Part shown: piece by piece, positions 1 to 64,000 of the stretch | Layout of the letters: each line of letters opens with the position of its first letter | How positions within the stretch are numbered: the stretch's first letter is position 1 | DNA from: Candidatus Nomurabacteria bacterium RIFCSPLOWO2_01_FULL_41_18 | GTDB taxonomy: Bacteria > Patescibacteriota > Minisyncoccia > Phycocordibacterales > UBA9973 | Direction: 5' to 3' | Assembly: GCA_001785865.1 (NCBI GenBank) | Contig: MFUZ01000006.1 | Location: 242,315-306,314, forward strand | Length of the DNA stretch: 64,000 nucleotides | Notes under the pieces: model-generated | Databases searched by the model: none | What the model was told of the DNA's origin: nothing | What the model saw: the letters and a program-made list of their open reading frames with translations, nothing else | Program-made: the position numbers and the translations under genes

Positions 1-673
1 TGAAATAATCGGCGAGACACTCGATGACGCAGTGGGCGAGGCGTTCGACAAAGTAGCTCGGATGCTCGATCTCCCCTATCCCGGCGGTCCACAGATCTCA
101 AAATTGGCAGAAGAACTTAGGGCAAAAGAAGAACAATATTTTCGGGGACTCCGCAGGACGGCCGGTCCTAGGACTGAGCAGATTTTCCTGCAGGAAAATC
201 GCGACCCCGAAAAAATTAGTTCTTCTTTTGCCCTACCTCGTCCTATGCTGTACAGTAAAAATTTTGATTTTTCTTTTTCTGGATTAAAAACTGCTGTTCT
301 ATATTTGATTAGAGATTTAGGCGGTATCGATAAACTTGACCAAATTACAAAAACAAAGATCGCCTTAGAGTTCGAAAATTCCGCTATTGAGTGCTTAATT
401 CACAAGACTAAAAAAGCAGTAGAAAAATACGGGGCAAAAACGCTGATAGTCGCTGGTGGTGTGGCTTGCAATATACATCTGCAAAGAGAGATGTCCGCCC
501 TAGGCGGATCCGCCTCGGGCGGAAAGAAAATCAAGATTTTGTTCCCTTCAAAAGGACTTGCTGGCGATAATTCTCTAATGATCGGCATTGCCGGATACTT
601 AAATTATATAAAAAATAAGAAAAAAGTCCCAAAATTAAATAGTATAAAAGCTACTGGCAATTTAAGGCTTTAA
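1..673 (+). CDS. tsaD: tRNA N6-adenosine threonylcarbamoyltransferase TsaD (Kae1/Gcp family), 5'-truncated by window edge
   Basis: Frame continues from base 1 (EIIGETLDDAVGEAFDKVARMLDLPYPGGPQISKLA...FALPRPMLYSKNFDFSFSGLKTAV...IVAGGVACN), matching the TsaD C-terminal half; contains an extra GC-rich segment relative to orthologs. Confidence 0.8.
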   Translation, partial: EIIGETLDDAVGEAFDKVARMLDLPYPGGPQISKLAEELRAKEEQYFRGLRRTAGPRTEQIFLQENRDPEKISSSFALPRPMLYSKNFDFSFSGLKTAVLYLIRDLGGIDKLDQITKTKIALEFENSAIECLIHKTKKAVEKYGAKTLIVAGGVACNIHLQREMSALGGSASGGKKIKILFPSKGLAGDNSLMIGIAGYLNYIKNKKKVPKLNSIKATGNLRL

Positions 674-693
674 TATGATATTATTGAGGAAGT

Positions 694-2877
694 ATGAGCG
701 TAAACGAGAAATTACTGAAACCCTATAATTCAAAAGAAACAGAAGATAGAATTTACAAACTATGGGAAGATAGTGGTTTTTTTAATCCAGACAAGAATAT
801 AGACCAAAATGCAAAGCCTTTCACAATTATAATGCCTCCAACCAACGCAAACGGATCATTGCACGCCGGACATGGCTTGGTGATGACTATAGAAGATATT
901 ATGGTGCGTTACAAAAGAATGCGGGGATTTAAGACCCTATGGCTCCCTGGCCTCGATCATGCCGGATTTGAAACACAGGTAGTCTACGAAAAAAAGTTAG
1001 AAAAAGAAGGGCGAACCAGATTTGAAATTGAACCAAAAAAACTATATGAAGAAATTCTTGATTTTACTCTCACTAATTCAAAAAATATAAAATCTCAAGC
1101 GCGAAAAATGGGAGCTTCTTGCGATTGGTCTCGTGAAAAATTCACACTGGACCCGGATATCGTAAAAATAGTCTACCAGACATTTAAGAAACTATCTGAT
1201 GACAATTTAGTATACAGAGGAAACAGGATAGTCAGCTGGTGTCCAAAACATCAAACATCTTTTTCTGATTTAGAAATATTAGACGAAGAGCGAACAGATA
1301 ATTTTTATTACTTGAAGTATGGGCCGTTTGTCATAGGCACTGCCCGACCGGAGACAAAATTCGGTGATAAATATGTAGTAATGCACCCAGACGATAAACG
1401 TTACAAAGAATACACAAACGATCAAAAGATAAAACTAGAATGGATAAATGGCCCCATTGAAGCCACTGTTATAAAAGATAAAGCTATTGATATGGAATTT
1501 GGAACAGGTGTTATGACAATCACTCCTTGGCACGATAATGCAGACTTTGATATTGCAGAAAGGCATAAACTGGATAAAGAACAGATCATCGATGAGAACG
1601 GCAAACTGCTTCCGATTGCCGGCGAATTTGCCGGACAACACATTAAAAAAGCTAGAGCACTGATTGTCGAAAAATTGCAGAAAAAGGGGTTAGTAGAGAA
1701 AATAGATGAAAAATACAAACACGTTGTTCGAACTTGTTATAAATGCGGAACAACCATCGAACCGCAAATAAAAAGCCAGTGGTTCATAAAAATGAAACCC
1801 CTAGCCGAAAAAGCTTTGGAAAAAATAGAAGACGGAGAAATCACTTATATTCCTGAACATTATAAAAAAATCACTACCCATTGGCTCAATAATATTATCG
1901 ATTGGAACATTTCGAGGCAAATTGTTTGGGGCATTCCCATACCAGCAAAAATATGCACAAAATGCGGGTCTGGTATGGTTGATTTGGAAAATAAAATAAA
2001 AAAGTGCACCTCTTGCGGTGGTGAAGTCATGCAAGATAAAGACACTTTTGATACTTGGTTTTCTTCAGGACAATGGCCTTTTGCGACGCTCGGCTATCCT
2101 GACAAAAATGATTTCAAAACATTTTATCCCACCGATGTCATGGAGACAGCCGGAGAAATTATATTTTTCTGGGTTTCCAGAATGATCATGCTCGGTTTGT
2201 ATGTTACCGGAGAAGTTCCTTTTAAAAATGTATACCTGCATGGTTTAGTTTTGGACGCCAAAGGATTAAAAATGAGTAAAAGTAAAGGAAATGTCATAGA
2301 CCCGCTCTCACTCACGGAAAAATACGGCACGGATGCATTCAGGATAGGATTGGTGATCGGCAATACACCCGGCACCTCGCTTGCATTAGCCGAAGAAAGA
2401 ATTAGGGGTTACGGAAAATTTGCAAATAAAATCTGGAATGCTACAAGATTTGTGCTAGAAAACACTCAGGATTACGAGGATGACAAAATAGAAATAAAAT
2501 ATGATGAAGAAGACGAAAAATCAGATGCGGAACTAAAAAAATTAATAACAGAAATTACGAAAGAAATGGATAACTATAAATTTTACATCGTTGCCGAAAA
2601 ACTTTATCACTATTTTTGGCACACTTTTGCTGATATAATAATAGAAAGATCAAAAAAGAAAATTATTGAAGGGAAAAATGCTGAATCGGCAAAAATGTTG
2701 CTTCGCACACAGCTGACTACCCTGCTCAAAGCGTTACACCCATTTATACCTTTTGTCACAGAAGAAATATGGGGAATGATACCTACCCGAAATACTACAC
2801 ATAACGTTGTAGGTATATCTGATCGTAAAAATCTGTTAATGATCGAAAAATGGCCCTATGACCGGGTCGACAAATAA
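694..2877 (+). CDS. valS: valine--tRNA ligase (class I aaRS, short form lacking C-terminal coiled-coil)
   Basis: HIGH-like PPTNANGSLHAGHG, WLPGLDHAGFETQ, VSWCPKHQTSFSDLEI, KMSKSKGN motifs; 727 aa. Confidence 0.8.
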   Translation: MSVNEKLLKPYNSKETEDRIYKLWEDSGFFNPDKNIDQNAKPFTIIMPPTNANGSLHAGHGLVMTIEDIMVRYKRMRGFKTLWLPGLDHAGFETQVVYEKKLEKEGRTRFEIEPKKLYEEILDFTLTNSKNIKSQARKMGASCDWSREKFTLDPDIVKIVYQTFKKLSDDNLVYRGNRIVSWCPKHQTSFSDLEILDEERTDNFYYLKYGPFVIGTARPETKFGDKYVVMHPDDKRYKEYTNDQKIKLEWINGPIEATVIKDKAIDMEFGTGVMTITPWHDNADFDIAERHKLDKEQIIDENGKLLPIAGEFAGQHIKKARALIVEKLQKKGLVEKIDEKYKHVVRTCYKCGTTIEPQIKSQWFIKMKPLAEKALEKIEDGEITYIPEHYKKITTHWLNNIIDWNISRQIVWGIPIPAKICTKCGSGMVDLENKIKKCTSCGGEVMQDKDTFDTWFSSGQWPFATLGYPDKNDFKTFYPTDVMETAGEIIFFWVSRMIMLGLYVTGEVPFKNVYLHGLVLDAKGLKMSKSKGNVIDPLSLTEKYGTDAFRIGLVIGNTPGTSLALAEERIRGYGKFANKIWNATRFVLENTQDYEDDKIEIKYDEEDEKSDAELKKLITEITKEMDNYKFYIVAEKLYHYFWHTFADIIIERSKKKIIEGKNAESAKMLLRTQLTTLLKALHPFIPFVTEEIWGMIPTRNTTHNVVGISDRKNLLMIEKWPYDRVDK

Positions 2878-2879
2878 AC

Positions 2880-3596
2880 ATGCTAACCAACGATCCAAAA
2901 ATTTTAGCAATAGCGTTCTTGGGAGGAATCATTCCTTCTCTTTTATGGCTGTGGTTCTGGATCAGGGAGGAACAGAAAAAAGCCGAACCCAAAGGAATCC
3001 TCGCCATGGTCTTCATCATGGGCATGCTATCAGTGGTCTTGGTCCTGCCGATCCAAGAATTCATCCAGTCGAATATCGACGGAGCGAGAGAGCGCCTCAT
3101 ACTCTGGGCAACTGCAGAAGAGATAATCAAATATCTGGCCGTAGTCATCATCCTTTTCAGGACCAGGTACATCGATGAGCCTATTGATTGGCCTATCTAT
3201 CTCATTACCGCCGCCTTGGGCTTCGCAGCCTTCGAAAACGCCCTATTTCTACAGAGATCGCTCACTCTCGACCAGACGACAGTCGGCCTTTTTACCGCAG
3301 CCTCTATAGGCCAGCTTCGATTTCTAGGCTCTACCCTTCTCCATGCTGTTTCAAGCGGAATGCTGGGCATAGCGCTCGGAATCTCACTTCATCTTTCTTT
3401 CTTTAAAAAGAAATCCTACCTTGCTGTCGGCCTTGTGCTCGCTATCGCCTTGCATAGTGTCTTTAATTTTTTTATAATAAAGATCAGAGTCAATGAAGTA
3501 AATTACTTTTTAGAAGTATTGAAAGTTTTCAGTTTCTTGTGGGTCGTCACTATTATTATCATGCTACTTTTTGAGAAAGTAAGAAGAATGACTTAA
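2880..3596 (+). CDS. PrsW-family intramembrane protease-like membrane protein
   Basis: Multi-TM; EExxK (TAEEIIKYL), FxxxE (AAFENALF) and conserved His motifs typical of PrsW family. Confidence 0.5.
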   Translation: MLTNDPKILAIAFLGGIIPSLLWLWFWIREEQKKAEPKGILAMVFIMGMLSVVLVLPIQEFIQSNIDGARERLILWATAEEIIKYLAVVIILFRTRYIDEPIDWPIYLITAALGFAAFENALFLQRSLTLDQTTVGLFTAASIGQLRFLGSTLLHAVSSGMLGIALGISLHLSFFKKKSYLAVGLVLAIALHSVFNFFIIKIRVNEVNYFLEVLKVFSFLWVVTIIIMLLFEKVRRMT

Positions 3597-3603
3597 AAAA
3601 TTT

Positions 3604-4086
3604 ATGGATAAAAAAAGAAGTTTTTGGGAAAGAATAACGGGAGGGATTCATGTCGAAGAGGAGGAATACGAAGAACCGAAGAAGAATTCAGTCGGCGGAG
3701 GCACGGGAAGCAAGAAAGATAAAAAAGGCAACGAATGGATCGAGGAAGAGAATGAGGAAGCGGAGCTCGCCGTGGATATTTATCAGACTCCGACCGACAT
3801 CATCATACAAACCTTCGTAGCCGGAGTAAAGCCGGACGACCTAGAACTGTCTATTGCGAGAGACATAGTGACCATAGTCGGAGCACGCGAGGAAAACCGA
3901 AACATAGACGAGGAAAATTATTTTACCAAGGAGCTCTATTGGGGAAGATTTTCCCGCACTATATCCCTACCCGTGGAAATTGAACCAGAAGAAGTCGAAG
4001 CCACAGAAAAACACGGCCTCCTCACTATCCGCCTGCAAAAAGTAGATAAAGAAAAGACCAATACTATCAAAGTCCGATCTATCTAG
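3604..4086 (+). CDS. Hsp20/alpha-crystallin family small heat shock protein
   Basis: Alpha-crystallin domain pattern (DIYQTP...ELSIARD..GLLTIRLQK) with acidic N-terminal extension. Confidence 0.8.
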   Translation: MDKKRSFWERITGGIHVEEEEYEEPKKNSVGGGTGSKKDKKGNEWIEEENEEAELAVDIYQTPTDIIIQTFVAGVKPDDLELSIARDIVTIVGAREENRNIDEENYFTKELYWGRFSRTISLPVEIEPEEVEATEKHGLLTIRLQKVDKEKTNTIKVRSI

Positions 4087-4221
4087 TAAAAGATTTCTTT
4101 TCTTTCTTTTTCTGTGCTTATGTGAGCCACAATAATTCGTTTTTCGTTAAAAACGAATTTTCCAGCCCCGGACTCAGTTGTTTTTCTTGCTAGAAAAACA
4201 TGCTTCCGTCGGCACAAAGCA

Positions 4222-4253
4222 CAGAAAAAGAGCACAGCAGTGTGCTCTTTTTC
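4222..4253. terminator. bidirectional intrinsic terminator hairpin (agagcaca-gcag-tgtgctct flanked by A-run and T-run), nested in larger inverted repeat ggcacaaagcac/gtgctttgtgcc
   Basis: Perfect 8-bp stem with A5 upstream and T5 downstream, between hsp20 3' end and tRNA-Phe 3' end. Confidence 0.55.
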
Positions 4254-4267
4254 ATGTAAGTGCTTTG

Positions 4268-4340
4268 TGCCGAGGACCAGAATCGAACTGGTGACCTATC
4301 CCTCTTCAGGGGAGCGCTCTACCAACTGAGCTACCTCGGC
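4268..4340 (-). tRNA. tRNA-Phe (anticodon GAA)
   Basis: Cloverleaf: GCCGAGG acceptor, GCTC/GAGC D-stem, anticodon loop CTGAAGA, TTCGATT T-loop; no encoded CCA. Confidence 0.85.
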
Positions 4341-4358
4341 ATATTTTTTCTCTTTAAA

Positions 4359-4601
4359 CTAGTCGCCAAGCTTTAAATTATTCAATGTCTCGCTTGCTCC
4401 GGCATATATCGATTTCAGCTGATCTACATATGGCTGAAGAAGATAAAAAGCGCCTATCGCAGAACCGATAATGAATATCCAATATACTGCCCTGGTAATG
4501 CTCGCAATACGCATGGAACGCTTCATAGAATGTAGTATCTTATTGTTCTCTTCCGAGAGACTGACACTCTTATTCAAAAGCTCCCTTTCTTCTGGCGACA
4601 T
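4359..4601 (-). CDS. hypothetical small membrane protein (80 aa, one TM)
   Basis: ORF between two tRNA genes; hydrophobic segment AVYWIFIIGSAIGAFYLL; no recognisable family. Confidence 0.4.
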   Translation of the reverse strand: MSPEERELLNKSVSLSEENNKILHSMKRSMRIASITRAVYWIFIIGSAIGAFYLLQPYVDQLKSIYAGASETLNNLKLGD

Positions 4602-4641
4602 AGATAAATACTAGCAAAAATAGATATAAAAATCAAAAACT

Positions 4642-4716
4642 TGGTGCCCTCGGCCAGAATCGAACTGACATCAAATTCTTAGGAGAAATTTGTTCTATCC
4701 ATTGAACTACGAGGGC
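4642..4716 (-). tRNA. tRNA-Arg (anticodon CCT)
   Basis: GCCCTCG acceptor paired with CGAGGGC, anticodon loop CTCCTAA, TTCGATT T-loop, encoded CCA. Confidence 0.7.
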
Positions 4717-4743
4717 ATAGGACAATAGTATATTATTGATGAA

Positions 4744-4989
4744 TTAAAGTCCAAGTAACCTAGCTATCTTTGGCTTATCGTAACCCACAGTAAGCTCATC
4801 GCCTATGATGATGACCGGCACACCCATTTGCCCGCTTTTTGTCACCATTTCCTTTCTTTTTTCAAGGTCGCTCGCCACATTGTATTCCGTAAAAGAGATA
4901 TTTTTCTCTCGGAAAAAGTCTTTTGCCATATGGCAAAAGTGGCAGGTGGGGGTTGAATAAATTTGTACTGTTGGTTTTGTATCAGTCAT
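4744..4989 (-). CDS. glutaredoxin-like protein (thioredoxin fold, NrdH/Grx family)
   Basis: 81 aa with CHFC active-site motif (TPTCHFCHMAK) and GVPVIIIGDELTVGYD tail typical of glutaredoxins. Confidence 0.7.
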   Translation of the reverse strand: MTDTKPTVQIYSTPTCHFCHMAKDFFREKNISFTEYNVASDLEKRKEMVTKSGQMGVPVIIIGDELTVGYDKPKIARLLGL

Positions 4990-5110
4990 AAAATTCTTTG
5001 TATTATTTTCTAATATTCTAATTATATAACTAAATATAATATAATAGGTTCTCTCGGTCAGAATATCAATAAAAATTGCTATTCCTCCCTCTTTGCCTAT
5101 TATAGCATGC

Positions 5111-5139
5111 TTGTCAAGTAAACATAAAAAAGATATATT
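5111..5139 (+). promoter_or_regulatory. sigma70-like promoter for tRNA-Gly (TTGTCA-17bp-TATATT)
   Basis: -35 TTGTCA 5111-5116, 17-bp spacer, -10 TATATT 5134-5139, ~10 nt upstream of tRNA 5' end. Confidence 0.45.
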
Positions 5140-5148
5140 CTAACTGTT

Positions 5149-5219
5149 GCGGGATTAGTTTAGTGGTAAAATGAGTCCTTCCCAAGGATTAGACGCGAGT
5201 TCGATTCTCGCATCCCGCA
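5149..5219 (+). tRNA. tRNA-Gly (anticodon CCC)
   Basis: GCGGGAT acceptor / ATCCCGC, anticodon loop TTCCCAA, TTCGATT T-loop; no encoded CCA. Confidence 0.8.
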
Positions 5220-5223
5220 CATT

Positions 5224-7635
5224 TTAACTCTTCTTCTCGTGCTCTCCGATCGCCATGATGATTTTGATGACCGTGTCGGGATTGAGCGACATGCTGTCTA
5301 TCCCCTCCGACACTAGAAATTGTGCAAATTCCGGATAGTCGGACGGCGCTTGTCCGCAGATTCCGATATCCTTTCCCTTCTCTTTGCACTTACGGACTAT
5401 CTGCGACACCAATTTTTTCACTGCGGGATTATTTTCATTGGCTATATGAGTCACTATACCCGAATCGCGATCAAGACCCAGCGTAAGCTGAGTGAGGTCG
5501 TTCGAGCCGATTGACATACCGTCAAAAATGTCTAGAAATTCATCCGCCAAAAAGACATTCGAAGGGATCTCACACATCACGAATATTTTGAGCTTCTCAT
5601 CTTTTTTGCGATCGAGACCATGGACAGCCATGATTTCTACCACCTTCTGTCCTTCTTCCGGCGTCCTACAGAATGGGATCATGGGGACTACATTGGAAAG
5701 ACCCATGTCTTCCCGTACGCGCTTCATGGCGATACATTCCAAGCTGAAAGCATCTTTGAATTCAGGATCATAATAGCGCGATGCCCCACGCCAGCCGATC
5801 ATCGGGTTCTCTTCATGAGGTTCGTACAGATACCCGCCCAAGAGGGTGCGGTATTCATTGGTTTTGAAATCAGAAAAGCGGATTACTACTTCCTTTGGAT
5901 AAAACGTCGCCGCTATTTTTGCGATGCCTAAGGCGAGATTGTCGACATAGAATTGGGACTTGTCTTTGTAGAGAGGCGTGAGTTCGTCTATTCTCTTGAG
6001 CACCTTCTTTAATTCGGGAGTCTGCTTGCCAGCCTTTAATTTCTTATAGTCGATCAGGACATTCGGGTGCACACCGATATGATTCGCAATGATGAATTCG
6101 AGCCTGCCGAGCCCTACCCCTTCCGCAGGTAGATTGTGATTTTTGAACGCCTCGTCCGGAGAACCGATGTTCACCATTATCTTTGTATTTATTTTAGGAA
6201 TTTTATTCAAATGATGTTCGATTATTTGAAACGGCAAAATTCCTTCGTAAACGTTGCCAACATTGCCGGAAGAGCAATCTACGGTTATATTTTGGCCATT
6301 TTTGAGGATCTTGGTGGCATTGCCGGAGCCGACAATGCAGGGAATTCCGAGCTCCCGCGACACTATCGCCGCATGCGAAGTACGCCCGCCCTCATCCGTC
6401 ACGATGGCGCTCGCGATCTTCATGATAGGTTCCCAGTCCGGATCAGTGATCTTGGTTACGAGCACTTCCCCTTTCTTGAAGGCATTGATATTTTTTGCAT
6501 TGCTAAGGACGCGCACTTTGCCCGCGCCTATCTTGGATCCGACAGCGATACCTTTCACTCGCACATGTCCGGATTCTTTCAACTTATATTCTTTGAGCAC
6601 ATTCTTGTCTATCGCGGAAGCGACAGTCTCTGGGCGAGCTTGCACGATGAATAATTCGCCGGTCTTGCCGTCCTTGGCCCATTCGATATCCATTGGCTGA
6701 TAACGATCGTGCTTTTGTGAAAAATATTTTTCAATTTGCAGGCACCACTTCGCGAGCTTTACCACTTCAAGGTCAGTAAGACAGAATTTCTGCTGTTCAG
6801 AGGGAGCGACCTTATCTTCCTTGGTTCCATCCTTCCCATAGACGAGCTGGATGTTCTTATTGCCAAGATTCTTGGTGATGATAGGATACGGACTGCCATT
6901 CTCCAATGTCGGCTTAAAAACTATGAACTCGTCAGGGACGACTTTACCCTGCACGATGAACTCGCCCAATCCATAAATTCCATTTATTAAAATTATCTTA
7001 TCAAATCCCGTTTCGGTATCAATGGTAAAAGCCACCCCGGACGAAGACAAGTCGGAGCGCACCATACACTGGACGCCAACCGAAAGTGCCACATCAAAAT
7101 GAGAGAATCCTTTATCCGTACGGTAAGATATGGCTCTGTCTGTGAAAAGCGAAGCGATGCACTTTTTGGTCGCAGTAAGGACATTTTCAATGCCTTGAAT
7201 ATTCAAATATGTCTCTTGTTGACCGGCAAAAGAAGCTCCAGGCAGATCCTCCGCCGTAGCAGAAGAACGCACTGCGACCGCCAGATTATTTCCGTATTTT
7301 TTACCGAGATCTTCGTAAGATGTTGCGATTATGTCTTTGAGGTCTTGCGGAAGAGTCTCCTTCAGTATGGCTTCGCGGACTTTTTTACCCCGGACCTGCA
7401 GATTGCGCAGATCCTTTGTGTTTAAATCAGACAATATTCCTTTTATCTTTTCGTCCAGGCCAGTATTTTTAAAAAAATGGCGATAGGCATCCGCGGTGAG
7501 CGCGAATCCATCCGGTATGTTTACGCCGAGTGGCACCAAATTCGAATACATCTCTCCAAGAGCAGCATTCTTGCCGCCGACACTTCCAATATCACCGATA
7601 CCCACCTCGCTATACCACTTCACAAAATTTTCCAT
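5224..7635 (-). CDS. ppsA: phosphoenolpyruvate synthase (pyruvate, water dikinase)
   Basis: 803 aa; N-term WYSEVGIGDIGSVGGKNAALGEM, phosphohistidine domain GGRTSHAAIVSRELGIP, C-terminal PEP-utilizing TIM barrel. Confidence 0.85.
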   Translation of the reverse strand: MENFVKWYSEVGIGDIGSVGGKNAALGEMYSNLVPLGVNIPDGFALTADAYRHFFKNTGLDEKIKGILSDLNTKDLRNLQVRGKKVREAILKETLPQDLKDIIATSYEDLGKKYGNNLAVAVRSSATAEDLPGASFAGQQETYLNIQGIENVLTATKKCIASLFTDRAISYRTDKGFSHFDVALSVGVQCMVRSDLSSSGVAFTIDTETGFDKIILINGIYGLGEFIVQGKVVPDEFIVFKPTLENGSPYPIITKNLGNKNIQLVYGKDGTKEDKVAPSEQQKFCLTDLEVVKLAKWCLQIEKYFSQKHDRYQPMDIEWAKDGKTGELFIVQARPETVASAIDKNVLKEYKLKESGHVRVKGIAVGSKIGAGKVRVLSNAKNINAFKKGEVLVTKITDPDWEPIMKIASAIVTDEGGRTSHAAIVSRELGIPCIVGSGNATKILKNGQNITVDCSSGNVGNVYEGILPFQIIEHHLNKIPKINTKIMVNIGSPDEAFKNHNLPAEGVGLGRLEFIIANHIGVHPNVLIDYKKLKAGKQTPELKKVLKRIDELTPLYKDKSQFYVDNLALGIAKIAATFYPKEVVIRFSDFKTNEYRTLLGGYLYEPHEENPMIGWRGASRYYDPEFKDAFSLECIAMKRVREDMGLSNVVPMIPFCRTPEEGQKVVEIMAVHGLDRKKDEKLKIFVMCEIPSNVFLADEFLDIFDGMSIGSNDLTQLTLGLDRDSGIVTHIANENNPAVKKLVSQIVRKCKEKGKDIGICGQAPSDYPEFAQFLVSEGIDSMSLNPDTVIKIIMAIGEHEKKS

Positions 7636-7667
7636 AATATCTATATATTATAGCACATTAATAATAG

Positions 7668-8918
7668 TTACTTGCCCGATATCTTGACGAGCCTGTCGTA
7701 TTTCACTTTTCTTTCAGGTTTAAGCGGAGCACCGGACTTCAAGCCAAAACATCCGAACGCAAAAGCAAGATCCGCGATAAAATCATCATTTGTTTCTTCT
7801 CCCCTGTGGCTCACGATGAGTTCGATGCCCCCCTCCCTCGCCACTTTCATCACCTCCAGAGTTTCAGACAGAGTCCCGATTTGGTTCGGCTTGATGATCA
7901 TGGCATTGATGCTTCTCATTTCAATCGCTTTTTTTAAGCGAAGCACATTGGTAACCGTCAGATCATCTCCAACCACTTTCAAGCGGCTGTGATTCCGACC
8001 AAGTGTGCCAAAACTTTCAAAATCTTCCTCATTGAATGGATCTTCGATAGATAATAAATTAAATTCAGCAATTAAAGAATCGTAAATTTTCATCAATTCT
8101 TCTTTTGAAATATTTTTACCATCAACTTGATAAACACCATTCCCGTAAAAAGAAGATGCAGCCACATCCAGAGCAAAACGCACTTTGCCTTCTAGATTAT
8201 TTCGCCCTACGGCCTCGGTGAGATACATAAGCGGTTTTCGAATATCGCTTACTTCTGGCGCAAAACCTCCCTCATCGCCTAAAACCACTGATTCTTTCCC
8301 TAAATCATTCTTAATTATATCCTCGAGAGATGCCTGCACTTTTATCCCGATATCAATAGCTTCATTTATATCATCCGTCTGGGGTATGACATGATATTCC
8401 TGAAAGGCGAGCCCACTCTTCGTATGTCTGCCTCCTTCGAGCAGATTCATAAAAAGATATGGGGTCTTTCGCGATGGCTTGATCTCGACGAGAGTTCCTA
8501 GATATTGATACACTTCTTGGTCTGTCGCCTTTGCGGCAGCTTTAGCGCAAGCTATCGAGACTCCGATCATAGAATTGCCGCCGAGATTGTCTTTATTGGG
8601 AGTGCCGTCCAACTCGATTATTATTCTATCAATTTCTTTTTGATTTAAAACATTCTGGTTAACCAATCGAGGGGCGATCACGGTATTTACCTTTTCTATG
8701 GCATCTTTTACGCCGAGGCCGTCCTTATCCCTTAATTCATGCGCCTCGTGGCTGCCGGTGCTCGCTCCGGAAGGAACCGAAAACGTGCCGGAAGCAGCCC
8801 CCGCCCCCGCCAGAGGCGGGCAGGCAAACACTGTGACTTCAATGGTAGGGTTTCCGTGCGAATCTTTTATTTCTTTAGCTAAAATTTTAGTAATAGGAAA
8901 ATTTGTTAATTCCGCCAT
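7668..8918 (-). CDS. eno: enolase (phosphopyruvate hydratase)
   Basis: GNPTIEV, SGASTGSHEAHELRD, SHRGEETNDDFIADLAFA motifs; small GC hairpin insert near N-terminus. Confidence 0.9.
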   Translation of the reverse strand: MAELTNFPITKILAKEIKDSHGNPTIEVTVFACPPLAGAGAASGTFSVPSGASTGSHEAHELRDKDGLGVKDAIEKVNTVIAPRLVNQNVLNQKEIDRIIIELDGTPNKDNLGGNSMIGVSIACAKAAAKATDQEVYQYLGTLVEIKPSRKTPYLFMNLLEGGRHTKSGLAFQEYHVIPQTDDINEAIDIGIKVQASLEDIIKNDLGKESVVLGDEGGFAPEVSDIRKPLMYLTEAVGRNNLEGKVRFALDVAASSFYGNGVYQVDGKNISKEELMKIYDSLIAEFNLLSIEDPFNEEDFESFGTLGRNHSRLKVVGDDLTVTNVLRLKKAIEMRSINAMIIKPNQIGTLSETLEVMKVAREGGIELIVSHRGEETNDDFIADLAFAFGCFGLKSGAPLKPERKVKYDRLVKISGK

Positions 8919-8961
8919 ATTACTTTTAATTTTAGCATATTTTTGCTATCATACGAAATAA

Positions 8962-10104
8962 ATGGAAAAATTGATTAGCGGCCGAAACTACATAATGGAG
9001 AGAAAATACAAATGGATCATCAAGCCGATTTTGTTCAAATTTGATCCCGAAAACGTGCATGATAATATGGGCGTCGTCGGTCGTTGGCTCGGCAAACACT
9101 TCCTGACCCGTAAATTAGCGAGTTTATTTTGGAATTATTCAAATCCCGCACTGGAACAGAACATTCTCGGTATAAACTTCAAGAACCCGACAGGACTTTC
9201 GGCTGGTTTCGATAAGAATGCGGAATTGACCGAAATCATCTCTTCCATCAGTTTTGGCTTTATGGAAGTGGGCTCTATTACTGGTGAGGCCTGCGTAGGT
9301 AACCCCAAACCCCGGCTTTGGCGCTTGAAGAAATCGAGATCGCTCGCCGTAAATTACGGACTCATGAACGACGGCGCTGAAGCGATAGCCGAAAGATTGG
9401 GCAAGAAGCTCGAGGTGAAAAAATTCGATATCCCCGTCGGCATCAGTATCGCCAAAACAAATTGCAAAGACACAGTAGATACTGAAAAAGCCATCTTCGA
9501 TTATTTCAAGGCTTATCGAGCATTCATCGACATAGGCGACTATTTCACAATAAATATCAGCTGTCCGAACGCCTTTGGCGGACAGCCCTTCACCGACAGC
9601 ACCAAGCTCTACTTGCTGCTTTCGAAAATCATGTCCGTCCCGAAGACAAAACCTATTTTTATAAAATTATCCCCCGACTTAAAACAAAAAGAAATCAATG
9701 AAATACTAGATATTGCCGCAAAATGGAATGTGGACGGATTTATTTGCACAAATTTGACTAAAAATCGTAATAAAAAACAGAATAAAAACATTATAGATGA
9801 AAGCGTGCCGGAGTTAGGCGGACTGTCTGGGAAAGCAGTTGAAGATCTGTCGCTCGAACTGATCAGATATATTTATAAAAAAACAGGTGGAAAAGCAAGT
9901 AAATTTGTAATTATTGGCTGTGGTGGAGTCTTTAGCGCCGAAGATGCATACAAAAAAATAAAAGCCGGCGCTTCCCTCATCCAACTCATAACGGGAATGA
10001 TTTTCGAAGGCCCGCAACTAATTAGTGAAATAAATTTAGGATTAGTAAAACTCCTAAAAGCTGATGGTTATAAAAATATTTCTGAAGCAATTGGAAAAGA
10101 ATAG
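8962..10104 (+). CDS. pyrD: dihydroorotate dehydrogenase (quinone-type, class 2)
   Basis: N-terminal membrane-associated extension + NPTGLSAGFDKN and C-terminal GCGGVFSAEDAYKKIKAGASLIQL motifs. Confidence 0.75.
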   Translation: MEKLISGRNYIMERKYKWIIKPILFKFDPENVHDNMGVVGRWLGKHFLTRKLASLFWNYSNPALEQNILGINFKNPTGLSAGFDKNAELTEIISSISFGFMEVGSITGEACVGNPKPRLWRLKKSRSLAVNYGLMNDGAEAIAERLGKKLEVKKFDIPVGISIAKTNCKDTVDTEKAIFDYFKAYRAFIDIGDYFTINISCPNAFGGQPFTDSTKLYLLLSKIMSVPKTKPIFIKLSPDLKQKEINEILDIAAKWNVDGFICTNLTKNRNKKQNKNIIDESVPELGGLSGKAVEDLSLELIRYIYKKTGGKASKFVIIGCGGVFSAEDAYKKIKAGASLIQLITGMIFEGPQLISEINLGLVKLLKADGYKNISEAIGKE

Positions 10105-10106
10105 AA

Positions 10107-10138
10107 TTACGTAATGTATTACGTAATACATTACGTAA
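10107..10138. repeat. 32-bp perfect palindrome TTACGTAATGTATTACGTAATACATTACGTAA (copy 1) between convergent stops; probable bidirectional terminator
   Basis: Perfect self-complementarity; contains TACGTAA three times at 12-nt spacing; second near-identical copy at 56849-56882. Confidence 0.7.
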
Positions 10139-10146
10139 CTAAAATC

Positions 10147-11418
10147 TTATTTCTTCTTCAACAAAATCATCAAATCAGAAACGTTGGCCCCTGTTGCGCC
10201 GGTCATGATAATGTCGCCGGACTTTTGAAACACCGGGTAAGAATCGAAACGTTCTAGGTGATCATCGATATCTATACCTTGATTTTTTATTTTTTCAATA
10301 GTTTTTTTATCCGCTATGGCTCCAGCTGCATCGCTGTTGTCCATGCCGTCGGAAGCGAGAGAGACAAAGACCGAATCTTCGCCGATCATTCCTTTTTTGA
10401 TCACTCGGAGCGCCATATGGAGGTTTCTTCCGCCCTTTCCCCCTTTCCTTGCCACTTTTATTTCAGGCTCCCCAGCAGCCAAGACGGTAGTATCTGGGGC
10501 TTCCGCTTTAAAAATTTTCCCCACGGCAGAATCTATCTCATCATACATATCTGTGGATAAAATATTTGCTTTAAGGCCAAGTTCTTCCGACTTTTCGGCC
10601 ATCGCGCTTATGGCGGTCTTGTTTGAAACCAGGACAAAATTGCGTACTTTTTCAAAATATTTATCTTCTTTCGGAGTTTCTATCAGGTCGAATTTTCCCA
10701 AATTATATTTACGAATGATTTCTGCAGCATCCGCTACGGTACTCTCATCCTTGTAGGTGGGGCCTGAAGCGACATCAGCAAAATGATCCCCGGGTATATC
10801 GGAAAAAATAAGTCCGACGACATTGGCCGGATAAGCGACTTTGGCCAATCCCCCGCCTTTCAATATGGAAAGATGCTTCCGGACAGTATTTATTTCCTCG
10901 ATAGTGCCTCCACATTTCAAAAATTCATCATAGAGAGCCATATTTTGCTCGCACTCCTCTTTGGAATAGCAGAGCAAGGCAGAGCCACCGCCCGAGACAA
11001 GTACGATGATGAGATCATCTTCGCTTCCATTTTTCAATATTTCATATATTTTTTCACCGGCCTCTACATTCATCATACTCGGCCTCGGGTGGCTCCCGGC
11101 AAATACGTCGATATAGTCGAGGCTGATCTTGGCAAGTCCAACCACGGCGCCAGTTTCTATCTTCGGACCTAAAATTTTCTCCAACGCGAGAGCGGCACGG
11201 GCAGAAGCCTTGCCAAAACCGACAACTTTGATTTTTTTAAATTTCGACAGATCGAAACTCTCCCCCATTATGGTAAGTAGATCGCCCTCGGGCTTTACAA
11301 ATCGAGAAATTACTTCTTCGGTATCGATCGCCGATAGTCCCGCCTCAATGATAGCAAGAGCCAATTTACGATTTTCCGTTGTGGCGAGCTCGCCCTGATT
11401 TTTGATCCATCTTTTCAT
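10147..11418 (-). CDS. glycerate kinase, MOFRL family (glycerate 2-kinase-like)
   Basis: 423 aa; VVGFGKASARAA, VSGGGSALL, GGKGGRN motifs typical of MOFRL/DUF4147 glycerate kinases. Confidence 0.6.
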   Translation of the reverse strand: MKRWIKNQGELATTENRKLALAIIEAGLSAIDTEEVISRFVKPEGDLLTIMGESFDLSKFKKIKVVGFGKASARAALALEKILGPKIETGAVVGLAKISLDYIDVFAGSHPRPSMMNVEAGEKIYEILKNGSEDDLIIVLVSGGGSALLCYSKEECEQNMALYDEFLKCGGTIEEINTVRKHLSILKGGGLAKVAYPANVVGLIFSDIPGDHFADVASGPTYKDESTVADAAEIIRKYNLGKFDLIETPKEDKYFEKVRNFVLVSNKTAISAMAEKSEELGLKANILSTDMYDEIDSAVGKIFKAEAPDTTVLAAGEPEIKVARKGGKGGRNLHMALRVIKKGMIGEDSVFVSLASDGMDNSDAAGAIADKKTIEKIKNQGIDIDDHLERFDSYPVFQKSGDIIMTGATGANVSDLMILLKKK

Positions 11419-11419
11419 T

Positions 11420-12436
11420 CTATTTTACAAGATTTACGGGATTGCTCAAAACAAACCCTCTGATATTTTCTACTGTTACTTTCAGAATCTCCGCAACAGC
11501 TTCCCGGGTGTAAAAAGCGATGTGCGGAGTGATAATCACATTTGGCATATCTATAAGAAGACGGTCTTCCAGCAAGGTTTTGTAATCCTCAATATGTCTT
11601 CCGCTCGCGGGCGAAGACAAGATCTCAATTTCGTCTTTGAGCTCCCTTTCACCTTCGAGCACATCCAGTCCGGCTCCGCCGATAATTCCTTCTTTGAGGC
11701 CCCAGATGAGCGCGTCGGTGTCGATGAGCTCCCCTCGCGCAGTATTTATGATATAGGCTCCTTTTTTCATCATGGAAATATTTTCTTTGTTGATCAGATG
11801 ATGGCTCTCTTTGGTGTAAGGGGCATGAAGAGTGATGATGTCGGCCTCGCGGACCACATCATTCAGACTCTTATATTCAAAATTATTTTCCTTTGCAAAA
11901 GCCAGATCGGGATAAAGATCATAAGCGATCATGTGCATACCGAAGGCTTTGGCTATTTTTATTACATTTTTCCCAATTTTTCCAGTGCCGATAATTCCCA
12001 AAGTCTTACCCAAGAGATCAAATCCCTCCATTCCGGAAAAGTAATTGAAATCGGAAGATTCCCGGATGTAATTATTCGCTTTGATGATATTTCTGGAAAG
12101 ATCGAGGACGAGTCCAAAAGTGAACTCAGCTACCGTATGGGAGCCATACGCCGGCACATTGGCGACTTTTATCCCTTTGGTCTTCGCGTATTCGCAGTCG
12201 ATATTGTTGTATCCTGTCGCCCGCGTGGCGATAAATTTTAAATTTGGCAGAGCGTCTAAAACTTTTTTACTGACGTCAGAATCCACAAAAACGCATATAA
12301 TATCGGCATCTTTTGCGAGGTCGGTATTGGTCTCATCTAATTTTTCTTTAACGAAAGAGATTTCAGAGCCACTAAAAGAATTTAAAAAGAGGTCCTGCTC
12401 TGATTTTTCTAGACTCCCGAAGAATGATATTTTCAT
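11420..12436 (-). CDS. D-isomer-specific 2-hydroxyacid dehydrogenase (glycerate/hydroxypyruvate reductase-like)
   Basis: NAD-binding GIIGTGKIGKNV Rossmann motif, catalytic His region TPHIAFYT. Confidence 0.75.
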   Translation of the reverse strand: MKISFFGSLEKSEQDLFLNSFSGSEISFVKEKLDETNTDLAKDADIICVFVDSDVSKKVLDALPNLKFIATRATGYNNIDCEYAKTKGIKVANVPAYGSHTVAEFTFGLVLDLSRNIIKANNYIRESSDFNYFSGMEGFDLLGKTLGIIGTGKIGKNVIKIAKAFGMHMIAYDLYPDLAFAKENNFEYKSLNDVVREADIITLHAPYTKESHHLINKENISMMKKGAYIINTARGELIDTDALIWGLKEGIIGGAGLDVLEGERELKDEIEILSSPASGRHIEDYKTLLEDRLLIDMPNVIITPHIAFYTREAVAEILKVTVENIRGFVLSNPVNLVK

Positions 12437-12448
12437 GCTCTAATTATA

Positions 12449-12560
12449 TCATGGTTCGATTTTACTCACCATGATCCTGCTTTCGACTGCCCTGAGGGGC
12501 TTGCTCAAGCCCTTGAACGGGAGTTTTTATCGAATGGATCATAAGCCCAGTCGAAGCAAT
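12449..12560 (-). promoter_or_regulatory. structured 5' leader with mutually exclusive helices upstream of 2-hydroxyacid DH/glycerate kinase operon (candidate riboswitch/attenuator)
   Basis: ATCATGG(12449)/CCATGAT(12469)/ATGGATCAT(12534) three-way alternative pairing; TCGACTG(12483)/CAGTCGA(12548); GGGCTT can pair with AAGCCC at 12507 or 12543. Confidence 0.35.
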
Positions 12561-12567
12561 AATATGG

Positions 12568-12951
12568 CTATTTAAACCAATTTTTCCAGAAAAAGAGAAA
12601 AGAAAAGAAGCCTCCGGACTTCTTTTCTGGAACCTCGGACTGGTTCTCATCTTCCACGATGATGATCACGCCTTCTCCTTCTTTCACCACTGGAAATTTT
12701 TCACGTATACTTTCTTCGATTCCGCTTGAGGTTCCCAATTTGGCTATCTCTGCCGTGAGTTTTAATTTTTGCTCCTCCAGCTCGGTCACTTGGCTCTCTG
12801 CAATTTTTTTATTTTCCCTGGTTATAGACATCTTGCCCATAAAAACTATCACGCTCCAGGCAAAAATAAGCAACAATATAAACAAAATTGCCAAAACAGG
12901 CCTTGAATGTAAAATATTTCGCCAACCTCTTTTTCTTTGAAAACTTTTCAT
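12568..12951 (-). CDS. septum formation initiator family protein (FtsB/DivIC-like)
   Basis: N-terminal TM then coiled coil (ESQVTELEEQKLKLTAEIAKL); 127 aa. Confidence 0.5.
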   Translation of the reverse strand: MKSFQRKRGWRNILHSRPVLAILFILLLIFAWSVIVFMGKMSITRENKKIAESQVTELEEQKLKLTAEIAKLGTSSGIEESIREKFPVVKEGEGVIIIVEDENQSEVPEKKSGGFFSFLFFWKNWFK

Positions 12952-13077
12952 AGTATGATACTATCAGTATATGCTTTTCAACAAAAAACATCAAAAAAAG
13001 ATCCAGATCATCTGGGCGATAGTGAGTATTCTCATCATCATCAGCATGATCTTATTGTATTCTCCGATATTTCAAAT

Positions 13078-13208
13078 AAACTAGAAACTCGTTGCAGGCG
13101 TACTTTTTAGAAAGCCTTGCGCAGGCGGACGCGCCGAGCAGTTCGCTCCGCAAGCTTGCGGAGATAGATTGCTTTATAAAAAGTATGCCAAGAAAGAGTT
13201 TCTAGTTT
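13078..13208. repeat. GC-rich ~130-bp nested inverted-repeat element (terminal 13-bp IR AAACTAGAAACTC/GAGTTTCTAGTTT)
   Basis: Outer perfect 13-bp IR, second IR GTACTTTTTAGAAAGC/GCTTTATAAAAAGTA(T), central 18-bp perfect palindrome CTCCGCAAGCTTGCGGAG; overlaps lepA stop. Confidence 0.5.
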
Positions 13209-15136
13209 TCCCCGCTACGCATCATCTTCAAAAATACGTCTTGGGGAATGTTTACTTTGCCTCTTTCTTTCATTTTCTTTTTGCCTTTCTTTTGTTTCTC
13301 ACGAAGTTTCATTTTGCGAGTTATATCACCTCCATACATATGTGCAGTAACATCTTTTTTCATACCAGAAAGCGTGCGTGATGAGATGATGCGTCCAAAT
13401 GCTTTACCTTGGATTTTCAAAGTAAACATTTGCCTAGGCAACAAGCTCTCTAATTTTACAACAGACTCTTCGGCTTCTATTTCTACCCTTTTCTTTGAGA
13501 CAACTTTAGAAAAAGCTGGTACAGGTTCATCGGCAACCAACACATCAAGTCGGGTGACATCTGCTTCACGATTTTCGGCTATATTGTAAGATATTGATCC
13601 ATAGCCAGATGAAGTGCTTTTTAGTTCATCAAAGAAATTGCGCATCAATTCACGAAGCGGCATTTTTACAGATATAGATGAACGGTTGTCTCCGAAATTC
13701 TCAGTCTCCCCTACTTCTGCTTCATGATCAAACAATATCTGCATAATGTTACCTAGATATTCCACAGGAGTGATTATTTTTGCATTTACCCACGGCTCAA
13801 AAATAGTTTTAATATTACTGTCATCTGGAAAAAAGTACGGCGAATAAATCTTCTGCCTCTTCGGCAGATCGCCGATGAGGCGATTTCCAACATTAGTATT
13901 ATATTCTACTTCATATACGATAGAGGGCGTAGTGATGACAAGATTCAAATTAAATTCTCGCTTCAGTCTTTCAGTAATGATTTCTAAATGAAGCATTCCA
14001 AGAAAACCACAGCGAAAACCTCGCCCCAGAGATCCTGAAGATTCTTCTTCAAAAGAAAAAGACGAATCTGAAAGTTTTAGTTTTCCTAAAGAAAGCTTTA
14101 GTAAGGCAAAATCGTCCGCATCCTCGGGAAAAACACTCGCCCAAACCACCGGCATCGGCTGCATATATCCCGGAAGTGCAGGCAGTGGATTCGCAGATTT
14201 TGTAATCGTATCTCCAACAGAAGCAATACCAGGCTTTTTTATGCCTGTGACAATATAGCCGGTATCTCCAGCTGAGAGACTGTCTCGTGGAGTTTCTTCT
14301 GGTGAAAAAGTCCCGACCTCAAGCGCTGTAAATTTTTCCCCTGAGACAGCAAAAAGCAAGCTGTCACCCCGCCTCACCTTACCATCAAATAACCTCACAA
14401 AAACTATTACCCCTTTATGATTTGAATATTTAAAATCAAACACTAAAGCGCTCAAAACATTTTCACTTTTATTTTCATTTTTATAATTTTCAATTGGCGC
14501 CGGAACACGTTTTATAACTTCCTTTAAAAGATTTTCCACCCCTTCTCCTGTGCGACCTGAAACTAAAAGCACTTCATTTGGATCGCAATTTAAAAGTTTT
14601 ACCACTTCTTCTTTTACTTCCGACACCCTAGCCAAAGGTGAATCAATTTTAGAAAGGACAGGAATTATTACAGAGGCCCCTTCACCTCTCCCATTGCCAG
14701 AGCGGGGTAGGCGAGCCATAGCGAGCGTGGTAAGCGTCTGCGCCTGCACCCCCTGTGTGGAGTCAACCAGTAAAATAGACCCTTCCACGGCCTTCAGAGC
14801 CCTAGAGACTTCATAAGAAAAATCCACGTGTCCGGGAGTGTCAATGAGATTCAGTATGTAAACCTCATCCCCCGCCTTCTCCTGGGGGGAGAAGGAGCCC
14901 CCTCGCCTTCCAGGAGAGGGGTTAGGGGTGAGGTGGGTGGTGTATTCCATGCGAACGGGTTGCATTTTGATTGTAATACCTCGTTCACGCTCAAGCTCCA
15001 TAGAGTCTAGTACTTGATCACGCATTTTTCGCGCTTCTACTGTATGCGTGATCTCGAGCATTCTGTCTGCCAAAGTACTTTTGCCATGGTCTATGTGGGC
15101 GATTATTGAAAAGTTTCTGATGTGTTTTAGGTCCAT
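13202..15136 (-). CDS. lepA: elongation factor 4 (LepA)
   Basis: NFSIIAHIDHGKSTLADR, DTPGHVDF, full five-domain EF4 layout; carries ~20-aa GC-rich in-frame insert (LTPNPSPGRRGGSFSPQEKAG). Confidence 0.9.
   Translation of the reverse strand: MDLKHIRNFSIIAHIDHGKSTLADRMLEITHTVEARKMRDQVLDSMELERERGITIKMQPVRMEYTTHLTPNPSPGRRGGSFSPQEKAGDEVYILNLIDTPGHVDFSYEVSRALKAVEGSILLVDSTQGVQAQTLTTLAMARLPRSGNGRGEGASVIIPVLSKIDSPLARVSEVKEEVVKLLNCDPNEVLLVSGRTGEGVENLLKEVIKRVPAPIENYKNENKSENVLSALVFDFKYSNHKGVIVFVRLFDGKVRRGDSLLFAVSGEKFTALEVGTFSPEETPRDSLSAGDTGYIVTGIKKPGIASVGDTITKSANPLPALPGYMQPMPVVWASVFPEDADDFALLKLSLGKLKLSDSSFSFEEESSGSLGRGFRCGFLGMLHLEIITERLKREFNLNLVITTPSIVYEVEYNTNVGNRLIGDLPKRQKIYSPYFFPDDSNIKTIFEPWVNAKIITPVEYLGNIMQILFDHEAEVGETENFGDNRSSISVKMPLRELMRNFFDELKSTSSGYGSISYNIAENREADVTRLDVLVADEPVPAFSKVVSKKRVEIEAEESVVKLESLLPRQMFTLKIQGKAFGRIISSRTLSGMKKDVTAHMYGGDITRKMKLREKQKKGKKKMKERGKVNIPQDVFLKMMRSGEN
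14868..14940 (-). repeat. in-frame GC-rich palindromic element inside lepA (two hairpin units: CCTTCTCC-TGGGG-GGAGAAGG and CCCCTCGCCTTCCAGGAGAGGGGTTAGGGGTGAGG)
   Basis: Sequence family shared with copies in leuS (28866-28908) and giant protein gene (21118-21160); absent from E. coli LepA at this position. Confidence 0.7.
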
Positions 15137-15265
15137 CCCGTTTAGAAGCAGATCGCGATCAACTCGCGTGTCTGATATGTTATGTTATTAATTTCTATAA
15201 TATTTGATTTCATGTTTTGTTTGTTTTTTAAATTGCGGTCGCGGCTTCTAACGGGATCCATAAAA

Positions 15266-17029
15266 TTAATCTAAAAACCCTCCAGTTTGATGCTCCCAGA
15301 GCTCAGCATAAAAACCTTTTTTCTTTAAAAGATTTTTATGTGTTCCCTCTTCCACTATTTGTCCTTTATCTAAAACTATAATCCTATCCATTTTTTGAAT
15401 TGTGGAAAGTCGGTGAGCTATGACTATGGTAGTTTTTCCTTTCATTAATTCCCCAAAAGCTTCTTGAATATATGATTCACTAATACTGTCCAAAGAACTC
15501 GTGGCTTCATCTAGAACCAAAATAGGAGAATCTTTTAGCATTGCGCGAGCTATTGCCACCCTTTGCCTTTCTCCGCCAGAGAGTTTAACTCCTCTTTCAC
15601 CAACCAGAGTATCATAACCATGGGGCAATTTAGAAACAAACTCATCAGCGTGGGCTTTTTTTGCAACCTCAATGATTTCCTGTTCACTTGCATTTGGTTT
15701 ACCATAATTAATGTTTTCCTTAATCGGTCGATGAAATAAAATTGGCTCTTGCGGAACATATGATACAACAGTTCGTAAATCGTCTTGAGTTACATTTCTT
15801 ATGTCTTGATCATCGATAGTAATTGCTCCACTTGTAATATCGTTCGCCCTCAAGAGAAGTTTCGTAAATGTTGATTTACCCGCGCCTGAATGCCCGACAA
15901 TACCAACGCGTTCACCAGGTTTAATGTCGAGATTAAAATTACTTAAAACTTCTTCACCAAGCTGGTATTTGAAAGAAACATCTTTGAAAACTATATGTCC
16001 CTCTTTCATTTTTATTATTTCAGAATTTTTGGGATCTAGTATATCGGGAACTATTTCAAATATATCCACCATTTCTTTCATGTCTGAAGCGGATTTCATG
16101 AATTTTGTCAAAGAATTTCCAAATTCCCATAAATTAATGGCCACAATAGTCATATAAGTTTCGATAAGTACAATGGTCCCCACAGTCATCTTGCCCTCTA
16201 TCCACAAAGTTATCATGATATAAAGAGTCACACTTTGAACACAGATTATAAATAAATGCTGTAAAAGATCTATCTTAACACCCAAAAATGAGGCTTTTCT
16301 ACTTCTTTTAGCGCCCTCTTCGGTGTACTTGCTATAGGAATTTATTTCGCTTTTTCTAGCGGAAAAAAACTTGACTGCCAAAATATTTGAAAATACATCG
16401 GAAAGACGTCCGCTTATCTTAGAATCCTGCTCTGCTTCAAGCAAATCGTATGTCATTTTCTTTTTTACAAAGAAAGAAACTACACTTATATGTATAACTA
16501 TCCAAATACCAAAAACTAAACTGATCATGGGAGATTGGTAAAGAAGAACTGTGAATACTCCAACTAAAATTACAAAAAATTTCAAAAAGTTATAAACGAA
16601 TATATCGAATGCAATTTCAAATCCTGTCACAAAACGCCTAGCCTTGGTGACTAAGCTTCCTGCAAAAGTGTTGGAAAAAAAAGTTGGTGAATTTTGCTCA
16701 ATTTTTTGAAAGGCAAAATTTCTAAGGTCTCTTATAACATCAATTTCAAACTTCAAAAAGATAAATTTTGTAAACCTTGCGATAAAAAATACTAGAATGT
16801 GTATTGCTACAATAATAACAAATAACTGAAAGATTTCATTTGATGTTGTTGAATTGTCCCCAATTCCTAGTGAAAATATGTCAACAATTTTTTTAAAATA
16901 TAGAGGAGTAATGATTTCAGCAAAAAATATTCTTAGGCTAAAACCCACCAAAATGCAACAAAAAACCCACTTATATTTGCGTATTTGAGGCCAGACATAT
17001 TTCAATATCTTTGAAAAAAAAGACAACAT
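15266..17029 (-). CDS. ABC transporter, fused permease/ATP-binding protein (type I exporter, MsbA-like)
   Basis: 6-TM N-terminal domain, Walker A GHSGAGKST, signature LSGGERQRVAIARAML, Walker B ILVLDEATS. Confidence 0.85.
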   Translation of the reverse strand: MLSFFSKILKYVWPQIRKYKWVFCCILVGFSLRIFFAEIITPLYFKKIVDIFSLGIGDNSTTSNEIFQLFVIIVAIHILVFFIARFTKFIFLKFEIDVIRDLRNFAFQKIEQNSPTFFSNTFAGSLVTKARRFVTGFEIAFDIFVYNFLKFFVILVGVFTVLLYQSPMISLVFGIWIVIHISVVSFFVKKKMTYDLLEAEQDSKISGRLSDVFSNILAVKFFSARKSEINSYSKYTEEGAKRSRKASFLGVKIDLLQHLFIICVQSVTLYIMITLWIEGKMTVGTIVLIETYMTIVAINLWEFGNSLTKFMKSASDMKEMVDIFEIVPDILDPKNSEIIKMKEGHIVFKDVSFKYQLGEEVLSNFNLDIKPGERVGIVGHSGAGKSTFTKLLLRANDITSGAITIDDQDIRNVTQDDLRTVVSYVPQEPILFHRPIKENINYGKPNASEQEIIEVAKKAHADEFVSKLPHGYDTLVGERGVKLSGGERQRVAIARAMLKDSPILVLDEATSSLDSISESYIQEAFGELMKGKTTIVIAHRLSTIQKMDRIIVLDKGQIVEEGTHKNLLKKKGFYAELWEHQTGGFLD

Positions 17030-17151
17030 TGCCCTATTCTAGCAGAAAAAACCCACAATTTCAAAGCTTAAAAATTTAATCAGTTTAGTAATATCATAAT
17101 AGACACGGCCGTTGCTATTACGCTATCAAAAAATAATTAACCCTTAGAATT

Positions 17152-18858
17152 TTAAAGCCCTTCTTGGGAAGGAGCAATGACTTTTGCTCGCCAGAATTTA
17201 GTATGCAGGGCTTTCGCTATGTCTCGTAATTCTTCGTTTTTCAAAAGATACAGCACCAGAATTGCAGCCAATATGCCAAAAATTCCAGAGAAAAATCCCT
17301 GCAGAAAGACGCCCCAGAAGGTAGTGGTGCCGAAAATCGGAGAAAAAATATTTAAGCAGAAGTAACTCACCCCACCGAGGAAAAATGCGGCGCCCAAACT
17401 CTGAAAGAATACCTTGGTGATGAAGGACTCCCCTTGCATAAAGTCCTTTCGGACAAAAAACCAATACAAAACAGAGTTCAGGATAGTACCGGCAGAATAA
17501 GCGAGCGGCAACATGAGCACTTCGGTGCCAGGAATATCACTCACCTTGAAGAGCGACTCAATGAAGTATCGGAAAAAAGGAATATTTTGGAAAAAATGCA
17601 TAAACACATAAGATAAGATTACTATTACAACTGCACAGAAAAAGTTGATGATGAGCGGGCGTCTCGTATTGCCGAGCGCATAGTAAGCGCGGGATAAGAG
17701 CGTGATCATTCCTTGTGCCAAGATCGAGACAGAAAATATCGCAAGCGAAGCAGCCACCAAGCGAGTGTTGTCCCAAGAAAAACTTCCCGAACCCAGAATA
17801 ACCCGCACGATCTGAGCGCGAAGGACAATAAAAAGAAAAATTACCGGCAATGACCAGAAGACTATAGCCCGGGCGGAAGATTTCAGGTGATTTTTAAATT
17901 CATCCATCTTACCCAAAGAGACCGACTTTGCCAAAACCGGAAAAGTGGCCACTGCATAAGAAATACCTATAATATTGAGCGGAACCGATTGGAGATTGAA
18001 AGCAAAATTAAATATTGAAATAGACCCGCTCTTCAAAAAAGAAGCTAGGGAAATAATCGAAATGAGAGCAATGTTGTTCATGGCAAGGCCCAAGGTTCTA
18101 GGTAGAGAGGTCAGGACCGAACTTTTTATGTCTGAAAAATTAACGGAAAGGGCTTCACCCGCCGGACTACGACCAAAGGAGAATCGGGGCACAAATCCGA
18201 GAGCGCTTGCAGACAATGCCTGTATCCCGAAATGCATCAAGGCTCCGAGCGCCACTCCGAGCGCGAGCCCATAAATTCCAAAAATGGGATATAGAAATAA
18301 TACCCCGATAATGATCCCGACATTGTATAGGATCGGACTCAAAGAGTAAATAAAAAACCTGCGAAAAATTTGCGTTACCGTGCCAAACAGGTTTGAAAGA
18401 CCGAGCAAAATAGGCGACAATAGCATTATCCGCGAAAGCAAGACTACTTTTGCCTGCATGAGAGGCGTAAAACCCGGCGCGATAAGAGGCGCTAGGTATG
18501 GCATAAGCACAAAGGCAATGACGGACACCAGCACCATCACAGTAAAAAACACGGTGAATATATCATTCAAATATTTGCGCGCTTTGTCTGTGACATTATC
18601 TCCATCCATTCTCGCCACAATAAAAGGAATGATCACGGTAAAGGAAGCGAGAGACGCAACCGAGATAAAAATAAGATCTGGAATACGAAAAGCCGCATAG
18701 TAAGAATCAAGTAGCGCTCCGGGTCCGATAAAATGAGCAATGAAACGATCGCGGAATAAGCCTAAAATTTGCGACAGAAGAGCAAAGACGCCCAGAAGTA
18801 GAGCAGCCTGATTTATACTTCCATATTCCCGGCCAAAGATTCTAAAAAGTCTATCCAT
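17152..18858 (-). CDS. murJ: lipid II flippase MurJ (MviN family)
   Basis: 14-TM protein, N-terminal LLGVFALLSQILGLFRDRFIAHFIGPGALLDSYYAAFRIPDLIF typical of MurJ. Confidence 0.8.
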   Translation of the reverse strand: MDRLFRIFGREYGSINQAALLLGVFALLSQILGLFRDRFIAHFIGPGALLDSYYAAFRIPDLIFISVASLASFTVIIPFIVARMDGDNVTDKARKYLNDIFTVFFTVMVLVSVIAFVLMPYLAPLIAPGFTPLMQAKVVLLSRIMLLSPILLGLSNLFGTVTQIFRRFFIYSLSPILYNVGIIIGVLFLYPIFGIYGLALGVALGALMHFGIQALSASALGFVPRFSFGRSPAGEALSVNFSDIKSSVLTSLPRTLGLAMNNIALISIISLASFLKSGSISIFNFAFNLQSVPLNIIGISYAVATFPVLAKSVSLGKMDEFKNHLKSSARAIVFWSLPVIFLFIVLRAQIVRVILGSGSFSWDNTRLVAASLAIFSVSILAQGMITLLSRAYYALGNTRRPLIINFFCAVVIVILSYVFMHFFQNIPFFRYFIESLFKVSDIPGTEVLMLPLAYSAGTILNSVLYWFFVRKDFMQGESFITKVFFQSLGAAFFLGGVSYFCLNIFSPIFGTTTFWGVFLQGFFSGIFGILAAILVLYLLKNEELRDIAKALHTKFWRAKVIAPSQEGL

Positions 18859-18860
18859 TT

Positions 18861-20915
18861 TTACGGGTTTTCGGTATCTGGAGCAGATGTAGAGATCACC
18901 GGCGCAGTTTTAAAAGAATCCATGTATTTTATTAAATCTGGATTGGTCGGTGCCAAAGCTAATGCTCTTTCGGCATAAGATATGGCCAAAACATTATCGC
19001 CTTCCTTTTTTGCTATTTGTGAGAGAAGAAGCAAAGCATCGATGTAATCGCTCTTCAAAGCTAGACCCTGGTTCGCATAATCTTTCGCCTCACTGATCTT
19101 GTCATCCGTCCAAAATACGCTCGCGAGAGTAATCTTGAGACCTGGATTATTAGGATTTAAAGCAATCGCTTTTTGATAGGCCTCGATGGCTTTACTAGAA
19201 ACATCTTTCACTCCCAAGAAAGCCAAGCTCTGATAAAGCGAACCAAGCGCCCCCCAATTTAAATAATTTCGCGGATTATATCTGGTGGCCAATAACGCGC
19301 CGTTGACCGCTTGATCCAAATTCGACTGCAAAGCGACCTTGTCTGCATCAGAGGTAGTCGTAGCATCTTTTCCTGCCAGAGAATTGAATTTTAGAAGATA
19401 TATTTGCGAATAAGTGCGGAGATATAAATCATTTTCATGAAGCGTCAAAGCTCGGCCGATCGCCACTTGCGCCTCCTCCACCGTGGGCGCTCGGAGCGCT
19501 TGTGAAAAATACGGGATAGAGACTAGGCGTTCGATGTATTTAAACGCCATAACTACAGATATCATTATTACCAAAATGAGAATAAGTATTGAGAAGAAAC
19601 TTTTACGGTGATCACTGAGAAATGAAATTAATATTTCCTTGGAAGTTAGACCGATAAATACACCGGCAAAAACGAAGGACAACAAAAATATCACCGCACC
19701 CGTGGAATAAAAGAAGGAAGAAATAAATAAATAAAGTGACAGCATGAAAAACGCCATTATTTCCCAATTTACCTTATTTTTAATACCGTAAAATACTGAC
19801 CTGACGCCGACAATCAGAAAGAGAACGAAAAAGACAAGCAGGGATAAAATGCCAAGCCCCCCGACCGTAGCGGCCAAGGTGGGCAATGTTCCGGAACCCG
19901 AGTTAAAAGAAACATCCCAAAATTGAGTATTGTTTATAGACTGAGGTTTATACATTGCCCAAGCTTCGTCAAATCTATTTGGACCAAGACCAAAGATTGG
20001 ATGATCTCCGAGCACACCACGAGTTATGGACAAAGTGGCTCCGAGCGAGGGACTCACTTCGGTATTTGATATATGCAAACGATTTGATATGACGTCGCTG
20101 AGGAAACCTGAAGACAAAAAGAACAGAAGAGAAATGATGACAACGATAAAGGAAGTCAAAGGAAACTGTTTTCTGTCTTCTTCCTTGCCGTGAAAAGAAA
20201 TGGAAACTTTATAGACAAAAATAATCAGGCTGGAAATTCCGAGCAGGATCCAAGCCAGGGGGAAATTCACCAGGATCGCTAATAATATTGAGAGCAAGGT
20301 GAATATTGAAAGCAAAAGTTTTTCCACTTTAGAAATCGGAAAAAATTCAATCACCAAAAGAAACATCAGACTGGAAAATCCCGCAAAAAGCCCGAGCGCA
20401 TTCCAAGACCCCAAGAGATTGTCAGTTTTATCGGCTAAAAGCGCGAGCGTGGTGATCGCCGGGAAAAATAAATGAATCCCCTGGAAAATCAAAACAACAA
20501 CCGAAGACAGTATCGCTCCCAGTAAAACTATTTTGGCTCGTTTTGGGGTTTTGAAAACTATTCCCGACATAAGCATCAAAACGAAGCTCCCAAAAATAAA
20601 CCAGAAAGACCCAAGGTCAAGCATGTTGCCAAATAAAGATACAGCTCTACTTCCCGAAAAAAGAGCAGAAAGTAAAAAAATGAAAACTATACCAAGTCCA
20701 GAAAGGAGAAGCGCGGATCTGGGGAAAATTATTTTACCATCGATAAATCTGGATATAGCCCAAAAAATAATCGAGAGAGTGAGCCCGACGACTAAAAGCA
20801 ATCCCTTCCCGACGGCAATCGAAATGGTGGTGAAAGGCAGACAAAAGACGGGCAACAAAACTATTACTAAAAACAGCGAAATAAACGAAAGCCGATCAAA
20901 AATGTTTGAATACAT
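18861..20915 (-). CDS. O-antigen ligase (Wzy_C)-like polytopic membrane protein with C-terminal TPR repeats
   Basis: Many TM helices, large periplasmic loop, C-terminal TPR-like repeats (AIEAYQKAIALNPNNP...). Confidence 0.55.
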   Translation of the reverse strand: MYSNIFDRLSFISLFLVIVLLPVFCLPFTTISIAVGKGLLLVVGLTLSIIFWAISRFIDGKIIFPRSALLLSGLGIVFIFLLSALFSGSRAVSLFGNMLDLGSFWFIFGSFVLMLMSGIVFKTPKRAKIVLLGAILSSVVVLIFQGIHLFFPAITTLALLADKTDNLLGSWNALGLFAGFSSLMFLLVIEFFPISKVEKLLLSIFTLLSILLAILVNFPLAWILLGISSLIIFVYKVSISFHGKEEDRKQFPLTSFIVVIISLLFFLSSGFLSDVISNRLHISNTEVSPSLGATLSITRGVLGDHPIFGLGPNRFDEAWAMYKPQSINNTQFWDVSFNSGSGTLPTLAATVGGLGILSLLVFFVLFLIVGVRSVFYGIKNKVNWEIMAFFMLSLYLFISSFFYSTGAVIFLLSFVFAGVFIGLTSKEILISFLSDHRKSFFSILILILVIMISVVMAFKYIERLVSIPYFSQALRAPTVEEAQVAIGRALTLHENDLYLRTYSQIYLLKFNSLAGKDATTTSDADKVALQSNLDQAVNGALLATRYNPRNYLNWGALGSLYQSLAFLGVKDVSSKAIEAYQKAIALNPNNPGLKITLASVFWTDDKISEAKDYANQGLALKSDYIDALLLLSQIAKKEGDNVLAISYAERALALAPTNPDLIKYMDSFKTAPVISTSAPDTENP

Positions 20916-20983
20916 AGATTACATTATATATTGTGGTGAAACTTTTTGCAAAGGTTTTTAATTTTTATCTTATTAAGGAAAAT

Positions 20984-25261
<4,278 letters not shown>

Positions 25262-25263
25262 TT

Positions 25264-25545
25264 TTAATTAATCTTCATTTCAAGACGCTCAACGCGAATT
25301 CTTAAATCTTCAACAGTTCTTTCTTGCTTGATATCAGTGTGCACCAGATTGGCCATCGTCTGTCTGTGCTCTCTCGCTTCTTCTGTAAATGTTTGCATTT
25401 GTTTTAAGATCAACTCAAAGGCTTTGTCATGCCGTGTGAATCTTTCATCAATTTTAGTAAAAGATTTTGCAATAGAAGCCATCGCTTTTTCAAAAGCTGA
25501 CATTGTCACATATTTTTCGGTTATTTTTTTTACTTCTTTTCTCAT
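25264..25545 (-). CDS. hypothetical coiled-coil protein (93 aa), upstream of giant fibre gene
   Basis: ORF tightly packed in same orientation; no recognisable family. Confidence 0.4.
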   Translation of the reverse strand: MRKEVKKITEKYVTMSAFEKAMASIAKSFTKIDERFTRHDKAFELILKQMQTFTEEAREHRQTMANLVHTDIKQERTVEDLRIRVERLEMKIN

Positions 25546-25551
25546 AAAATT

Positions 25552-25923
25552 TTACTTTTGTATCTTCCCTATCAAAATTCCCAAAAGCTTTTTGACGCTA
25601 TTCTGCGCATCTGCCTCGGCTCCACTGCCGGTAAAATTCTGCCATTCTGCCATCACTTCCGCGTCTTTCAAATCGCGGACGGCATTTTCAAGTGTTAACC
25701 TTGTTTCAAAATCAACTTCCGTATCTGCCTGCAATACTTTTTCAATAAACATTGAGGTGAAATTGATTATCTTTTCATTGGTTTCAACTTTGGACTGACC
25801 AGACTTCACTCCTCCTATTTCTCTAGACAAAGTGAAATAATTAAATCCAAAAAATACATTGCCAATAACTAATGATCCAATAATTATAATTATAGCAATA
25901 CGCTCCATTTTAGGTTCTATCAT
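25552..25923 (-). CDS. hypothetical membrane-anchored protein (123 aa)
   Basis: N-terminal TM (IAIIIIIGSLVIGNVFFGF); no recognisable family. Confidence 0.4.
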   Translation of the reverse strand: MIEPKMERIAIIIIIGSLVIGNVFFGFNYFTLSREIGGVKSGQSKVETNEKIINFTSMFIEKVLQADTEVDFETRLTLENAVRDLKDAEVMAEWQNFTGSGAEADAQNSVKKLLGILIGKIQK

Positions 25924-25988
25924 AAATATTTGATATAAATTCTATTCCGTCAGAAGCAGGTCGCCTCGAGGTGACCGGTAGCACTCGC

Positions 25989-27962
25989 CTACTGGCGAAG
26001 GCGGCTTCTAACAGAATTATACACTAATAATAATAACACAACAACTAAAAGAATGGTCTTCCAGTCGAGTCCAGTTAAGCTGGAAAGCCATCCTCCGGAG
26101 CTTCGGAGCTCTATGTTCTCGTGAATGCCAGCACCCGAGGTGACGACGAATGCTTTGCCTTCATACGGCTCATATCCGGGCGCTTCTACCGAGAAATAGT
26201 AGCTACCTTCCGGTACGAGGAAAGAATACGTCCCCCGGACGTCGGTTATTTGCGGATTTTCCTGACTGTAATCTTTGGCAGGCCATAGTTCATAGCTTTT
26301 AGTGGATACGTTTAGAGAATAGAGAGAGACGATCGCCGACGGAATACGGGTTTCTTTGCCATTATTCTTCTCAAAAACATATCCCTCTGGGTCAATGACT
26401 GTTATCATCCTCATCTGGCGAGTGCCGAGAACGGGGTCTATATAATCAATTACAGTGATCACTTCATATTCACCCGGCACTACGGGCGAGACGACATCGG
26501 CAGTGTATATGCCGTCACGGTCGGGATCAGTATATTCAAAGGAAGAAAGTACTAATTTATTTTCAACCGAAATCGGTTCGGGATTTTTTTCAACTAAATC
26601 ATTCGAAGCAAAAAGAGCTGAAGCCAGAAGAGATGAGCGAGAAATTTCATTTTGATTCCCTTCTGCTACTTTCGGTGTTGCGGATTTGAATACAATATAA
26701 CCAGTCACGCTTGACGCAGAGCCAATAGGTTTTACCACTAGCCGCATCGTCTGGCCGGGTAGCGTTGATATTTTTTGAACAACTTCTCCTTTATCACCGA
26801 TAGACATCGCAACATTCAGGTCAATCAACTCTCCGCTCGCCCGGGCAAAGACAAATTCTGCAGGCAAATTTCTCTTATCAACTAGTGAAAAATTTGCGAG
26901 AGGTAACCCTTCTATAAGAGCAATCTTGCCTACACCGATGTTGGGTAATATTTTTTGATCCGGATTTGAGAGTCCGGGAATATCTAGAGAGACACCATTT
27001 AATTTATCTATCTGAGCCAATCTTCCTGCTCCGATATTTTTTAGCGTATTGGTAAGCTCTGAAAGCCCTGGAAGATTTAAAGTTATACCGCTTAATTTGG
27101 TCAGATCAGTCATCCTGTGAACATCAACACTTTTGAGCGTTTTATCCAGTTCGGGGAATTTGGAGGCTAGAATGCGAACCTCATACGGGAGCGGCGCGAA
27201 GACAAAAGCATTGATAGCCCCTGTCGGCAGAAGATCCCATTCGCCCATAAATGCGAGAGGGGTGATCTTGGGAATCTCAGAGACTACGGTCACTGGTTCG
27301 CTTTTGGGTCTAAAGAAATTCAAAATAGGACTGAAAAAATTATCCGCAGGGGGATTTTCGGCAACCGGTGGAAAGATTTCCTGAGTGGAGAGCGACGAAG
27401 TTGTTCTGGACCTAGTTACAGAAACAGATCCACTTCCGTCGTCAACGTTTCGCGCGCTTGCCGGTCGCCAATCGGTTTGCACTTTAAAGTTTGCCGAACC
27501 ACAAGAATCTATCCCGCCCGCGCAATTAAAATTAATTTGGCTGTTATCGGATTTCACCGTCGCATAGCCCAAAAATTCCCCGCTTGTATTTATGGTGACT
27601 CCGCTAAAATTAATCCAACCAAGGTTGGGACTCCAGGCAAATCCAGAAAGCGTCCCTTCTGCATTATTGGAGACTCCCGAGGTGTCCGGATCTAAGTTTA
27701 TCCAACCGTATTCACTACTCCAAGCTTGCCCTGAAAGACCCGTGTCGGTAACGCCCACATCGCAATTATCACAGCCGAAATTGATCCAGCCGATATTTTC
27801 TCCCCAAGCATATTTATGTGTTCCGTCAATCGTCCCTTCCGTATTCGAAGCGAAAGCCGAATTAGCACCAAAAAAAACAAAAGAAAACAACGCAAAAAGA
27901 ACGACAAAAAACCCTAGAAAAACCAATTTTGCTCTGGGAAATTTTTTTAACATTTTTTGCAT
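25989..27962 (-). CDS. secreted/surface-anchored protein with GWINF repeats, LRR-like region and carboxypeptidase-regulatory-like beta domain; C-terminal TM anchor
   Basis: Signal peptide, three GWIN(F/L) repeats, LxxLxL repeats, YSFLVPEGSYYFSVEAPGYEPYEG beta-sandwich, C-terminal hydrophobic tail. Confidence 0.5.
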   Translation of the reverse strand: MQKMLKKFPRAKLVFLGFFVVLFALFSFVFFGANSAFASNTEGTIDGTHKYAWGENIGWINFGCDNCDVGVTDTGLSGQAWSSEYGWINLDPDTSGVSNNAEGTLSGFAWSPNLGWINFSGVTINTSGEFLGYATVKSDNSQINFNCAGGIDSCGSANFKVQTDWRPASARNVDDGSGSVSVTRSRTTSSLSTQEIFPPVAENPPADNFFSPILNFFRPKSEPVTVVSEIPKITPLAFMGEWDLLPTGAINAFVFAPLPYEVRILASKFPELDKTLKSVDVHRMTDLTKLSGITLNLPGLSELTNTLKNIGAGRLAQIDKLNGVSLDIPGLSNPDQKILPNIGVGKIALIEGLPLANFSLVDKRNLPAEFVFARASGELIDLNVAMSIGDKGEVVQKISTLPGQTMRLVVKPIGSASSVTGYIVFKSATPKVAEGNQNEISRSSLLASALFASNDLVEKNPEPISVENKLVLSSFEYTDPDRDGIYTADVVSPVVPGEYEVITVIDYIDPVLGTRQMRMITVIDPEGYVFEKNNGKETRIPSAIVSLYSLNVSTKSYELWPAKDYSQENPQITDVRGTYSFLVPEGSYYFSVEAPGYEPYEGKAFVVTSGAGIHENIELRSSGGWLSSLTGLDWKTILLVVVLLLLVYNSVRSRLRQ

Positions 27963-28017
27963 TCCCCTTCGCTCAAAAATTTAAGCGAAGTCTTAAGTAT
28001 TATAGCAAAAAGCAATA

Positions 28018-30558
28018 CTAAATCACAATGTTGACAAGCCTGTTTTTCACATAAATCATCTTTTTGACGTCTTTTCCTGCAATATGCCTCACAACAGTTT
28101 CATTCTCCAGAGCTTTTTTCTTTATGCTTTCTTCTGTTTCATCTGCCTGCACAAAAATTTCAGCTCTAACTTTTCCATTTATTTGTATTACAATTTTAAT
28201 TTCTTCATCTTTTATTAAATTCTCATCCCATTTTGGCCAATTGGAGAGATTGATCGAATCCTTCTCTCCTAGAAGGCTCCATAATTCTTCGGTCATATGC
28301 GGTGCGAATGGTGAGAGAACTTGCAGAAATTTTTTATAATCTTCCACTGAAACATTTTCAGCTTTTTCCATCTCTGTCGCCAGAATCATCATGGAAGAGA
28401 TTGCGGTATTGAAATTCATACCCTCTATATCTTCAGAAACTTTTTTTATGGTTTTGTGCAATAACCGAACCAGTGGAGAATTTTTTGACATTCCGGAAGA
28501 ATTATTAAATTTCAAAACTTTCTCCCCTATCCTCCAAACTTTTTCAATAAATCTTCTAGCTCCGATAATGCTTTCCGTAGACCAAGCCACGGACTGATCA
28601 AACGGCCCCATAAACATTTCATAAACTCGAAGTGTATCTGCGCCATAGGTTTTCACAATGTCATCCGGGTTAATTACATTTCCAAGAGACTTGGACATTT
28701 TGACTCCCCCTTCACCCAAGATCATCCCATGCGAAGTACGCTTCATGTATGGCTCGTTTGTAGGCACAAGTTTCAAATCAAAAAGAAATTTATGCCAAAA
28801 ACGAGAATACAAAAGATGCAGAGTCGTGTGTTCATTTCCGCCGTTGTACCAGTCTACTCCACCCGTATTTCCCCCTCTCCTTTCAGGAGAGGGCTGGGGT
28901 GAGGTTAACCAGTATTTTAAATTTTTCTTGCTTGCAAATTCTTTATTATTTTTCGCATCAGCATATCGCAAATAATACCAAGAACTTCCAGCCCAGTTTG
29001 GCATGGTGTCTGTTTCTCTTTTTGCTTTACCAAGGCACTTTGGACATTTCACATTTACCCATTTTGAAATGTTTGCGAGTGGTGATTCGCCACTATCCGT
29101 CGGCTGATAATTCTTAACTTTTGGTAATTCCACCGGCAAATCTTTTTCTGGAACTGGAACTACCCCACAATCTTGGCAATGTATAACTGGTATGGGCTCA
29201 CCCCAGTATCGCTGTCTAGAAAAAATCCAGTCACGAAGTTTGAAGGTCGTCTTTCTAGAAGCGGCACTCTCTGAACTTAACCAATCAATAATTTTAGGTC
29301 GAGCTTCTGCTGAAGTTAAACCATCAAATTGTTTAGAATTAAAAAGCACACCTTCACCTTCGTAACATTCTTCCATGTTTTTTATTTTCTCAAAAAGTGA
29401 TTCGTCTTTGGATTTGATCGAAACCTTGAGAGGAATATTATATTTTTTCGCCATATCAAAATCCCTTTTATCATGAGCATCAGCAAATACAGCGCCAGTC
29501 CCATAATGAACTAACACAAAATCTGATACCCAAACTGGTATTTCTTCTTTGGTTGCTGGATTAATGACCCTGACACCCTTTAATTCAATTCCCGTTTTAT
29601 TACTTTCTGCTGTTCTCTCAACTTCTGGTCTATTTTTAACTTCTTTAATATATTTTTCAACTTCATTCCAGTTTAAAATACTATTTTTGTATTCTTGAAT
29701 AAATGAATGTTCGGGAGCTAAAACAATAAAAGTACAAGAAAAAATTGTATCGACACGAGTAGTAAAAACTTTTATAGCTAGGTCTTGTCTAGCTGAAACT
29801 TTAAACTCTATTTCTGCGCCTTCACTTTTCCCTATCCAATTCCTCTGCCCAAGCTTAATTTGTGGAAGATAATTTACATCATCTAAATCTTTATAAAGCC
29901 TATCGGCGTATTTTGTAATCGCTAGCATCCATTGCTCTTTCTCCCTTTTTTCCACTGCAGTCCCACAACGTTCACAAACGCCAGCTTGCCCTGAGCCTGT
30001 CGAACGGGTTACAACTTCTTCATTCGCAAGTCCAATTTTATCCTTCGGGCACCAGTTTATCGTCATCTTCGCTTTGTAAGCTAAACCTTTTTTCAAAAAT
30101 TGTAAAAATATCCACTGTGTCCATTTGTAATATTTTGGATCAGTGGTATTTATTTCTCGCGACCAATCAAAAGAAATACCGAGTGACTTTATCTGTCTGC
30201 GAAAAGTATCACTATTTTTCTTGGTAACTATCCGTGGATCTTTGCCTGTTTTTATTGCAAAGTTTTCTGTCGGCAATCCAAATGCATCCCAACCTATAGG
30301 ATACAAAACATTAAAACCTTCTAGCCTTCTTTTTCTAGAAATAATATCCATCCCTATGTAAGGCCTTGGATGCCCTACATGAAGACCGTCTCCAGAAGGA
30401 TATGGAAACTCTATCAAGCCATAGAATTTCGGCTTGATCGCAGACTTACTCAGACTGGACGCGGACTGACGCGGAAAATCTTTTGCATAATATATTCCAT
30501 TTTTGTCCCAGATAGTCTGCCATTTACTTTCTATCTTTAAGTGGTTATATTCCTTCAT
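28018..30558 (-). CDS. leuS: leucine--tRNA ligase
   Basis: FPYPSGDGLHVGHPRPY HIGH region, KMSKSLGN, editing domain; carries 16-aa GC-rich insert TSPQPSPERRGGNTGG. Confidence 0.9.
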   Translation of the reverse strand: MKEYNHLKIESKWQTIWDKNGIYYAKDFPRQSASSLSKSAIKPKFYGLIEFPYPSGDGLHVGHPRPYIGMDIISRKRRLEGFNVLYPIGWDAFGLPTENFAIKTGKDPRIVTKKNSDTFRRQIKSLGISFDWSREINTTDPKYYKWTQWIFLQFLKKGLAYKAKMTINWCPKDKIGLANEEVVTRSTGSGQAGVCERCGTAVEKREKEQWMLAITKYADRLYKDLDDVNYLPQIKLGQRNWIGKSEGAEIEFKVSARQDLAIKVFTTRVDTIFSCTFIVLAPEHSFIQEYKNSILNWNEVEKYIKEVKNRPEVERTAESNKTGIELKGVRVINPATKEEIPVWVSDFVLVHYGTGAVFADAHDKRDFDMAKKYNIPLKVSIKSKDESLFEKIKNMEECYEGEGVLFNSKQFDGLTSAEARPKIIDWLSSESAASRKTTFKLRDWIFSRQRYWGEPIPVIHCQDCGVVPVPEKDLPVELPKVKNYQPTDSGESPLANISKWVNVKCPKCLGKAKRETDTMPNWAGSSWYYLRYADAKNNKEFASKKNLKYWLTSPQPSPERRGGNTGGVDWYNGGNEHTTLHLLYSRFWHKFLFDLKLVPTNEPYMKRTSHGMILGEGGVKMSKSLGNVINPDDIVKTYGADTLRVYEMFMGPFDQSVAWSTESIIGARRFIEKVWRIGEKVLKFNNSSGMSKNSPLVRLLHKTIKKVSEDIEGMNFNTAISSMMILATEMEKAENVSVEDYKKFLQVLSPFAPHMTEELWSLLGEKDSINLSNWPKWDENLIKDEEIKIVIQINGKVRAEIFVQADETEESIKKKALENETVVRHIAGKDVKKMIYVKNRLVNIVI
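28866..28908 (-). repeat. in-frame GC-rich palindromic element copy (CCCCCTCTCCTTTCAGGAGAGGGCTGGGGTGAGG) in leuS
   Basis: 9-bp perfect IR CCTCTCCT/AGGAGAGG plus GGGGTGAGG tail; absent from E. coli LeuRS between YWLP and VD(I/W)Y. Confidence 0.7.
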
Positions 30559-30573
30559 TGTTACATAATAAAC

Positions 30574-30657
30574 AAAAAACCGCCTTTATGCAAAAGCTCC
30601 CGATTTTTTAGCTTTATAAAAAGCTCTTAAAATCGCAGTCCTTTAGGGCGGTTTTTT
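30574..30657 (-). terminator. long composite hairpin (AAAAAACCGCC ... GGCGGTTTTTT) between upstream membrane-protein gene and leuS start
   Basis: 11-bp outer stem with internal sub-hairpins, U-run on minus-strand transcript immediately before leuS RBS. Confidence 0.35.
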
Positions 30658-30679
30658 GTTTAAGTCTTTTTAAATATTA

Positions 30680-31753
30680 TTAGTAAATCGGCACTGGCTT
30701 GGTATAGCGATAAGTGTCTGGATTGATAGTTTGTTCAAAACAATAGTGCCCAGCGGGATGTACCCATGATCTAGAATTATATGGATCTCTTATAGGAGCA
30801 GTCATGGTTTTACCATTACTTTCTTCATTATTTGACGATTTGTTAAATTCCGCACAGAGATTATATGTTGTCTCGCTTGTTTTTTGATATTCGTATGGCT
30901 TTCCTGTTTGTGGATCTACCTTGTTAGGGTAATATTGGTTGTACGTATTTACTTCATCTATCGTGTTCGGTAACACTCCTTTGGTTGAGTAAAAATTTTC
31001 AATCTGACCATCTAAATTCTGTAAATAACTTACTTTTTGCTCGTCATATTTGATCAATCTTTGAGTTCGAGGTGAACCGAGAACAGAAAATCCCCAAACA
31101 ATAGAACCAATGACAATGATTCCCGCAATTACTCTCCAAGCCATCCTAGAATTTTTCGTCAGTTTTTTTCTAAGATCAGAAATGTAGTAAATAAAAAGAC
31201 TAGAAAAGATAACAAGTAGTACAGCGACTTTTAGAAGAAAACCAGTCGTTAATTCCTGTCCGTCAATAAAATAGTAAACGACAGTTATCAAATCTCCCGC
31301 TACCACACAACCGGAAATAAACAGAGTTAGATATGTGAGCCCTTTATGAATGACGCTATTTTGCATCTCTCCCTCTACTCTGTATTGCCTTTCCAAGAAC
31401 CACATCAAAATCATGAAAATAGGAAGAAGCACGACCAGAGTGGCGACAGGCCAGCTGATCGATGAACTGCCGTAATAATTATAACCATTGGTAACTTTCG
31501 GATAGGCTGTGTTGATAACAGTAAACAATAGGCTTAAAAGATTGCCGAGTAATACGTAAAGTGTGATAAAAGCTCCTAAATTCAGCAAAACATCTTTTGC
31601 AGTTGCTCTTGGGCGAATTTGTGTTTGATTTGGATCCATATTATTTCTGTTACGATTAATAAAAAATGAAATGAGGCCAACTATTATCCCTATAACTACA
31701 ACGAAAAAAATAATAATGTAAATAAAGAACGAAAATGGAAAATATTCGAACAT
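30680..31753 (-). CDS. hypothetical polytopic membrane protein
   Basis: ~6 TM helices in N-terminal two thirds, soluble C-terminal domain; no family recognised. Confidence 0.45.
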   Translation of the reverse strand: MFEYFPFSFFIYIIIFFVVVIGIIVGLISFFINRNRNNMDPNQTQIRPRATAKDVLLNLGAFITLYVLLGNLLSLLFTVINTAYPKVTNGYNYYGSSSISWPVATLVVLLPIFMILMWFLERQYRVEGEMQNSVIHKGLTYLTLFISGCVVAGDLITVVYYFIDGQELTTGFLLKVAVLLVIFSSLFIYYISDLRKKLTKNSRMAWRVIAGIIVIGSIVWGFSVLGSPRTQRLIKYDEQKVSYLQNLDGQIENFYSTKGVLPNTIDEVNTYNQYYPNKVDPQTGKPYEYQKTSETTYNLCAEFNKSSNNEESNGKTMTAPIRDPYNSRSWVHPAGHYCFEQTINPDTYRYTKPVPIY

Positions 31754-31794
31754 TGTGAATAAATTACTGTTAATTAATAATAACTATATCTACA

Positions 31795-32772
31795 TTATAC
31801 GCCCCAAACCGCCGTATTGGCAAGTGGGATGATGCGATTGTTGGACTTTTCTAATACACAAAGCTCACCAGCTTCTATTTGGCCTTCAAAGTTTTTCATA
31901 GTTTCCTCTAGTGCATACCCAAGAGAAAGTGAAGAAGAATCTATCGCATACGAGGTTAAAATAACAAAAAGTGGCTTGTCACTCAAAACTTTTTGCACTG
32001 CTGATAAAAGCTTTGGCAACATTTCTTCTATTTTCCAAACTTCTCCTTTTGGTCCCCTACCAAACTTTGGTGGATCCATTATTATGGCATCATATTTGTT
32101 TCCCCTCTTTGCTTCTCTCTCTAGGAATTTTATTGCATCATCTTCTATGATTCGCATGCCTGTTAGTCCTAAATGACTATTGAGTTTTTCATTTTCTTTT
32201 GCCCAAGCGAGGCTTTGCTTTGAAGCATCGAGGTGCGTCACTACTGCGCCAGCGCGAAGCGCAAACAAGCTCGCCACTCCCGTATAGCCGAACAAGTTCA
32301 AAAATCTAGGTCTGGAAGCAGAGGGAGAATTCTGGCGGCGGAAGGTTCCGTCCGAAGGATGGAGGAATGTCGCAGAATTCTCCTTCTGTAAAAGACCACC
32401 AACACTAGCGCTGATCTTTTCTTCAATAAAATCCCAGTGGCAAGCCTGCTCTGGGAAAAATCCCAAGTGTCGGAAAGGAGTAGGTGAAGCCAGAAATTTA
32501 ATGCCTTTATATTGCATCTCCCATCTATCTTGAATCTTTTCTTTCATCTTCCACCCAGCTTTTGCTCCCACTTTTGAACTCCAAAATTTACCGTCAGCTT
32601 TATTCCATTCTTTTTCCGACAAAGTTTTTGCCCAAACAGCATCTTCATAAGGACGCACAAAAACATATTTACCAAATCGCTCCAACTTTTCCCCCTCACC
32701 CGTATCTAGGAGCTCATAATCACCGAAGTCTGTGGAATCTTTCAAATAAAAAATTTTAATTTGGTTTTGCAT
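31795..32772 (-). CDS. class I SAM-dependent rRNA methyltransferase (RlmI/RlmK-like)
   Basis: LFGYTGVASL..HLDASK SAM-binding motif and DPPKFGRGPKGEVWKIEE catalytic region; contains 60-bp GC-rich in-frame palindromic insert. Confidence 0.65.
   Translation of the reverse strand: MQNQIKIFYLKDSTDFGDYELLDTGEGEKLERFGKYVFVRPYEDAVWAKTLSEKEWNKADGKFWSSKVGAKAGWKMKEKIQDRWEMQYKGIKFLASPTPFRHLGFFPEQACHWDFIEEKISASVGGLLQKENSATFLHPSDGTFRRQNSPSASRPRFLNLFGYTGVASLFALRAGAVVTHLDASKQSLAWAKENEKLNSHLGLTGMRIIEDDAIKFLEREAKRGNKYDAIIMDPPKFGRGPKGEVWKIEEMLPKLLSAVQKVLSDKPLFVILTSYAIDSSSLSLGYALEETMKNFEGQIEAGELCVLEKSNNRIIPLANTAVWGV
32324..32383 (-). repeat. 60-bp (20-codon) GC-rich in-frame insert bounded by perfect 11-bp inverted repeat GGAGAATTCTG/CAGAATTCTCC
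   Basis: Read directly; length multiple of 3; lies in linker of methyltransferase. Confidence 0.55.
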
Positions 32773-32774
32773 AA

Positions 32775-33260
32775 TTATTTCTTACCTTGAATATTATTCT
32801 TAATCCATTCATTTTTCTTTTTTCTATACTCATCCTCTGGTAAACCGTCTAAGGAATTTTTAAAATCTTCATATCTTTGACTTAAACCTGCATCTGCTCG
32901 CAATTTTTCTAAAGTCCTGCGATGAATTCCTATCATCTTATGACCTACAGGAAGTATTTGTAAATCAACTCTTATTCCATTTCTTTTTGTATTTAAGTGG
33001 CTAATTTCTTTGACTACAGGACCTTGTATGTAACTTTTTTCAACAAGCAACTTACTGTCAGCATTAACGTCATTGCTCACAACCATCACGTCAATTTCTG
33101 ATTTTCCAGAAATCGGCACAGCCATAGAACCAATCAATTCTGAAGAAGAATCAGGAAGTATTTTTGATAATTCAATAATAATTTCTTTCTGTAATTCAGA
33201 AATTTCTAGAGATGGTTTTATTATCTTTATTTTTTCGTTCATGCTTGTATTATAACACAC
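32775..33260 (-). CDS. GrpB family protein (nucleotidyltransferase-fold, UPF0157)
   Basis: 161 aa; LIGSMAVPISGKSEIDVMV and C-terminal pattern typical of GrpB. Confidence 0.55.
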   Translation of the reverse strand: MCYNTSMNEKIKIIKPSLEISELQKEIIIELSKILPDSSSELIGSMAVPISGKSEIDVMVVSNDVNADSKLLVEKSYIQGPVVKEISHLNTKRNGIRVDLQILPVGHKMIGIHRRTLEKLRADAGLSQRYEDFKNSLDGLPEDEYRKKKNEWIKNNIQGKK

Positions 33261-33271
33261 TCTTTATTAGT

Positions 33272-33312
33272 GAACCACCGATGTTGATAAATTCTGCATA
33301 TGCAGAATTTAT
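33272..33312. repeat. 40-bp perfect palindrome GATGTTGATAAATTCTGCATATGCAGAATTTATCAACATC just downstream of PaaX-like gene
   Basis: Perfect IR; half-site recurs upstream of same gene at 33941-33963. Confidence 0.7.
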
Positions 33313-33322
33313 CAACATCTAG

Positions 33323-33925
33323 TTAAGGCAAGTGAAAATGTTTCCCTAATTTTTCATCTCTCAAAATGTTTTCTACGACCAAAATCTCAACACACTTCTC
33401 TACTCCAAAGAAATCAGCAATAAATATTATTTCGTCTTCGCATGGATAAGGATAAATCCAAGCGGATTTTTGAAATTGAAAAAAATTTAGTTCTTTCAAA
33501 TGAAAACGTAATGCTTCCCGTCCTTTTGTAAATCTCATAGGAATATCAAACATAACTAATCTCCATTTACCGTCCCATTTCTTAGGCTTGTTAATTTTCA
33601 TCAACTCAATATCAAAAACTTTTAATTTAGTATCACCTTTTTTTGTAATTTTTACTATTGTTTTCCCGTTCTTGTCAGAGACATATTCTATAAGATTTTG
33701 TTTACGAAGATGATTTATTGAATTTCTAATTTGTTCCTTACTGAGATGTTTAGAACTTTTAAATTGTCTGAAAACTTGTACTGCATTGCCCATAGCAGCC
33801 GCAATCAAAACAAGAGCTGGAATTGACGCAACAGCGATCACACACAAAACCACTTGAGCAATCTGGGCTTTTCTTGTCTTAGAATCCAAAAATTCTCTAA
33901 TTCTTGAGGAATATTTATTTTTCAT
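33323..33925 (-). CDS. PaaX-family-like transcriptional regulator (TM anchor + winged-helix + PaaX_C/Cas2-like alpha/beta domain), tentative
   Basis: wHTH-like LRKQNLIEYVSDKNGKTIVKITKKGDTKL; C-terminal WRLVMFDIP...ALRFHLKELNFFQFQKSAWIY; ATG at 33925 preferred over upstream TTG at 33961. Confidence 0.45.
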   Translation of the reverse strand: MKNKYSSRIREFLDSKTRKAQIAQVVLCVIAVASIPALVLIAAAMGNAVQVFRQFKSSKHLSKEQIRNSINHLRKQNLIEYVSDKNGKTIVKITKKGDTKLKVFDIELMKINKPKKWDGKWRLVMFDIPMRFTKGREALRFHLKELNFFQFQKSAWIYPYPCEDEIIFIADFFGVEKCVEILVVENILRDEKLGKHFHLP

Positions 33926-33940
33926 ATTGTTTATAATTAT

Positions 33941-33963
33941 AGCATATGCAGAATTTATCAACA
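33941..33963. promoter_or_regulatory. upstream copy of 22-bp motif GCATATGCAGAATTTATCAACA (candidate operator) in promoter region of PaaX-like gene
   Basis: Direct match to half of the downstream 40-bp palindrome. Confidence 0.4.
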
Positions 33964-33987
33964 GAAGATTTTAAAAGGTATAAAATA

Positions 33988-34839
33988 CTATACCAAAAAC
34001 TCTATCACATCCCCATCCTTGACAATATATTCTTTGCCCTCGGTGCGGACCCAGCCTTTCTCTCGCGCTTTTGCAAAACTCCCCGCTTCTACTAATTGTT
34101 CATAAGACACCACTTCTGCGCGAATAAACTTTTGTTGAAAATCAGTATGGATGGAACGACCTGCAAAAGGCGCAGTGGCTCCACGAAGCGTGGTCCATGC
34201 CCTTGATTCATCTTCGCCAGTTGTAAAAAAAGTTATTAAATTTAATAAATCATAACTAGCTTTAATTAGATTATCCAAACCCGTGCCAAAAATAGGATCA
34301 ACTTCTATGTGTGGTCCAGGAAGCTTCGCAACGAAATCTTTCCCGCCCGACTGAACGACATCAGTCGTTCGGGCGGGTTTTACATTTTCAGCTAAAGCTG
34401 AAGTATTTAAGACATATAACGTTGGTTTTTTAATTCCTCCTTGCTCCAATTCAAAATTGATAACTTCTATATCAAAAAGCGGATCAACTTTGTCGTGAAC
34501 ATGAATCATGTCTTTATCTTCAAAAATCCGCACCACCTCAATGATGGCATCCACTTCGCGAATATGCGAAAGAAATTTATTTCCAAGCCCTGCGCCCTCG
34601 CTCGCACCTTTTACAAGCCCTGCAATATCCACAAATTCAACTACAGCGGGTATAGTTTTCTTTGATTTAGATATAACGGAGAGTTTCATCAAGCGTTCGT
34701 CCGGCACAGGCACAATGCCCACCGATGGATCAATGGTGCAAAAAGGATAATTCTCCGCCGGGACATTTTTCTTTGTAAGAGCGTTAAAAAGCGTGGATTT
34801 GCCGACATTAGGAAGCCCTACAATTCCGATTTTAAGCAT
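33988..34839 (-). CDS. ychF: ribosome-binding ATPase YchF (Obg-like GTPase family), short form
   Basis: [29 protein letters not shown]-terminal TGS-like domain. Confidence 0.8.
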
Positions 34840-34907
34840 TTAGAGAATATAGCAAAAAAACACCGCAATGTCATTCCTGTTTTGTGTTATTTATTTAAAC
34901 TTTTACA

Positions 34908-35480
34908 TTAAAGCGAACTTATTAACCATCCAAACACACTGAAGTCATCGTCGCGCTCAAGAATAAAGTTATTCACCTTGGCTCTTTGTTGCTCTAGGGC
35001 ATCTATTTGGCTATTGATTTGAGTTATCATACTATTATCGTTTGTTTTTAACATCAAAGCATTGAGAGTGCGACCTTGATCTTTCATTTGAACCAATTGA
35101 AATTTCAATACCCCTAAGTCATTACCTAAAAAGAATGTCTGCACCGCGCTTCTGCCTTCCAGGATAGTTATGACATGATCTGACTTTTCTATAGAATTGA
35201 TTTGTTGTTCGGTAATTGCTTCTAAACTTTTTATATTATCTTCGTCTATTGTGTATTCTTCTAATAAGAACGTGGTATCACTTCCTATCTTATAAAAGTC
35301 AACTTTATTCTCTAGCGCATTATACCTATAAATACTGTCGTACTCGGAAGTAACTTCATCTACCTCAAAAGCTTCCAATGTATAAGCAAAAAATACGATG
35401 GGTAAAATCATAAGTGACACTTTTATTGTTATTACTGGAGTTTTGGTCATACCTCTGATGCCGTCTTGGAAACCAGACAA
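34908..35480 (-). CDS. hypothetical membrane-anchored protein (190 aa)
   Basis: N-terminal TM; no recognisable domain. Confidence 0.35.
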   Translation of the reverse strand: MSGFQDGIRGMTKTPVITIKVSLMILPIVFFAYTLEAFEVDEVTSEYDSIYRYNALENKVDFYKIGSDTTFLLEEYTIDEDNIKSLEAITEQQINSIEKSDHVITILEGRSAVQTFFLGNDLGVLKFQLVQMKDQGRTLNALMLKTNDNSMITQINSQIDALEQQRAKVNNFILERDDDFSVFGWLISSL

Positions 35481-35539
35481 TTACAACAAAACCATTTCTT
35501 GATTTTTCTTTTCCGACTCTTTAATGTGAAATTCTAACT

Positions 35540-36037
35540 TTACTGTTCGTGCATTGAACTTGGTCCAACTCTATTGGCATGCTGTGCCAGTGTTTCAGCG
35601 ACCACCACCATATCTGTGATGTCTTCCATAGACAGAAGAATAATAGACACAGAAGCACTAGAAGTAGCATCTTCGTTGAAGTGAATCTGCCGGGCGTTTA
35701 AAATCATCACTTTACGTCCAATAAAAGGAAAATTATGCGTAACTTCAAACCCTTTGAAAAAACTATGCTGAGGCAAGATATCTTCTAGAAGTTTTCGTAA
35801 CGCAGGAATGTCCCATTGACCATTGCCGAGTTTGTATACCGCCTGACCCTCTGTGTCTTTTGACTCAACCTGAAATACTTTATAGAAAGATTCATTAGCC
35901 GCCATAACACAAAGATCACGATCTAAAACTAAAATAGGTTCCCGCACCATATCTACGACAGTTTTGATATATGTCCAACTTTTTTCCCATATATGTTCTA
36001 CTAAATTTGCTCCACCTATTTTTCTATTAGTCTTCAT
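35540..36037 (-). CDS. stand-alone PAS domain protein
   Basis: PAS-fold pattern (VLDRDLCVMAANESFYKVF...VMILNARQI). Confidence 0.5.
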   Translation of the reverse strand: MKTNRKIGGANLVEHIWEKSWTYIKTVVDMVREPILVLDRDLCVMAANESFYKVFQVESKDTEGQAVYKLGNGQWDIPALRKLLEDILPQHSFFKGFEVTHNFPFIGRKVMILNARQIHFNEDATSSASVSIILLSMEDITDMVVVAETLAQHANRVGPSSMHEQ

Positions 36038-36134
36038 AGCACAGAAGCCGTTATGTATCTAAAATTATTACGGAAAAAAAATAAAACCACTCCGCTTTTA
36101 GCGGAGTGGTTTTTACAACACATCATGTAAAACT

Positions 36135-36419
36135 TTATCCCATGTGTCCACTACCTAAAATCAAACTAGATTCTCGCTCAAACAAAGCATTCTCCTGTTC
36201 AATACATGCTGGACATTTGGTAAAGTGTACAGAAATATTTTCTTCGTTGTATTCGTTTAGATAATTAGGTTTTTTAAAATTCCAAGATTTTTTATAGTAA
36301 AAAGCATAACAATGCTCACACATAGACATAGTAAGAGTTTTGAATTTCTTATTTCTGGGAAACTCTTTTCTTTTACCATTAACCCAATCTTTTGCTAATG
36401 TTTTAAATCTTTTTAACAT
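36135..36419 (-). CDS. hypothetical Cys-rich zinc-ribbon protein (94 aa)
   Basis: Two CxxC pairs (CEHC ... CPAC). Confidence 0.4.
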   Translation of the reverse strand: MLKRFKTLAKDWVNGKRKEFPRNKKFKTLTMSMCEHCYAFYYKKSWNFKKPNYLNEYNEENISVHFTKCPACIEQENALFERESSLILGSGHMG

Positions 36420-36624
36420 ATATTTTTATTTTTTACCCCGCCACAGCGGGGCAAGTTAATTTTTAATAATTGTTCGACATTAAGTTAATAATATTACGTA
36501 AATAATTTAATCTAATTTTAATATTATATTAATACGAAATCGATAAGTCAATATAAAAAATAGCCCTTTTGGGCATAAGTTGTTAATAAACTGTTTATAA
36601 TTTTAATGTTAACTTAACTTTATA

Positions 36625-37878
36625 TTATTTAGTAGGCTTTATCGGTAAAGTGACGCTAAAAATACTGCCTTTGCCTAGGACACTCTCTGCTTTTATTGTT
36701 CCGCCATGTATTTCTGTTGCCCATTTTGTTATAGCAAGCCCGAGCCCTGAATGACTTCCATTAGAGCTATGGGTATGGGCCTTATCACCCCTGTAAAAAC
36801 GATCAAATATTTTTGGTAAATCTTCTCTTGATATTCCCATGCCGTCATCAGCTATTTTTATTTTCACCATATTTTTTTGTGCGCTTAGGTCAATTAGAAT
36901 GTTTCCGTTTCTTTTACCGTAAGTTATGGAATTTTTTATGATATTAATGAATAACCTTTTTAAATATCTTTCTTCTCCGGCAATATGCAAATTTTTGACT
37001 TCATCCTTAATTTTTATCTTTATATTTTTTTCCAACGCCACTATTCTCAATCTTTTTACTAGGTCTTTAATTAATTTGATTAAATCTACAGGAGAAGAGT
37101 TTATAGTATTTTTTACACTTTGGCTGGAAGAAAGTGGGGAGGTAAGCAAAGCCAAGTTTGTAAAGATATTTGATAGGCTAGTTATTTCAATGTTTATTTT
37201 TTTTAAAGTTTCACGAACAGATTTTAAATTGTTTTTATTCATTAACGCTAGGTCTATATTGCCTCTCATGATGGCGAGCGGAGTCCGGAGCTCATGCGTT
37301 GCATTTGCAATAAATTCTGTTTTTAACTTTTCTTGTGATAAAAGAACTTCTGTAACTTTTTGTTTTTCAGCCATACTGAGGGACTTTTGTTCTTTTTCTA
37401 TGAGCCAATTAGTATTCACAGCTCGAGATGCCATAATTTCTATTGTCTCTGCCAATACAAATTCCTCCTCCGTAAAGTCGTGTCGATTCTTGTAACACAA
37501 CACAATACTACCAAATATGTGTTCACCATAGCGAATAGGAATAATCATGTAACTCTTGAAATCATTCGAGATATGGGATTCATAATTTTCGCTTTTTACG
37601 TTTGGGTCGAATAGTATGTTTCCCTTTTTTTCTGCTATATGATGGCCTGTTTTATTTTTTGGGATGATTGGATCAAAATGAATATTTTTGCTTTTATATA
37701 TAGTTTCAAATCTGTCATTAGTAGGGGATTTTTCTAAAGCAAAACTGAAATCCGCATTTAAAATTTTCTCACTTTCCTCCGTAAATTTTTTAATAACTGA
37801 TGCATTATTTTCATCTCTCATTAAATGCATACTAACATCATTTAATGTGACGATTTTTTTTAAAATTAGTTTTTCCAT
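36625..37878 (-). CDS. sensor histidine kinase with GAF domain (cytoplasmic)
   Basis: GAF-like N-terminus, H-box HELRTPLAIMRGNIDL, HATPase_c G-boxes (DDGMGI, GLGLAI). Confidence 0.8.
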   Translation of the reverse strand: MEKLILKKIVTLNDVSMHLMRDENNASVIKKFTEESEKILNADFSFALEKSPTNDRFETIYKSKNIHFDPIIPKNKTGHHIAEKKGNILFDPNVKSENYESHISNDFKSYMIIPIRYGEHIFGSIVLCYKNRHDFTEEEFVLAETIEIMASRAVNTNWLIEKEQKSLSMAEKQKVTEVLLSQEKLKTEFIANATHELRTPLAIMRGNIDLALMNKNNLKSVRETLKKINIEITSLSNIFTNLALLTSPLSSSQSVKNTINSSPVDLIKLIKDLVKRLRIVALEKNIKIKIKDEVKNLHIAGEERYLKRLFINIIKNSITYGKRNGNILIDLSAQKNMVKIKIADDGMGISREDLPKIFDRFYRGDKAHTHSSNGSHSGLGLAITKWATEIHGGTIKAESVLGKGSIFSVTLPIKPTK

Positions 37879-38441
37879 GCACTTAGATATTTTAAAATAT
37901 CGGGAATTTCTTTTTCAAGTATATGATTTTTGATCATTTGTTTATATTCTTTTGGAAGATTAAGTAGAAAGTTATAGGATAATTTTTGGAAACCACCACC
38001 TGGTATACCATCTTCTTTTTTAAGCATCTCTTCATTGATGGGTTTTTTAAGAACGTATACTGAGCGAATAAAGTTGTTAATCGTACCTCCAAAGTCGTCT
38101 TGTGTGTGATGTAAGACTTTAAGTTTTTTTATAAATATTAAGTCAGAAGGTGTGACGGAAATACCTGTTTCTTCTTTGGTTTCTCGAACTGCTGCATCTA
38201 AATATTCTTCACCTTTATTTGGATGTCCAGCAATAGTAGCGTCTAAAAGGCCAGCTGATTTTTTATGCAAACCCATTTTCTGAAAGAAAATATTTTTATT
38301 TTTGTCAAAAATCCACACCTGTATTTCGCGATGAAGCAATCCAAGACGATGTATATCGATTCTGGACTTAGAATCAACGATCTTGTCATTTTTATCTATG
38401 ACGTCCAATATTCTTTTATTTTCGTAATTTAAATTAGTCAT
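37866..38441 (-). CDS. NUDIX hydrolase
   Basis: Nudix box GHPNKGEEYLDAAVRETKEETGI. Confidence 0.7.
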   Translation of the reverse strand: MTNLNYENKRILDVIDKNDKIVDSKSRIDIHRLGLLHREIQVWIFDKNKNIFFQKMGLHKKSAGLLDATIAGHPNKGEEYLDAAVRETKEETGISVTPSDLIFIKKLKVLHHTQDDFGGTINNFIRSVYVLKKPINEEMLKKEDGIPGGGFQKLSYNFLLNLPKEYKQMIKNHILEKEIPDILKYLSAWKN

Positions 38442-38519
38442 AATCCTTTGGTTTTCGCTCTTTTGAGCTCATCAGTCAGGACATACATCCTGATAACTTT
38501 GACCCACAACCCTGTGATA

Positions 38520-39173
38520 TCAAAGTGTGTGTGGGTCGGAATTTGGCGTAGGTTTTTCAGGCAAACCCACTATTCTTGCGATCTGTCTCGCGCATTGCTC
38601 AGGTGTGCCGTCGTTGTAAATTACAACGTCGTAATACTTTTCAACCCCGAGCTGTTCATATCTTTTTATTTTTTCAAGTTTGCGCGTAGGATCAATCCCA
38701 TGCATCAGGCAACGTTCTGTGAGCCTTGCCTTCAAGGTTTCCAAAGAACGGGAAGAGATGAACACCAGCTTCATCTTTGGGAATTTACGACGATGATTTA
38801 AACCACCCCTTCCAAACAAGCATACAACTAAGTCTGTGCCTTTTGGTGTTGGAAGCCAGATTTTTCTTTTCAAAATGGCCGTGCGGTACGTTTTTCCGTT
38901 CACCTCCACCTGCCGAATTGTTCCGGGGATGAAAAATTTATCATCCCATAGTATTTGGAACTGTTCTTCTGTCACGAACCGGTACTCTTTTTCGGATTCC
39001 TCTCCCGGACGTTTTGGTCGAGTGTAGTATCTCGGTATCACATGAATCTTGTATCCAAGATGTTCCAAAGCTCGTAATACTGTCGTTTTCCCAGCACCTG
39101 GGGGACCATTGATGCCGACATGGGTAATTGGTTTTTTCATTTTTCCTTTATTAAATTGTTTAAGATCTTTCAA
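38520..39173 (-). CDS. P-loop nucleoside/nucleotide kinase (guanylate kinase-like)
   Basis: Walker A GPPGAGKTT and YTRPKRPGEE..YRFVT guanylate-kinase-like motif. Confidence 0.5.
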   Translation of the reverse strand: MKDLKQFNKGKMKKPITHVGINGPPGAGKTTVLRALEHLGYKIHVIPRYYTRPKRPGEESEKEYRFVTEEQFQILWDDKFFIPGTIRQVEVNGKTYRTAILKRKIWLPTPKGTDLVVCLFGRGGLNHRRKFPKMKLVFISSRSLETLKARLTERCLMHGIDPTRKLEKIKRYEQLGVEKYYDVVIYNDGTPEQCARQIARIVGLPEKPTPNSDPHTL

Positions 39174-39239
39174 GATCTAGTTGCTATGTGTTTCTCTCAT
39201 TATATAACACAAACTAGTTTTACGCAAGTCCTTTACAGC

Positions 39240-39908
39240 TTATTCTTTCAACACAAAACCAACTCCTCGTACAGTGTGTATTAAGGGTTTTTTATCTCTA
39301 TTTTCTATTTTTGTGCGTAAGTACTTTATATGAACATTTAATTCATTGTTCGTTTCTTTAAATTCAGGCCCCCAAGCATGGTCTATAAGTTGGCGTCTTT
39401 TTATAGCTTCTCCGGGACGAGTAATCAAAAAATCTAAAAGTTTATATTCTTTTGGTGTTAATTTTATTATTCTTCCTCCGCGAGTAACCTCATGCTTTTT
39501 TTTATCCATGATAAGATCCCCGACTTTATTAATATCTCCGTCTGTGGTTTTCCTGCGACGTAGTACTGTGCGGATTCTGGCAAAAAGTTCCTGAGTGCTA
39601 AATGGTTTTACCATATAATCATCTGCACCAATATTTAAGCCATTGACTCTGTCTTCTAGTGTACCTCGAGCAGTGAGCATAATAATAGGTGTATGGATTT
39701 GATGGTCTCTTAATTCTTTACAAACAGCAAAGCCATCTTTTTTGGGAATCATTATATCAAGCAAAATCATACTGTAATTGTTCTTCATAGCTTTTCGAGA
39801 TGCCTCTTCTCCATCAAAAGCTGTATCTACAGAATAACGCTCACTTTTGAGAGCGCTATTCAATATATTTGATAGTTTTTTTTCGTCTTCAACAACTAAT
39901 ATTGACAT
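39240..39908 (-). CDS. OmpR/PhoB-family two-component response regulator
   Basis: Receiver domain (ILVVEDE...D...LTAR) plus winged-helix trans_reg_C (RTVLRRR...LIHTVRGVGF). Confidence 0.85.
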   Translation of the reverse strand: MSILVVEDEKKLSNILNSALKSERYSVDTAFDGEEASRKAMKNNYSMILLDIMIPKKDGFAVCKELRDHQIHTPIIMLTARGTLEDRVNGLNIGADDYMVKPFSTQELFARIRTVLRRRKTTDGDINKVGDLIMDKKKHEVTRGGRIIKLTPKEYKLLDFLITRPGEAIKRRQLIDHAWGPEFKETNNELNVHIKYLRTKIENRDKKPLIHTVRGVGFVLKE

Positions 39909-40030
39909 GACTCCAGTATATAACTATTGATTAGGATTTGCAAGGATTATTATTAATAATATATTAAAGTAGTTAGTTAAATTTAGATTAAAGTTATCCA
40001 CAGAATCCACATATTTCTCAGTTCGCTGTG

Positions 40031-40059
40031 TTGACTCCTAAATTGCGATAAGATATAGT
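40031..40059 (+). promoter_or_regulatory. sigma70-like promoter TTGACT-17bp-TATAGT upstream of ECF sigma factor gene
   Basis: -35 40031-40036, -10 40054-40059, 21 nt upstream of ATG at 40081. Confidence 0.5.
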
Positions 40060-40080
40060 GTTAAAATAACATTAAATTTT

Positions 40081-40590
40081 ATGACAACACTCGAAAAGAC
40101 AAGATTAGAATCAATCCTTACCTTAGCTCATCATGACTATGAGAAAGGACTAAATTCTCGTGCATTCTTCAAAGTTAGCAATCGCGAGTTGGGAGAAGAC
40201 TTGGTCCAGCAAACATTTATGAAAACTTGGATTTATCTCGTAAAGGGAGGAAAAATAGAAATGATGAAATCTTTTCTCTATCATATTTTAAATAACCTTA
40301 TTGTCGACGAATACCGTAAACACAAAACAACTTCTCTCGAGACTCTAATGGAAAAAGGCTATGAGCCTAGCACAACAGATGCAATTAATTTAATGACTAT
40401 TTTAGACGGCAAAGCTGCATTTCTTTTAATAGAACGTCTCCCAGAAATGTATCGGAGAGTAATGAGAATGAAATATGTGCAAGATTTATCTTTAGGAGAA
40501 ATGTCTGTTCTCACCGGACTATCGAAAAACACCATCGCAGTACAACTCCATCGCGGATTGGAAAAAATAAAACTTTTATATAAATACTGA
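40081..40590 (+). CDS. RNA polymerase sigma factor, ECF (sigma-70 group 4) family
   Basis: Region 2 (LVQQTFMKTWIYL...DEYRK) and region 4 HTH (LSLGEMSVLTGLSKNTIAVQLHRGLEKIK). Confidence 0.75.
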   Translation: MTTLEKTRLESILTLAHHDYEKGLNSRAFFKVSNRELGEDLVQQTFMKTWIYLVKGGKIEMMKSFLYHILNNLIVDEYRKHKTTSLETLMEKGYEPSTTDAINLMTILDGKAAFLLIERLPEMYRRVMRMKYVQDLSLGEMSVLTGLSKNTIAVQLHRGLEKIKLLYKY

Positions 40591-40606
40591 AATTATTTAA
40601 TCAAAG

Positions 40607-41443
40607 TTAACTAGGAAGCTGTGCATCGTCATCTAGAATCTCAAAATCATCCCCTTCTATCTTTGGAATTCTCCGCTCCCGCACCAGATACACCGCCCCT
40701 CCGCCAAGCGCAATCAAAATGAATAAACTTATCAGAGAAATAGCGTACTTTTTCTGTTTCGGCTGGACTTGGTCTTGAGTTTCCAATGCAGAAGCTTTCA
40801 TTGCATTCGGAGTGAAAATATCTTCTGCGACAGCAGTTTTTGGAACGGTATTTTGAGGCGGATTAGCTATTTTCTCCAACACTGGAAGTTTTTTAACGGT
40901 AGAAGCTGGCGCAGGTCTTACCGACGGAATGTAAGGAATATACATCTTATTGGCTCCACCCAGCGTAGGCTCGCTCTCTTTCCATTCTCCCCCTATCTTT
41001 GATATTGTCCTCCCATTACCACTTCCGCCCATTCTGCTCGCATAGACCACTTGGTCGACCGTCGAGAGATCCTTGTCTTTGAGCGCGATAGACTCCCCAG
41101 CATTTGAAAATGTAAAACTGGAATCGAAAATATTTCCTCCAAAACTCGGATAATTCTCTTTGAATTTCTCCGGATTGGAAACTATGAGCGCATACCCTCC
41201 CGCCCCCAAGTCTGGCGACCCTTGCGCCAGGATTAATTTATGGTTGACGCCTCCTTCAAAAAATTTGTATAGGGTGAGATCGATGTTATTTGGTCCAGAA
41301 TTGTAAATCTCGACCCATTCCTTGCCTTCATCGGAACCTTCCTGGTCGTACATTATCTCATTTATTATCAGACTGGATTCCGCCATTGTGTAGTTTGAAA
41401 AAAAGACACTAACTAGAACAACTAGAATCAGTTTTTTCTTCAT
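40607..41443 (-). CDS. lamin-tail-domain (LTD) secreted protein with C-terminal TM anchor
   Basis: Signal peptide; LIINEIMYDQEGSDEGKEWVEIYN motif of LTD; C-terminal hydrophobic anchor. Confidence 0.65.
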   Translation of the reverse strand: MKKKLILVVLVSVFFSNYTMAESSLIINEIMYDQEGSDEGKEWVEIYNSGPNNIDLTLYKFFEGGVNHKLILAQGSPDLGAGGYALIVSNPEKFKENYPSFGGNIFDSSFTFSNAGESIALKDKDLSTVDQVVYASRMGGSGNGRTISKIGGEWKESEPTLGGANKMYIPYIPSVRPAPASTVKKLPVLEKIANPPQNTVPKTAVAEDIFTPNAMKASALETQDQVQPKQKKYAISLISLFILIALGGGAVYLVRERRIPKIEGDDFEILDDDAQLPS

Positions 41444-41457
41444 GCTATAATATTAGC

Positions 41458-42453
41458 ATGGATAATAATTATGACCTCATTGCAATAGGAGAAACCACGA
41501 TAGACGCGTTTATTCGTATCAAAGATGCCCACGTAAACTGTAATCTCAACAAAGAAAATTGCGAGATCTGTTTGGCTTTTGGAGCAAAAATTCCATACGA
41601 ATCTGTCACCGAAGTTCCTGCTGTTGGAAATGCGGCAAATGCCGCCGTATCAACCGCACGCCTTGGACTCAAATCTGCGCTGGTAGCGAATATTGGAAAA
41701 GACAGAAACGGTGATTTATGTGTTGATTCTCTAAAGAAAGACAAGGTTTCTACAGAGTTCATATCCGTAAACATAGACAGAGATACAAATTATCACTACA
41801 TTTTATGGTTTGAGGACGAAAGAACTATATTACAAAAACATTCCGACTTTCCATATAAACTGCCAAATCTAGGTAGTCCAAAATGGATATATTTGACATC
41901 ACTTGGAGAAAAATCTATGCCCTATCATGAGGATATAATAAAATATCTAAAAAATAATCCAGAAATAAAATTGGCTTTTCAACCGGGAATTTTTCAGATT
42001 AAAATAGGTTACGAAAAGTTGAAGGATATTTATAAAAGAAGCGAGATTTTCTTCTGCAACATAGAAGAAGCCAAAACAATCTTAAATATAGAAAATCATG
42101 ATGAAGTAAAAGATTTACTTGAAAAAATGCATAAGCTAGGACCAAAAATAGTAGTACTTACAGATGGGCCAAAAGGAGCTTACGCATATGACGGCAAAAA
42201 TTATTTATCCATGCCTATATATCCAGACTCAAAGCCTCCATTTGAACGCACCGGCGCCGGAGATGCATTTTCTTCTACTGTAGTTGCAGCACTCGCACTC
42301 GGCAAAACTCTCCCTGAAGCACTCTCTTGGGGTCCAATAAATTCAATGTCTGTAGTTCAAGATGTCGGCGCGCAAAAAGGACTCCTCACTCGGGAAAAAC
42401 TAGAAGAATATTTAAAAAACGCCCCAGAAGATTACAAGGTCAAAAAAATATAA
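41458..42453 (+). CDS. PfkB-family carbohydrate kinase (ribokinase-like)
   Basis: C-terminal GAGDAFSSTVVAALALG anion-hole motif, N-terminal GG-like region. Confidence 0.75.
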   Translation: MDNNYDLIAIGETTIDAFIRIKDAHVNCNLNKENCEICLAFGAKIPYESVTEVPAVGNAANAAVSTARLGLKSALVANIGKDRNGDLCVDSLKKDKVSTEFISVNIDRDTNYHYILWFEDERTILQKHSDFPYKLPNLGSPKWIYLTSLGEKSMPYHEDIIKYLKNNPEIKLAFQPGIFQIKIGYEKLKDIYKRSEIFFCNIEEAKTILNIENHDEVKDLLEKMHKLGPKIVVLTDGPKGAYAYDGKNYLSMPIYPDSKPPFERTGAGDAFSSTVVAALALGKTLPEALSWGPINSMSVVQDVGAQKGLLTREKLEEYLKNAPEDYKVKKI

Positions 42454-42704
42454 TGAACCCTGATCATTTCTGGAAACAAAATAAGGACCCAATTCCAACT
42501 CCTGCTAAAACAATTGAGGAATTAGAAAAAGAATTATATGAAAAACGAAAAGCACTTATGAAGTTGTATGAAGATGGAAAAGTAGAAAATGATGAAGTGG
42601 GCATGGAAGAAGCAGATTTAAGAATACAAATTGAAAAACTAGATAGAGCACTCTTGCAAGAAATAAAACGAGCTCAAAACGAAGCAGAATCTTACGGAAA
42701 TTAG
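42453..42704 (+). CDS. hypothetical small coiled-coil protein (83 aa)
   Basis: ATG overlapping PfkB stop (ATAATGA); charged helical sequence; no family. Confidence 0.35.
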   Translation: MNPDHFWKQNKDPIPTPAKTIEELEKELYEKRKALMKLYEDGKVENDEVGMEEADLRIQIEKLDRALLQEIKRAQNEAESYGN

Positions 42705-43699
42705 GATCTTTTTTTTGAAATTTTCTTCACAGCTTCTTTTATAGATTTTACACCCATGCCATAGTGCTCTACGAGCTCGTCTGGAGTACCGCTCTGGCCA
42801 AATTTGTCTTGCACTCCAACGAATTCTATTGGTACGGGACAATTTTTCGCCAAAACTTCTGCAACAGCCGAACCCATTCCTCCTGCAACCTGATGTTCCT
42901 CAACTGTTACTATTCTTTTGGTTTCTTTTGCTAAAGCCACAATAGCATTTTCATCAATCGGCTTGATGCTAGAGATGTTCATCACTTTTGTTTTTATTCC
43001 TTCTACTTCCAATTCTTTGGCCGCGACCAACGCACGATATATAATTCCCCCTGTGACAATTATCCCCACTTCTGCGAGCCCCACATCCGGCATCCAATAC
43101 ATTTCCGCCTTGCCTAAGTCGAAAGGAGTTTCTTCTGTGGTAATGATCTGCGTTTTTTCGCGCGCGAGCCGAAGATATGCCGGCCTTTCGCTCTTTGCCA
43201 AAGCGACCGTCGCTTTCTTGGCCTCGATCGCATCACAAGGAGAAACCACATCCATGTTTGGCATGACTCGCATCAAGGCTATGTCCTCGAGCGCCTGATG
43301 AGTACCACCGTCCGGACCGACAGAAATACCAGCATGTGAGCCCACTATCACCACCTTGCGATCATTGTAAGCAATAGTCGTCCTGATCTGTTCCCAATTC
43401 CTCCCTGGAGAAAACATCGCGTACGAGGAACAAAAAGGAATTTTTCTCATCGCCGACATACCAGAAGCAACAGTGACTAAATTTTGTTCTGCTACACCAA
43501 CTTCTACAAATCTATCTCCAAACTTTTCTTTGAATTTATCCATCTGCGTAGACTCGGTCAGATCTGCGCAAAGAGCTACGACATTCTTGTCCGCCTCGCC
43601 CGCCAAGACTAGCCCCTGTCCGAAACCTTTTCGGATCGGCACCTGCTCGACATCAGTATTAAACAATTTAGGATTAAGTTTTAATTTAGGGTTGAGCAT
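42701..43699 (-). CDS. transketolase, C-terminal section (pyrimidine-binding + C-terminal domains)
   Basis: Split-transketolase arrangement; EQNLVTVASGMS, GGTHQALEDIALMR motifs. Confidence 0.85.
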   Translation of the reverse strand: MLNPKLKLNPKLFNTDVEQVPIRKGFGQGLVLAGEADKNVVALCADLTESTQMDKFKEKFGDRFVEVGVAEQNLVTVASGMSAMRKIPFCSSYAMFSPGRNWEQIRTTIAYNDRKVVIVGSHAGISVGPDGGTHQALEDIALMRVMPNMDVVSPCDAIEAKKATVALAKSERPAYLRLAREKTQIITTEETPFDLGKAEMYWMPDVGLAEVGIIVTGGIIYRALVAAKELEVEGIKTKVMNISSIKPIDENAIVALAKETKRIVTVEEHQVAGGMGSAVAEVLAKNCPVPIEFVGVQDKFGQSGTPDELVEHYGMGVKSIKEAVKKISKKRS

Positions 43700-43707
43700 A
43701 TCGGGAT

Positions 43708-44595
43708 CTACTGATGTTCACTTCTTATTTTACCTGATAATGTCCTAAGCTCGTCGAGCGCCATTTTTGCTTCTTCATTGTTCGGGGGTTTGCCGTGCCA
43801 TCTGTAGTCCCTTTCGAACTCGTGGACACCCTTCCCAGGAATCGTGTGCGCGACGATGACCGTCGGCTTTTCGTATATCGCCTGAGCCTCATCTACCGCC
43901 TCGTTCAGCGCCCTGAAATCATGCCCGCCTACTTCTATGACATGCCAATTGAAAGCCCTGTATTTATCCGCAAATGATTCAAGTGGCATGATGTCTTCGG
44001 TAAAGCCGTCTATCTGGATATTGTTCCTGTCTACTACTGCAATCAGATTTCTTAATTTATGTTTCCCTGCGAGCATTATCGCCTCCCAGGTATTGCCTTC
44101 GTCATGCTCGCCGTCAGACATAAAACAATAAATAAATCTGTTTTTACTTGCCCCGTCCTTGGCGGGGTCGTTACCATCCATCCTATCAGCCAAAGCCATG
44201 CCGACTGCCTGCGACAGCCCTGCGCCGAGAGGCCCGGAAGAGGTCTCTAGCATCGGCAAATATTCCCGATGCGGATGCCCTTGGAGCCTAGTGTCAAACT
44301 TGCGCAAAGTTTTCAATTCTTCCACTCCGAAATATCCTGCATGCGCCATCGTCGCATACAGGACGGGACAGATGTGACCGTTACTAAGCACCAATCTGTC
44401 CCTCTCTTCCCAATCTGGATTTTTAGGATCATGTTTTAAAATATGAAAATAAAAAAGAGTAAAAACATCTGCCATGCCGAGAGGTCCCGCTGTGTGCCCG
44501 CTCCCCGCTTCTTGTAGCATCTCTATAATAGACTCGCGAATATCATTCGCTTTTTTTTCTAGCTCAATTATTTTTTTATCTGATAGAAACGCCAT
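43708..44595 (-). CDS. transketolase, N-terminal section (TPP-binding)
   Basis: GSGHTAGPLGMADV, GDGEHDEGNTWEA TPP-binding motifs. Confidence 0.85.
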   Translation of the reverse strand: MAFLSDKKIIELEKKANDIRESIIEMLQEAGSGHTAGPLGMADVFTLFYFHILKHDPKNPDWEERDRLVLSNGHICPVLYATMAHAGYFGVEELKTLRKFDTRLQGHPHREYLPMLETSSGPLGAGLSQAVGMALADRMDGNDPAKDGASKNRFIYCFMSDGEHDEGNTWEAIMLAGKHKLRNLIAVVDRNNIQIDGFTEDIMPLESFADKYRAFNWHVIEVGGHDFRALNEAVDEAQAIYEKPTVIVAHTIPGKGVHEFERDYRWHGKPPNNEEAKMALDELRTLSGKIRSEHQ

Positions 44596-44656
44596 GAAAT
44601 GTATTATACTCCCAATTTACCTGGTTTCAAAGAAACCTTAGAAAATTGCAGTCCCT

Positions 44657-45358
44657 TTAAGGGGCCAAACTTTGGAAACTTTGGAGTGCTCCGAGGGGAT
44701 CTCCGCTCTTCCAGATACCCGAACCCACAGTGAGCCTGTCCGCACCAGCGCCTAAAATACTTTCCGCGTTTTCCAGATTGATGCCGATATCGACTGATAT
44801 CACGACTCCGGGCAGATCTTTCTTGAGTAATTTTATATTTTCGAGCGCTCTGTTTGAAAAAGCTTCACCCTGAAAACCGATCTTGTCCGAACCCATACAA
44901 TGCAAGAAATCAACTTTATGCGATAGCCGAGACACTACTTTGAGATCTTCACTCGGCTTGAAAGCAATGCCTATTTGTACATTGTCCCGAATATACATAT
45001 CCAAGCCCTCCAAGAAATCCTCAAACTCTTCTAGATTTTTTTGCGCCCCAAGATGAAAGATCATCCTTTTCGGACCCAGCTTCATATATAGATCGAAATT
45101 ACCAACCGCATCTGACACCATGAGATCGAACTCAAAATCGAATTCCTCCCAGAAAGGCATCCCTTCTTCTTCGTTCATTATTTTTTGAAAATTAGGATCT
45201 TCCCATCCTCCTCCGCTAAAAGGCCACGTCTGGCTCGGAGCAAAGACGCCGTCGCATATGTCGATATGCACACACTTTGCCACACCTCGCAAGGCTGTAA
45301 GCTTGTTTTTTATTTCACTGAAATTTTTTTCTAATATTGCTGGAATTATTTCGCTCAT
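44657..45358 (-). CDS. ribulose-phosphate 3-epimerase-like TIM-barrel protein
   Basis: HIDICDGVFAP, DLMV, C-terminal VDIGIN...GAGADRLTVGSGIW align with Rpe motifs; internal insertion. Confidence 0.55.
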   Translation of the reverse strand: MSEIIPAILEKNFSEIKNKLTALRGVAKCVHIDICDGVFAPSQTWPFSGGGWEDPNFQKIMNEEEGMPFWEEFDFEFDLMVSDAVGNFDLYMKLGPKRMIFHLGAQKNLEEFEDFLEGLDMYIRDNVQIGIAFKPSEDLKVVSRLSHKVDFLHCMGSDKIGFQGEAFSNRALENIKLLKKDLPGVVISVDIGINLENAESILGAGADRLTVGSGIWKSGDPLGALQSFQSLAP

Positions 45359-45383
45359 GGTGATAGCTGTTAGGCGCTAGGCT

Positions 45384-46187
45384 TTAGGCACTAGGCATTA
45401 GCTTTTTAATTTGCCTCTGAACTTCGTCGACAAGCATATCATGAAAAACACCATTTGAAGCTATGAGATGATTTTCGGGAAATTTCCAAGAGCTACCGTC
45501 AAGATTTGTTATCTTTCCCCCAGCTTCTTGGACCAAAAAAACACCTGCAGCAAAATCATAAGAAACATTTCTTCCGAGCTGGATGTTAGCCTCTAGCCCG
45601 CCACGGGCGACATAAGCTAGCTCTAAAGCAGTAGCTCCTAAATTCCTTACCGAACGTACTACTTTTGGTAAATCATGATAAAGTTCTAAAATTATATGTC
45701 TTTCTTTGCCAGGAGATACAGTGACGATAGCGTGGTCTGTATTATCTTTTGAAACAAATATTTTATTGTCGTTCAAATACGCACCGCTACCCTTTTCTGC
45801 ATAAAAAAGAGAATGGGTAGCCGGATTGTAGACCACACCCACGATTATTTCACCTTTCCGCTCAAGAGCAATAGACACAGCAAAAAGCGGAATACCGTTT
45901 GCAAAATTCCTTGTACCATCTACGGGATCTACATGCCAGACATATTCACTCTCCTTTCCCCTCTCTCCATTCATTCCCGTCTCTTCACCCAAGATAGAAT
46001 GCTCGGGAAAAGCACCAAATATAATTTTTTTTATTATTTCTTCGGATTCTTTGTCAGCCAGAGTAACAATACTTTTGTCTTCTTTAAAATCTTTAAGTAT
46101 TTCCGTCTCAAAATATTTTTCTAGGACTTTCCCAGCCTCTAGTGCAGCCAAGATAGCGGTCTCTAATTCTTTAGATTTATTCTGCAT
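45384..46187 (-). CDS. inositol monophosphatase/FBPase family phosphatase
   Basis: WHVDPVDGTRNFANGIP metal-binding motif. Confidence 0.75.
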   Translation of the reverse strand: MQNKSKELETAILAALEAGKVLEKYFETEILKDFKEDKSIVTLADKESEEIIKKIIFGAFPEHSILGEETGMNGERGKESEYVWHVDPVDGTRNFANGIPLFAVSIALERKGEIIVGVVYNPATHSLFYAEKGSGAYLNDNKIFVSKDNTDHAIVTVSPGKERHIILELYHDLPKVVRSVRNLGATALELAYVARGGLEANIQLGRNVSYDFAAGVFLVQEAGGKITNLDGSSWKFPENHLIASNGVFHDMLVDEVQRQIKKLMPSA

Positions 46188-46672
46188 TATTTTTCTTTCT
46201 TAATATCAATCGCATCTATCTTTCCTAGCCGGCGGACATGTCGCTCACCGCCGGTATATGGTGTCTTGAGCCAGAGATTGACTGCTTCCATCACGCTCTC
46301 TTCTGTGAAATACCTAGCACCAAGAGAAAGAATGTTCGAATTGTTGTGTTCTCGAGAACGGACTATGATATTGGATTCATCATCCACGATCGGCTTCGCC
46401 TCGCCGTAAAAAACTGCCGCGCGTACATGAGGAAACCTGTTTGCCGCTATGGCCTCTCCTTCGCCAGTACCGCCTAAAATTATCCCGCGCGCATTATCCG
46501 GGTCTTTCGAAACTTCTCGCGCCACTGGGACAACGAAATCCGGATAATCATCGTCTTCGTTGTATTCGTAAGCGCCTTTGTCTATGACCTCATAACCTTC
46601 TCCTTTGAGCGTGGTCACCAGGTGCTCCTTGAGCACATAACCCGCATGATCTGTTCCAATGAAAATTTTCAT
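46187..46672 (-). CDS. rpiB: ribose-5-phosphate isomerase B
   Basis: MKIFIGTDHAGYVLKEHL, GIILGGTGEGEAIAANRF motifs. Confidence 0.8.
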   Translation of the reverse strand: MKIFIGTDHAGYVLKEHLVTTLKGEGYEVIDKGAYEYNEDDDYPDFVVPVAREVSKDPDNARGIILGGTGEGEAIAANRFPHVRAAVFYGEAKPIVDDESNIIVRSREHNNSNILSLGARYFTEESVMEAVNLWLKTPYTGGERHVRRLGKIDAIDIKKEK

Positions 46673-46676
46673 CCCG

Positions 46677-46931
46677 TTAGAGATAGGAAGCGCCTAATCT
46701 ATTCTTCAGATAACGCTTGCCCATTCCCGATTTTAAAAATAATTCTCTCGACCTCGCTTTACTTTCTAATAAACACGCTTCGTAGTATATCAAAATAAAT
46801 GGGCCTCGTCCTTTCGTATATGTAGATAAACCCTTGTTATGTTGTCCCAGGCGCTTCCGTAGGTCTTGCGTATATCCCGTGTATATTTTACCATCCTTCT
46901 TGCTTTTTAAGATATATGTGTAATAAAACAT
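46677..46931 (-). CDS. GIY-YIG nuclease family protein (small stand-alone, YhbQ-like)
   Basis: YYTYILKSKKDGKIYTGYTQDLRKRLGQHN GIY-YIG motif. Confidence 0.7.
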   Translation of the reverse strand: MFYYTYILKSKKDGKIYTGYTQDLRKRLGQHNKGLSTYTKGRGPFILIYYEACLLESKARSRELFLKSGMGKRYLKNRLGASYL

Positions 46932-47014
46932 AAGTAATCTCTAACGGGATTCATTCTTTCATTATACCATATTGTATGGGCAATCCTACCAAAATCGAGC
47001 TGATTTTGGTGGAA

Positions 47015-47308
47015 TTAGGGTGTTTTGGGGGTGTTTCTGTTTTTTCTTTCTTTATATTTTTCATAAATTGCCCCTATGAGAGATCCAAACACAAATCCAT
47101 GAATAAAAGCTGCTGTAGACATTATCCACATGATATTATCTGAATCTTGAAACAGAAGAAGACTGAACGGTAAAAATGGGAGAGGGGGTAAAATATAAAA
47201 AATAAACATTAAATCACCTAGTTTAAGAAAATAATCGGCACAAAAAATAATGAGGTATAAAATACCTACTACAATTCCAAATTTTAAAACATATCTTTTT
47301 TGTTGCAT
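47015..47308 (-). CDS. hypothetical small membrane protein (97 aa)
   Basis: Three hydrophobic helices; no family. Confidence 0.35.
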   Translation of the reverse strand: MQQKRYVLKFGIVVGILYLIIFCADYFLKLGDLMFIFYILPPLPFLPFSLLLFQDSDNIMWIMSTAAFIHGFVFGSLIGAIYEKYKERKNRNTPKTP

Positions 47309-47318
47309 AAAAAAAATT

Positions 47319-47867
47319 CTATTTATAAAAATCTTCTTCTTCGTAATAATATGACTGCTCTATACCTTTCATGAAAACTTCTCGGTCATCAATTTTATCG
47401 GTCAGAGCAGTGCGCAGAAGCTCGCGAATTTCAAGGTCGTTCACTGGACTACGCTCCATGGCGTTTAGATAATCCGCTTTGTCAATCTTCGCCCAGTCAA
47501 CACATTTTTTGATATTTTTTTTAAAAATTAAATCTAACCAAATCCTCATGCTTCGGCCATTACCCTCCATAAACGGATGAGTGATATTCATTTCCACATA
47601 TTTAGCCATAATTTCCTCGAAAGTATTCTCTGGCATTCCTCCGACCTTGTTCAAACTTTCTTTCAAATATAAATAGGAAGCGAATCGGAAACCGCCTTTG
47701 CTTATATCCTTAACGCGAATCTGACCAGCAAAATCGTAAAGCTCCTCAAATAAATATTTGTGGATCTGCTCTAAACCTTTGATTGTACCGATCTCAAAAC
47801 CTGAAATTTCCGGACTGCCAAAAAGTTTTTTTGCACGTTCTTTACTTATTTCGTCAACATTTTGCAT
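47319..47867 (-). CDS. Fic/Doc (Fido) family protein
   Basis: Canonical Fic motif [12 protein letters not shown]. Confidence 0.75.
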
Positions 47868-47942
47868 ACTGATATTATACCATTTTTACGGGTATTTTCC
47901 TAGGAACGGTTCTTACGAAAACTTGCGAAAACTTTAAGTCGA

Positions 47943-48266
47943 TCATCCATTTCTTCCAAAAATAAAAATAACAAGTATAACAATGAAAAGAAAGATTGCG
48001 AGTGAATGTTTTTTGATAAGTTGTCTAGGCGTTAGGCGTTCTTCTGGTAATAAATTTTTCTGTTCTGAAATATCTTTTGAAAATTGATGTATCGATACAA
48101 AAAGTGTATAGATGATCAATAATCCTATATATCCAAAAATTGGAGCTCCATACCCCACCATGTATGCCCATGTTTCTGAGTTAGAAGTCAAATAAATTAC
48201 CAATTGAAGGATTAAGTATAATACTGTAATAATTATTAGACCTGTAATTCGAGATTTTTTATTCAT
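47943..48266 (-). CDS. hypothetical membrane protein (107 aa)
   Basis: Three TM helices; no family. Confidence 0.35.
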   Translation of the reverse strand: MNKKSRITGLIIITVLYLILQLVIYLTSNSETWAYMVGYGAPIFGYIGLLIIYTLFVSIHQFSKDISEQKNLLPEERLTPRQLIKKHSLAIFLFIVILVIFIFGRNG

Positions 48267-48271
48267 AAATT

Positions 48272-49297
48272 TTATTTTATACTCCCTCCAGTTTTAATCA
48301 CATGCTCCACAAGCGTGTGAGTATACCCCATTTCGTTATCATACCAACCCATAACTTTTATCAAATTCCCTCCCACAACGCGAGTAAGTTTCAAATCAGC
48401 AATAGAACCATACGGACTTTCTAAAATATCTGAAGAAACAAGATCCTCTTCAGTGACATTAAAAATCCCTTCCCATCTTTTATCTTTTGAAGCTTTTTTA
48501 AGAATATTATTTACTTCTTCGGCTGTAGTTGGTTTTTTGGAAATAAAAGTAATATCAACGATAGACCCCGCAGGTACAGGCACTCGCATTGAAATGCCGT
48601 CAAAAAGTCCGGAGAGCTTTGTAAATGCTTTTGTCACCGCTATGGCCGCACCGGTAGAACTCGGCACTATGTTTTGCGCAGCTGCTCTGCCCTCACGAAA
48701 ATCTTTTTTATTTGGACCATCTACAATGCTTTGGCTCGCTGTATATCCATGCACAGTATTCAAAAGCGCTTTTTCGATTCCTAAAACTTCATCTAAAATT
48801 GCAATCAGTGGTGAAGCTGCATTTGTAGTACAAGATGCATTTGAAGTAATATCGCAAGTGCCGAATTTGTCTTCATTTACGCCAAGTAAGATTGTCTCAC
48901 CTTTCACTGGCACTTCGCCCTCCTTTGCGGGAGCAGAAATAACGACTTTTTTAGCACCTGCATCCAAGTGCGCTTTTGCTTTGTCGTAAGTCACAAAAAG
49001 TCCGGTAGACTCTACAACAACATCCACCCCCAAATCTTTCCAAGGAAGCTTGTTGGGCTCTTTTTCTGCCAAAACTTTCACTTTTTTGTTATCAATAATT
49101 ATTTCTTGACCTTCTGCTTTTATGTCGTGTTTCCATTCTCGGTAAACTGTGTCGTATTTCAAAAGATAAGCCATGTTCTCCACGCTTCCAAGATCATTCA
49201 CTGCCACTATTTCAATCTCCGGCCTATCCCAAGCCACTTTCAAAAATGCTCTGCCTATCCTTCCAAACCCGTTAATTCCAACTTTGATTTTATTCAT
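48272..49297 (-). CDS. gap: glyceraldehyde-3-phosphate dehydrogenase, type I
   Basis: VGINGFGRIGR NAD-binding, catalytic ASCTTN. Confidence 0.9.
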   Translation of the reverse strand: MNKIKVGINGFGRIGRAFLKVAWDRPEIEIVAVNDLGSVENMAYLLKYDTVYREWKHDIKAEGQEIIIDNKKVKVLAEKEPNKLPWKDLGVDVVVESTGLFVTYDKAKAHLDAGAKKVVISAPAKEGEVPVKGETILLGVNEDKFGTCDITSNASCTTNAASPLIAILDEVLGIEKALLNTVHGYTASQSIVDGPNKKDFREGRAAAQNIVPSSTGAAIAVTKAFTKLSGLFDGISMRVPVPAGSIVDITFISKKPTTAEEVNNILKKASKDKRWEGIFNVTEEDLVSSDILESPYGSIADLKLTRVVGGNLIKVMGWYDNEMGYTHTLVEHVIKTGGSIK

Positions 49298-49326
49298 GGC
49301 GTTTATTATACCAAAATAAAGAAAAA

Positions 49327-52300
49327 GTGTATAATCAAAAAATGGAAAAAGAGGAAAACAGAGAGGTAAAATTCATCCACCTACACACCCACAGCCACTA
49401 TTCCCTCCTAGACGGGCTTTCAAAGATTGAGGATTTAGTTCAGCTCGCAAAAGAAGCTGGAATGCCAGCTATGGCCATCACTGATCATGGAAATATGTAT
49501 GGGGCAATCGAATTCTATAAACTTGCAAAAAAAGAAGGCATAAAGCCTATAGTCGGAGTGGAGGCCTACATGACTGCTGGAAACAGAAAAGACAGAACCA
49601 CGGAAGCCGGAGGCACAAAAAGATATTACCACCTCACTTTGCTTGCGAAGAATTTAGAAGGATATAAAAATTTAATAAAACTCGTTACTATCGCAAACTT
49701 GGAAGGATATTATTACAAACCGAGAATGGATAAAGAAATACTTAGAAAACATTCAAGTGGCATCATTGCCCTTTCAGGATGTCTGGGTGGAGAACTTTCG
49801 CAAACAGTGATGAAGGGTGATGAAAAAAAAGCAGATGAACTCGTGCAGGAATATCAAGACATTTTCGGCAAAGAAAATTATTTTATAGAAATACAATGTC
49901 ATCCGTCAGTTGAAAATGACAAAAGTGTGCGTGAGAATTTAATAAAACTCGCCAGAAAACATAATATTATGATTGTTGGTACACAAGATTCACATTATCC
50001 ATGTAGTGACGACCATGATGCACACCATACCTTGCTTCAAATAAATACCCAAGGCGATGTAAAAGATGGCGCTAAGTTTGAATTTTCTGATGATGACTTT
50101 TCATTTATTGATACAAAAAAGGCACTGGAAGTTTTCAAGGATATCCCCGAAGCAGTAGAAAATACAATGAAAATAGCCGATATGTGCAATCTTGAATTGG
50201 AACTCGGTAAATGGGTCTTCCCTGACTTCAAAATTGAAGGAGGAAAAACAGCAGATCAGAAAATGCGCGAGCTGGTATATGCTGGCTTCAAGAATTTGCG
50301 GATAGAACAAACAAAACCGACGTTAGAACGCGTTGAATACGAGCTAAAAGTTATTTTTGATAAAGGATATTCTCCATATTTTTTAGTAGTTGGTGATTTG
50401 ATGCATTATGCAAAAGAACATGGGATTTTGACAACTATCAGAGGCTCTGTGGCGGGTTCGATGGCTACATATTTGCTTGGTATAACAAATGTTAACCCGA
50501 TAGATTACAAAATACCTTTTGAGAGATTTTTAAATCCTTTCCGTCCTTCCGCACCAGATATTGATATGGATTTTGCAGACAATAGACGCGACGAAATGAT
50601 CGAGTATGTAAAAAATAAATATGGTGAAGATAAGGTGGCTCAAATTGGAACTTTTGGTACGATGATGGCGCGCGGAGCCGTGCGCGATGTAGCTCGTGCC
50701 CTCGGCTACCCATACACCATAGGTGATAGGCTTTCCAAGATGATCCCGATGGGTTCGCAAGGTATGCCCATGACCATAGAGTATGCGATGGAAATAGTGC
50801 CGGAACTAAAACAGGCATATAAAACAGAAAAAGATACAAAAAAAATAATAGACTTGGCAAAAAAACTCGAAGGCTGTGTCAGACACATCTCTGTGCATGC
50901 AGCTGGAGTCGTCATCTCACCACTTCCACTTATAGAATATGTCCCCCTTCAATATGATCCAAAAGGAGAAAATAAAATAATTACTCAGTATGATATGTAT
51001 AGCATTGAAGAAGCAGGACTTTTGAAATTTGACTTTCTGGGTATTAGAAATTTATCAATTTTGGCAGACGCAGTTAGTTTGGTAAAAAGATTTTACAATA
51101 TAGATATAGATATAGAAAATATTCCACTCGATGACAAAAAAACTTTCGAACTTTTAGCTTCTGGTCAAACCGAAGGACTTTTTCAATTAAACGGCTCCGG
51201 CATGACCAGATATTTAAAAGAATTGAAACCCACTTCTATCCACGACATAAATGCCATGGTGGCTCTTTATCGTCCTGGGCCAATGGACTCTATACCAGAA
51301 TATATCAAACGAAAACATAATCCTAAACTAATTAAATACTTAGACCCCAGAATGAAGAAATATTTGGGTGATTCTTATGGGCTCATAGTCTATCAAGACG
51401 ATTTATTGCTCTCTGCAATAGAACTAGCCGGCTACAACTGGGAAGAAGCTGACAAATTCCGTAAGGCAGTTGGTAAAAAAATACCAAAAGAAATGGCAGC
51501 TCAAAGAGAGAAATTAACGAAGGGTATTATTGCAAATGGGCAAACTCCTGCTTTTGCTGAAAACCTTTGGAAACTTTTTGAACCATTCCAAGCTTATGGA
51601 TTCGGTAAAGCCCATGCAGCCTCTTATGGTAAAGTTGCTTACCAAACTGCCTATATGAAAGCAAACTACCCAGTAGAATATATGGCTTCGATACTCACAG
51701 CTGAAAGTGGTGACGTTGAAAAAATAGCTGAAATAATCAACGAATGTAAAAATATGAACATTCCCGTGCTTCCTCCACATATTAATGAAAGTTATGGTGG
51801 ATTTACTTGCCTGCCTAGTGAAGCTCACACCCAAATCAGTGACAAAAATAAAAGTATTAAAATAAGATTTGGATTCTATACAATCAAAAACTTAGGCACA
51901 GATATCGCTGACAGCATAATCAGAGAAAGAAAAGAGAACGGCAAATTTGAATCGATAACAAATTTTCTAGATAGAATCAAACACAAAAATTTAAACAAGA
52001 AATCCTTAGAGGCGCTAATTAAATCTGGATGCATGGATGAATGGGGCGATAGAGGGGTGATGATAGCAAATGTAGAGGCAATGCTTTTGTACAATCACGA
52101 GATAAATAAACAAAATCAGAATCAAGTTTCTCTTTTTGGTGGAACAAATTCAATAAAAGCGCCAGAATTTAAATTACAAAATGCAAAAGAATCAACGCAG
52201 GCCGAAAAACTGCTTTGGGAAAAAGAATTGCTGGGACTTTACATCTCCGGACATCCCTTAGACCGCATCCGCGCCAAATTAGAAAGTAAAGATATAAATA

Positions 52301-52599
52301 TTAAAAAAATAAAAGCAAACCAAGAAAACAGTAGAGAAAATAATTTAGGTAATGGTATGCAAGTAACTATCGCCGGAATAATAGAAACGGTAAGACAAGT
52401 AGTTACCAAAAATAATGAAAGGATGGCATTTCTTAAAATAGCCGATTTGACTGATTCAATTGAAGCTGTGTGCTTCCCTTCTATATTCAAAGAATCTATT
52501 GATATTTTGGTGCCTGAGAAATGTATTGCCATTTCTGGTAAAATATCTTTGCGTAACGGCGAAAAGAGCATTATAATAGAAGCAGTGAAAGAGGTCTAG
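49327..52599 (+). CDS. dnaE: DNA polymerase III subunit alpha
   Basis: PHP domain FIHLHTHSHYSLLDG, polymerase core, OB-fold C-terminus; 1090 aa. Confidence 0.9.
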   Translation: MYNQKMEKEENREVKFIHLHTHSHYSLLDGLSKIEDLVQLAKEAGMPAMAITDHGNMYGAIEFYKLAKKEGIKPIVGVEAYMTAGNRKDRTTEAGGTKRYYHLTLLAKNLEGYKNLIKLVTIANLEGYYYKPRMDKEILRKHSSGIIALSGCLGGELSQTVMKGDEKKADELVQEYQDIFGKENYFIEIQCHPSVENDKSVRENLIKLARKHNIMIVGTQDSHYPCSDDHDAHHTLLQINTQGDVKDGAKFEFSDDDFSFIDTKKALEVFKDIPEAVENTMKIADMCNLELELGKWVFPDFKIEGGKTADQKMRELVYAGFKNLRIEQTKPTLERVEYELKVIFDKGYSPYFLVVGDLMHYAKEHGILTTIRGSVAGSMATYLLGITNVNPIDYKIPFERFLNPFRPSAPDIDMDFADNRRDEMIEYVKNKYGEDKVAQIGTFGTMMARGAVRDVARALGYPYTIGDRLSKMIPMGSQGMPMTIEYAMEIVPELKQAYKTEKDTKKIIDLAKKLEGCVRHISVHAAGVVISPLPLIEYVPLQYDPKGENKIITQYDMYSIEEAGLLKFDFLGIRNLSILADAVSLVKRFYNIDIDIENIPLDDKKTFELLASGQTEGLFQLNGSGMTRYLKELKPTSIHDINAMVALYRPGPMDSIPEYIKRKHNPKLIKYLDPRMKKYLGDSYGLIVYQDDLLLSAIELAGYNWEEADKFRKAVGKKIPKEMAAQREKLTKGIIANGQTPAFAENLWKLFEPFQAYGFGKAHAASYGKVAYQTAYMKANYPVEYMASILTAESGDVEKIAEIINECKNMNIPVLPPHINESYGGFTCLPSEAHTQISDKNKSIKIRFGFYTIKNLGTDIADSIIRERKENGKFESITNFLDRIKHKNLNKKSLEALIKSGCMDEWGDRGVMIANVEAMLLYNHEINKQNQNQVSLFGGTNSIKAPEFKLQNAKESTQAEKLLWEKELLGLYISGHPLDRIRAKLESKDINIKKIKANQENSRENNLGNGMQVTIAGIIETVRQVVTKNNERMAFLKIADLTDSIEAVCFPSIFKESIDILVPEKCIAISGKISLRNGEKSIIIEAVKEV

Positions 52600-52623
52600 A
52601 TTTTATTAATTAATTTAAAAAAA

Positions 52624-52809
52624 ATGAAATCAGAACAATTAGATTTAGTTAATTTAGTTAAAAGAACAGATAAAGAATTAGAAACAAGTATTTCTAAGAA
52701 AAGAGAAGAACATGGTTTAGATGCTGAATTAGATGCCGAAGAAAAAGCACTGATAGTCAGACAAATGCACGAAGAACAAGACGATAGAAATAAAACCTAC
52801 TTAAACTAA
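52624..52809 (+). CDS. hypothetical small acidic protein (61 aa)
   Basis: Short ORF between convergent dnaE and pth; weak support. Confidence 0.3.
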   Translation: MKSEQLDLVNLVKRTDKELETSISKKREEHGLDAELDAEEKALIVRQMHEEQDDRNKTYLN

Positions 52810-53345
52810 TTATACAAACTCATTGCCTTTTCTTTGCCTTCAGTAAAAATAGTTTCTACTGCCTCGGCTACAGTTTTGCTGAGTTTTTTGATTATTTCTA
52901 GTTCTGATTTTTTGAATTCTCCAAGAAGAAAATTCAAGACTGCTTTCTCCCCTTTTGGTTTTTTCACCACACCTTTAGGAGTGGCTGATGAAATGCCAAC
53001 TCTAATACGCAAAAATTCTTCGCTTTTTAGTGCTTTGATTACAGAACCCAAACCATTGTGCCCACCCGAAGAACGATTAAAAGAAATTTTTATTTTTCCA
53101 AGTGGCAAATCAATATCGTCATAAATTACCACCAGATCTTTCAAATCTTTTTTACTTTTTATCAAAGGTGCTACGGCTTTGCCAGAATTATTCATAAAAT
53201 TGTCTGGCATGAGAAATTTAATCTTGCTTTTGTCTTTTTTGCCTTCAAATTTTTTCTCTAAAATACCAACCATAATCCTTCCGGTATTATGTCTTGTGTT
53301 TTCGTATTCAGTTCCAGGATTTCCTAAGCCAACAACCAATTTCAT
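52806..53345 (-). CDS. pth: peptidyl-tRNA hydrolase
   Basis: LVVGLGNPGTEYENTRHNTG, FNRSSGGHNGL motifs. Confidence 0.85.
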   Translation of the reverse strand: MKLVVGLGNPGTEYENTRHNTGRIMVGILEKKFEGKKDKSKIKFLMPDNFMNNSGKAVAPLIKSKKDLKDLVVIYDDIDLPLGKIKISFNRSSGGHNGLGSVIKALKSEEFLRIRVGISSATPKGVVKKPKGEKAVLNFLLGEFKKSELEIIKKLSKTVAEAVETIFTEGKEKAMSLYN

Positions 53346-53437
53346 GCCTTTATATTAACACAAATATATTGTGTAATTTATTATTACACAATAAACTAGA
53401 CAATGCTGTCAAGAATATTTTGTGTTATATTATCTGC

Positions 53438-54025
53438 ATGGAAAATGAAACACAGGAAATCCGGGAAGTACCCCAATCCGCCAAACAGTCATTTTGGGAT
53501 CTCGTACGTTTTGCCGTAATTGCAATGCTCATAGTAGTTCCCGTCCGCCTCTTCTTGGTAGAACCGTTCATTGTCTCAGGTAGTTCTATGATTCCGACTT
53601 TTGAAAATGGAAATTATCTGATCATAGACAAGATCTCCTATAGGATAAGCGACCCGAAAAGAGACGACGTCGTAGTCTTTCGTTACCCAAAGGACCCAAA
53701 TAAATTTTTCATTAAGAGGATCATCGGCCTTCCGAATGAAACGATAGAGATTAAAGGAAGTGTCGTGACAATAAAGAATGACGAACACAAGGACGGATTC
53801 GTACTCGAGGAACCTTTTGTAAAAAACACCGCCAACAACAATCTGGTCGTCGAATTAAAAGACGACGAGTTTTTTGTGATGGGCGACAATAGAAGCGGAA
53901 GTTCGGATTCTAGATATTGGGGAGCGGTGAAAAAAGAGCTCCTTACCGGAAAAGCGTTCCTCCGATTATTGCCGATCAAGAAGTTAAGTTTACTGCCGGG
54001 CAGCTACCGACAAACGGATGAGTAG
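53438..54025 (+). CDS. lepB: signal peptidase I
   Basis: Catalytic GSSMIPT (Ser) and KRIIGLPNE (Lys) boxes, GDNRSGSSDSRYWG box E. Confidence 0.8.
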   Translation: MENETQEIREVPQSAKQSFWDLVRFAVIAMLIVVPVRLFLVEPFIVSGSSMIPTFENGNYLIIDKISYRISDPKRDDVVVFRYPKDPNKFFIKRIIGLPNETIEIKGSVVTIKNDEHKDGFVLEEPFVKNTANNNLVVELKDDEFFVMGDNRSGSSDSRYWGAVKKELLTGKAFLRLLPIKKLSLLPGSYRQTDE

Positions 54026-54035
54026 TAAATAAAAA

Positions 54036-54067
54036 CCATGACCCATTCGAAAGACTCAGGGTCATGG
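54036..54067 (+). terminator. hairpin CCATGACCC-loop-GGGTCATGG downstream of lepB
   Basis: 9-bp perfect stem after lepB stop; weak T-tract. Confidence 0.4.
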
Positions 54068-54083
54068 TGAATAAAATTGAACC

Positions 54084-55382
54084 ATGAAGAAAAATATAAA
54101 AAATAAAAATCAAGAAGTTGCTTCGCCAAAGGGAATGAGGGATCTGATGAATGAGGAATACTATTCTTTCCAGGGCTTCTTTGAAAAAGCCCAAGAAGTG
54201 GCGGTATATTACGGATTCAAGCCGATCGACACCCCGATCTTGGAGCATGAAGAAATATTTACTTCTGGCGTGGGCGTTGGCACGGATATCATAGATAAAG
54301 AGATGTATACTCTGAAAACCAAGGGTGGCGATCATCTGGCGCTTCGCCCCGAACATACGGCTCCTTTGGTGCGCGCTTATATTGAGCACGGCATGCAGAC
54401 CCTCCCCCAACCAGTAATGCTCTACCAGTACGGCCCGGTATTCCGGCATGACAAGCCTCAGCGAGGACGATATAGGCAATTTTGGCAATTCGATCTGGAC
54501 TCGCTTGGAAACGACAAGAGCATCATGGATGCGCTCGTCATCAAAGCCGGCATGAGCATCTTGGAGGATGCCGGGGCGACGGATCTTTCTATCGATATAA
54601 ATTCGATCGGCGACAAGGAATGCCGGAATGGATACATCAAAGAACTCACCAGCTATTATCGAAAACACATCAACGAGCTCGCACCGATAGACCGCGAACG
54701 CCTGAAAACAAATCCGCTTAGAATTTTAGATTCAAAAGAAGAAAAGACAAAAGGGGTCAACGACCAAGCCCCAGATTCCATATCTTTTCTCTGCCCTTCC
54801 TGTAAAAAACACTTTAGAGAAGTATTGGAATATCTGGAAGAGATGAACATCCAGTACAACTTAAACAAAAATTTAGTGCGCGGACTTTCCTATTACACCC
54901 GCACCGTTTTTGAGATCATAGAAAAAGAAGGCGGAGAAGGCGGCACACCGCTTACCTTGGCTGGTGGCGGACGCTACGACTACCTTGCCCGCCAGATAGG
55001 ATCCAAGAAGGATGTGTCTGCTGTGGGTATCTCGATCGGCGTGGATAGGATCATCGCATCGCCCTGGTATAAAAAGCTGACGCCTCGCATAATGAAAAAA
55101 ACTAAAATTTATTTCATCCAGCTAGGCTCCGAAGCCAAGCTAAAAAGCTTGAATATAATTGAGATCTTGCGTAAAGCCCATATCCCCATCACCCAATCTC
55201 TTTCCAAGGACAGCCTGGGTTCTCAACTCGCGATCGCTGAAAAGTTGAATATCCCCTACGCGCTCATCTTCGGAGTAAAAGAGGCACTCGACAACTCGGT
55301 AATAGTGCGGGATATGTCGAGCAGATCTCAGGACACGGTAAAATTAGATAAGCTCCTCGAATACTTAAAAGAAATAAAATAA
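54084..55382 (+). CDS. hisS: histidine--tRNA ligase
   Basis: Class II motifs, YQYGPVFRHDKPQRGRYRQFWQFD, GGGRYD, anticodon-binding domain. Confidence 0.9.
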   Translation: MKKNIKNKNQEVASPKGMRDLMNEEYYSFQGFFEKAQEVAVYYGFKPIDTPILEHEEIFTSGVGVGTDIIDKEMYTLKTKGGDHLALRPEHTAPLVRAYIEHGMQTLPQPVMLYQYGPVFRHDKPQRGRYRQFWQFDLDSLGNDKSIMDALVIKAGMSILEDAGATDLSIDINSIGDKECRNGYIKELTSYYRKHINELAPIDRERLKTNPLRILDSKEEKTKGVNDQAPDSISFLCPSCKKHFREVLEYLEEMNIQYNLNKNLVRGLSYYTRTVFEIIEKEGGEGGTPLTLAGGGRYDYLARQIGSKKDVSAVGISIGVDRIIASPWYKKLTPRIMKKTKIYFIQLGSEAKLKSLNIIEILRKAHIPITQSLSKDSLGSQLAIAEKLNIPYALIFGVKEALDNSVIVRDMSSRSQDTVKLDKLLEYLKEIK

Positions 55383-55389
55383 GAGGGTC

Positions 55390-55962
55390 ATGAAAAAAAT
55401 TCTGCAAAAAGACGAAAAAGTTTTGCGCCAAATAGCAAAAGAGGTTCCTTTGGCCGACATTCATACTACTAAAATTAAAAAAGTGCTGACAGAAATGAAG
55501 GAAGCCTTGGACAGCCAAGGCGACGGCGTAGCGATCGCGGCTCCCCAGATCGGGTATGCGCTTCGAATATTTGTTGTCTCCGGAAAAATATTCTCGAAAG
55601 ATTTTCCTAAAACTAGAGAAGAAAGATATTCCGATCATGCGCCCAAAAAAGAAACTAAGGAAGAAGAAAAGGAGATCAAAAAAGAGATCGAAAATCTTGT
55701 TTTTATCAACCCAAAAATTTCTAAGCTTTCGCGCGAAAAACACTGGTTATCTGAAGGCTGTCTTTCTGTCCGCCCAATATATGGGAAAACATACAGATCC
55801 ACAAAAGCTAGCGTATCCGCATATGATGAAAACGGAAAGAAGTTTAAGAGAGGCGGAGCAGGCCTCTTGGCTCAGATCTTCCAGCATGAGACGGATCATT
55901 TAAACGGCATACTTTTTATAGACCACGCCAAAGATTTAAAAGCGGAAGAATTACCGAAATAA
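55390..55962 (+). CDS. def: peptide deformylase
   Basis: GVAIAAPQIG, EGCLSV, QHETDHLNG motifs (with lineage-specific insertion). Confidence 0.85.
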   Translation: MKKILQKDEKVLRQIAKEVPLADIHTTKIKKVLTEMKEALDSQGDGVAIAAPQIGYALRIFVVSGKIFSKDFPKTREERYSDHAPKKETKEEEKEIKKEIENLVFINPKISKLSREKHWLSEGCLSVRPIYGKTYRSTKASVSAYDENGKKFKRGGAGLLAQIFQHETDHLNGILFIDHAKDLKAEELPK

Positions 55963-55999
55963 ATTAGATGCTGGGTCATAGCTTTTAGCTAATAGAATT

Positions 56000-56857
56000 A
56001 TGGATAAATTAAGCTTTGTATTTTGGGGAACACCCGATGTAGCCTCTGAGACACTTGAAACCTTAAAGCAAGCTAGATTTTTACCGTCTTTGATTGTTAC
56101 ATCTCCAGATGCAAAAAAAGGGAGAGGCATGCATATGGAAGCATCCCCCGTAGCCATTTTTGCAGAACAAAATAAAATACCTTGTCTTAAACCCGAAAAA
56201 CTTGACGAAGAATTTTGTAATAAACTAAAGCCTAGCTGTCTAAAGCCTAATTGCCTATTTATTGTGGTTGCTTACGGCAAAATAATACCTGAAAATATTA
56301 TAAATATGCCGAAATTGGGCTCTATCAATATACATTATTCACTTCTCCCAAAATATCGTGGAGCTTCTCCTGTAGAATCTGCGATCTTAAACGGAGATAC
56401 GGAAACAGGAGTGACTATACAAAAAATGGTATATAAATTGGATGCAGGAAACATATTAGCGCAAGAAAAGGTGCAAATATCGCCTGATGAAACAGCTCCA
56501 GAATTAAGAAAAAAATTAATTAAAATAGGTGGAGAACTTTTGGTAAAAACTTTAGGAACCCCCTCCTTCCTCCCCCTTATCAAGGGGGAGGTGCCGAAAG
56601 TGGTAGGGATCGAGCAAGATGAATCTCAAGCCACATTTTGCAAAAAAATTAAAAAAGAAGACGGACTGATAGATTTAAATGCCGATGCAGTTACAAACTA
56701 TAATAAATGGAGAGCCTATGTCTTTTGGCCAAGAACTTTCTTTTTTGTAAATGGAAAGAGAATAATAGTTACTGACGCAAAGCTTATAGATGGAAAGTTT
56801 GTGATTAAAAAAATCATTCCAGAAAACGGAAAAGAAATGAATTACAAAGTTACGTAA
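56000..56857 (+). CDS. fmt: methionyl-tRNA formyltransferase
   Basis: N-terminal formyltransferase (NIHYSLLPKYRGASPVESAILNGD) and C-terminal domain; small GC hairpin insert at 56569-56591. Confidence 0.85.
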   Translation: MDKLSFVFWGTPDVASETLETLKQARFLPSLIVTSPDAKKGRGMHMEASPVAIFAEQNKIPCLKPEKLDEEFCNKLKPSCLKPNCLFIVVAYGKIIPENIINMPKLGSINIHYSLLPKYRGASPVESAILNGDTETGVTIQKMVYKLDAGNILAQEKVQISPDETAPELRKKLIKIGGELLVKTLGTPSFLPLIKGEVPKVVGIEQDESQATFCKKIKKEDGLIDLNADAVTNYNKWRAYVFWPRTFFFVNGKRIIVTDAKLIDGKFVIKKIIPENGKEMNYKVT

Positions 56858-56882
56858 TGTATTACGTAATACATTACGTAAC
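56849..56882. repeat. 34-bp perfect palindrome GTTACGTAATGTATTACGTAATACATTACGTAAC (copy 2) overlapping fmt and hpf stop codons
   Basis: Identical 32-bp core to copy at 10107-10138; same convergent-gene context. Confidence 0.7.
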
Positions 56883-57281
56883 TTAATACTTCGAAGTAAA
56901 AGGATTTCGTTTTGAGAGACCCTTCATCATCTTTTTGACACTGCGGGCTCCGCGATACAAGAGCGTCTGACTGCGATCTTTGTTTTTATTTATTTCGTAG
57001 TAGAGAGTGTCTTTAATGGCATCTATCGCCTGATATAAATCTTCCTTATCAGAGCTAGAATAAAATTCTTTGCCGTCTATCTTGATCAGACAATCTGCAT
57101 GGAAAACCTCGCCTGATTTATGATGATTTGTGGACTTGCCTACTTCGAAATTTACCATCACCTTTCCTCCCCCTTCTTTTATCCTGGTAAGAAGCTTTTC
57201 CAAGTTGGTAACCCTCTTCAAAACATAGTCTTTTATAGCTTCAGTTAATTCAATATTTTTACCCTGTAAATTGATTTGCAT
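56883..57281 (-). CDS. hpf: ribosome hibernation promoting factor (HPF/RaiA/YfiA family)
   Basis: MQINLQGKNIELTEAIKDYV... typical RaiA fold signature. Confidence 0.8.
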   Translation of the reverse strand: MQINLQGKNIELTEAIKDYVLKRVTNLEKLLTRIKEGGGKVMVNFEVGKSTNHHKSGEVFHADCLIKIDGKEFYSSSDKEDLYQAIDAIKDTLYYEINKNKDRSQTLLYRGARSVKKMMKGLSKRNPFTSKY

Positions 57282-57311
57282 ACTTGTATTATATCATATA
57301 TACTTGATACC

Positions 57312-57779
57312 ATGTCAATTGAAGAAAATATACCATTACAAAATTTACGACCACCTCAAGAGTCAACCGCGCCAAAGCAAGAGAAAGGAGAAAAGTTGAA
57401 AATAAAAGTTCTTTTGCTTGATGATGATGAAGCAATGAGAATGCTTAGTGCTCTAGTACTAAAAGATATGGGTTGTTCTGTAGAAGAATTCGAAGATGGA
57501 AACAAACTTATTGAAAAATTTAAACAGGCAAAACCTAATGAATATGGTCTTCTAATCAGTGATAAAGATATGCCTAAAAGCATAGACGGTGTAGAAGTAC
57601 TTACAGCCATACATTCCATAGATAGTAAATTGCCTCTGATCTTATATACCGGTGGCCTCATTTCTTCTCAACTAGAAGAAGCTGTCGGCCATTTGGGTGG
57701 TGTATGTCTACAAAAACCTTTCAAGATAGAACAATTACAAGAAAAAGTAGGGCAAGCACTTTCTAAAACTCGAGGCTAA
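57312..57779 (+). CDS. single-domain response regulator (CheY-like receiver)
   Basis: LLLDDDEAMRML...DKDMP...ILYTGG receiver pattern; start at ATG 57312 preferred. Confidence 0.6.
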   Translation: MSIEENIPLQNLRPPQESTAPKQEKGEKLKIKVLLLDDDEAMRMLSALVLKDMGCSVEEFEDGNKLIEKFKQAKPNEYGLLISDKDMPKSIDGVEVLTAIHSIDSKLPLILYTGGLISSQLEEAVGHLGGVCLQKPFKIEQLQEKVGQALSKTRG

Positions 57780-57790
57780 TTTATACTAAT

Positions 57791-60022
57791 CTACTCCTGA
57801 TTGATTTCCATTATCAATCTAGCTAGTAGATAAGCTATGGTCGATTCCGCACCCTGATTTAGATTTACTCCCTCTTCCTGAACTCCGTCATAAGTGCCTC
57901 CTGTCGAATGCGTATAGACCATCTGTTTGGACAGATTATTTCCGAAAAACCAGTCAAAAGCAAGCATCATTTTTTGGCGATAGATAGGATCATCCTCCAC
58001 CAATATCATCTTGTGAAGCGCGAGAATGAGAGCAGAGACTTCTTCCGGCTGCTGGTCATAGCGCTCTTTTTTCCCGTCTTTCTTAAACCAGCCACCTTGC
58101 CCGACTGGTACACAAATATCTCCTTCAAAGGACTGCTCAATCAAGAAATCAAGCGAAGCTTTGGCTACTTTGAAATATTTCGGATTCCCAGAAACGGAAT
58201 AGGCCGCAAGCAGTGCATCGGGCAAAATTCCGTTCGAATATGCGAGGATCTTTTCAAACCATTTCCATTTATCGTCGCTTGTCTCTTCAAACATATCAAC
58301 CAGAAAATCCGCATAAAATTCTATATGCTTGCGAGCCTCGTCAGTGTTCTCATGATGAGATAGATTTTCCACGAAAGCTTTGATGTAAAAGGCTGCCGCC
58401 CTGGGAGAGATGACCTTCTTATGCAATTTGAACTGTTTTTGGAAAAGAGTCGAAGCGTGTTTCTTGACACTTCCAATCTTGGTATTGGTCGATGCCACCG
58501 ACAAGGCCCAGAGGGCGCGAGCATTGGAATCTTCCAAATTTTCATTTTGATTGAGTTCATTGTGCGGATTCCTGTCGGTATTGAAATAGTTTACAAACCC
58601 TCCAGTATCGATAGAAGAACGTTCAATGAATTTGAGAAAAATATTTATGAGCGACTCCGCCTCCTCTGAGGGATACAGGTCGTTGTACCAAGAGAGAGCA
58701 ACCAACGCGCGGGCATTGTCATCCAGAGTATATCCCCATTTCGGATCGGGATTGCTCAATAAGGCAAATTGGAAGATCCCAAAGTTATCGGTCATCTTCT
58801 TGATGTGGGCAATGTTGACGGGAAGCATGAATTTATTTTTCTCCGTTGCCCTCGACAAAAATGGAGAAAATATATTCATATAAGAAAGAGCGACATTCGG
58901 CCAAGTCATATTTCTGGTATAAAGATATGCGGATTTCCCCATGTTCTCTAATATTTTTTTGTTTTCAAGCAGTTTCAAAACCTCGAGTTCAATGCTTTTA
59001 GAATCACTGAACGGAACCAGCCTGCCGACCTCCTTGGTAACGATTTCTTTAGCCTGCATGAAGGCAGTGGAAATCACCGCCCTGCCTGCGCCAAGTGCAT
59101 AGGTCAATGTGCCTGAAACTGCTTGATCAGGATTTTGTGAAAGCGCCAAATATATGTCAGTGGCCTGTAAATAGAGCAGAAGATCATTTCGAGACAGGTA
59201 CTTGTTGACAAATACCACATTTTTTTCCACTCCAAGATTTTTAGCCTGAGCTATGAGCTTGTTCCTGTAAATTTCTCCTTCTCTCCGGAGCACGACTGGG
59301 TGAGTCTGCCCCAAAACTAAATATATCGTGTTGGGATATTTTTCTAAAATTCCTGGCAGAGCCGCAATGGCGTACTCTATTCCCTTTCCGCTACTTAGAA
59401 GCCCGAAGGTGGCTAAAATAGTTTTGTTCTCAAGTTTCAACTCTTTTTGGGCAGGCAAAGTATCCACATACTGCTGGGGATGAATCCCATGCGGAGTGAC
59501 TTTTATTTTCTCCGCCTTAGCTCCGTAAATTTCAATCAGGAGCTTTTTAGACAGCTCGGTCATGACGATCTGCAGATCAGAATGACGGATTATCTTTTCC
59601 ATCACCGATTTCATTCCGCTCTCGGGGCGCGGCAACACGGTATGAAAAGTCACCGCCGACGGCTTTTCTAATTTCTCCAAAAAAAGAGCGATGTTATTGC
59701 CGTAATTTTCGCCGAAAATTCCGAACTCATGCTGAATAGACACCATTTTGACCTCGGGCATAGCATTCAGCTTATCCGCTACAGAAATATAATCCACCTT
59801 ATTGTTCTCCTCAATTTGAAAAATTACCTTTGGAGAATAAAGAGGTGCGGTGACTGGCCCCACATCCATCGCGACAACTTTGGATTCTACTTTCTCTAGA
59901 AAAAGCTCATCCGAATAGCTGATCAAGTCCGCGCTGAAGTTCGCAATCCCACACTCGCGCGGAGGATAGGTCGTCACATAGACGACACACCCTATGTCCT
60001 TCTCTTTGGTGAGAGTAGTCAT
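57791..60022 (-). CDS. bifunctional-architecture protein: N-terminal GT4/GT1-type glycosyltransferase fused to C-terminal six-hairpin (alpha/alpha)6 glycosidase-like domain
   Basis: GT-B C-terminal Rossmann motif (GTLTYALGAGRAVISTAF) followed by ~330-aa domain with GGF/W-rich toroid-like pattern. Confidence 0.55.
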   Translation of the reverse strand: MTTLTKEKDIGCVVYVTTYPPRECGIANFSADLISYSDELFLEKVESKVVAMDVGPVTAPLYSPKVIFQIEENNKVDYISVADKLNAMPEVKMVSIQHEFGIFGENYGNNIALFLEKLEKPSAVTFHTVLPRPESGMKSVMEKIIRHSDLQIVMTELSKKLLIEIYGAKAEKIKVTPHGIHPQQYVDTLPAQKELKLENKTILATFGLLSSGKGIEYAIAALPGILEKYPNTIYLVLGQTHPVVLRREGEIYRNKLIAQAKNLGVEKNVVFVNKYLSRNDLLLYLQATDIYLALSQNPDQAVSGTLTYALGAGRAVISTAFMQAKEIVTKEVGRLVPFSDSKSIELEVLKLLENKKILENMGKSAYLYTRNMTWPNVALSYMNIFSPFLSRATEKNKFMLPVNIAHIKKMTDNFGIFQFALLSNPDPKWGYTLDDNARALVALSWYNDLYPSEEAESLINIFLKFIERSSIDTGGFVNYFNTDRNPHNELNQNENLEDSNARALWALSVASTNTKIGSVKKHASTLFQKQFKLHKKVISPRAAAFYIKAFVENLSHHENTDEARKHIEFYADFLVDMFEETSDDKWKWFEKILAYSNGILPDALLAAYSVSGNPKYFKVAKASLDFLIEQSFEGDICVPVGQGGWFKKDGKKERYDQQPEEVSALILALHKMILVEDDPIYRQKMMLAFDWFFGNNLSKQMVYTHSTGGTYDGVQEEGVNLNQGAESTIAYLLARLIMEINQE

Positions 60023-61047
60023 GATGTTATGTTTGCTTGTTTTAATTCAGCCAAAAGTTGCGACAAGGGTCCGGTAGCCAAGCAGACATAGCGATCAGAA
60101 GCGCCATAATAGACAAAAAGCTTGTCTCCTTCGACAAATCCGCCCGTGGGGAAAACGATGCTGGAAATTTTCTCTTTTTCATAAGGCATTTCCGGGGCGA
60201 GAATATGATGCGGCAATTTCCCGATCAGACGAGTCGGATCATCGAGGTCAAACAAAGCCACGCGAGCGGAATAATAAAAAGAATCCTTTGTCTCGGTAAA
60301 TACCACATGATGATAGATGACGAGCCAACCCTCTTTCGTCTCGATCGGTGGCAAGCCCGGACCTATTTTCGAATCTCCATGGTTAGATGATTGTAAAAGC
60401 ACCTGGTGATCCTTCCACACCAAGAGATCATCAGACCAGGCGATCCAGATGCTCGGGTTCGCTGGCACGATATCGAGTTCGCATGGCCAGGACAGTGGCT
60501 GCCCGGTCGCTTTCAAGTGATCGCACCAAGACTTGTGCCAATGGTTCGGACGATGCAACATACAGTATCTTCCATTTATTTTCCTCGGAAATAGAACGAT
60601 GTCCTTGTTGTCCGAATTTTTCACCGAAATTATTCCCAGATTTTCAAAAGAAGTAAAATCTCGCGTTTTGAGCAAGGCCGTCGATGTCTCGATGTGATCG
60701 GCAAGTCTACCGTCAGACATCACCGGTTTCTCCAGCGCCACATAAGTGATATAAAAGTCACCCTCTATCTTAGTGATGCGCGGATCTTCTGTGCCCCACA
60801 TGTCAAATGATTCTTTGGGGCCGAATATTGGCTTATCTGAAACACGCTTAAATGTCACCCCATCTTCGCTCGTCGCTAAGCCTAGATGGGAAACATACGA
60901 TTCAGTCTCCCCCACGGCGCGATAAAGCATTACTACTCCACGCTCGGTACGAGCTATGCCAGGATTGAATACTCCTTCTTTTTCCCAATTCAGATTGTCA
61001 TTTGGCTCCAAAATAGGGCCACCTTCATATCTTGTTAGTGAATACAT
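60019..61047 (-). CDS. glycoside hydrolase family 130 protein (mannoside phosphorylase-like, DUF377)
   Basis: EGGPILEP...GVFNPGIARTERGVVMLYRA... beta-propeller GH130 signature. Confidence 0.7.
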   Translation of the reverse strand: MYSLTRYEGGPILEPNDNLNWEKEGVFNPGIARTERGVVMLYRAVGETESYVSHLGLATSEDGVTFKRVSDKPIFGPKESFDMWGTEDPRITKIEGDFYITYVALEKPVMSDGRLADHIETSTALLKTRDFTSFENLGIISVKNSDNKDIVLFPRKINGRYCMLHRPNHWHKSWCDHLKATGQPLSWPCELDIVPANPSIWIAWSDDLLVWKDHQVLLQSSNHGDSKIGPGLPPIETKEGWLVIYHHVVFTETKDSFYYSARVALFDLDDPTRLIGKLPHHILAPEMPYEKEKISSIVFPTGGFVEGDKLFVYYGASDRYVCLATGPLSQLLAELKQANITS

Positions 61048-61049
61048 GA

Positions 61050-61394
61050 TTAGATCCTCCCATAATTATCTTCCAGTCTGATAATATCATTTTCATCAAA
61101 AGTTCCGCCATAAGATACTTCTAAAATCAAGACAGCGTCCCTTGTGGCTTCGATCCGATGCGCTACAGTCTTCGGAATTGTAAATTCATCGCCAGGCTTA
61201 GCATTAATCTTATTGCCACCGATAGTGAGAACCGGGTGTCCGGAAATGACCCGCCAAAATTCATCGCGGTGGTTATGATACTGCAGGCTTAAAGAATTCT
61301 CTGGGTTAATAGAAAGAATCTTGACCGTAGTCGCTTCGTCGTGTGTAAATTGATCAAACTGCCCCCATGGTTTTTTTACTATAAGTGTTTGCAT
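61050..61394 (-). CDS. cupin-domain protein (mannose-6-phosphate isomerase type II-like cupin)
   Basis: LQYHNHRDEFWRVISGHP...GDEFTIPKTVAHRIEA cupin motifs. Confidence 0.5.
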   Translation of the reverse strand: MQTLIVKKPWGQFDQFTHDEATTVKILSINPENSLSLQYHNHRDEFWRVISGHPVLTIGGNKINAKPGDEFTIPKTVAHRIEATRDAVLILEVSYGGTFDENDIIRLEDNYGRI

Positions 61395-61396
61395 GT

Positions 61397-61885
61397 TTAT
61401 ATCTTCTTTTTATTTTTAATTTTTTTATATTTCTTTACTTTTTTCACTAATTCCGAAGAACTCTGCACTTTGCCTCCATAGCCAATGTCATTTATTATCT
61501 CACAACCTATTTTATTACAAACTAAAACTTCAGGAGTTGGAATATTGCCTACATGGCGATCTCCGCCTTTTGCAAAAATATGCGGACGAATAGACAATAA
61601 ATCTTTACTGATACTTATATCTTTTGTGCCCTTCTTGTGACTAGTTAAAATAACTCTGTCAACTGCGCTGAATGCTTCAAGGATTTCTTTTCGTTCGTGC
61701 TCGGGCATAAAAGCATAACCCTTTTTGAGTTTTAACCAATTGTCGTTGTTGAGAAGCACCACGAGCTCATCACCGAGTTTCTTTGCCTCTTCAAACATTC
61801 GAACATGACCAATGTGAACAGGGTCAAATCCCCCACTGACCATAACTATCTTTTTAGATTTTTTAGATGATTTTTTTTTAATCAT
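61397..61885 (-). CDS. cytidylyltransferase-like nucleotidyltransferase (HldE/RfaE domain II-type sugar-phosphate adenylyltransferase)
   Basis: GGFDPVHIGHVRMF (H/T)xGH motif and nucleotide-binding ISKDLLS. Confidence 0.6.
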   Translation of the reverse strand: MIKKKSSKKSKKIVMVSGGFDPVHIGHVRMFEEAKKLGDELVVLLNNDNWLKLKKGYAFMPEHERKEILEAFSAVDRVILTSHKKGTKDISISKDLLSIRPHIFAKGGDRHVGNIPTPEVLVCNKIGCEIINDIGYGGKVQSSSELVKKVKKYKKIKNKKKI

Positions 61886-61938
61886 ATAATTATGATTATG
61901 CTAAAATTCTAAAAATACAAAGGGGTATCCGTCTTGTT

Positions 61939-62064
61939 TTACCTACTTTTTCTTCGGAGAGCTTTCTTTGCAAGCATGGCATGCTTGATTGCCAGCCTTT
62001 TTTTAGTCTTATGTGAATGTCTAGATCTGTTTTTAAGACCCAGCGTTGTACTTCTTTTTGCCAT
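61939..62064 (-). CDS. small highly basic 41-aa protein (possible unrecognised ribosomal protein)
   Basis: MAKRSTTLGLKNRSRHSHKTKKRLAIKHAMLAKKALRRKSR; 17 of 41 residues K/R/H; not on ORF track. Confidence 0.35.
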   Translation of the reverse strand: MAKRSTTLGLKNRSRHSHKTKKRLAIKHAMLAKKALRRKSR

Positions 62065-62092
62065 ATTTCCATTGTAGCATAATTTTCATCTC

Positions 62093-63154
62093 GTGTATAA
62101 TGTCGTAATGAGCTATAAATTTTTCACTAGTTCGGAAAAAACCTGGAAATCCATGTTCCGCGCCGTATCGGAAGCGAGAAAATCCATATATTTGGAGATG
62201 TATATTTTTGATAATGAGATGGAAGAGTATGATTTCTTCACCCTGCTCCAGAAAAAAGCAAGGCAAGGCTTGCGGGTAAAAATGGTAATCGACTATTTTG
62301 GCAGTCTCAGCTTGAGCAATAAAGAGATCGCTGAACTCAAAGCCTCCGGAGTGGAAGTCCTCTCCTTGAGCCATCTGTTCTATCGCATGCATAGAAAGAT
62401 CTTGATCGTAGACGAGCAAGTCGCCTTTATCGGCGGAGTGAATATATATAGAGCCTCCAGATTTTGGAATGATCTCATGGTGGAAATCACAGGCTCTCTG
62501 GTCAAAAAAATAGTTTTGTCTTTTGCGAAGTCATACCGGGGCGCTGGAGGCAGAGACCCTCTTTTTATCGGTGATAATGATGGAATAGTAAGAACAATTG
62601 CGAGCACCTGGATCGTAGAGCATTCCCCTGTCGGAAAAAAATTTCAGCTCAAAAGGATCTACAAGAAATATCTACATGAAGCTATCTCTGAGATCATCCT
62701 CGTCACTCCATATTTCATCCCGAAGCGCTGGCTACGAGCAGCGCTCCATCAGGCAGTCTTGCGTGGAGTTCGAGTGGAGATATTGATCCCCTCGACTGCG
62801 GAACATTTCTTTCTTGACCGCTTGAATTATTTCTACATATACAAGCTTTCCAAGCTAGGTGTCGTGTTTTACATGCTGAAAAAAACAAATCATGCAAAAG
62901 CGATGATCATAGACGGCAAAGAAGCCATGGTCGGATCGCCAAACCTTGACTTTCTGTCCTTTGATTTCAATTCGGAAATAGGCATCTTCTTCAAGGAAAA
63001 AGAAGCGGTTGCCAAACTCTCTCGGATCGTAAGGGTGTGGAAAAAAGACGCGGTCTTATTCGACCACAAAACTTATAAACCAAAATGGTTCGACTACATT
63101 TTGTCGCCCATTATAAACATGCTATCTCTGTTCTATAGGCTGTTCGTGGATTAG
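62093..63154 (+). CDS. phospholipase D-family protein (cardiolipin synthase-like)
   Basis: Two HKD motifs: HRKILIVDEQVAFIGGVNI and HAKAMIIDGKEAMVGSPNLD. Confidence 0.7.
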   Translation: MYNVVMSYKFFTSSEKTWKSMFRAVSEARKSIYLEMYIFDNEMEEYDFFTLLQKKARQGLRVKMVIDYFGSLSLSNKEIAELKASGVEVLSLSHLFYRMHRKILIVDEQVAFIGGVNIYRASRFWNDLMVEITGSLVKKIVLSFAKSYRGAGGRDPLFIGDNDGIVRTIASTWIVEHSPVGKKFQLKRIYKKYLHEAISEIILVTPYFIPKRWLRAALHQAVLRGVRVEILIPSTAEHFFLDRLNYFYIYKLSKLGVVFYMLKKTNHAKAMIIDGKEAMVGSPNLDFLSFDFNSEIGIFFKEKEAVAKLSRIVRVWKKDAVLFDHKTYKPKWFDYILSPIINMLSLFYRLFVD

Positions 63155-63157
63155 GGA

Positions 63158-63742
63158 CTATTTTTGTTTTTTAAGCCAATCGATCATCTTGCTGAAAGTG
63201 CTAGCGCCTGATTCTCCGTCCGCAGTCAAGCCCGCATCCTTTTGGAATGCCTTAACCGCGGAGACCGTACCCGCTCCATAATCGTTATCCACCCTGTTTG
63301 AAGTATTGTTATAAATATTCAGGAATTTTTGCACCGTGCCGACTCTCGTGCCATTCGATTTGAGCTTCATCAAGATATTTTCGTCTATCAGTTTTTGCAA
63401 TTCGTTTATGAGCGTCTGATGCTTGTACATAGTTGCCACCGGTGCTTCTGGATTTTTCTCTACGATCGGCGCTGCGACCTCTTCCCTTGCTTGCAAGATC
63501 GCAAGTTCGGCGCCGAGGCGCTTGATTTCTTTCTTGTAATTTTCATTTTCCTTTTCCAGCTGTTTTACTTTCTGGCTGGCTACGTATTCTGTGCCAGACT
63601 GGATGGTATTTACCGACCAATACAGGGCGAGAGCGAGCAAGGACAAAACAACAATTGAGAATAAAATAAGTTTTAATTTTTCCATATGCTTATATATTAC
63701 CAAACACCGAAAAAAAATGATAGTGTCGAGGCAAGACTCCAT
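63158..63742 (-). CDS. membrane-anchored coiled-coil protein with C-terminal peptidoglycan-binding (PG_binding_1) domain
   Basis: N-terminal TM, coiled coil, DNDYGAGTVSAVKAFQKDAGLTADG motif. Confidence 0.5.
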   Translation of the reverse strand: MESCLDTIIFFRCLVIYKHMEKLKLILFSIVVLSLLALALYWSVNTIQSGTEYVASQKVKQLEKENENYKKEIKRLGAELAILQAREEVAAPIVEKNPEAPVATMYKHQTLINELQKLIDENILMKLKSNGTRVGTVQKFLNIYNNTSNRVDNDYGAGTVSAVKAFQKDAGLTADGESGASTFSKMIDWLKKQK

Positions 63743-63827
63743 ATTTTACTAGCTTGTAAATGCTTTAATGTTGTTTTTCCTGCAATTTCTGATACTATGA
63801 TAAAAGTTCTTTCTAGAATAAATAAAT

Positions 63828-63902
63828 TCCGGGGTAGCTCAGCGGTAGAGCGGTCGCCTGTTAAGCGATTGGTCGTAGGTTCGATCCCTACCCCCGGAGC
63901 CA
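63828..63902 (+). tRNA. tRNA-Asn (anticodon GTT)
   Basis: TCCGGGG/CCCCGGA acceptor, anticodon loop CTGTTAA, TTCGATC T-loop, encoded CCA. Confidence 0.85.
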
Positions 63903-64000
63903 GTATGATATACTGTAATAATTAATGAAAATTAGAATTAGTTTAATAGCCATTTTCTCTATAATATTCATGACGGCTTTGCTCTGTTTTTCCATTTTTC

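Follow-up and report, generated by a model that had tools for sequence, protein, structure and literature searches.

The tsaD gene at the start of the 64-kb stretch of Patescibacteria (Nomurabacteria-like) DNA analysed here (the window), from a very small bacterium of groundwater, contains an 84-nt segment, positions 135-218, which is an insertion relative to empty orthologues and a member of a dispersed family of small repeats that is previously undescribed. The constraint on this insert is on nucleic acid pairing, and its peptide is free to change. The origin we consider probable is that the insert is a copy of a small non-autonomous palindromic repeat family in Patescibacteria (class Paceibacteria), tolerated in a permissive loop, and that template switching has lengthened its arms.

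The identity of the host gene is clear. The frame-2 translation at the window's edge is TsaD, with a best PDB match at E = 4.7e-28, and among the 120 homologues listed those with source names are annotated as TsaD; the full-length protein in the source genome has 395 aa. Positions 1-673 are identical in three independent assemblies, which excludes an assembly artefact for the insert, and no presence/absence or inversion polymorphism within the species is seen among the three. A preliminary description of this DNA had reported a palindromic segment inserted in frame after the AEELR block and before LPRPM, at a point where other TsaD proteins are contiguous; the first statement holds, and the second does for most TsaD proteins. 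Solved TsaD structures have 1-4 residues where the window protein has 29-37, and among 156 Patescibacteria tsaD loci the distance from YPGGP to LPRPM is bimodal, with 29 aa in 41 loci and 57 aa in 20, including the window. The difference between the two modes, 28 aa or 84 nt, is also the modal gain across loci, and removing 135-218 brings the window loop back to the modal 29 aa. In the list of features below, R2 stands for a model of the structure of the two-hairpin core (~60 nt) that was seeded without any window sequence.

2-673, + strand: 3' part of tsaD (tRNA t6A37 threonylcarbamoyltransferase), frame 2, truncated at the window edge
118-134, + strand: left outer arm, TAGGGCAAAAGAAGAAC, host-type codons R-A-K-E-E-Q, perfect complement of 219-235
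135-218, + strand: inserted unit, 84 nt, 28 codons, inner terminal inverted repeat plus two-hairpin core, encoding (Q)YFRGLRRTAGPRTEQIFLQENRDPEKI
135-147, + strand: left inner terminal inverted repeat, AATATTTTCGGGG, including the 9-mer of the preliminary description
146-205, + strand: conserved family core, R2 match of 37.1 bits, E = 1.1e-10
150-173, + strand: hairpin P2, with a 3-bp helix, a GCA/A internal loop, a 5-bp G+C helix and a GGCCG loop
178-202, + strand: hairpin P3, GATTTTCC-TGCA-GGAAAATC with a GC/GC extension, including CCTGCAGG
205-217, + strand: right inner terminal inverted repeat, CCCCGAAAAAATT
219-235, + strand: right outer arm, GTTCTTCTTTTGCCCTA, codons S-S-F-A-L, reverse complement of 118-134
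13078-13208, + strand: second copy in the window, intergenic, outer stem 13078-13115 / 13171-13208
13114-13173, + strand: core of the second copy, R2 match of 31.4 bits, E = 1.2e-8

The palindrome is larger than first described. The repeat units TTTTCGGGG at 139-147 and CCCCGAAAA at 205-213 are present, but 9 bp is too short an extent for a repeat that runs over 118-147 / 206-235. Likewise, the 75-nt span 139-213, read in frame 2 as ..YFRGLRRTAGPRTEQIFLQENRDPEK.., does exist but is not the boundary of the insert, since the unit is 135-218 and the pairing reaches into host codons over 118-235. The internal palindrome CCTGCAGG at 187-194 was correctly described. Pairing is near-complete along the arms, which enclose the two inner hairpins, and the left arm encodes K/E-rich host sequence that is present in empty-site orthologues as well. 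In tsaD copies of flipped orientation (A-) the mismatch of the inner repeat is flipped too, which indicates that the inserted unit includes the inner repeat. Similar T-rich inner repeats are found at non-orthologous copies, and two copies in locus L055 have the inner repeat ACCTTTTTGRACC in common. A family copy measures ~80-84 nt, with a core of ~57-60 nt forming two hairpins between the arms of a T-rich terminal inverted repeat of 10-13 nt. In the family consensus, P2 is GGCY-GACG-RGCC flanked by GCA and GA, which form its internal loop, and P3 has a stem of 7 bp capped by the loop AGCA. When perfect hairpins with 7-bp stems are counted in 1.23 Mb of related DNA, AGCA is again the commonest loop.

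The segment folds into a stable hairpin. As RNA, 130-222 reaches -37.4 kcal/mol (z = -4.66), an energy that none of 200 shuffles equals, and as single-stranded DNA, 118-235 reaches -40.0 kcal/mol on the + strand and -39.3 kcal/mol on the - strand (z = -10.1 and -9.3). As a control, the outer stems that flank 60-nt segments chosen at random from the same loci have at most 12 bp, with a median of 7. These z-scores and stem controls together exclude chance as the source of the palindrome. The surrounding genome had been called AT-rich, which is moderately true at a G+C content of ~40% for the window. A second G+C-rich stretch of tsaD, 492-525, was checked with covariance models and contains no family member.

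Our census of the family is based on R2. A full-length model with tsaD arms (R1) scored the tsaD copy at 89.7 bits (122-232) and the second window copy at 49 bits (E = 7e-10), but elsewhere it mostly re-found tsaD copies and A/T-rich hairpins, and the core-only model was used instead. R2 has exactly two matches in the window. The right arm of the second copy overlaps the final codons and the stop of lepA (13202-13204, - strand), and its folds have z-scores of -8.9 and -6.8. Over 1.8 Mb there are 71 matches, of which 42 are at the tsaD loop, where the core is found in 41 of 160 related loci of a sample centred on tsaD; the loop contains double copies in L004 and L105. With the second window copy and 28 matches in related loci outside the tsaD loop, the expectation of related copies elsewhere is confirmed. 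About 25 of these 29 are intergenic, often beside tRNA genes; those that clearly lie within a gene are once more in tsaD, at other positions (L110, L024). The copies occupy non-orthologous sites in many genomes: intergenic, beside tRNA genes, after lepA or tsaD, and in the N-terminal half of tsaD. Near-identical cores are found at such sites in different genomes, for example in the tsaD copy of L003 and the intergenic copy of L101, and the core sequence is kept across genomes whose TsaD proteins are only 50-60% identical. The source genome has 2 copies in ~80 kb, of which the ~16 kb that lie beyond the window on both sides contain no further copy. Two exact-pattern scans of viral contigs for the core gave 0 matches.

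The preliminary description had regarded the tsaD insert as the same element as inserts in lepA, leuS, a methyltransferase gene and fmt, and proposed a genome-wide class of repeats invading coding sequences. None of these four inserts lies under an R2 match; they belong to other sequence families, namely family D5 and an fmt-type hairpin. The inserts in lepA, leuS and fmt are themselves real. The lepA insertion adds 19 residues relative to solved EF4, and the fmt-type hairpin is also found at the tsaD loop of other genomes (L015, L140). There are several hairpin families in permissive protein loops, then, but not a single genome-wide class, and with most of its copies outside the tsaD loop intergenic, the tsaD family itself is no broad invader of coding sequences. 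The circumstances that would have spoken against an inserted repeat element, an ancestral loop of equal length without an inverted repeat or an element without relatives, are not what we observe.

What is being maintained can be read from the alignments. In the tsaD insert alignment 95.1% of cells are paired and double changes occur in 23 of 31 pairs, while 0 of 500 shuffles pair as well and slid controls reach 40-59%. Covariation is found in 12 of 19 pairs of P1 (the outer arms plus inner repeat) across orthologues, and 24 diverse copies show compensatory changes in 7/7 pairs of P2 and 7/7 pairs of P3. These compensatory changes alter the peptide, as in SAPRARG versus SAGSADP. The AGCA strand has 17 G-U cells and 5 A-C cells. 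At the tsaD loop the + orientation has 31 copies and the - orientation 11; at least five combinations of orientation and frame occur, and they are always open. The resulting peptide classes (RGVSQADGPRGSAPRARGDSDPEKI, GSLSPRARGALPLGSSACETPRKD, RGRNFSAEKFAQSSGRRPAESPQ and others) are reverse-complement readings of one DNA and differ wholly between orientations and frames. All filled tsaD sites found are in frame and stop-free, over more than 20 distinct lengths, so that the insert is probably translated. Copies at this hot spot have 3.4 open frames of 6, compared with 2.0 for other copies.

The position of the insert can be partly understood from the protein. The AlphaFold2 model of a homologue that is 75% identical and carries an insert of the same class (mean pLDDT 84.7) falls below a pLDDT of 50 in just one internal segment, residues 213-239, and this is the insert. 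On this model, the insert is placed where the TsaD fold appears to tolerate additions, and its peptide is predicted to be disordered. Unrelated hairpins are found at the same loop in L103, L067, L054, L015 and L140. Tolerance alone does not explain the bias towards one loop of one gene, which has 42 of the ~45 in-gene copies in our tsaD-centred sample. Many of these 42 may descend from few insertion events. When the loci are sorted by average linkage, an ordering that is no phylogeny, the site is empty in nearly all outgroups with less than 60% identity and mostly filled in the clade at 60-83%, with a few empty sites interspersed.

The favoured origin by insertion can be put into steps. The element or its ancestor would have entered the TsaD surface loop between ISKLAEExR and LPRPM, and the ribosome would read through it, adding ~28 disordered residues. 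The insert would persist because the loop tolerates almost anything. Template switching between inverted repeats is known to homogenise and expand arms and to invert spacers (PMC8604942, PMC13100816, PMC8794818). Here, polymerase template switching between the arms may homogenise them and extend them outwards into host codons, which would give the 17 unbroken base pairs between 118-134 and 219-235. The outer arms may have been made in this way, and inversion of the spacer could produce both orientations at one site. We infer that the family is mobile and selfish rather than functional. Signs of mobility are the two orientations and several frames at the tsaD loop, the double copies, the extra copies at other tsaD positions and the inner repeat common to two L055 copies. 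On the other side stand the low copy number, the lack of polymorphism among the three assemblies, and the lack of a target-site duplication: at the ends of the stem, direct repeats do not exceed the length seen in random controls, and the flanks are inverted. Nor did a transposase or other mobilising gene come to light. A tblastn search with IS200 TnpA and E. coli RayT as approximate queries against 1.8 Mb of partial genomes gave one weak match, in L026, a locus without copies.

We also entertain, as a speculation that is more likely wrong than right by a wide measure, that the P2/P3 core is the recognition module of an undiscovered Patescibacteria machine, which would insert the element into hairpins or quasi-palindromes, at their tips or centres, or else copy the flank in inverted orientation during insertion. 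A related idea sees the core as a structured RNA whose function is linked to tRNAs. If there is such a machine, the flank repeats left behind as it moves DNA would be inverted, not direct, and it would explain why the outer stems are perfect and locus-specific and why the tsaD loop, which is quasi-palindromic with K/E followed by F/S codons, is preferred.

An unlikely alternative is that the two-hairpin core is a functional element, either a protein-binding site or a signal for RNA processing, stability or termination. Such an element would be mainly intergenic and tRNA-flanking, with the tsaD copies co-opted, for example as an RNase III or regulatory site, or mere by-products. Its sequence and structure are kept in deeply diverged genomes, with 14/14 pairs of P2 and P3 covarying, and the excess of G-U over A-C cells on the AGCA strand points in the same direction. 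A short-stem subfamily lies 16-140 nt from tRNA genes, and 10/10 copies downstream of a tRNA gene are on the strand of that tRNA. This strand bias and the conservation of the core at 50-60% TsaD identity are no less compatible with a functional element than with a selfish one. Long-stem copies directly after stop codons (window 13078-13208, L101:5704-5814, L055:10576-10679) resemble terminators, but all three are antisense to the upstream gene, and with both orientations in tsaD the mRNA can carry either strand. In addition, the tsaD copy is absent from many relatives, and the two copies of the window genome are considerably different from each other. Rfam 15 at the gathering score, applied to the window and seven loci with copies, returned tRNAs only, and for window 60-300 at E up to 10 it gave nothing better than E = 4.8. 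Inspection by eye for a ribozyme found CUGA at 175-178 but neither a hammerhead core nor box C.

It is very unlikely that nothing moved, with an ancestral loop expanding in place, a hairpin made and kept by template switching, and the likeness to other loci due to convergence or gene conversion. Template switching can create and maintain hairpins and invert spacers (PMC8794818, PMC8604942), the outer arms are locus-specific with host-type codons, and the hot-spot copies are all in related clades. Against this origin, the same 57-60-nt core including its loop sequences is found at non-orthologous sites in many genomes, and hairpins arising de novo would not have P2 and P3 sequence in common. 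The gains at tsaD are quantised at ~+84 nt, which counts against expansion in place, and two loci have double copies. For the core, the non-orthologous copies largely refute this explanation; we still favour it for the outer arms only.

It seems to us highly improbable that the insert is adaptive for the TsaD protein of this lineage, for instance as a new interaction loop that replaces missing t6A partners. Most members of a large clade do keep it at one surface loop, always in frame and stop-free. However, the peptide changes completely with orientation and frame, there is no conserved residue pattern across the insert classes, and residues are freely rewritten by the compensatory changes in the stem. 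The insert is missing from the close relatives L008, L097 and L108, and the AlphaFold model has pLDDT below 50 over it. Some yeast mitochondria bypass GC-rich mobile inserts, and the near-perfect ~30-bp stem is a plausible RNase III substrate, but an untranslated intervening sequence that is cut from the mRNA and religated or skipped by the ribosome is scarcely credible when the open frames of all filled sites, in five orientation/frame combinations, would be needless, and no intron or ribozyme family of Rfam matches.

As an insertion that is probably read through, the tsaD repeat invites comparison with known systems. The closest are the Rickettsia palindromic elements (RPEs; Ogata et al. 2000), hairpin repeats of ~100-150 bp according to the accounts that cover them (PMC10969869, PMC3733652). 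Like RPEs, the tsaD insert is a short hairpin repeat in a small reduced genome, in frame in an essential gene and probably read through, at a position predicted to be compatible with the fold. RPEs lack their own transposase, and none was found for the tsaD family in 1.8 Mb of partial genomes; both have intergenic copies too. Going by description, the tsaD family is set apart by its phylum (Patescibacteria, not Rickettsiales) and its shorter unit of ~84 nt. RPEs are found in dozens of unrelated genes and the tsaD family in essentially one; its outer arms are locus-specific, and with both orientations and several frames in use it has no single conserved element-encoded peptide.

Intragenic REP and RPE repeats can encode 20-30 aa, and REP dimers occur within long palindromes (PMC3733652, PMC10969869). 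The tsaD family is similar to REP/BIME/REPIN sequences (PMC3733652) in being made of small G+C-rich stem-loops, often paired into larger hairpins, which lie mostly just downstream of genes and are at times intragenic. REPs of the CGTC type have no dedicated transposase (PMC3733652), and the REP dimers in long palindromes, for which an empty form has never been found, pose the same puzzle as the tsaD outer arms. Unlike REPs, the family has no conserved terminal GTAG or CGTC in our alignments (A3, A4), with GACG as the P2 loop instead; P2 and P3 are dissimilar, so that the core is no head-to-head dimer of one unit. Its copy number is low, ~1 per 30-40 kb, and a RAYT gene was not found in the 1.8 Mb of partial genomes.

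With bacterial MITEs (PMC10969869) the family shares its non-autonomous nature, a size below 200 bp, terminal inverted repeats, strong secondary structure and the possibility of in-frame fusions with host ORFs. It differs from them in the lack of a target-site duplication and in having its most conserved part inside (P2, P3) rather than at the termini, and we identified no parent IS with matching ends in the loci of partial genomes examined. Coding palindromes are known in which perfect inverted repeats have both arms protein-coding (PMC6649704, PMC8604942, PMC13100816), and in gene repeats homogenised by polymerase template switching the arms are homogenised or expanded and the spacers inverted. 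Those palindromes need no imported sequence, whereas the tsaD palindrome is centred on a conserved dispersed core. The stem-loop arrays of TIGR-Tas (PMC12045711) were considered and rejected, as the copies are single and dispersed and the core alignment has no box C (RUGAUGA). Literature searches covering palindromic elements and inserts read in frame, for the CPR, Patescibacteria and Parcubacteria, brought up nothing on this family.

Patescibacteria (the Candidate Phyla Radiation) have among the smallest and most streamlined bacterial genomes, yet here the gene of an essential universal enzyme carries an in-frame hairpin repeat, which in relatives is flipped, doubled, replaced by another repeat family or absent. 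This would extend the phenomenon of selfish DNA in protein genes, known from Rickettsia, to a second, unrelated lineage with reduced genomes. Inserts of this kind make CPR proteins longer, upset the alignment of orthologues and the placing of domain boundaries, and point to loops in which insertions are tolerated. The covariance model of the core can be reused for a census of the family, and the combination of a conserved P2/P3 core, locus-specific perfect arms and adjacency to tRNA genes may point the way to a new mechanism of mobilisation or a new structured RNA.

The window opens within tsaD, the gene that precedes a class-I aminoacyl-tRNA synthetase gene:

2-673, + strand: 3' part of tsaD, in frame 2

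The nearest TsaD homologues belong to Patescibacteria and lie in metagenome bins of the Nomurabacteria and Nealsonbacteria type. In L164, a locus from a different assembly of the species, the full-length TsaD of the source genome has 395 aa (L164:8793-9980); besides the 28-aa insert, its N-terminal half has 6 extra residues (SAGRRS) after KKW compared with E. coli. The window has an average G+C of about 40%. The sequence features named in the preliminary description are found at 139-147 (TTTTCGGGG), 205-213 (CCCCGAAAA) and 187-194 (CCTGCAGG). The inverted repeat is likewise present, but it is far longer than the 9 bp that had been claimed, with pairing extending to 118-235. Because 118-134 is perfectly complementary to 219-235, the arms at 118-147 and 206-235 make up a near-continuous stem of about 30 bp, which encloses two inner hairpins. 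Folding confirms a stable hairpin, with z = -4.7 for the RNA of 130-222 and z = -10.1 (+ strand) and -9.3 (- strand) for the single-stranded DNA of 118-235. Control stems, taken around randomly placed 60-nt windows in these loci, had a median of 7 bp and a maximum of 12 bp, so that none was as long as the tsaD stem.

Solved TsaD structures have 1-4 residues at this site, compared with 29-37 in the window protein. We collected 160 tsaD loci, 80 of them from species representatives and 80 from metagenome contigs, and the distance between the YPGGP and LPRPM motifs was measurable in 156 of them, including the window. Its distribution is bimodal: 41 loci have 29 aa and 20, the window among them, have 57 aa. 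The distribution also has shoulders at 54-61 aa and extends to values of 63-98 aa, and the two loci of this largest class that we inspected, L004 and L105, are double inserts. The loop is empty in nearly all relatives below about 60% identity, and mostly filled, with a few scattered empties, in the clade at 60-83% identity. The proposed insertion relative to orthologues is borne out by the loop lengths of these 156 loci, but the unit is 84 nt (135-218) and not 75. Deleting 135-218 gives the modal 29-aa loop and joins the outer arms into a perfect palindrome of 34 bp. An assembly artefact is ruled out, since window positions 1-673 are identical across three independent assemblies.

The peptide classes found at the tsaD loop of homologues are apparently unrelated, yet they are one DNA read in opposite orientations. 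For instance, RGVSQADGPRGSAPRARGDSDPEKI and GSLSPRARGALPLGSSACETPRKD are two orientations of the same DNA, and the window class RGLRRTAGPRTEQIFLQENRDPEKI results when the DNA of RGRNFSAEKFAQSSGRRPAESPQ (L005, L007) is read in reverse. Once co-oriented, all variants have in common a hairpin P2 (consensus GGCY-GACG-RGCC between GCA and GA), a short GAG-containing linker and a hairpin P3 with an AGCA loop on a 7-bp stem. In 1.23 Mb of related DNA, AGCA is also the commonest tetraloop among hairpins with a perfect 7-bp stem. A covariance model of the core only (R2), for which 22 copies from outside the window served as seed, has exactly two significant matches in the 64 kb:

146-205: core of the tsaD insert (37.1 bits, E = 1e-10)
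13114-13173: core of an intergenic copy (31.4 bits, E = 1e-8)
13078-13208: long outer stem of the intergenic copy, overlapping the lepA end

No more copies turned up in an additional 16 kb of this genome. Over all loci and the window, R2 gave 71 matches, 42 at the tsaD loop and 29 elsewhere (about 25 of these intergenic), in agreement with the expectation that related copies exist beyond tsaD. Extra copies lie in the N-terminal half of tsaD at L110:4633-4745 and L024:1144-1205; the former is in frame, immediately before the IDAIAVT motif, and the tsaD of L110 thus holds two copies. Near-identical cores are found at non-orthologous sites of different genomes, as for example in the L003 tsaD copy and the L101 intergenic copy. 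The tsaD insert is a member of a dispersed family with a conserved core. Elsewhere in tsaD, 492-525 contains two adjoining mini-hairpins, TCCGCC-CTA-GGCGGA and TCCGCC-TCG-GGCGGA. They code for SALGGSASGG, at a position at which relatives are about 5 residues shorter, and match neither covariance model.

What is conserved in the insert is the nucleic-acid structure and not the peptide. The consensus of 15 orthologous A/B-type elements is a three-way junction of 31 pairs, in which 95.1% of cells are paired and 23 of the 31 pairs show changes on both sides. None of 500 shuffles matched the observed pairing and covariation, and slid controls reached 40-59% pairing. The covarying pairs take in 12 of the 19 in helix P1 (outer arms and inner repeat), the outer arms of which are host codons. 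Among 24 diverse copies, all 14 pairs of P2 and P3 have compensatory changes, and such changes alter the peptide (SAPRARG, SAGSADP, SAVRART). All filled tsaD sites found are in frame and free of stop codons, with more than 20 distinct lengths. The copies at this loop lie 31 times in + and 11 times in - orientation, in five orientation/frame combinations, and their cores have 3.4 open frames of 6, compared with 2.0 in copies elsewhere. Judging from the sequences, the insert is probably translated. In an AlphaFold2 model of a 382-aa homologue (75% identical, same insert class) the mean pLDDT is 84.7, and the sole internal segment below 50, residues 213-239, is the insert.

The 84-nt unit most likely behaves as a small non-autonomous palindromic repeat. 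It is made up of the core and an inner inverted repeat, which is T-rich and 10-13 nt long. In the alignment, the G·A mismatch of the inner repeat in + oriented A-class copies becomes T·C in - oriented ones, and the inner repeat is therefore part of the unit that is flipped or inserted. At two different loci of L055, the copies have the same inner repeat. No target-site duplication was found around family copies, and a search of the loci found no transposase. Stem sequences outside the inner repeat are specific to each locus and pair almost perfectly; in the window they take in 17 bp of host codons, and in the intergenic copies of L101 and L063 they reach 27-28 bp. The best-supported cause of these outer stems is polymerase template switching between inverted-repeat arms, which would generate them; template switching homogenises arms, expands them and inverts spacers (PMC8604942, PMC13100816, PMC8794818). 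The reading frame would survive because template switching overwrites sequence and leaves its length unchanged. Another possibility is that the element was inserted at the centre of quasi-palindromes that already existed; at empty sites the K/E-rich then F/S-rich coding of the tsaD loop is weakly self-complementary. REP dimers embedded in long palindromes pose the same puzzle (PMC3733652). A new mobilisation mechanism that targets hairpins seems unlikely to us.

We consider it rather improbable that the core is a functional element, although several observations would fit this. The core is conserved over deep divergence, and the AGCA strand has more G-U than A-C cells. Furthermore, a short-stem subfamily, with the pattern GCCGGAG-hairpin-GAGGCGGGGTCGC-hairpin with AGCA loop-GACC, adjoins tRNA genes at 16-140 nt, and copies downstream of a tRNA gene are on the strand of the tRNA in 10 of 10 cases.

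Short-stem copies near tRNA genes
L022:357-878
L024:1-580
L005:5771-6362
L005:14124-14285
L055:8985-9060
L099:4424-4488
L086:4363-4435
L011:7009-7114

The tsaD element works in like manner to Rickettsia palindromic elements and intragenic REPs (PMC10969869, PMC3733652), but it could not be assigned to any named family. It differs from REPs in having no GTAG or CGTC terminal tag, and no RAYT gene was found in the loci searched. The element matched no Rfam family, exact-pattern scans of IMG/VR viral contigs gave no match to the core, and our literature searches found no description of such elements in CPR bacteria. TIGR stem-loop arrays were rejected, as the copies here are dispersed singles without box C.

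The preliminary description had assigned the palindromic inserts of tsaD, lepA and fmt, among others, to one class. These inserts are real, but according to R2 those of lepA and fmt are outside the tsaD family. The hairpin repeats that this window has in protein loops thus belong to several families and not to one class. One of them, a separate family named D5 (CCCCCTCGCC..GGAGAGGGG..GGGGTGAGG), has three copies:

14860-14944, - strand: D5 in lepA
21121-21161: D5 in a 1425-aa ORF without Pfam match
28871-28911: D5 in leuS

The lepA copy coincides with 19 extra residues (THLTPNPSPGRRGGSFSPQEK) compared with solved EF4, and the G+C-rich hairpin of fmt (56555-56599, CTCCCCCTTATCAAGGGGGAG) adds a few residues compared with solved Fmt structures. 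LepA has another 9 extra residues at about 142-153 (LPRSGNGRGEG). The 1425-aa ORF (20984-25261, - strand) contains an internal periodic repeat with units 237-594 nt apart and the motif CCGTCGTCCCGATGCCGAC. In a SAM methyltransferase gene, at 32319-32388, 16-bp arms (CAGAGGGAGAATTCTG / CAGAATTCTCCTTCTG) enclose a loop of 38 nt that is rich in G+C, and ychF has a G+C palindrome with a 14-bp stem at 34338-34378; neither hairpin has other copies among the collected related loci. The MMR_HSR1 domain of YchF is about 30 residues longer than the Pfam profile. Two copies of an A+T-rich palindrome (containing TTACGTAATGTATTACGTAATACATTACGTAA; 10097-10148 and 56839-56892) sit exactly at the ends of the dihydroorotate dehydrogenase gene and fmt, and may serve as bidirectional terminators or represent a further repeat family. 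A 212-aa ORF (33323-33961) is bracketed by a perfect 36-40-nt palindrome (TGTTGATAAATTCTGCATATGCAGAATTTATCAACA) and its 86% copy (33282-33317 / 33928-33963), an arrangement that looks operator-like. Enolase, one 416-aa ORF at 7668-8918, is called as two pieces (314 and 84 aa) in L164:16975-18225, which a strain frameshift or an error of assembly might explain.

The tsaD loop of other genomes houses unrelated hairpins (also in L096):

L103:~5100-5150: perfect palindrome of 48 nt
L067:2677-2765: hairpin with a 20-bp perfect stem
L054:10118-10215: unrelated hairpin

In L015 and L140 the loop carries the 23-nt motif of the fmt gene of this window. As unrelated hairpins occupy the same loop, the tolerance of this site is one factor, but it does not by itself explain why the tsaD-insert family is rare in other genes.

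Follow-up and report, generated by a model that had tools for sequence, protein, structure and literature searches.

The window analyzed here, the whole stretch of 64 kb, carries two exact copies of the 32-mer TTACGTAATGTATTACGTAATACATTACGTAA, each containing three boxes of the 8-mer TTACGTAA. With a probability of about 0.55, we read each copy as a three-box DNA-binding array whose probable ligand is an orphan protein of ~58 residues with a predicted AbrB/MazE/SpoVT fold. The motif family, its 12-bp phasing, its link to an AbrB-fold gene and the conservation of the second copy were observed directly. A first-pass annotation of the window had named, as an alternative, an array of TACGTAA cores spaced 12 nt apart that is bound by a protein, and the constant boxes, the 12-bp phase and the AbrB-fold gene link all speak for it.

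The 32-mer is its own reverse complement, i.e. a perfect palindrome, and as the first-pass annotation had stated it is present twice, exactly, at both sites (Table 1). Chance copies were absent from 100 dinucleotide-preserving shuffles, even with three mismatches allowed. Seven exact TTACGTAA boxes were counted in the window against 0.84 expected, six within the two arrays and one as a lone intergenic box, perhaps a weak site of this family standing on its own. The window has 40% G+C and is 94% coding, and none of the seven falls within coding sequence other than on a stop codon. No credible further array was found in the window with up to seven mismatches tolerated over three boxes, and a search of Rfam 15 at gathering thresholds returned four tRNAs for the window and no curated RNA family at either array.

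Both arrays occupy gaps of 25–42 nt between convergent genes, in agreement with the earlier annotation, and neither lies in a promoter. Copy 1 fills the 42-nt gap between the pyrD stop codon (10102-10104) and the glycerate-kinase stop codon (10147-10149, minus strand). Copy 2 extends the 32-mer to a 34-bp palindrome (GTTACG...CGTAAC). The earlier statement that this copy overlaps the stop codons of both fmt and hpf was correct for fmt, whose stop (56855-56857) is the TAA of the first box, but not for hpf, since the array ends 1 nt before that stop (56883-56885) without overlapping it. The identities of the flanking genes are based on Pfam matches on identical or orthologous loci. The window's PyrD is 100% identical to a Candidatus Nomurabacteria protein (OGI68621.1), which places the window in Patescibacteria (CPR).

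Table 1. Coordinates of the two arrays, their flanking genes and the lone box in the 64-kb window.
Feature	Coordinates	Strand	Details
Array copy 1	10107..10138	none	boxes 10107-10114, 10119-10126, 10131-10138; spacers TGTA, TACA; 32-bp perfect palindrome
Array copy 2	56849..56882	none	32-mer 56850-56881; boxes 56850-56857, 56862-56869, 56874-56881
pyrD (dihydroorotate dehydrogenase)	8962..10104	+	TAG stop 2 nt before copy 1
Glycerate kinase	10147..11418	-	stop 8 nt after copy 1; ortholog carries DUF4147 and MOFRL
fmt (methionyl-tRNA formyltransferase)	56000..56857	+	last gene of the hisS-def-fmt run; stop inside box 1 of copy 2
hpf (ribosome hibernation factor, Ribosomal_S30AE)	56883..57281	-	convergent with fmt
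Lone exact TTACGTAA box	36494..36501	none	intergenic (gap 36420-36624); upstream of minus-strand gene 36135-36419 by ~75 nt

Separately from the arrays, the window contains a 40-bp perfect palindrome at 33280-33319, in which ATGCAGAATTTATCAACA appears twice in inverted orientation; the repeat recurs as a third copy at 33946-33963, a distance of 630 nt, with 0.15 expected by chance. Read on the minus strand, the repeat is TTGATAAATTCTGCATATGC, followed at the third copy by TATAAT. Because this corresponds to a -35-like hexamer and an extended -10, the repeat looks like a repeated promoter, or a promoter plus operator, upstream of the minus-strand genes 32775-33260 and 33323-33961.

The first-pass annotation had favored a bidirectional terminator at the two array sites. 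In a reading of this kind, a stem-loop of 14–17 bp on either strand would stop the polymerase or protect mRNA 3' ends, as REP hairpins do in E. coli. The hairpin itself is real. Its folding z-scores were -5.8 to -7.3 relative to shuffles on both strands, the bare 32-mer and the 34-mer fold at -14.2 and -16.8 kcal/mol, respectively, and the arrays exactly fill two convergent 3' gaps. On the minus strand, i.e. in the glycerate-kinase transcript, copy 1 passes a terminator-like scan with 16 pairs and the tail CTATTCTTTT. However, this is the only one of four directions with a T-tract, copy 2 passes the scan in neither direction, and the AT-rich stem contains only three G-C pairs. Canonical terminators with A-tract, GC-stem and T-tract are present elsewhere in the window, at 36083-36113 (-22.3 kcal/mol) and 4229-4256 (-20.8 kcal/mol); both look bidirectional, and the genome thus uses standard terminators. 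No hairpin was found at the other short convergent gaps of the window (40590/40607, 57779/57791 and 63154/63158).

A spacer-agnostic scan with the pattern TTACGTAA-N4-TTACGTAA-N4-TTACGTAA, using one genome per species, yielded 99 loci. Most belong to Patescibacteria (Saccharibacteria, Nomura-, Morani-, Paceibacterota, Doudna-, Davies- and Peribacteria), and the others are labelled Bacteroidales/Rikenellaceae, Bdellovibrionales or Chloroflexota, along with a few more. Box and spacing are constant and the spacers vary between sites: 225 of the 227 neighbouring box pairs within 60 nt have a box-to-box distance of exactly 12 nt, and arrays with three, four, five and six boxes numbered 83, 11, 5 and 1, respectively. 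According to the flank statistics (C at position -1 in ~1%, A at position -2 in 68%), each box widens to a 12-bp palindromic unit, wA-TTACGTAA-Tw. Only eight boxes were found outside arrays in 703 kb, corresponding to a background of ~1 exact box per 88 kb. Judged from sequence, a constant palindromic box with a fixed period, free spacers and a variable number of units is the signature of an oligomerising DNA-binding protein, and not that of a hairpin acting through structure only.

Across the family, no preference for convergent junctions was seen. Based on crude ORF-based gene calls, array-bearing gaps comprised 10 convergent, 31 tandem and 5 divergent cases against a background of 64, 339 and 56 (p=0.36); divergent gaps were not depleted, and the arrays were not confined to promoters either. 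Hence, the convergent-gene context, noted for both copies in the first-pass annotation, is not a family property, and the distribution singles out neither an operator nor a barrier role.

The terminator reading gains some ground from the family, in that T-rich tails follow 17% of array sides compared with 6% of control positions, and perfect palindromes are over-represented among three-box arrays, with covarying spacers. Yet 52 of the 83 three-box arrays are not palindromic, divergent gaps carry their share of arrays, and T-tails are not commoner on palindromic (10/41) than on non-palindromic arrays (21/70), so that the coupling of T-tract to palindromy that was looked for was not found. A structural role would also leave unexplained the constancy of the 8-mer over very deep lineages, the strict 12-nt phase and the positioning of arrays after the -10 and ahead of the start codon in a single gene family. 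We therefore regard an intrinsic terminator or mRNA-end hairpin as an unlikely primary function of the two copies.

Several loci of the scan have settings of their own. In five genomes labelled Bdellovibrionales (L007, L014, L055, L069 and L084), the array lies between a gene of ~155–158 aa, whose stop codon overlaps or abuts the last box, and ddl, whose start is ~8 nt off where visible; this intra-operon position fits neither an operator nor a terminator. In a Saccharibacteria locus (L023, 1780-1811), the array directly follows the stop of def (peptide deformylase) and faces a convergent gene, echoing the window array that closes the def-fmt run. Arrays of L076 and L100 lie near tRNA-Arg(GCG). 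The viral collection yielded a single, unrelated-looking array of five TTACGTAA boxes with CCGG spacers near the end of an IMG/VR contig (L127, 174-229).

Among ORFs starting within 60 nt of an array, the sole recurring gene family encodes a protein of ~58 aa with the consensus ..N[VI]RK[IL]TK[VL]GGKSLAVTLP.E....LGWKEKQKVVVK....G.LIKDWK. The protein matches Pfam PF04014 (MazE/AbrB/SpoVT) above the gathering score, and its AlphaFold model has a beta-beta-alpha-beta-beta layout with a mean pLDDT of 73. A PDB sequence search gave no match and the fold search alone placed the protein; the best PDB fold matches were all MazE, AbrB-N, SpoVT, VapB and archaeal AbrB-like DNA-binding domains, with weak E-values for what is a very small domain. 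The family comprises at least 3,232 clusters at 90% identity, and its named members, all from Patescibacteria, are annotated only as hypothetical or 'antitoxin'. Where literature searches on TTACGTAA arrays or on AbrB/SpoVT proteins in CPR gave any result, the papers were on eukaryotic bZIP, and none described the 58-aa protein.

By tblastn, the gene was found at 17 distinct array-selected loci (one sampled twice), starting 0–31 nt downstream of the array. The exact 32-mer of the window is itself the array upstream of this gene in L051/L115 (Nomurabacteria GW2011_GWF2_40-type) and in L100, where it is preceded by TGGTAGAAT-AG or TGTTACAAT-AG. In the reverse test, eight homologues picked by protein alone provided nine genes, in seven of which an exact TTACGTAA falls within ~35 nt ahead of the start codon and is flanked by degenerate boxes in 12-bp phase; a strict extended -10 (TGCTAAAAT or TGCTAGAAT) is located just upstream in five of these seven. 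One of the nine genes lies directly behind a NUDIX gene that has an array in its promoter (TGCTAAAAT-AG-TTACGTAA-TTAA-ATACATAT-TTAA-ATACATAT), and one has only variant boxes (ATACGTAT/ATACATAC). Given the low background frequency of exact boxes, the association between array and 58-aa gene cannot, on these counts, be chance. It was seen in 9 of 12 Patescibacteria-type genomes with at least two array loci. Arrays at the AbrB-like gene are always in the promoter region, at a position relative to the -10 that varies by lineage; of 24 promoters, 10 have a strict extended -10 whose end lies 0–16 nt upstream of the first near-perfect box.

No conserved toxin or partner gene was found downstream of the 58-aa gene, where the genes differ at every locus (hydrolase, HTH+Fic, DUF2061, PLD-SNF2 helicase, RadC, enolase, glycosyltransferase, DUF488-like, RecG). 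The lack of a conserved downstream partner led us to reject a toxin-antitoxin operator of the MazEF, VapBC or PrlF-YhaV type, and with such widely varying neighbours the protein is predicted to be an orphan regulator and not an antitoxin. The gene often heads variable, defence-like or mobile neighbourhoods (L128, L130, L136, L137, L138, L139). Genes encoding Fic, DpnI, HsdM, PLD-SNF2 helicase, PIF1 helicase, RadC and Bro-N occur in the neighbourhoods of these homologues, as does a LexA-S24-methyltransferase fusion, and in L139 two paralogues of the 58-aa gene each have their own array. The protein might regulate defence islands.

Sequence conservation differed between the two window copies. 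Over 1.2 kb, the window and the fmt/hpf junction of a relative (L109) share 72% identity, and at this junction the palindrome of copy 2 is identical at 34 of 34 positions, with flanks 73% identical in a 211-nt alignment (P about 3e-5). Copy 1 is absent from the orthologous pyrD/glycerate-kinase junction of L142 and reduced to one degenerate box in L143; PyrD identity to these relatives is 74–76%, and the degenerate box, AATTAGGTAAT, stands right after the TAG stop. Boxes were kept and spacers changed upstream of ddl in the five Bdellovibrionales-labelled genomes, at the tRNA-Ser(GCT) promoter (L013 and L079) and at the AbrB-like promoter of two Peribacteria.

The absence of copy 1 in two relatives would also be expected of a selfish or neutral palindrome resembling REP or MITE elements, spread by copy-paste, 12-bp slippage or quasi-palindrome template switching and functionless at both sites. 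Consistent with such mobility, identical TGTA/TACA spacers recur at unrelated sites and genomes (both window copies, L051, L067, L100, L101 and L126), box number ranges from three to six, the arrays are spread over the intergenic classes as if at random, and direct-repeat arrays are ~6-fold over-represented (22/83 vs 3.6 expected), which indicates slippage. An orthologous Chloroflexi array is moreover inverted between colinear flanks, with spacers GCGA/GCGA in L042 (7762-7793) and TCGC/TCGC in L070 (7212-7243), suggesting flipping between the palindromic outer boxes. In unit number, direct-repeat excess, absence of copy 1 in relatives and inversion, the arrays are thus dynamic. Against a mobile origin, however, copy 2 is perfectly conserved amid its diverged flanks, and the core motif is common to lineages too deep for recent spread. 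Perfect three-box arrays are also few, with two in the 64 kb of the window and two recovered from the 813-kb contig of a relative (L033 and L067).

Hallmarks of known mobile elements were likewise missing from these loci. Neither a target-site duplication nor, apart from the boxes, any terminal-repeat structure accompanies the arrays; in particular, the flanks GAATAGAA/CTAAAATC of copy 1 and TTACAAAG/CTTAATAC of copy 2 contain no direct duplication, and a MITE was rejected. A Y1/RAYT transposase was not found: tblastn with an IS200 TnpA query (an approximate sequence, hence of uncertain sensitivity) and with a Y1_Tnp fragment from L142 gave nothing credible in the window or the array loci, and a weak match in L051 was discarded as noise. 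The fragment derives from a Y1_Tnp gene of IS200/RAYT type near pyk-eno-pyrD of a relative (L142, 1-211), a locus with no array; the gene has no counterpart in the window. With neither a Y1 transposase in the window or the array loci nor a target-site duplication, and with few copies in the window and on the 813-kb contig, the likeness to REP sequences drawn in the first-pass annotation is not supported, and we consider a mobile, functionless repeat improbable. Sites of the dif/Xer type, DNA-uptake sequences and replication-terminator sites were rejected on copy number, symmetry and the 4-nt spacers. For annotation, it follows that intergenic palindromes should not all be labelled terminator or REP.

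Another alternative is that the array serves a different protein, e.g. a LacI- or DeoR-type regulator of a CG-centred palindrome, which may apply to Chloroflexi, Coriobacteriia and Paenibacillus. The window encodes no AbrB-like protein, the 58-aa gene having been searched for throughout its 64 kb, and AbrB-like neighbours are absent from Bacteroidales and Rikenellaceae genomes with four to five arrays as well as from arrays in Chloroflexi and a few other groups. LacI-family genes adjoin the arrays of L068, L085 and L086, and a DeoR-like gene lies near those of L042 and L070. Because the arrays of Chloroflexi, Coriobacteriaceae and Paenibacillus stand beside LacI or DeoR genes, they are probably bound by a different regulator. 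The motif-defined set is therefore heterogeneous; the Bacteroidales and Chloroflexi arrays probably serve other proteins, and claims on the ligand are limited to Patescibacteria. In Patescibacteria, however, it is the AbrB-fold gene that recurs beside the arrays, notably in Nomurabacteria that carry the identical 32-mer, and neither window copy has a LacI or DeoR gene nearby. For these two copies we hold a ligand of another family to be very unlikely.

The palindromy of whole arrays calls for an explanation of its own. Perfect palindromes are ~7-fold over-represented (31 of 83 three-box arrays vs 4.3 ± 1.9 expected). Among 14 distinct sites counted in the Nomurabacteria-type lineage, 12 have complementary T[G/C]TA and TA[C/G]A spacers. 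In two species, an array is located between an extended -10 (TGCTAGAGT) and tRNA-Ser(GCT) (L013, 1999-2030; L079, 7025-7056), and its spacers differ in a compensatory way, TCTA/TAGA in one and TTAG/CTAA in the other, leaving both arrays palindromic. Protein binding alone does not predict perfect palindromy and compensatory spacers. Either a hairpin, in RNA or DNA, is selected in addition, or quasi-palindrome template switching continues to perfect a sequence of which 24 of 32 positions are self-complementary to begin with.

Under the preferred reading of a three-dimer binding array, one swapped-hairpin dimer would bind each palindromic 12-bp unit wA-TTACGTAA-Tw, by analogy with solved AbrB-, MazE- and VapB-DNA complexes, and three adjacent dimers would cooperatively coat the whole 32-mer. 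Actual binding, its stoichiometry and its consequence at convergent gene ends are what we infer from the comparisons above. In relatives, the array lies in the 58-aa gene's own promoter, often just downstream of an extended -10 (TGnTAnnnT) and near the start codon, a layout that would make it an autorepressor operator whose occupancy represses the gene's own transcription. As the window arrays have the same sequence as this operator, both (10107 and 56850) would be occupied whenever the protein is present. Against an operator reading, neither window array is placed where an operator would have anything to control. Because each array takes up the entire space between its two convergent genes, the most likely effect would be that the bound protein forms a symmetric barrier and curbs read-through from either side, possibly reinforced by a hairpin in the transcript.

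A more far-reaching version, to which we give little credence, is a Patescibacteria-wide genome punctuation in which the 58-aa protein on TTACGTAA arrays would act as a symmetric roadblock or insulator, replace intrinsic terminators, regulate itself and gate a few promoters. If so, the arrays would serve genomes whose convergent genes are only 25–40 bp apart, and the gated promoters would include those of tRNA-Ser, tRNA-Arg and translation genes. Should the gene-end arrays prove to be roadblocks, they would suggest how ultra-compact genomes separate convergent transcription units. Patescibacteria (CPR) are for the most part uncultured and encode few recognisable regulators, and how they control transcription seems to be little understood. 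The present analysis pairs an orphan AbrB-fold protein that is very common with a sharply defined cis-element (TTACGTAA repeated every 12 bp), giving a regulator-operator hypothesis that is directly testable with a 58-residue protein and a 32-bp oligonucleotide.

Compared with known systems, the arrays share with bidirectional Rho-independent terminators a dyad-symmetric sequence in a convergent gap that can fold on both transcripts, but differ in the AT-rich stem, in a T-tract in one of four directions, in a constant motif within the stem and in a family that also occupies promoters and divergent gaps. REP/REPIN sequences and MITEs are likewise short palindromic intergenic repeats in several copies, often abutting stop codons. 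REP/REPIN copies number tens to hundreds per genome, whereas the arrays are few in the sequence surveyed, showed no RAYT or transposase in the window and the array loci and no target duplication, have a core conserved over phylum-level distances, and show a 12-bp periodicity with varying unit number. Closer in layout are MetJ met-boxes, omega heptads, ParG sites and MraZ arrays, in which short boxes lie head to tail at a fixed period (8 bp for MetJ, 7 bp for omega and about 10 bp for MraZ). At such ribbon-helix-helix and MraZ operators one dimer binds per box, coverage is cooperative and box number varies by site. The present arrays differ from them in the fold of the presumed protein, in the 12-bp period, in that each box is itself palindromic, and in that whole arrays often are palindromes. 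The presumed ligand has the swapped-hairpin fold, dimeric by analogy, of AbrB, Abh and SpoVT and of AbrB-type antitoxins (MazE, VapB, PrlF), and as in AbrB/MazE-type operators, family members, though not the window copies, place repeated or palindromic sub-sites in the promoter of the ligand's own gene. Unlike these proteins, it is a bare domain of ~58 aa without a C-terminal oligomerisation or toxin-binding region, and unlike the antitoxins its gene has no conserved toxin or partner downstream. AbrB's own sites are loosely defined, whereas the presumed operator has a sharply delimited 8-bp palindrome that recurs strictly every 12 bp, and perfect arrays also occur outside promoters, including both copies in the window. 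On the sequence comparisons made here, an autoregulated AbrB-fold repressor with a tandem-box operator and extra sites at gene ends is the best-supported description of array and ligand.

Follow-up and report, generated by a model that had tools for sequence, protein, structure and literature searches.

The nested palindrome of 131 nt that stands at the 3' end of lepA in the window (by which is meant the whole stretch of DNA analysed, 64 kb in length) is probably one copy of a dispersed, non-coding palindromic repeat family of Paceibacterota, with members of around 100-165 nt and a MITE- or RPE-like selfish character, and to this reading we attach a probability of about 0.7. A member of the family is a long rod, with arm sequences that are specific to each subfamily, at the end of which stands a conserved core of 59 nt made up of two hairpins, P2 being held in its sequence and P3 in its structure only. 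Apparently the family is undescribed, in that a search of the literature on CPR, Patescibacteria and Parcubacteria found no description of such elements, which with incomplete coverage is weak evidence of novelty. The element would be a non-autonomous mobile repeat, with the mobilising enzyme seemingly not encoded by the element, and any role as a 3' hairpin would be secondary. A wider proposal, on which we are evenly poised, is that of a phylum-wide CPR palindromic family that is a counterpart of the Rickettsia palindromic elements (RPEs), with a covarying core kept on one strand, sited repeatedly at dyads of short palindromes at gene ends and in-frame, in either orientation, in tsaD, leuS, tgt and uvrD, and moved as a folded single strand.

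Architecture of the element

The outermost part of the element (Table 1), with termini reading CTAGAAACTCGTYGCA ... CCAAGAAAGAGTTTCTAG, is a terminal inverted repeat of 13 nt, AAACTAGAAACTC/GAGTTTCTAGTTT, which is perfect as an earlier note on this DNA had claimed and is matched without mismatch nowhere else in the window. Taken over their full length the arms (13078-13115 and 13171-13208, 38 nt each) show 84% complementarity and constitute the longest inverted repeat of the 64-kb window (I1). The second, near-perfect inverted repeat of the earlier note is present as GGCGTACTTTTTA (13097-13109) facing TAAAAAGTATGCC (13177-13189), and it departs from perfection at one position only, where the + strand has a G.U pair and the − strand would have A opposite C, a mismatch; this inner-rod G.U pair is invariant in three of three subfamily copies (pair columns 29-116). 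Confirmed too were the central perfect palindrome of 18 bp, CTCCGCAAGCTTGCGGAG, which is unique in the window and makes up P3 (CUCCGCA AGCU UGCGGAG, with UUCG linking P2 to P3 and AUAGAUU following P3), the GC-rich core set in AT-rich DNA (66% GC over 13114-13172 against 27-40% in the flanking 100-nt windows), and the overlap of the right arm with the lepA stop codon.

Table 1. Positions of the element and its parts, of the adjoining genes, and of related copies (numbering of the window, or of the named locus)
Feature	Position	Strand	Remarks
Nested palindrome, 131 nt	13078-13208	+	Sense strand from family covariance models and G.U pairs
Outer helix, 5' arm AAACTAGAAACTC	13078-13090	+	Holds first CTAG (13081-13084) and small-ORF TAG stop (13082-13084)
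Outer helix, 3' arm GAGTTTCTAGTTT	13196-13208	+	Holds second CTAG (13202-13205) and lepA TAG (− strand, 13204-13202)
6x6 internal loop, GTTGCA opposite AAGAAA	13091-13096, 13190-13195	+	Both sides kept in L097 copies
Inner rod, 5' strand, GGCGTACTTTTTA-G-AAAGC	13097-13115	+	Pairs with 13171-13189
Inner rod, 3' strand, GCTTT-A-TAAAAAGTATGCC	13171-13189	+	
Hairpin P2, UUGC-GCA-GGCG-GACG-CGCC-GA-GCAG	13117-13141	+	Sequence-conserved module; consensus CGCAG-helix-GRYG-helix-CGAG
Hairpin P3, perfect palindrome CTCCGCAAGCTTGCGGAG	13146-13163	+	Structure kept family-wide, sequence replaced in other copies
lepA (elongation factor 4)	13202-15136	−	Stop codon inside right arm of element
Conserved, unannotated 37-codon ORF MLFNKKHQKKIQIIWAIVSILIIISMILLYSPIFQIN	12971-13084	+	Converges on lepA; stop inside left arm of element
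DivIC/FtsB-like gene	12568-12951		Pfam DivIC, 35.6 bits
Second, diverged window copy	118-235	+	In-frame in tsaD (ORF 32-673); 30-nt arms, core 146-205
L097 c1	4299-4430		Between divergent genes
L097 c2	3811-3939		Between two same-strand genes; 3' end carries a 43-nt tandem duplication
L097 fragment	206-237		
L047 copy	2824-2936		Upstream of lepA; 52 (R1) and 63 (R2) bits
L007 and L043 copies			lepA 3' ends, antisense to lepA as in the window
L188 copy	7444-7499		Intergenic
L186 copy	3645-3742		Inside leuS, in-frame; 37 (R1) and 67 (R2) bits

The predicted fold is a 46-bp rod closing a three-way junction from which P2 and P3 project as two hairpins. On the + strand it reaches −61.9 kcal/mol (z −6.76), a stability attained by none of 200 shuffles, and on the − strand −55.5 kcal/mol (z −4.83). 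Two covariance models, R1 for the full element and R2 for the 59-nt core, give the same polarity, with R1 scoring the element at 136.8 bits on the + strand versus 43.9 on the −, and R2 scoring the core at 67.8 bits on the +. There are no ORFs of at least 40 aa inside the element, and every listed ORF that touches it enters from the flanks.

A number of known structures were considered and set aside. Rfam gave nothing on the element, whether at the gathering threshold across the window or at E<=10 across 12900-13350, and so 6S, SRP, self-cleaving ribozymes and other known RNA families were rejected, the first two being those that the earlier note had wished to see compared. P2 is not a K-turn, as its internal loop is 3x2 and holds no tandem G.A pairs, and a hammerhead core was rejected with no CUGAUGA/GAAA to be seen. 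Nor does an integron attC site fit, since AAACTAGAAACTC/GAGTTTCTAGTTT do not conform to the RYYYAAC...GTTRRRY core sites and there is neither an array nor an integrase context.

A probable insertion between two overlapping stop codons

The earlier note had placed the element between lepA and the FtsB-like gene, which is right for the region but not for direct adjacency, as a conserved 37-codon ORF intervenes. This is a membrane-protein ORF whose peptide is conserved in 25 related loci, and which has no gene call on the source contig and no Pfam family. The TAG of the small ORF lies in the left arm of the element and that of lepA in the right arm, and so the element fills the gap between two convergent stops.

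The genome belongs to the Paceibacterota (CPR), and the MAGs that supplied its lepA relatives bear the labels Paceibacterota, Nomurabacteria and related groups. In 25 loci lepA faces the small ORF. The stop-to-stop spacer is 0-6 nt in fifteen of these loci, 10-19 nt in four, 38-51 nt in three and at least 117 nt in the remaining three, the last being the window (117 nt), L007 (149 nt) and L058 (199 nt). The closest relatives, namely L182 (from the same sample), L183 and L186, with LepA 85-86% identical, are all without the element at the lepA junction. In L011 and L012 the junction reads ...GAAAATTAGTTTA..., that is ...GAAAAT TAG TTTA..., where the window has ...GAAAAC TAG [AAACTC...GAGTTTC TAG] TTTA..., and so some 121 nt have been added in the window relative to these relatives, with a CTAG at each end; the empty sites of L011 and L012 have a single TAG/CTA at the CTAG position. 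Empty and filled states are thus seen at two orthologous sites, the lepA/small-ORF junction at the DNA level and, in protein alignments, the tsaD site discussed below.

Judged from these sequences the empty site would be a 10-nt palindrome, AAACTAGTTT, in which both stop codons overlap as CTAG. Insertion would then have occurred at the dyad of AAACTAGTTT, where the stops of lepA and the 37-codon ORF overlapped, with a gain of about 121 nt; a CTAG left at each end of the insertion would let both genes retain a TAG stop with neither protein altered. Since CTAG is itself palindromic, a target duplication of 4 bp (or of TA) and a part of the terminal repeat are equally admissible readings of it, and the check for target-site duplications that the earlier note had proposed comes out accordingly, with a CTAG at both ends that can be taken in either sense. 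The direct-repeat flank CTAG is found in the window copy and L097 c1 only. At the CTAG positions L097 c2 has CAAA/TTTG, an inverted repeat, and the L047 flanks are likewise inverted and not direct.

Pairing runs on into locus-specific flanks in three intergenic copies, with AAA/TTT in the window, GCAAATTT/AAATTTGC at L097 c1 and GGAGGCAAAAAAGA/TCTATTTTGCCTCC at L047. Either the copies were inserted at the dyad of palindromes that already existed, it would seem, or the stem was extended later, and for the window the empty sites of the relatives favour insertion at a pre-existing dyad.

Related copies between genes

A search for other copies, as had been proposed from the start, was made with blastn (word size 7), which at the sequence level found no second copy either within the window or among 80 lepA loci. 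Covariance models were needed; these brought out a second window copy together with others elsewhere. A metagenome scan was run with one pattern made from the terminal 10-mers, CTAGAAACTC-N90-120-GAGTTTCTAG. It returned 20 matches, of which one is real (L097, contig Ga0210057_1005799, 15.7 kb); the other 19 were rejected as unrelated palindromes that share only the selected 10-mers, and are by a rough estimate about the number expected by chance. Three core patterns run against viral contigs gave only chance matches in high-GC genomes and no family member.

The two full L097 copies, c1 and c2, are 73-77% identical to the element and share its termini, which are not common to other subfamilies. 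Aligned with the window copy they give a mean column identity of 84% and 45 shared pairs, 14 of which have compensatory changes. Such changes reach the terminal helix, with AAACTAGAAACTC/GAGTTTCTAGTTT in the window versus AAACAAAAAAATC/GAGTTTTTTGTTT, and P3 is wholly replaced within the three-copy alignment, going from CUCCGC...GCGGAG to AUUUUC...GAAAAU. Among the further copies of Table 1, that of L043 stands where the convergent partner of lepA is ruvC, and so the insertion there is probably independent. Partial copies occur in L029 and L046. There are two copies in the 64-kb window, two and a fragment in 15 kb of L097, and two in 21 kb of L188, where the copies are of mixed orientation within one contig. 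The intergenic contexts of the copies are convergent, tandem and divergent.

Conservation of the two-hairpin core

The core structure is under selection. Across 14 cores 95.4% of the pairs are standard and both sides have changed in 14 of 17 pairs, these pair counts being somewhat inflated by the fitting of the alignments of the cores to the structure in the model. The covariation score of 0.752 compares with 0.209 +/− 0.029 for shuffles, none of 500 reaching 0.752, and falls to 0.18 or below when partners are slid by 1-3 columns. The consensus reads CGCAG-[3-4 bp G/C helix]-GRYG-[helix]-CGAG ... AGCA-[6-7 bp hairpin, loop CARCAR]-AUGCGNG. Loop and junction nucleotides of the core are invariant, and P3 shows double changes in nine of its nine pairs. 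A simple descriptor of P2 has 23 matches in about 0.9 Mb versus 3-9 in shuffles, with known members making up about half of the matches.

The outer arms pair in every copy, and their sequence is common only within the subfamily formed by the window and L097 copies. Of 14 copies, which being related are not independent trials, 12 have a sense strand whose fold is more stable than that of its complement, and this regardless of host-gene direction. With the structure kept preferentially on one of the two strands, whatever the direction of the host gene, we infer that it is as a folded single strand, be it ssDNA or RNA, that the element is mobilised or selected. The strong covariation and the sequence-conserved P2 exceed what a decaying selfish repeat would need, and could reflect a function, for example that of an RNA or DNA module to which a protein binds.

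In-frame copies in housekeeping genes

The in-frame trait belongs to other members of the family, the copy at 13078-13208 lying between genes. The diverged window copy in tsaD scores 19.1 bits with R2 (E 0.002, filters off, 64 kb), coincides with an inverted repeat with 30-nt arms (I5) and is translated as ...RAKEEQYFRGLRRTAGPRTEQIFLQENRDPEKISSSFALPRP.... At one site in TsaD an insert of 27-28 aa is present in about half of the best 120 homologues (Paceibacterota), and the segment running from YPGGP to LPRP is 22-24 aa in around 40 of these best 120 and 46-55 aa in around 45. Most of the longer TsaD inserts prove to be translations of the element, which differ in frame and orientation, for example GTPQGDGPRTEQIFQQKNCDPEK, GVSQADGPRGSAPRARGDSDPEK and GSLSPRARGALPLGSSACETPRK. 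At the DNA level the core model matches the tsaD insert in six of the seven genomes examined, on the gene strand in four and on the opposite strand in two.

The LeuRS insert of L186, ...GSLSPLASGALTLGSSACETPRQ..., is the same antisense-frame peptide as that in TsaD inserts. A profile of this peptide was searched against 1.84 billion representative proteins and matched within TGT (at two positions), between the domains of a UvrD helicase and at the end of a GIY-YIG protein, as well as small spurious ORFs laid over intergenic copies. Three of the top profile matches, P0241, P0244 and P0250, were discarded as false positives, as these proteins are large, rich in repeats and furnished with Ig-like or DUF11 domains, and the match covers short stretches only.

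The repeated finding of the family at lepA 3' ends, in the same orientation in three of three cases, and at a single tsaD site could reflect selective retention and not a target preference.

Origin of the element and its rivals

As to how the element came to lie where it does, the MITE suggested by the earlier note comes closest of its three candidates, and agrees in size, in terminal repeats, in site polymorphism and in the existence of copies elsewhere; what did not turn up is a parent transposase with matching ends, as neither the window nor about 0.9 Mb of related loci nor the single metagenome scan for the terminal repeats yielded an autonomous IS with the same terminal repeats. Descent from a REP/BIME-like or IS200/IS605-derived element, with a Y1 (HUH) transposase or RAYT recognising P2 on ssDNA, seems to us unlikely; this would be a specific mechanistic version of the mobile-repeat reading. 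P2 as a short hairpin with the conserved flanks CGCAG...CGAG is indeed reminiscent of REP and IS608 end hairpins, the structure of the element is kept on one strand regardless of host-gene orientation, and one related genome does encode a protein of the PF01797 Y1_Tnp family near lepA. However this protein occurs in that one related locus only (L186), tblastn with it drew a blank both in the window and in 882 kb of related loci, the 100-165-nt rod closed by long arms is unlike REP units or IS200/IS605 ends, and the mixed orientation within the L188 contig also speaks against it.

A functional structured RNA, cis-acting or small, would have its core binding a host protein at paralogous functional loci, with the in-gene copies secondary, and could draw on the strong covariation of P2 and P3, the invariant loop and junction nucleotides, the folding advantage of the sense strand in 12/14 (related) copies and the fold z-score of −6.8. 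It is nonetheless decidedly unlikely given that the family, besides matching no Rfam family, occurs in both orientations with respect to host mRNA and inside the ORFs of at least four different housekeeping genes, as well as in convergent, tandem and divergent intergenic settings, and that the closest relatives do without the element at the lepA locus. A promoter scan gave no promoter-like site directly upstream on the + strand, where the DNA is coding sequence of the small ORF. The 6S- or SRP-like small RNA of the earlier note was given up on like grounds, having no Rfam match at E<=10 and having members within ORFs in both orientations. Very improbable indeed is a bidirectional terminator with an in-place origin at the junction of lepA with the small ORF, even if the position exactly between convergent stops, the UUUU that follows the rod on the + strand with a U-rich stretch on the − strand, and the unrelated hairpins of 38-51 nt that other relatives have at the same junction (the one in L186 resembling a normal terminator) all point that way. 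In most relatives the stops are 0-6 nt apart and a hairpin is wholly lacking, clear homologues sit in non-terminator contexts that include ORF interiors, and the closing helix is A/U-rich with only four U after it on the + strand; the element was not reported by a scan for the intrinsic-terminator consensus (a short G+C-rich stem-loop with a U-tract directly after it, at least five U in eight). The elaborate terminator put forward in the earlier note is not supported as an origin, and the single-copy case with a simple terminator conserved in relatives, which that note had named as speaking against its own view, is not what is seen, since copies exist and the closest relatives are without the element.

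On the preferred reading, that of a mobile palindromic repeat, the element most likely has no dedicated function at the lepA locus and would be a passenger there. Transcription of the two convergent genes would carry it into the 3' end of either mRNA, and there the rod may act at most as a 3' barrier or a terminator-like hairpin, and a rod of 46 bp in the 3' UTRs could block exonucleases or polymerases.

Relation to known bacterial repeats

The nearest parallel seems to be with the RPEs, which are non-coding palindromes of about 100-150 bp in a reduced genome, found between genes and in-frame in housekeeping genes to which they add a short peptide (PMC10969869). The present family likewise consists of non-coding palindromic repeats found in-frame, here in tsaD, leuS, tgt and uvrD, the resemblance being one of behaviour only, and no mobilising enzyme is known for either. 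The two differ in that RPEs belong to Alphaproteobacteria and the present family to CPR/Paceibacterota, in that the tsaD site here is filled in both orientations and in several reading frames, and in that it is the internal two-hairpin core and not the whole element that is conserved across the present subfamilies.

The ERIC (or IRU) sequences of enterobacteria are imperfect palindromes of about 127 bp, intergenic and transcribed, often at gene 3' ends, and their RNA stem-loops can change mRNA stability (PMC10969869). They are like the present element in size, in being imperfect palindromes, in location at gene 3' ends and in forming a long stem-loop. ERIC sequences are conserved along their whole length and are mostly extragenic, and we know of no description of a three-way-junction core with covariation in them. 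The Correia elements (CREE) of Neisseria are co-transcribed with their neighbours into hairpins that undergo RNase III processing (PMC10969869). Shared with these are small size and bounding by terminal inverted repeats and, if CTAG is taken as a target duplication, a very short one centred on TA. In Correia elements that very short target duplication accompanies conserved 26-bp terminal repeats with promoters and IHF sites, and there are hundreds of near-identical copies per genome; the termini of the present family, in contrast, vary between subfamilies.

The SPRITE, RUP and BOX repeats of Streptococcus pneumoniae are small and structured, some of them terminator-like, and they cluster and insert into one another (PMC10969869), with which the palindromic flanks of the L047 and L097 c1 copies may be compared. 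The present family shares with REP/BIME a short conserved hairpin as the recognisable unit, a strand-specific structure and intergenic dispersal, and differs in its rods of 100-165 nt that also lie in-frame and in that no RAYT/Y1 was found in the window or in the majority of related loci. A REP unit measures 20-40 nt, has a conserved 5' tetranucleotide of the GTAG type and depends on a genomic RAYT, and the ends of IS200/IS605 do not take the form of long terminal inverted repeats. For RUP there is a link to a known IS, whereas no parent IS was found for the present family, and to our knowledge there is no sequence relation between the SPRITE, RUP and BOX repeats and the present family. With MITEs the element has in common its length (131 nt, within about 50-500 bp), its terminal inverted repeats, the lack of a transposase ORF and site polymorphism, and it departs from them in that across subfamilies the conserved part is the internal structured core and not the termini.

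Implications

CPR/Patescibacteria have tiny genomes that are thought poor in repetitive and mobile DNA, yet insertions for which there is no explanation abound in their proteins and rRNAs. A repeat that spreads between genes and also in-frame into essential genes would explain part of the inserts in CPR proteins, and if the wider proposal is true a phylum-wide family could be the source of many of the unexplained peptide inserts there. At the lepA locus the flagged copy would be an ordinary one, its hairpin a passenger and not a gene or a conserved regulator. The family can also serve as a marker of annotation errors, given the spurious small ORFs called over intergenic copies and the real 37-codon ORF that was missed. 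More broadly, the RPE phenomenon would be extended from Rickettsia to a second reduced-genome lineage, which may offer a new system for testing how such elements move.

Small reading frame and hairpins at the lepA 3' junction

The junction at the 3' end of lepA holds hairpins in other species too, and L002, L005, L186, L029 and L058 carry unrelated hairpin inserts of 40-200 nt at the same place, several of the inserts there taking the lepA stop codon into their stem. That of L186 looks like a normal terminator. Beyond the junction in the window lies a 37-codon ORF, the peptide of which is conserved across 25 related Paceibacterota loci and is predicted to form one hydrophobic helix; no gene is called there on the source contig and no Pfam family was found for it. 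On the lepA strand, some 60 nt past the studied palindrome, the hairpin CCAGATGATCTGG with ATCTTTTTTT after it resembles a terminator (window 13003-13015, minus strand); it overlaps the coding sequence of this ORF, which runs on the opposite strand. The matching stretch is not palindromic in those relatives checked by eye (L011, for example).

At its other end the small ORF diverges from divIC on the minus strand, with only 19 nt between the two start codons (window 12952-12970), and so either the promoters lie each inside the other gene or the mRNAs are almost leaderless. This ATATACTGATAGTATCATACT region is itself partly palindromic, and other palindromic inserts are seen right at the divIC start in the related loci L002, L006, L007 and L016.

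Positions of the small ORF, the inserts and the further inverted repeats
Feature	Position	Strand	Context
37-codon ORF MLFNKKHQKKIQIIWAIVSILIIISMILLYSPIFQIN	window 12971-13084	+	between lepA and divIC
In-frame lepA insert THLTPNPSPGRRGGSFSPQEKAGDE, 25-26 aa	window 14864-14938	-	lepA codons 67-91
Second, diverged copy of the studied family	window 118-235	+	in-frame within tsaD ORF 32..673
leuS linker inverted repeats	L183:5899-6070; L186:3600-3790		
Further long inverted repeats	window 30569-30662, 4105-4231, 58965-59126, 32319-32388		

Other palindromes and a transposase gene

Elsewhere in the window a palindrome of about 34 nt, GTTACGTAATGTATTACGTAATACATTACGTAAC, occurs in two copies (10105-10140 and 56849-56883), the former directly after a TAG triplet, and these may represent another small repeat or terminator-like family. 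The four further long inverted repeats have perfect or near-perfect arms of 13-16 nt set 38-136 nt apart, and the only match among them to the covariance model of the family's two-hairpin core is weak (4129-4199; 11.3 bits, E 0.29). A Y1 transposase gene (PF01797, RAYT/IS200-like, 221 aa) is present in one relative, at L186:18081-18746 on the minus strand and about 6 kb from lepA; neither the window nor the other fetched loci contain a homologue.

Inserts within lepA, leuS and tsaD

Palindromic DNA is also read in frame within conserved genes. At the DNA level the longer lepA insert in the window forms a nested, GC-rich hairpin (-47 kcal/mol across some 117 nt), and its palindromic family is not that of the studied element. 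Among LepA homologues the insert is found also in P0002 and partly in P0003, and is missing from P0005, P0020, P0045 and P0063. Around codons 147-158 lepA has a second, smaller variable insert, LPRSGNGRGEGA.

In leuS of both L183 and L186 a long inverted repeat makes up the variable linker of LeuRS, which lies between the KVWR motif and LLHKTIKKV. That of L186 is a clear member of the studied family, whereas in L183 the palindrome has a differing core, which points to an old insertion whose core has since turned over.

The diverged family copy in tsaD lengthens the product by some 27 aa, and the same position holds an insert, which may run in either orientation, in about half of the best 120 TsaD homologues. 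Other insert types found there, SPHPSPLLAKERG and HLAPLLDKEGAGGGNS...GTPPSKGGEE (P0140, P0178, P0189, P0216, P0138 and P0146), resemble the window's lepA insert. Several families of palindromes seem to have the tsaD site as a hot spot.

Follow-up and report, generated by a model that had tools for sequence, protein, structure and literature searches.

The GC-rich insert in lepA (EF4) is, judged by its sequence, a copy of the pan-bacterial BoxC/PIT/TM repeat that has two units and no ORF. The explanation that we favor, and consider probable, is that this pair has been kept in lepA by vertical descent, and that the repeat and the DUF559 endonuclease make up one selfish system whose survivors are the copies in frame. 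BoxC/PIT/TM has been known since the early 1990s, with no known function or means of spreading. It is nearly invariant in sequence from E. coli to cyanobacteria, a range extended here to CPR bacteria and viral contigs. The present copies, in a groundwater CPR bacterium, show that BoxC units can reside in essential genes of a minimal genome, where they are predicted to be read through as protein. This would add to Rickettsia a second and independent example of 'selfish DNA in coding sequence', from which protein loops specific to a lineage can arise. The lepA copy in addition provides a rare orthologous series that separates nucleotide-level from protein-level constraint, and the association with DUF559 makes mobility of the repeat experimentally testable. 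For annotation, BoxC inserts are likely to inflate protein lengths and to yield spurious 'hypothetical' peptides.

Repeat units within the window

The window (the whole 64-kb stretch of DNA analyzed) contains four units, every one of them inside an intact ORF. The units, their host genes and associated features are as follows.

13202..15136, minus strand: lepA (EF4), 644 aa, host gene (ORF list, Pfam, PDB EF4 5imq)
14863..14933, minus strand: whole lepA insert, 71 nt, GC-rich; two inverted BoxC/TM units, tails outward
14863..14897, minus strand (the G-rich strand is the sense strand): unit 1 in lepA, a diverged inverted copy, CTCCTTCTCC-CCCC-AGGAGAAGG-CG-GGGGATGAGG
14898..14933, plus strand (G-rich strand): unit 2 in lepA, CCCCCTCGCCTT-CC-AGGAGAGGGG-TTA-GGGGTGAGG; family D4, pattern matches
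14683..14724, minus strand: second variable GC-rich insert in lepA (LPRSGNGRGEGAS)
20984-25261, minus strand: surface protein, 1425 aa, unit host
21122..21156, plus strand: single unit in the surface protein, within its Pro/Glu-rich C-terminal tail; predicted translation TSPQPSPGEGEG
28018-30558, minus strand: leuS, unit host
28872..28904, plus strand: single unit in leuS with a perfect 9-bp stem; predicted translation TSPQPSPERRGG
28856..28865, plus strand: leuS copy, complementary tail in degenerate form, ACTCCACCCG (sense strand CGGGTGGAGT), read from the sequence

The units are built from a CCCTCTCC/GGAGAGGG hairpin of 8-10 bp, followed after a spacer of 2-3 nt by the 9-nt tail GGGGTGAGG, a mirror image of the purine arm. 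Units are 33-36 nt long, and the pair in lepA measures 71 nt. Block by block, they correspond to the entries of the TM_ECO table of E. coli, down to the TTA loop and the G mismatch. Unit 2 has the 'type A' form, with TTA as the second loop and the G mismatch found in E. coli 'A mm' copies; the second loops of the four units are TTA, CG, TT and CT. Watson-Crick matches in the stems (8/9, 8/8, 8/9 and 9/9) agree with the computed folds, and mirror matches between tail and purine arm range from 7/8 to 8/9, equal to those of E. coli types A and B. The tail GGGGTGAGG occurs three times in the window versus 0.2 expected, a count reached by none of 100 shuffled sequences.

The first-pass annotation had described a three-copy family, always in frame and always in the same orientation relative to the host gene. 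The further copies in leuS and in the giant surface gene are confirmed (28871-28911 and 21121-21161, family D4), and so is the dispersed nature of the family. However, since hairpin 1 of lepA is itself an inverted, diverged unit, the window holds four units rather than three and their orientations relative to the host gene differ: all four lie in intact ORFs, and the two in lepA are mutually inverted.

The units in leuS and in the surface protein are younger, lineage-specific gains. The leuS unit adds 14 aa relative to two related loci (L009 and L010), in both of which the site is empty. Its RNA fold has z = -3.6, and in both the centroid and the RNA folds its degenerate tail pairs with the CCTCACCCC tail. 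We saw no target-site duplication at the leuS junction; the ACTGGT direct repeat that flanks this copy is native (two Trp codons) and is present in the empty alleles too. The hairpin of the surface-protein unit is weak in the fold. Overall, the unit inserts appear from the alignments to occupy loops between conserved blocks.

The insert in lepA

The identity of the host gene is well established: a protein identical to the LepA of the window matches Pfam GTP_EFTU, EFG_C and LepA_C, and the LepA itself matches the solved EF4 structure 5imq with E = 7e-157. In the alignment to 5imq, a gap of 21 residues separates RMEY from Y(I/V)LNLIDTPGH. The GC-rich stretch of about 70 bp reported between these blocks in the first-pass annotation is real; it is 71 nt long, and its coordinates become 14863-14933 instead of 14868-14940. 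Ortholog alignment, which the annotation had proposed as a check, revealed an empty site here as in leuS: the relative L008, whose LepA is 86% identical, has the short loop IYDSEK. An identical LepA protein, with the insert, is encoded on 10 contigs, which derive from several independent assemblies, the six loci displayed coming from six samples; this rules out an assembly artefact.

The predicted coding sequence reads ...TTH-LTPNPSPGRRGGSFSPQEKAGDEV-YILNLIDTPGH, with (H)LTPNPSPGRRGGSFSPQEKAGDE(V) as the insert peptide. Since the insert keeps the frame open, it is most simply read as a translated loop rich in Pro, Ser, Gly, Arg and Glu. The pair sits in the codons for the tip of a beta-hairpin between switch I and the DTPGH motif in the EF4 G domain. 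This loop was placed by the alignment to solved EF4, because the AlphaFold2 model of LepA (56-sequence alignment) had a mean pLDDT of 57 and was unfit for loop mapping.

In sense-strand order the insert comprises a C-tail, hairpin 1, GCT, hairpin 2 and a G-tail. Both hairpins of the original description exist, as parts of a three-way junction that is closed by an outer stem CCTCATCCCC/GGGGTGAGG; the tails of the pair are inverted repeats able to pair with each other in the fold. As DNA, the insert folds with -24.5 kcal/mol (z = -3.6), and 0 of 200 shuffled sequences fold equally well. As RNA, the corresponding values are -45.9 kcal/mol and z = -4.1. An Rfam scan of the window returned four tRNAs and no family for the lepA insert.

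Distribution of the repeat across bacteria

We scanned sequence collections with an exact pattern to which the units in leuS and in the surface protein conform; the lepA unit, with its 4-nt spacer, requires a relaxed one. Collections of genomes, metagenomes and viruses each yielded at least 120 loci with the exact pattern. The borders of the element were sharp, and the loci placed the BoxC/TM motif in most bacterial phyla as well as in viral contigs. Because the query is short and GC-rich, blastn of the insert against E. coli genomes returned only marginal matches (E = 2-8); these did point at DUF559 genes.

Elsewhere the copies lie mostly between genes, and about a quarter of them (23-39%) are inside real genes. 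Long ORFs contain 9 of 39 copies in one sample and 12 of 46 in another (low-GC metagenome contigs), versus 57-69% of random positions. The idea that the repeat is specialized for ORFs therefore fails: E. coli copies are always intergenic, and the 12 of 46 in low-GC metagenome contigs compare with 57% for random positions. Genic hosts confirmed by Pfam include HsdR, Glf, UvrD, KsgA, gamma-glutamyltranspeptidase, DNA polymerase III delta' and PriA. The genic copies elsewhere use both orientations, and their encoded peptides cover all three frames. The wider sample thus lends no support to a bias in orientation or frame, and the rule of a single orientation and constant frame does not hold as a family trait. 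Together with the intergenic majority, this indicates that 'always in frame' describes which insertions survive.

Descent and nucleotide conservation of the lepA pair

The lepA pair is vertically inherited in one subclade of Paceibacteria/Nomurabacteria. Seven orthologous pairs have the lepA-specific variant of unit 1 in common, and the exact 20-mer of this unit is confined to lepA loci among 377 loci and is absent from IMG/VR. We considered re-insertion or gene conversion as the source of the conservation and rejected it: with the unit-1 variant found nowhere else among the sequences examined, other copies cannot maintain it by gene conversion. Across 120 LepA homologs the insert architectures are patchy, and many close relatives have the loop either without an insert or with unrelated palindromic inserts. 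In similarity clustering the LepA backbone is about 15% divergent throughout, too uniform to resolve gains and losses, and we therefore describe the distribution simply as patchy.

The conserved layer of the insert, as far as the seven orthologs indicate, is the nucleotide sequence and not the peptide. Nucleotide identity in the insert is 0.86 versus 0.40 at fourfold sites, and the peptide frame of the first half varies between orthologs (NPSPGRRGG versus NPLLKGEGG). In five amino-acid-invariant codons inside the element the third base never changes (p ~2e-4, given background third-base invariance of 25% at twofold and 5% at fourfold sites), unlike in the next codon outside, which varies. The invariant codons in the unit-1 half (Q, K, A, E) end in G, except GAT, whereas GC3 of lepA outside the insert is 0.35. 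Across the seven orthologs, 98% of cells are paired and two stem pairs show compensatory changes, of which the second hairpin may hold just one independent event. The C-terminal half of the insert (Q-E/G-K-A-G-D-E-V) is conserved as peptide in all seven.

Association with DUF559 endonucleases

The association between BoxC/TM and DUF559 is strong and apparently unreported; we found no paper evidently tying the two in the literature searched. DUF559 is encoded in 13 of about 360 repeat-selected loci, and each of the 13 genes is flanked on both sides by units at a distance of 2-150 nt. In a sample selected by DUF559 first, a hairpin lies within 250 nt of 17 of the 44 genes and on both sides of 13. 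Hairpin density is 1.87 per kb near DUF559 genes versus 0.04 per kb further off (42-fold enriched), while at least half of the genes in this sample have no such hairpin nearby. Moreover, in 36 of 120 DUF559 proteins of a global database the sequence runs on into peptides derived from the repeat. In E. coli, the DUF559 gene ycjD and TM_ECO no. 9 are 168 nt apart; ycjD adjoins the original BoxC at fabI.

In the repeat-flanked DUF559 proteins, none of the catalytic residues E, D, H and D varies. The flanking units are inverted in some cases and direct in others. Whole unit-DUF559-unit modules occur in frame within host genes, for example PriA in locus L117 and the host gene in L195; a CBM_48 protein is also a host. 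The outer architecture of the lepA pair is that of the modules in L117 and L158, with 3 nt replacing the ORF of about 120 aa that encodes DUF559. In a jackhmmer search of six-frame translations, neither the 64-kb window nor about 200 kb of related CPR loci yielded a DUF559 homolog, so that a DUF559 partner for this genome is a proposal.

The Vsr/DUF559 fold takes in I-Bth0305I, a group I intron homing endonuclease (PMC3424549), and among predicted inversion targets DUF559 genes are overrepresented 14-fold (PMC9881135). DUF559 proteins resemble Vsr-like (EDxHD) homing endonucleases (PMC3424549) in fold, in the retained E/D/H/D residues, in small size and in selfish-looking insertion into host genes. 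Unlike these, the DUF559 module has no intron or intein and is simply read through in frame, as in PriA of L117 and in L195.

Relation to known repeat families

BoxC/PIT/TM, the 'intrastrand triplex motif', is an E. coli repeat described since the 1990s (Holder et al. 2015, PMC4666352); the same sequences have also been named HPG1/HPG2, a 'G-quadruplex-hairpin-duplex switch' (bioRxiv 10.1101/032615). E. coli K-12 has 23 BoxC/TM copies, all intergenic, with no mobility genes nearby and no stable triplex in vivo; nor do they show promoter, terminator or polymerase-blocking activity in vivo (Holder et al., PMC4666352). The window units share with them the order of a pyrimidine arm CCCTCTCC(C), a loop, a purine arm (G)GGAGAGGG, a second loop of 2-3 nt (TTA or C(C)G, with TTA marking type A and CCG type B) and the GGGGTGAGG block. 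Also common to both are a length of 33-37 nt per unit, dispersed multicopy occurrence, the G-for-T mismatch variant, inverted pairs of units (type A plus type B in E. coli) and carrier loci that are unstable or polymorphic between relatives.

There are differences as well. The window units lie within essential ORFs and are predicted to be read through, whereas those of E. coli invariably lie between genes. None of the four window units is intergenic; this location is a trait of the E. coli copies and does not define the family. The window stems close with A-T pairs (CCT...AGG), which leaves only one or two runs of three or more G per unit versus four in E. coli, so that the units no longer have canonical G-quadruplex potential. 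In the lepA pair the tails point outward, in E. coli pairs inward (read from Table 1 coordinates, PMC4666352). Finally, with four units in 64 kb, unit density is about ten times higher than in E. coli K-12.

The first-pass annotation had likened the copies to Rickettsia palindromic elements (RPEs). These are about 150 bp long and form ten families restricted to Rickettsia, with a conserved encoded peptide (Ogata et al. 2000, as summarized in PMC10969869). Measured against that summary, the copies do resemble RPEs: in a small genome, palindromic repeats lie in frame within unrelated housekeeping genes, at loop sites that are compatible with the fold and empty in orthologs, and they are apparently translated. 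However, the family is BoxC/PIT/TM: its units measure 33-36 nt, are spread across bacteria and lie mainly between genes elsewhere, and it is their DNA, not the encoded peptide, that is conserved. We rejected RPE membership, as RPEs are described there, on the basis of size (33-36 nt, or 71 nt paired, versus about 150 bp) and of the peptide frame, which is not conserved. The presumed novelty likewise stands in part. We found nothing relevant on RPE-like or palindromic in-frame elements in CPR/Patescibacteria, and no paper on such in-frame CPR copies, in the literature searched; the repeat family itself, however, has been known since the 1990s.

Like REP/REPIN-RAYT systems and MITEs, the repeats are short and structured, often occur as inverted pairs and far outnumber a small repeat-flanked nuclease gene. 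As with MITEs, among them intragenic ERIC (Delihas 2007, cited in PMC10969869), occasional genic copies add peptide segments. The partner gene, however, is a DUF559 PD-(D/E)xK (Vsr-like) nuclease and not the HUH/Y1 transposase of REP/REPIN. Also unlike REP/REPIN and MITEs, no target-site duplication was seen (at the leuS junction), and the family extends beyond any one genus or species. On reading the sequences, the units have no GTAG-type REP head, and tblastn revealed no Y1 transposase homolog in the window. A Y1 transposase as the mobilizer was rejected: L008 has the gene but no TM units, and the window has no such gene.

Origin and spread of the repeat

We infer how the repeat moves as follows. 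The repeat and the DUF559 endonuclease would be one selfish system, in which a single unit or a pair of units is either a miniature derived from a unit-DUF559-unit module or a partner of one. The lepA pair would then be a miniature of the L117/L158-type module minus its ORF. A DUF559-type nuclease acting in trans, or the repair systems of the host, might drive the movement. In a CPR genome, with its densely packed genes, only copies that are in frame, free of stops and located in tolerant surface loops would be expected to survive. The direct orientation of the units around some DUF559 genes speaks against the mobile-module reading, being unusual for transposon ends, and the strong nucleotide conservation in lepA speaks against a purely neutral passenger. 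The mobile-module reading is also weakened by the missing DUF559 homolog in the window and the related CPR loci, by the leuS junction, where no target-site duplication was seen, by the DUF559 genes that have no hairpin nearby, and by the E. coli copies, for which Holder et al. report neither mobility genes in the vicinity nor a stable triplex in vivo. More tentatively, and with somewhat less than even confidence, BoxC/PIT/TM, an orphan family for 30 years, may be the cis partner (ends or landing sites) of a very widespread selfish DUF559 module that enters essential genes in frame, with or without its ORF, and would thereby be translated within proteins such as EF4, LeuRS and PriA. The lepA copy would then be domesticated, with purifying selection acting on it as nucleic acid.

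The conservation in lepA might also be explained if the insert were an exapted nucleic-acid element, in which DNA or mRNA structure is functional (a translational pause, mRNA stability, a binding or processing site of some conserved factor) and the peptide is a by-product. The excess of insert identity over fourfold sites, the frozen third bases next to a varying outside codon, the shifting frame, the pairing with compensatory changes, the very stable structure and the unit-1 variant unique to lepA all favor exaptation, which can be compatible with a selfish origin. However, the element is dispensable, as many close relatives have no insert or unrelated palindromes; the E. coli copies have no promoter, terminator or polymerase-blocking activity in vivo; seven sequences, with perhaps one independent compensatory event in the second hairpin, were compared; and hairpin-templated repair could conserve the sequence without function. 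We regard exaptation, as the main explanation, as rather unlikely. That the insert is an ancestral or convergent EF4 protein loop, its similarity to leuS and the surface protein being a compositional coincidence, is very improbable. The peptide-conserved C-terminal half would fit such a loop, but the same nucleotide pattern occurs in unrelated genes across phyla, the peptide frame of the first half shifts, third codon positions are frozen, invariant codons of the unit-1 half are G-ending in a gene of low GC3, and the sites are empty in close relatives.

With regard to mobility, the units could be landing sites rather than ends of DUF559 modules, spread by slippage or template switching at hairpins or by another enzyme, with DUF559 as a homing-type gene that inserts between or beside units already in place. 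Units outnumber DUF559 genes in the repeat-selected loci, as they do in E. coli K-12, where ycjD is the single DUF559 gene examined against 23 units. Both inverted and direct flanking arrangements, a true homing endonuclease within the Vsr-like fold (PMC3424549) and the leuS junction, where no target-site duplication was seen, point the same way. We nevertheless consider this explanation unlikely, as it leaves the arrival of units at new sites such as leuS unexplained and as whole modules in unrelated hosts (PriA, the CBM_48 protein) look like composite movement. Also very improbable is a true RPE family, or a REP/REPIN family that a RAYT (Y1) transposase mobilizes. In its favor, palindromic inserts occur in frame in housekeeping genes, as reported for RPEs in the summary cited above, and the related contig L008 has a Y1_Tnp gene. 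Against it stand the unit size relative to RPEs as described there, the sequence match to BoxC/TM instead, the missing GTAG-type head and the separation of the Y1 gene (L008) from TM units (window).

A second insert in lepA

The second variable GC-rich insert of lepA (14683..14724) folds no better than shuffled sequence. It probably represents another small hairpin family, which is degenerate here.

Repeat units in the window

The named proteins that best match the LepA encoded in the window (G+C ~40%) belong to Candidatus Nomurabacteria, Paceibacterota and Parcubacteria. Ten contigs encode an identical LepA; they derive from groundwater and other metagenomes, with Rifle (JGI 3300002502) and a 313-kb ENA contig among the sources. 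Between the conserved LepA blocks ...PVRMEY and Y(I/V)LNLIDTPGH sits the segment TTHLTPNPSPGRRGGSFSPQEKAGDEV. The GC-rich structured repeat reported here by the first-pass annotation is confirmed: the insert folds into a three-way junction, with its two tails paired to each other (z = -3.6 for DNA; -45.9 kcal/mol, z = -4.1 for RNA). The annotation had also described two hairpins in lepA and a three-copy family. Both hairpins were recovered, as were the three copies, joined by a repeat finder into family D4 (14898-14938, 21121-21161 and 28871-28911); GGGGTGAGG occurs three times in the window against 0.2 expected. However, a mismatch-tolerant search revealed that the first lepA hairpin is itself an opposite-orientation copy of the repeat unit (33-36 nt, a hairpin with a G-rich tail). 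The window therefore holds four units, all within intact ORFs.

13202-15136, minus strand: lepA, 644-aa ORF
14863-14933: GC-rich DNA encoding the extra LepA segment
14863-14897: first lepA unit, inverted relative to the second
One further unit in leuS
One further unit in a 1425-aa surface protein, within its Pro/Glu-rich tail

Two other repeat pairs, a 44-52 nt AT-rich perfect palindrome TTACGTAATGTATTACGTAATACATTACGTAA (10097-10148 and 56839-56892) and a 36-nt palindrome TGTTGATAAATTCTGCATATGCAGAATTTATCAACA (33282-33317 and 33928-33963), may be operator or terminator-like sites.

Identity of the repeat

A pattern derived from the window copies (CCTCACCCC-N2-3-CCCTCTCC-N3-8-GGNGAGGG) matched at least 120 loci in one-genome-per-species contigs, at least 120 in metagenome contigs and at least 120 in viral contigs. 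The matches listed include Pseudomonas, Xanthomonas, Enterobacteriaceae, Acinetobacter, Planctomycetota, Chloroflexota, Bacteroidota, Deinococcus, Bifidobacterium, Akkermansia and others, with genome G+C from 0.32 to 0.75. Similarity between matching loci stops abruptly at the element borders.

Looked up in full-text literature, GGGGTGAGGG matched the E. coli BoxC repeat, also known as PIT or TM_ECO (Holder et al. 2015, PMC4666352; preprint 10.1101/032615). Its consensus is CCCTC(T/G)CCCC-loop-GGGGAGAGGG-(TTA|CCG)-GGGTGAGGGG; E. coli K-12 carries it 23 times, always between genes, and there are five inverted pairs, each combining type A with type B. In vitro the isolated strand adopts a triplex, but a stable one is absent in vivo; the copies have neither promoter nor terminator activity, lie near no mobility genes and are unstable between strains (PMC4666352; 10.1101/032615). 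The window units share the three-block design, the mirror-symmetric third block, the TTA loop and the G mismatch variant, and the lepA pair joins a TTA-type to a CG-type unit much as E. coli pairs join types A and B. They differ in being genic, in the outward tails of the lepA pair and in stems that close with A-T pairs, because of which most runs of at least three G are lost. The lepA insert is a pair of BoxC/TM units, and the family to which this genic variant belongs has long been known; across bacteria it is mostly intergenic and sometimes genic. The earlier comparison with Rickettsia palindromic elements (RPEs) remains apt as an analogy of behaviour; membership of that family was rejected, since neither size nor taxonomic range nor the kind of feature conserved fits.

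The presence of the pattern in at least 120 viral contigs of IMG/VR (L258-L377), some with 3-4 copies, contrasts with the reported lack of phage association for the E. coli copies, although IMG/VR takes in prophages with host flanks, so that these matches may include host DNA.

Genic and intergenic copies

BoxC/TM units are depleted from genes, as only 9 of 39 (genome loci below 60% G+C) and 12 of 46 (metagenome contigs with flanks below 45% G+C) lie in long ORFs, compared with 62-69% and 57% of random positions, respectively. Roughly one copy in four is genic, and the family is not specialised for ORFs. Given ~90% coding density, the occurrence of all four window units in genes is not significant. 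The first-pass annotation held that copies always lie in frame and share one orientation; in the wider sample either strand can be sense and peptides of all three frames occur (TSPQPSP; LTPxPSP or LTPTLS; SPLTPLLKGEG; GEGWGEG or ERAGVR), so the window pattern is a small-sample survivorship effect. Host ORFs that Pfam confirms as real genes are HsdR, UDP-galactopyranose mutase, UvrD, KsgA, gamma-glutamyltranspeptidase, pol III delta', an Eco57I-type methylase and PriA.

Insertion into lepA and leuS

The loci of the nearest relatives are syntenic with the window, and their comparison upholds insertion over an ancestral loop. At the lepA site, the related locus L008 (LepA 86% identical) has only the short loop IYDSEK, the relatives L007 and L010 share the two-unit insert, and L009 carries one long-hairpin version, which looks like an internal-deletion derivative since GAAGGACGGGTGAGG resembles GAAGGCGGGGGATGAGG. 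The leuS unit is present in the window only: the site is empty in L009 (YWNQ|VDWYNGG) and L010 (YFTP|VDWYNGG) and occupied by another insert in L008. No target-site duplication is visible at the leuS unit when the window is compared with these relatives. Aligned in this way, the lepA segment proves to be inserted by comparison with close relatives; it leaves the reading frame open and is presumably translated.

Among 120 LepA homologs (77-100% identity) the loop may be empty, as in the 600-aa form, or filled, with several architectures of the BoxC/TM repeat or with at least four unrelated GC-rich palindromic families. Three of the unrelated families were retrieved (L131 10001-11881, L132 10001-12016 and L133 10001-11887), and all are strongly structured DNA: the L131 insert is a 99-nt hairpin encoding NYHPALKGTPPQQGGEDSSPPKLGGVPEGGGG, that of L133 is a four-hairpin composite, and GPEPIGSETLRVERRSEG represents a further family among these loci. 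A second LepA loop (MAR^...IIPV, 14683-14724) likewise varies among relatives. The first of these two loops is a general landing pad for such inserts. In alignment to solved EF4 the inserts fall in gaps of 21 and 9 residues that separate conserved secondary-structure blocks within the G domain (the AlphaFold model is of poor quality). Read-through copies in essential genes of this CPR bacterium, at a recurrent EF4 hot spot, appear to be new.

Nucleotide-level conservation of the lepA pair

Seven orthologous two-unit inserts (window, L007, L010 and L254-L257) have a mean pairwise nucleotide identity of 0.86, versus 0.40 at fourfold-degenerate sites of the same gene; amino-acid identity is 0.85. 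A 1-nt spacer difference turns NPSPGRRGG into NPLLKGEGG, with the frame regained downstream, and it is not the peptide that is conserved. In the unit-1 half, Q, K, A, D and E codons have third bases unchanged throughout, whereas outside the insert the third base is invariant in 25% of twofold and 5% of fourfold amino-acid-invariant codons (p ~2e-4); the valine codon directly beyond the element varies. The three-way junction is 98% paired over the orthologs, and two of its pairs show compensatory changes. Neither gene conversion nor renewed insertion from a pool accounts for the conservation, since the unit-1 variant GGAGAAGGCGGGGGATGAGG is confined to lepA orthologs among 377 loci, with no occurrence in IMG/VR. 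The insert is inherited vertically and conserved as nucleic acid, being either constrained as DNA or RNA or else preserved via hairpin-templated repair. This nucleotide-level constraint also appears to be new.

Association with DUF559 genes

In 2 of 10 Pfam-scanned host ORFs, DUF559 (PF04480, Vsr-like PD-(D/E)xK) lies directly beside the unit, the whole unit-DUF559-unit module being read in frame.

L117 1774-4404: PriA helicase, 877 aa, from a Gastranaerophilales MAG
L195 2-1240: CBM_48 (branching-enzyme-like) ORF, module ahead of CBM_48

In effect, these predicted proteins have an endonuclease domain inserted, with neither intein nor intron. Weak E. coli blastn matches likewise fell under 'DUF559 domain-containing protein' genes. 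When all retrieved loci were translated in six frames and searched with jackhmmer, DUF559 was found in 13 repeat-selected loci, and in 13 of 13 the ORF (~120 aa) is flanked on both sides by units at 2-150 nt. The flanking units are inverted with tails inward (L041, L180, L199), inverted with tails outward as in the lepA pair (L117, L158) or direct (L019, L195, L237, L302). In a DUF559-first sample (44 genes, profile against viral contigs), the CCCTCTCC...GGAGAGGG hairpin occurs within 250 nt of 17 genes, on both sides in 13, at a density of 1.87 per kb versus 0.04 per kb farther off in the same loci. Residues E, D, H and D are invariant in the unit-flanked genes, and 36 of the best 120 DUF559 proteins in a global database run into repeat-derived peptides, mostly C-terminally. 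In E. coli K-12, 168 nt separate ycjD (DUF559) from TM_ECO no. 9, beside fabI; at this locus (envM) BoxC was first noted.

BoxC/TM units and DUF559 genes show a tight association. The Vsr/DUF559 fold group takes in a group I intron homing endonuclease (PMC3424549), and predicted inversion targets are 14-fold enriched for DUF559 genes (PMC9881135), as expected if these genes lie between inverted repeats. In the searched literature mentioning DUF559, drawn from outside subscription journals, no BoxC-DUF559 link was evident. The association appears to be new and, if it holds up, would be the most important of the three apparent novelties.

Unit pairs could be ORF-less miniatures of unit-DUF559-unit modules, mobilised by a DUF559-type nuclease or by host repair, with a gene-dense CPR genome keeping only copies in tolerant loops. 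Alternatively, the pairs may be landing sites of such modules. Counting against the proposal, neither the window nor ~200 kb of related loci contains a DUF559 gene, target-site duplication is not seen and flank orientations are mixed.

Other inserts in lepA, leuS and enolase

The 14683-14724 insert (lepA, minus strand; LPRSGNGRGEGAS), which accounts for the 9-residue gap against solved EF4, is a degenerate GC hairpin in the window and a perfect stem, CCCCGCCC/GGGCGGGG, in L007; related LPR..GRGEE.. inserts are scattered over LepA homologs. A third extra segment of ~8 aa (NTNVGNRLIGDLPKRQ region, ~13870-13900, residues ~414-423) is defined relative to solved EF4 and the homolog consensus. Two more lineage-specific in-frame inserts in leuS (29979-30008 and 30440-30475) are absent in L008-L010: one is TRSTGSGQA, encoded by GC-rich CCCGTTCGACAGGCTCAGGGCAAGCTGGC and perhaps akin to another widespread GC-rich repeat of other bacteria, the other FPRQSASSLSK. 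A NUDIX domain of ~150 aa, absent from the window LeuRS, is inserted in that of several related Paceibacteria (proteins of 951-1005 aa; L008 1224-4241, L131 1432-4287, L133 1742-4627). L008, the relative without BoxC/TM units, has a Y1_Tnp (IS200/IS605-type) gene (18081-18746) that is probably unrelated to the family.

Enolase (7668-8918, minus strand) has a 21-nt GC-rich hairpin insert at 8800-8826 (GCCTGCCCGCCTCTGGCGG then GGGCGGGGGC), adding seven residues ahead of the PSGASTG motif; L007 and L008 are without it. In another assembly of the same genome (L001 16212-16580, corresponding to 8560-8925), a TAG stop (CGATTGG to CGCTAGG) splits the enolase gene call. The gene is whole in the window and in L003, and the stop may reflect either strain variation or an error in assembly.
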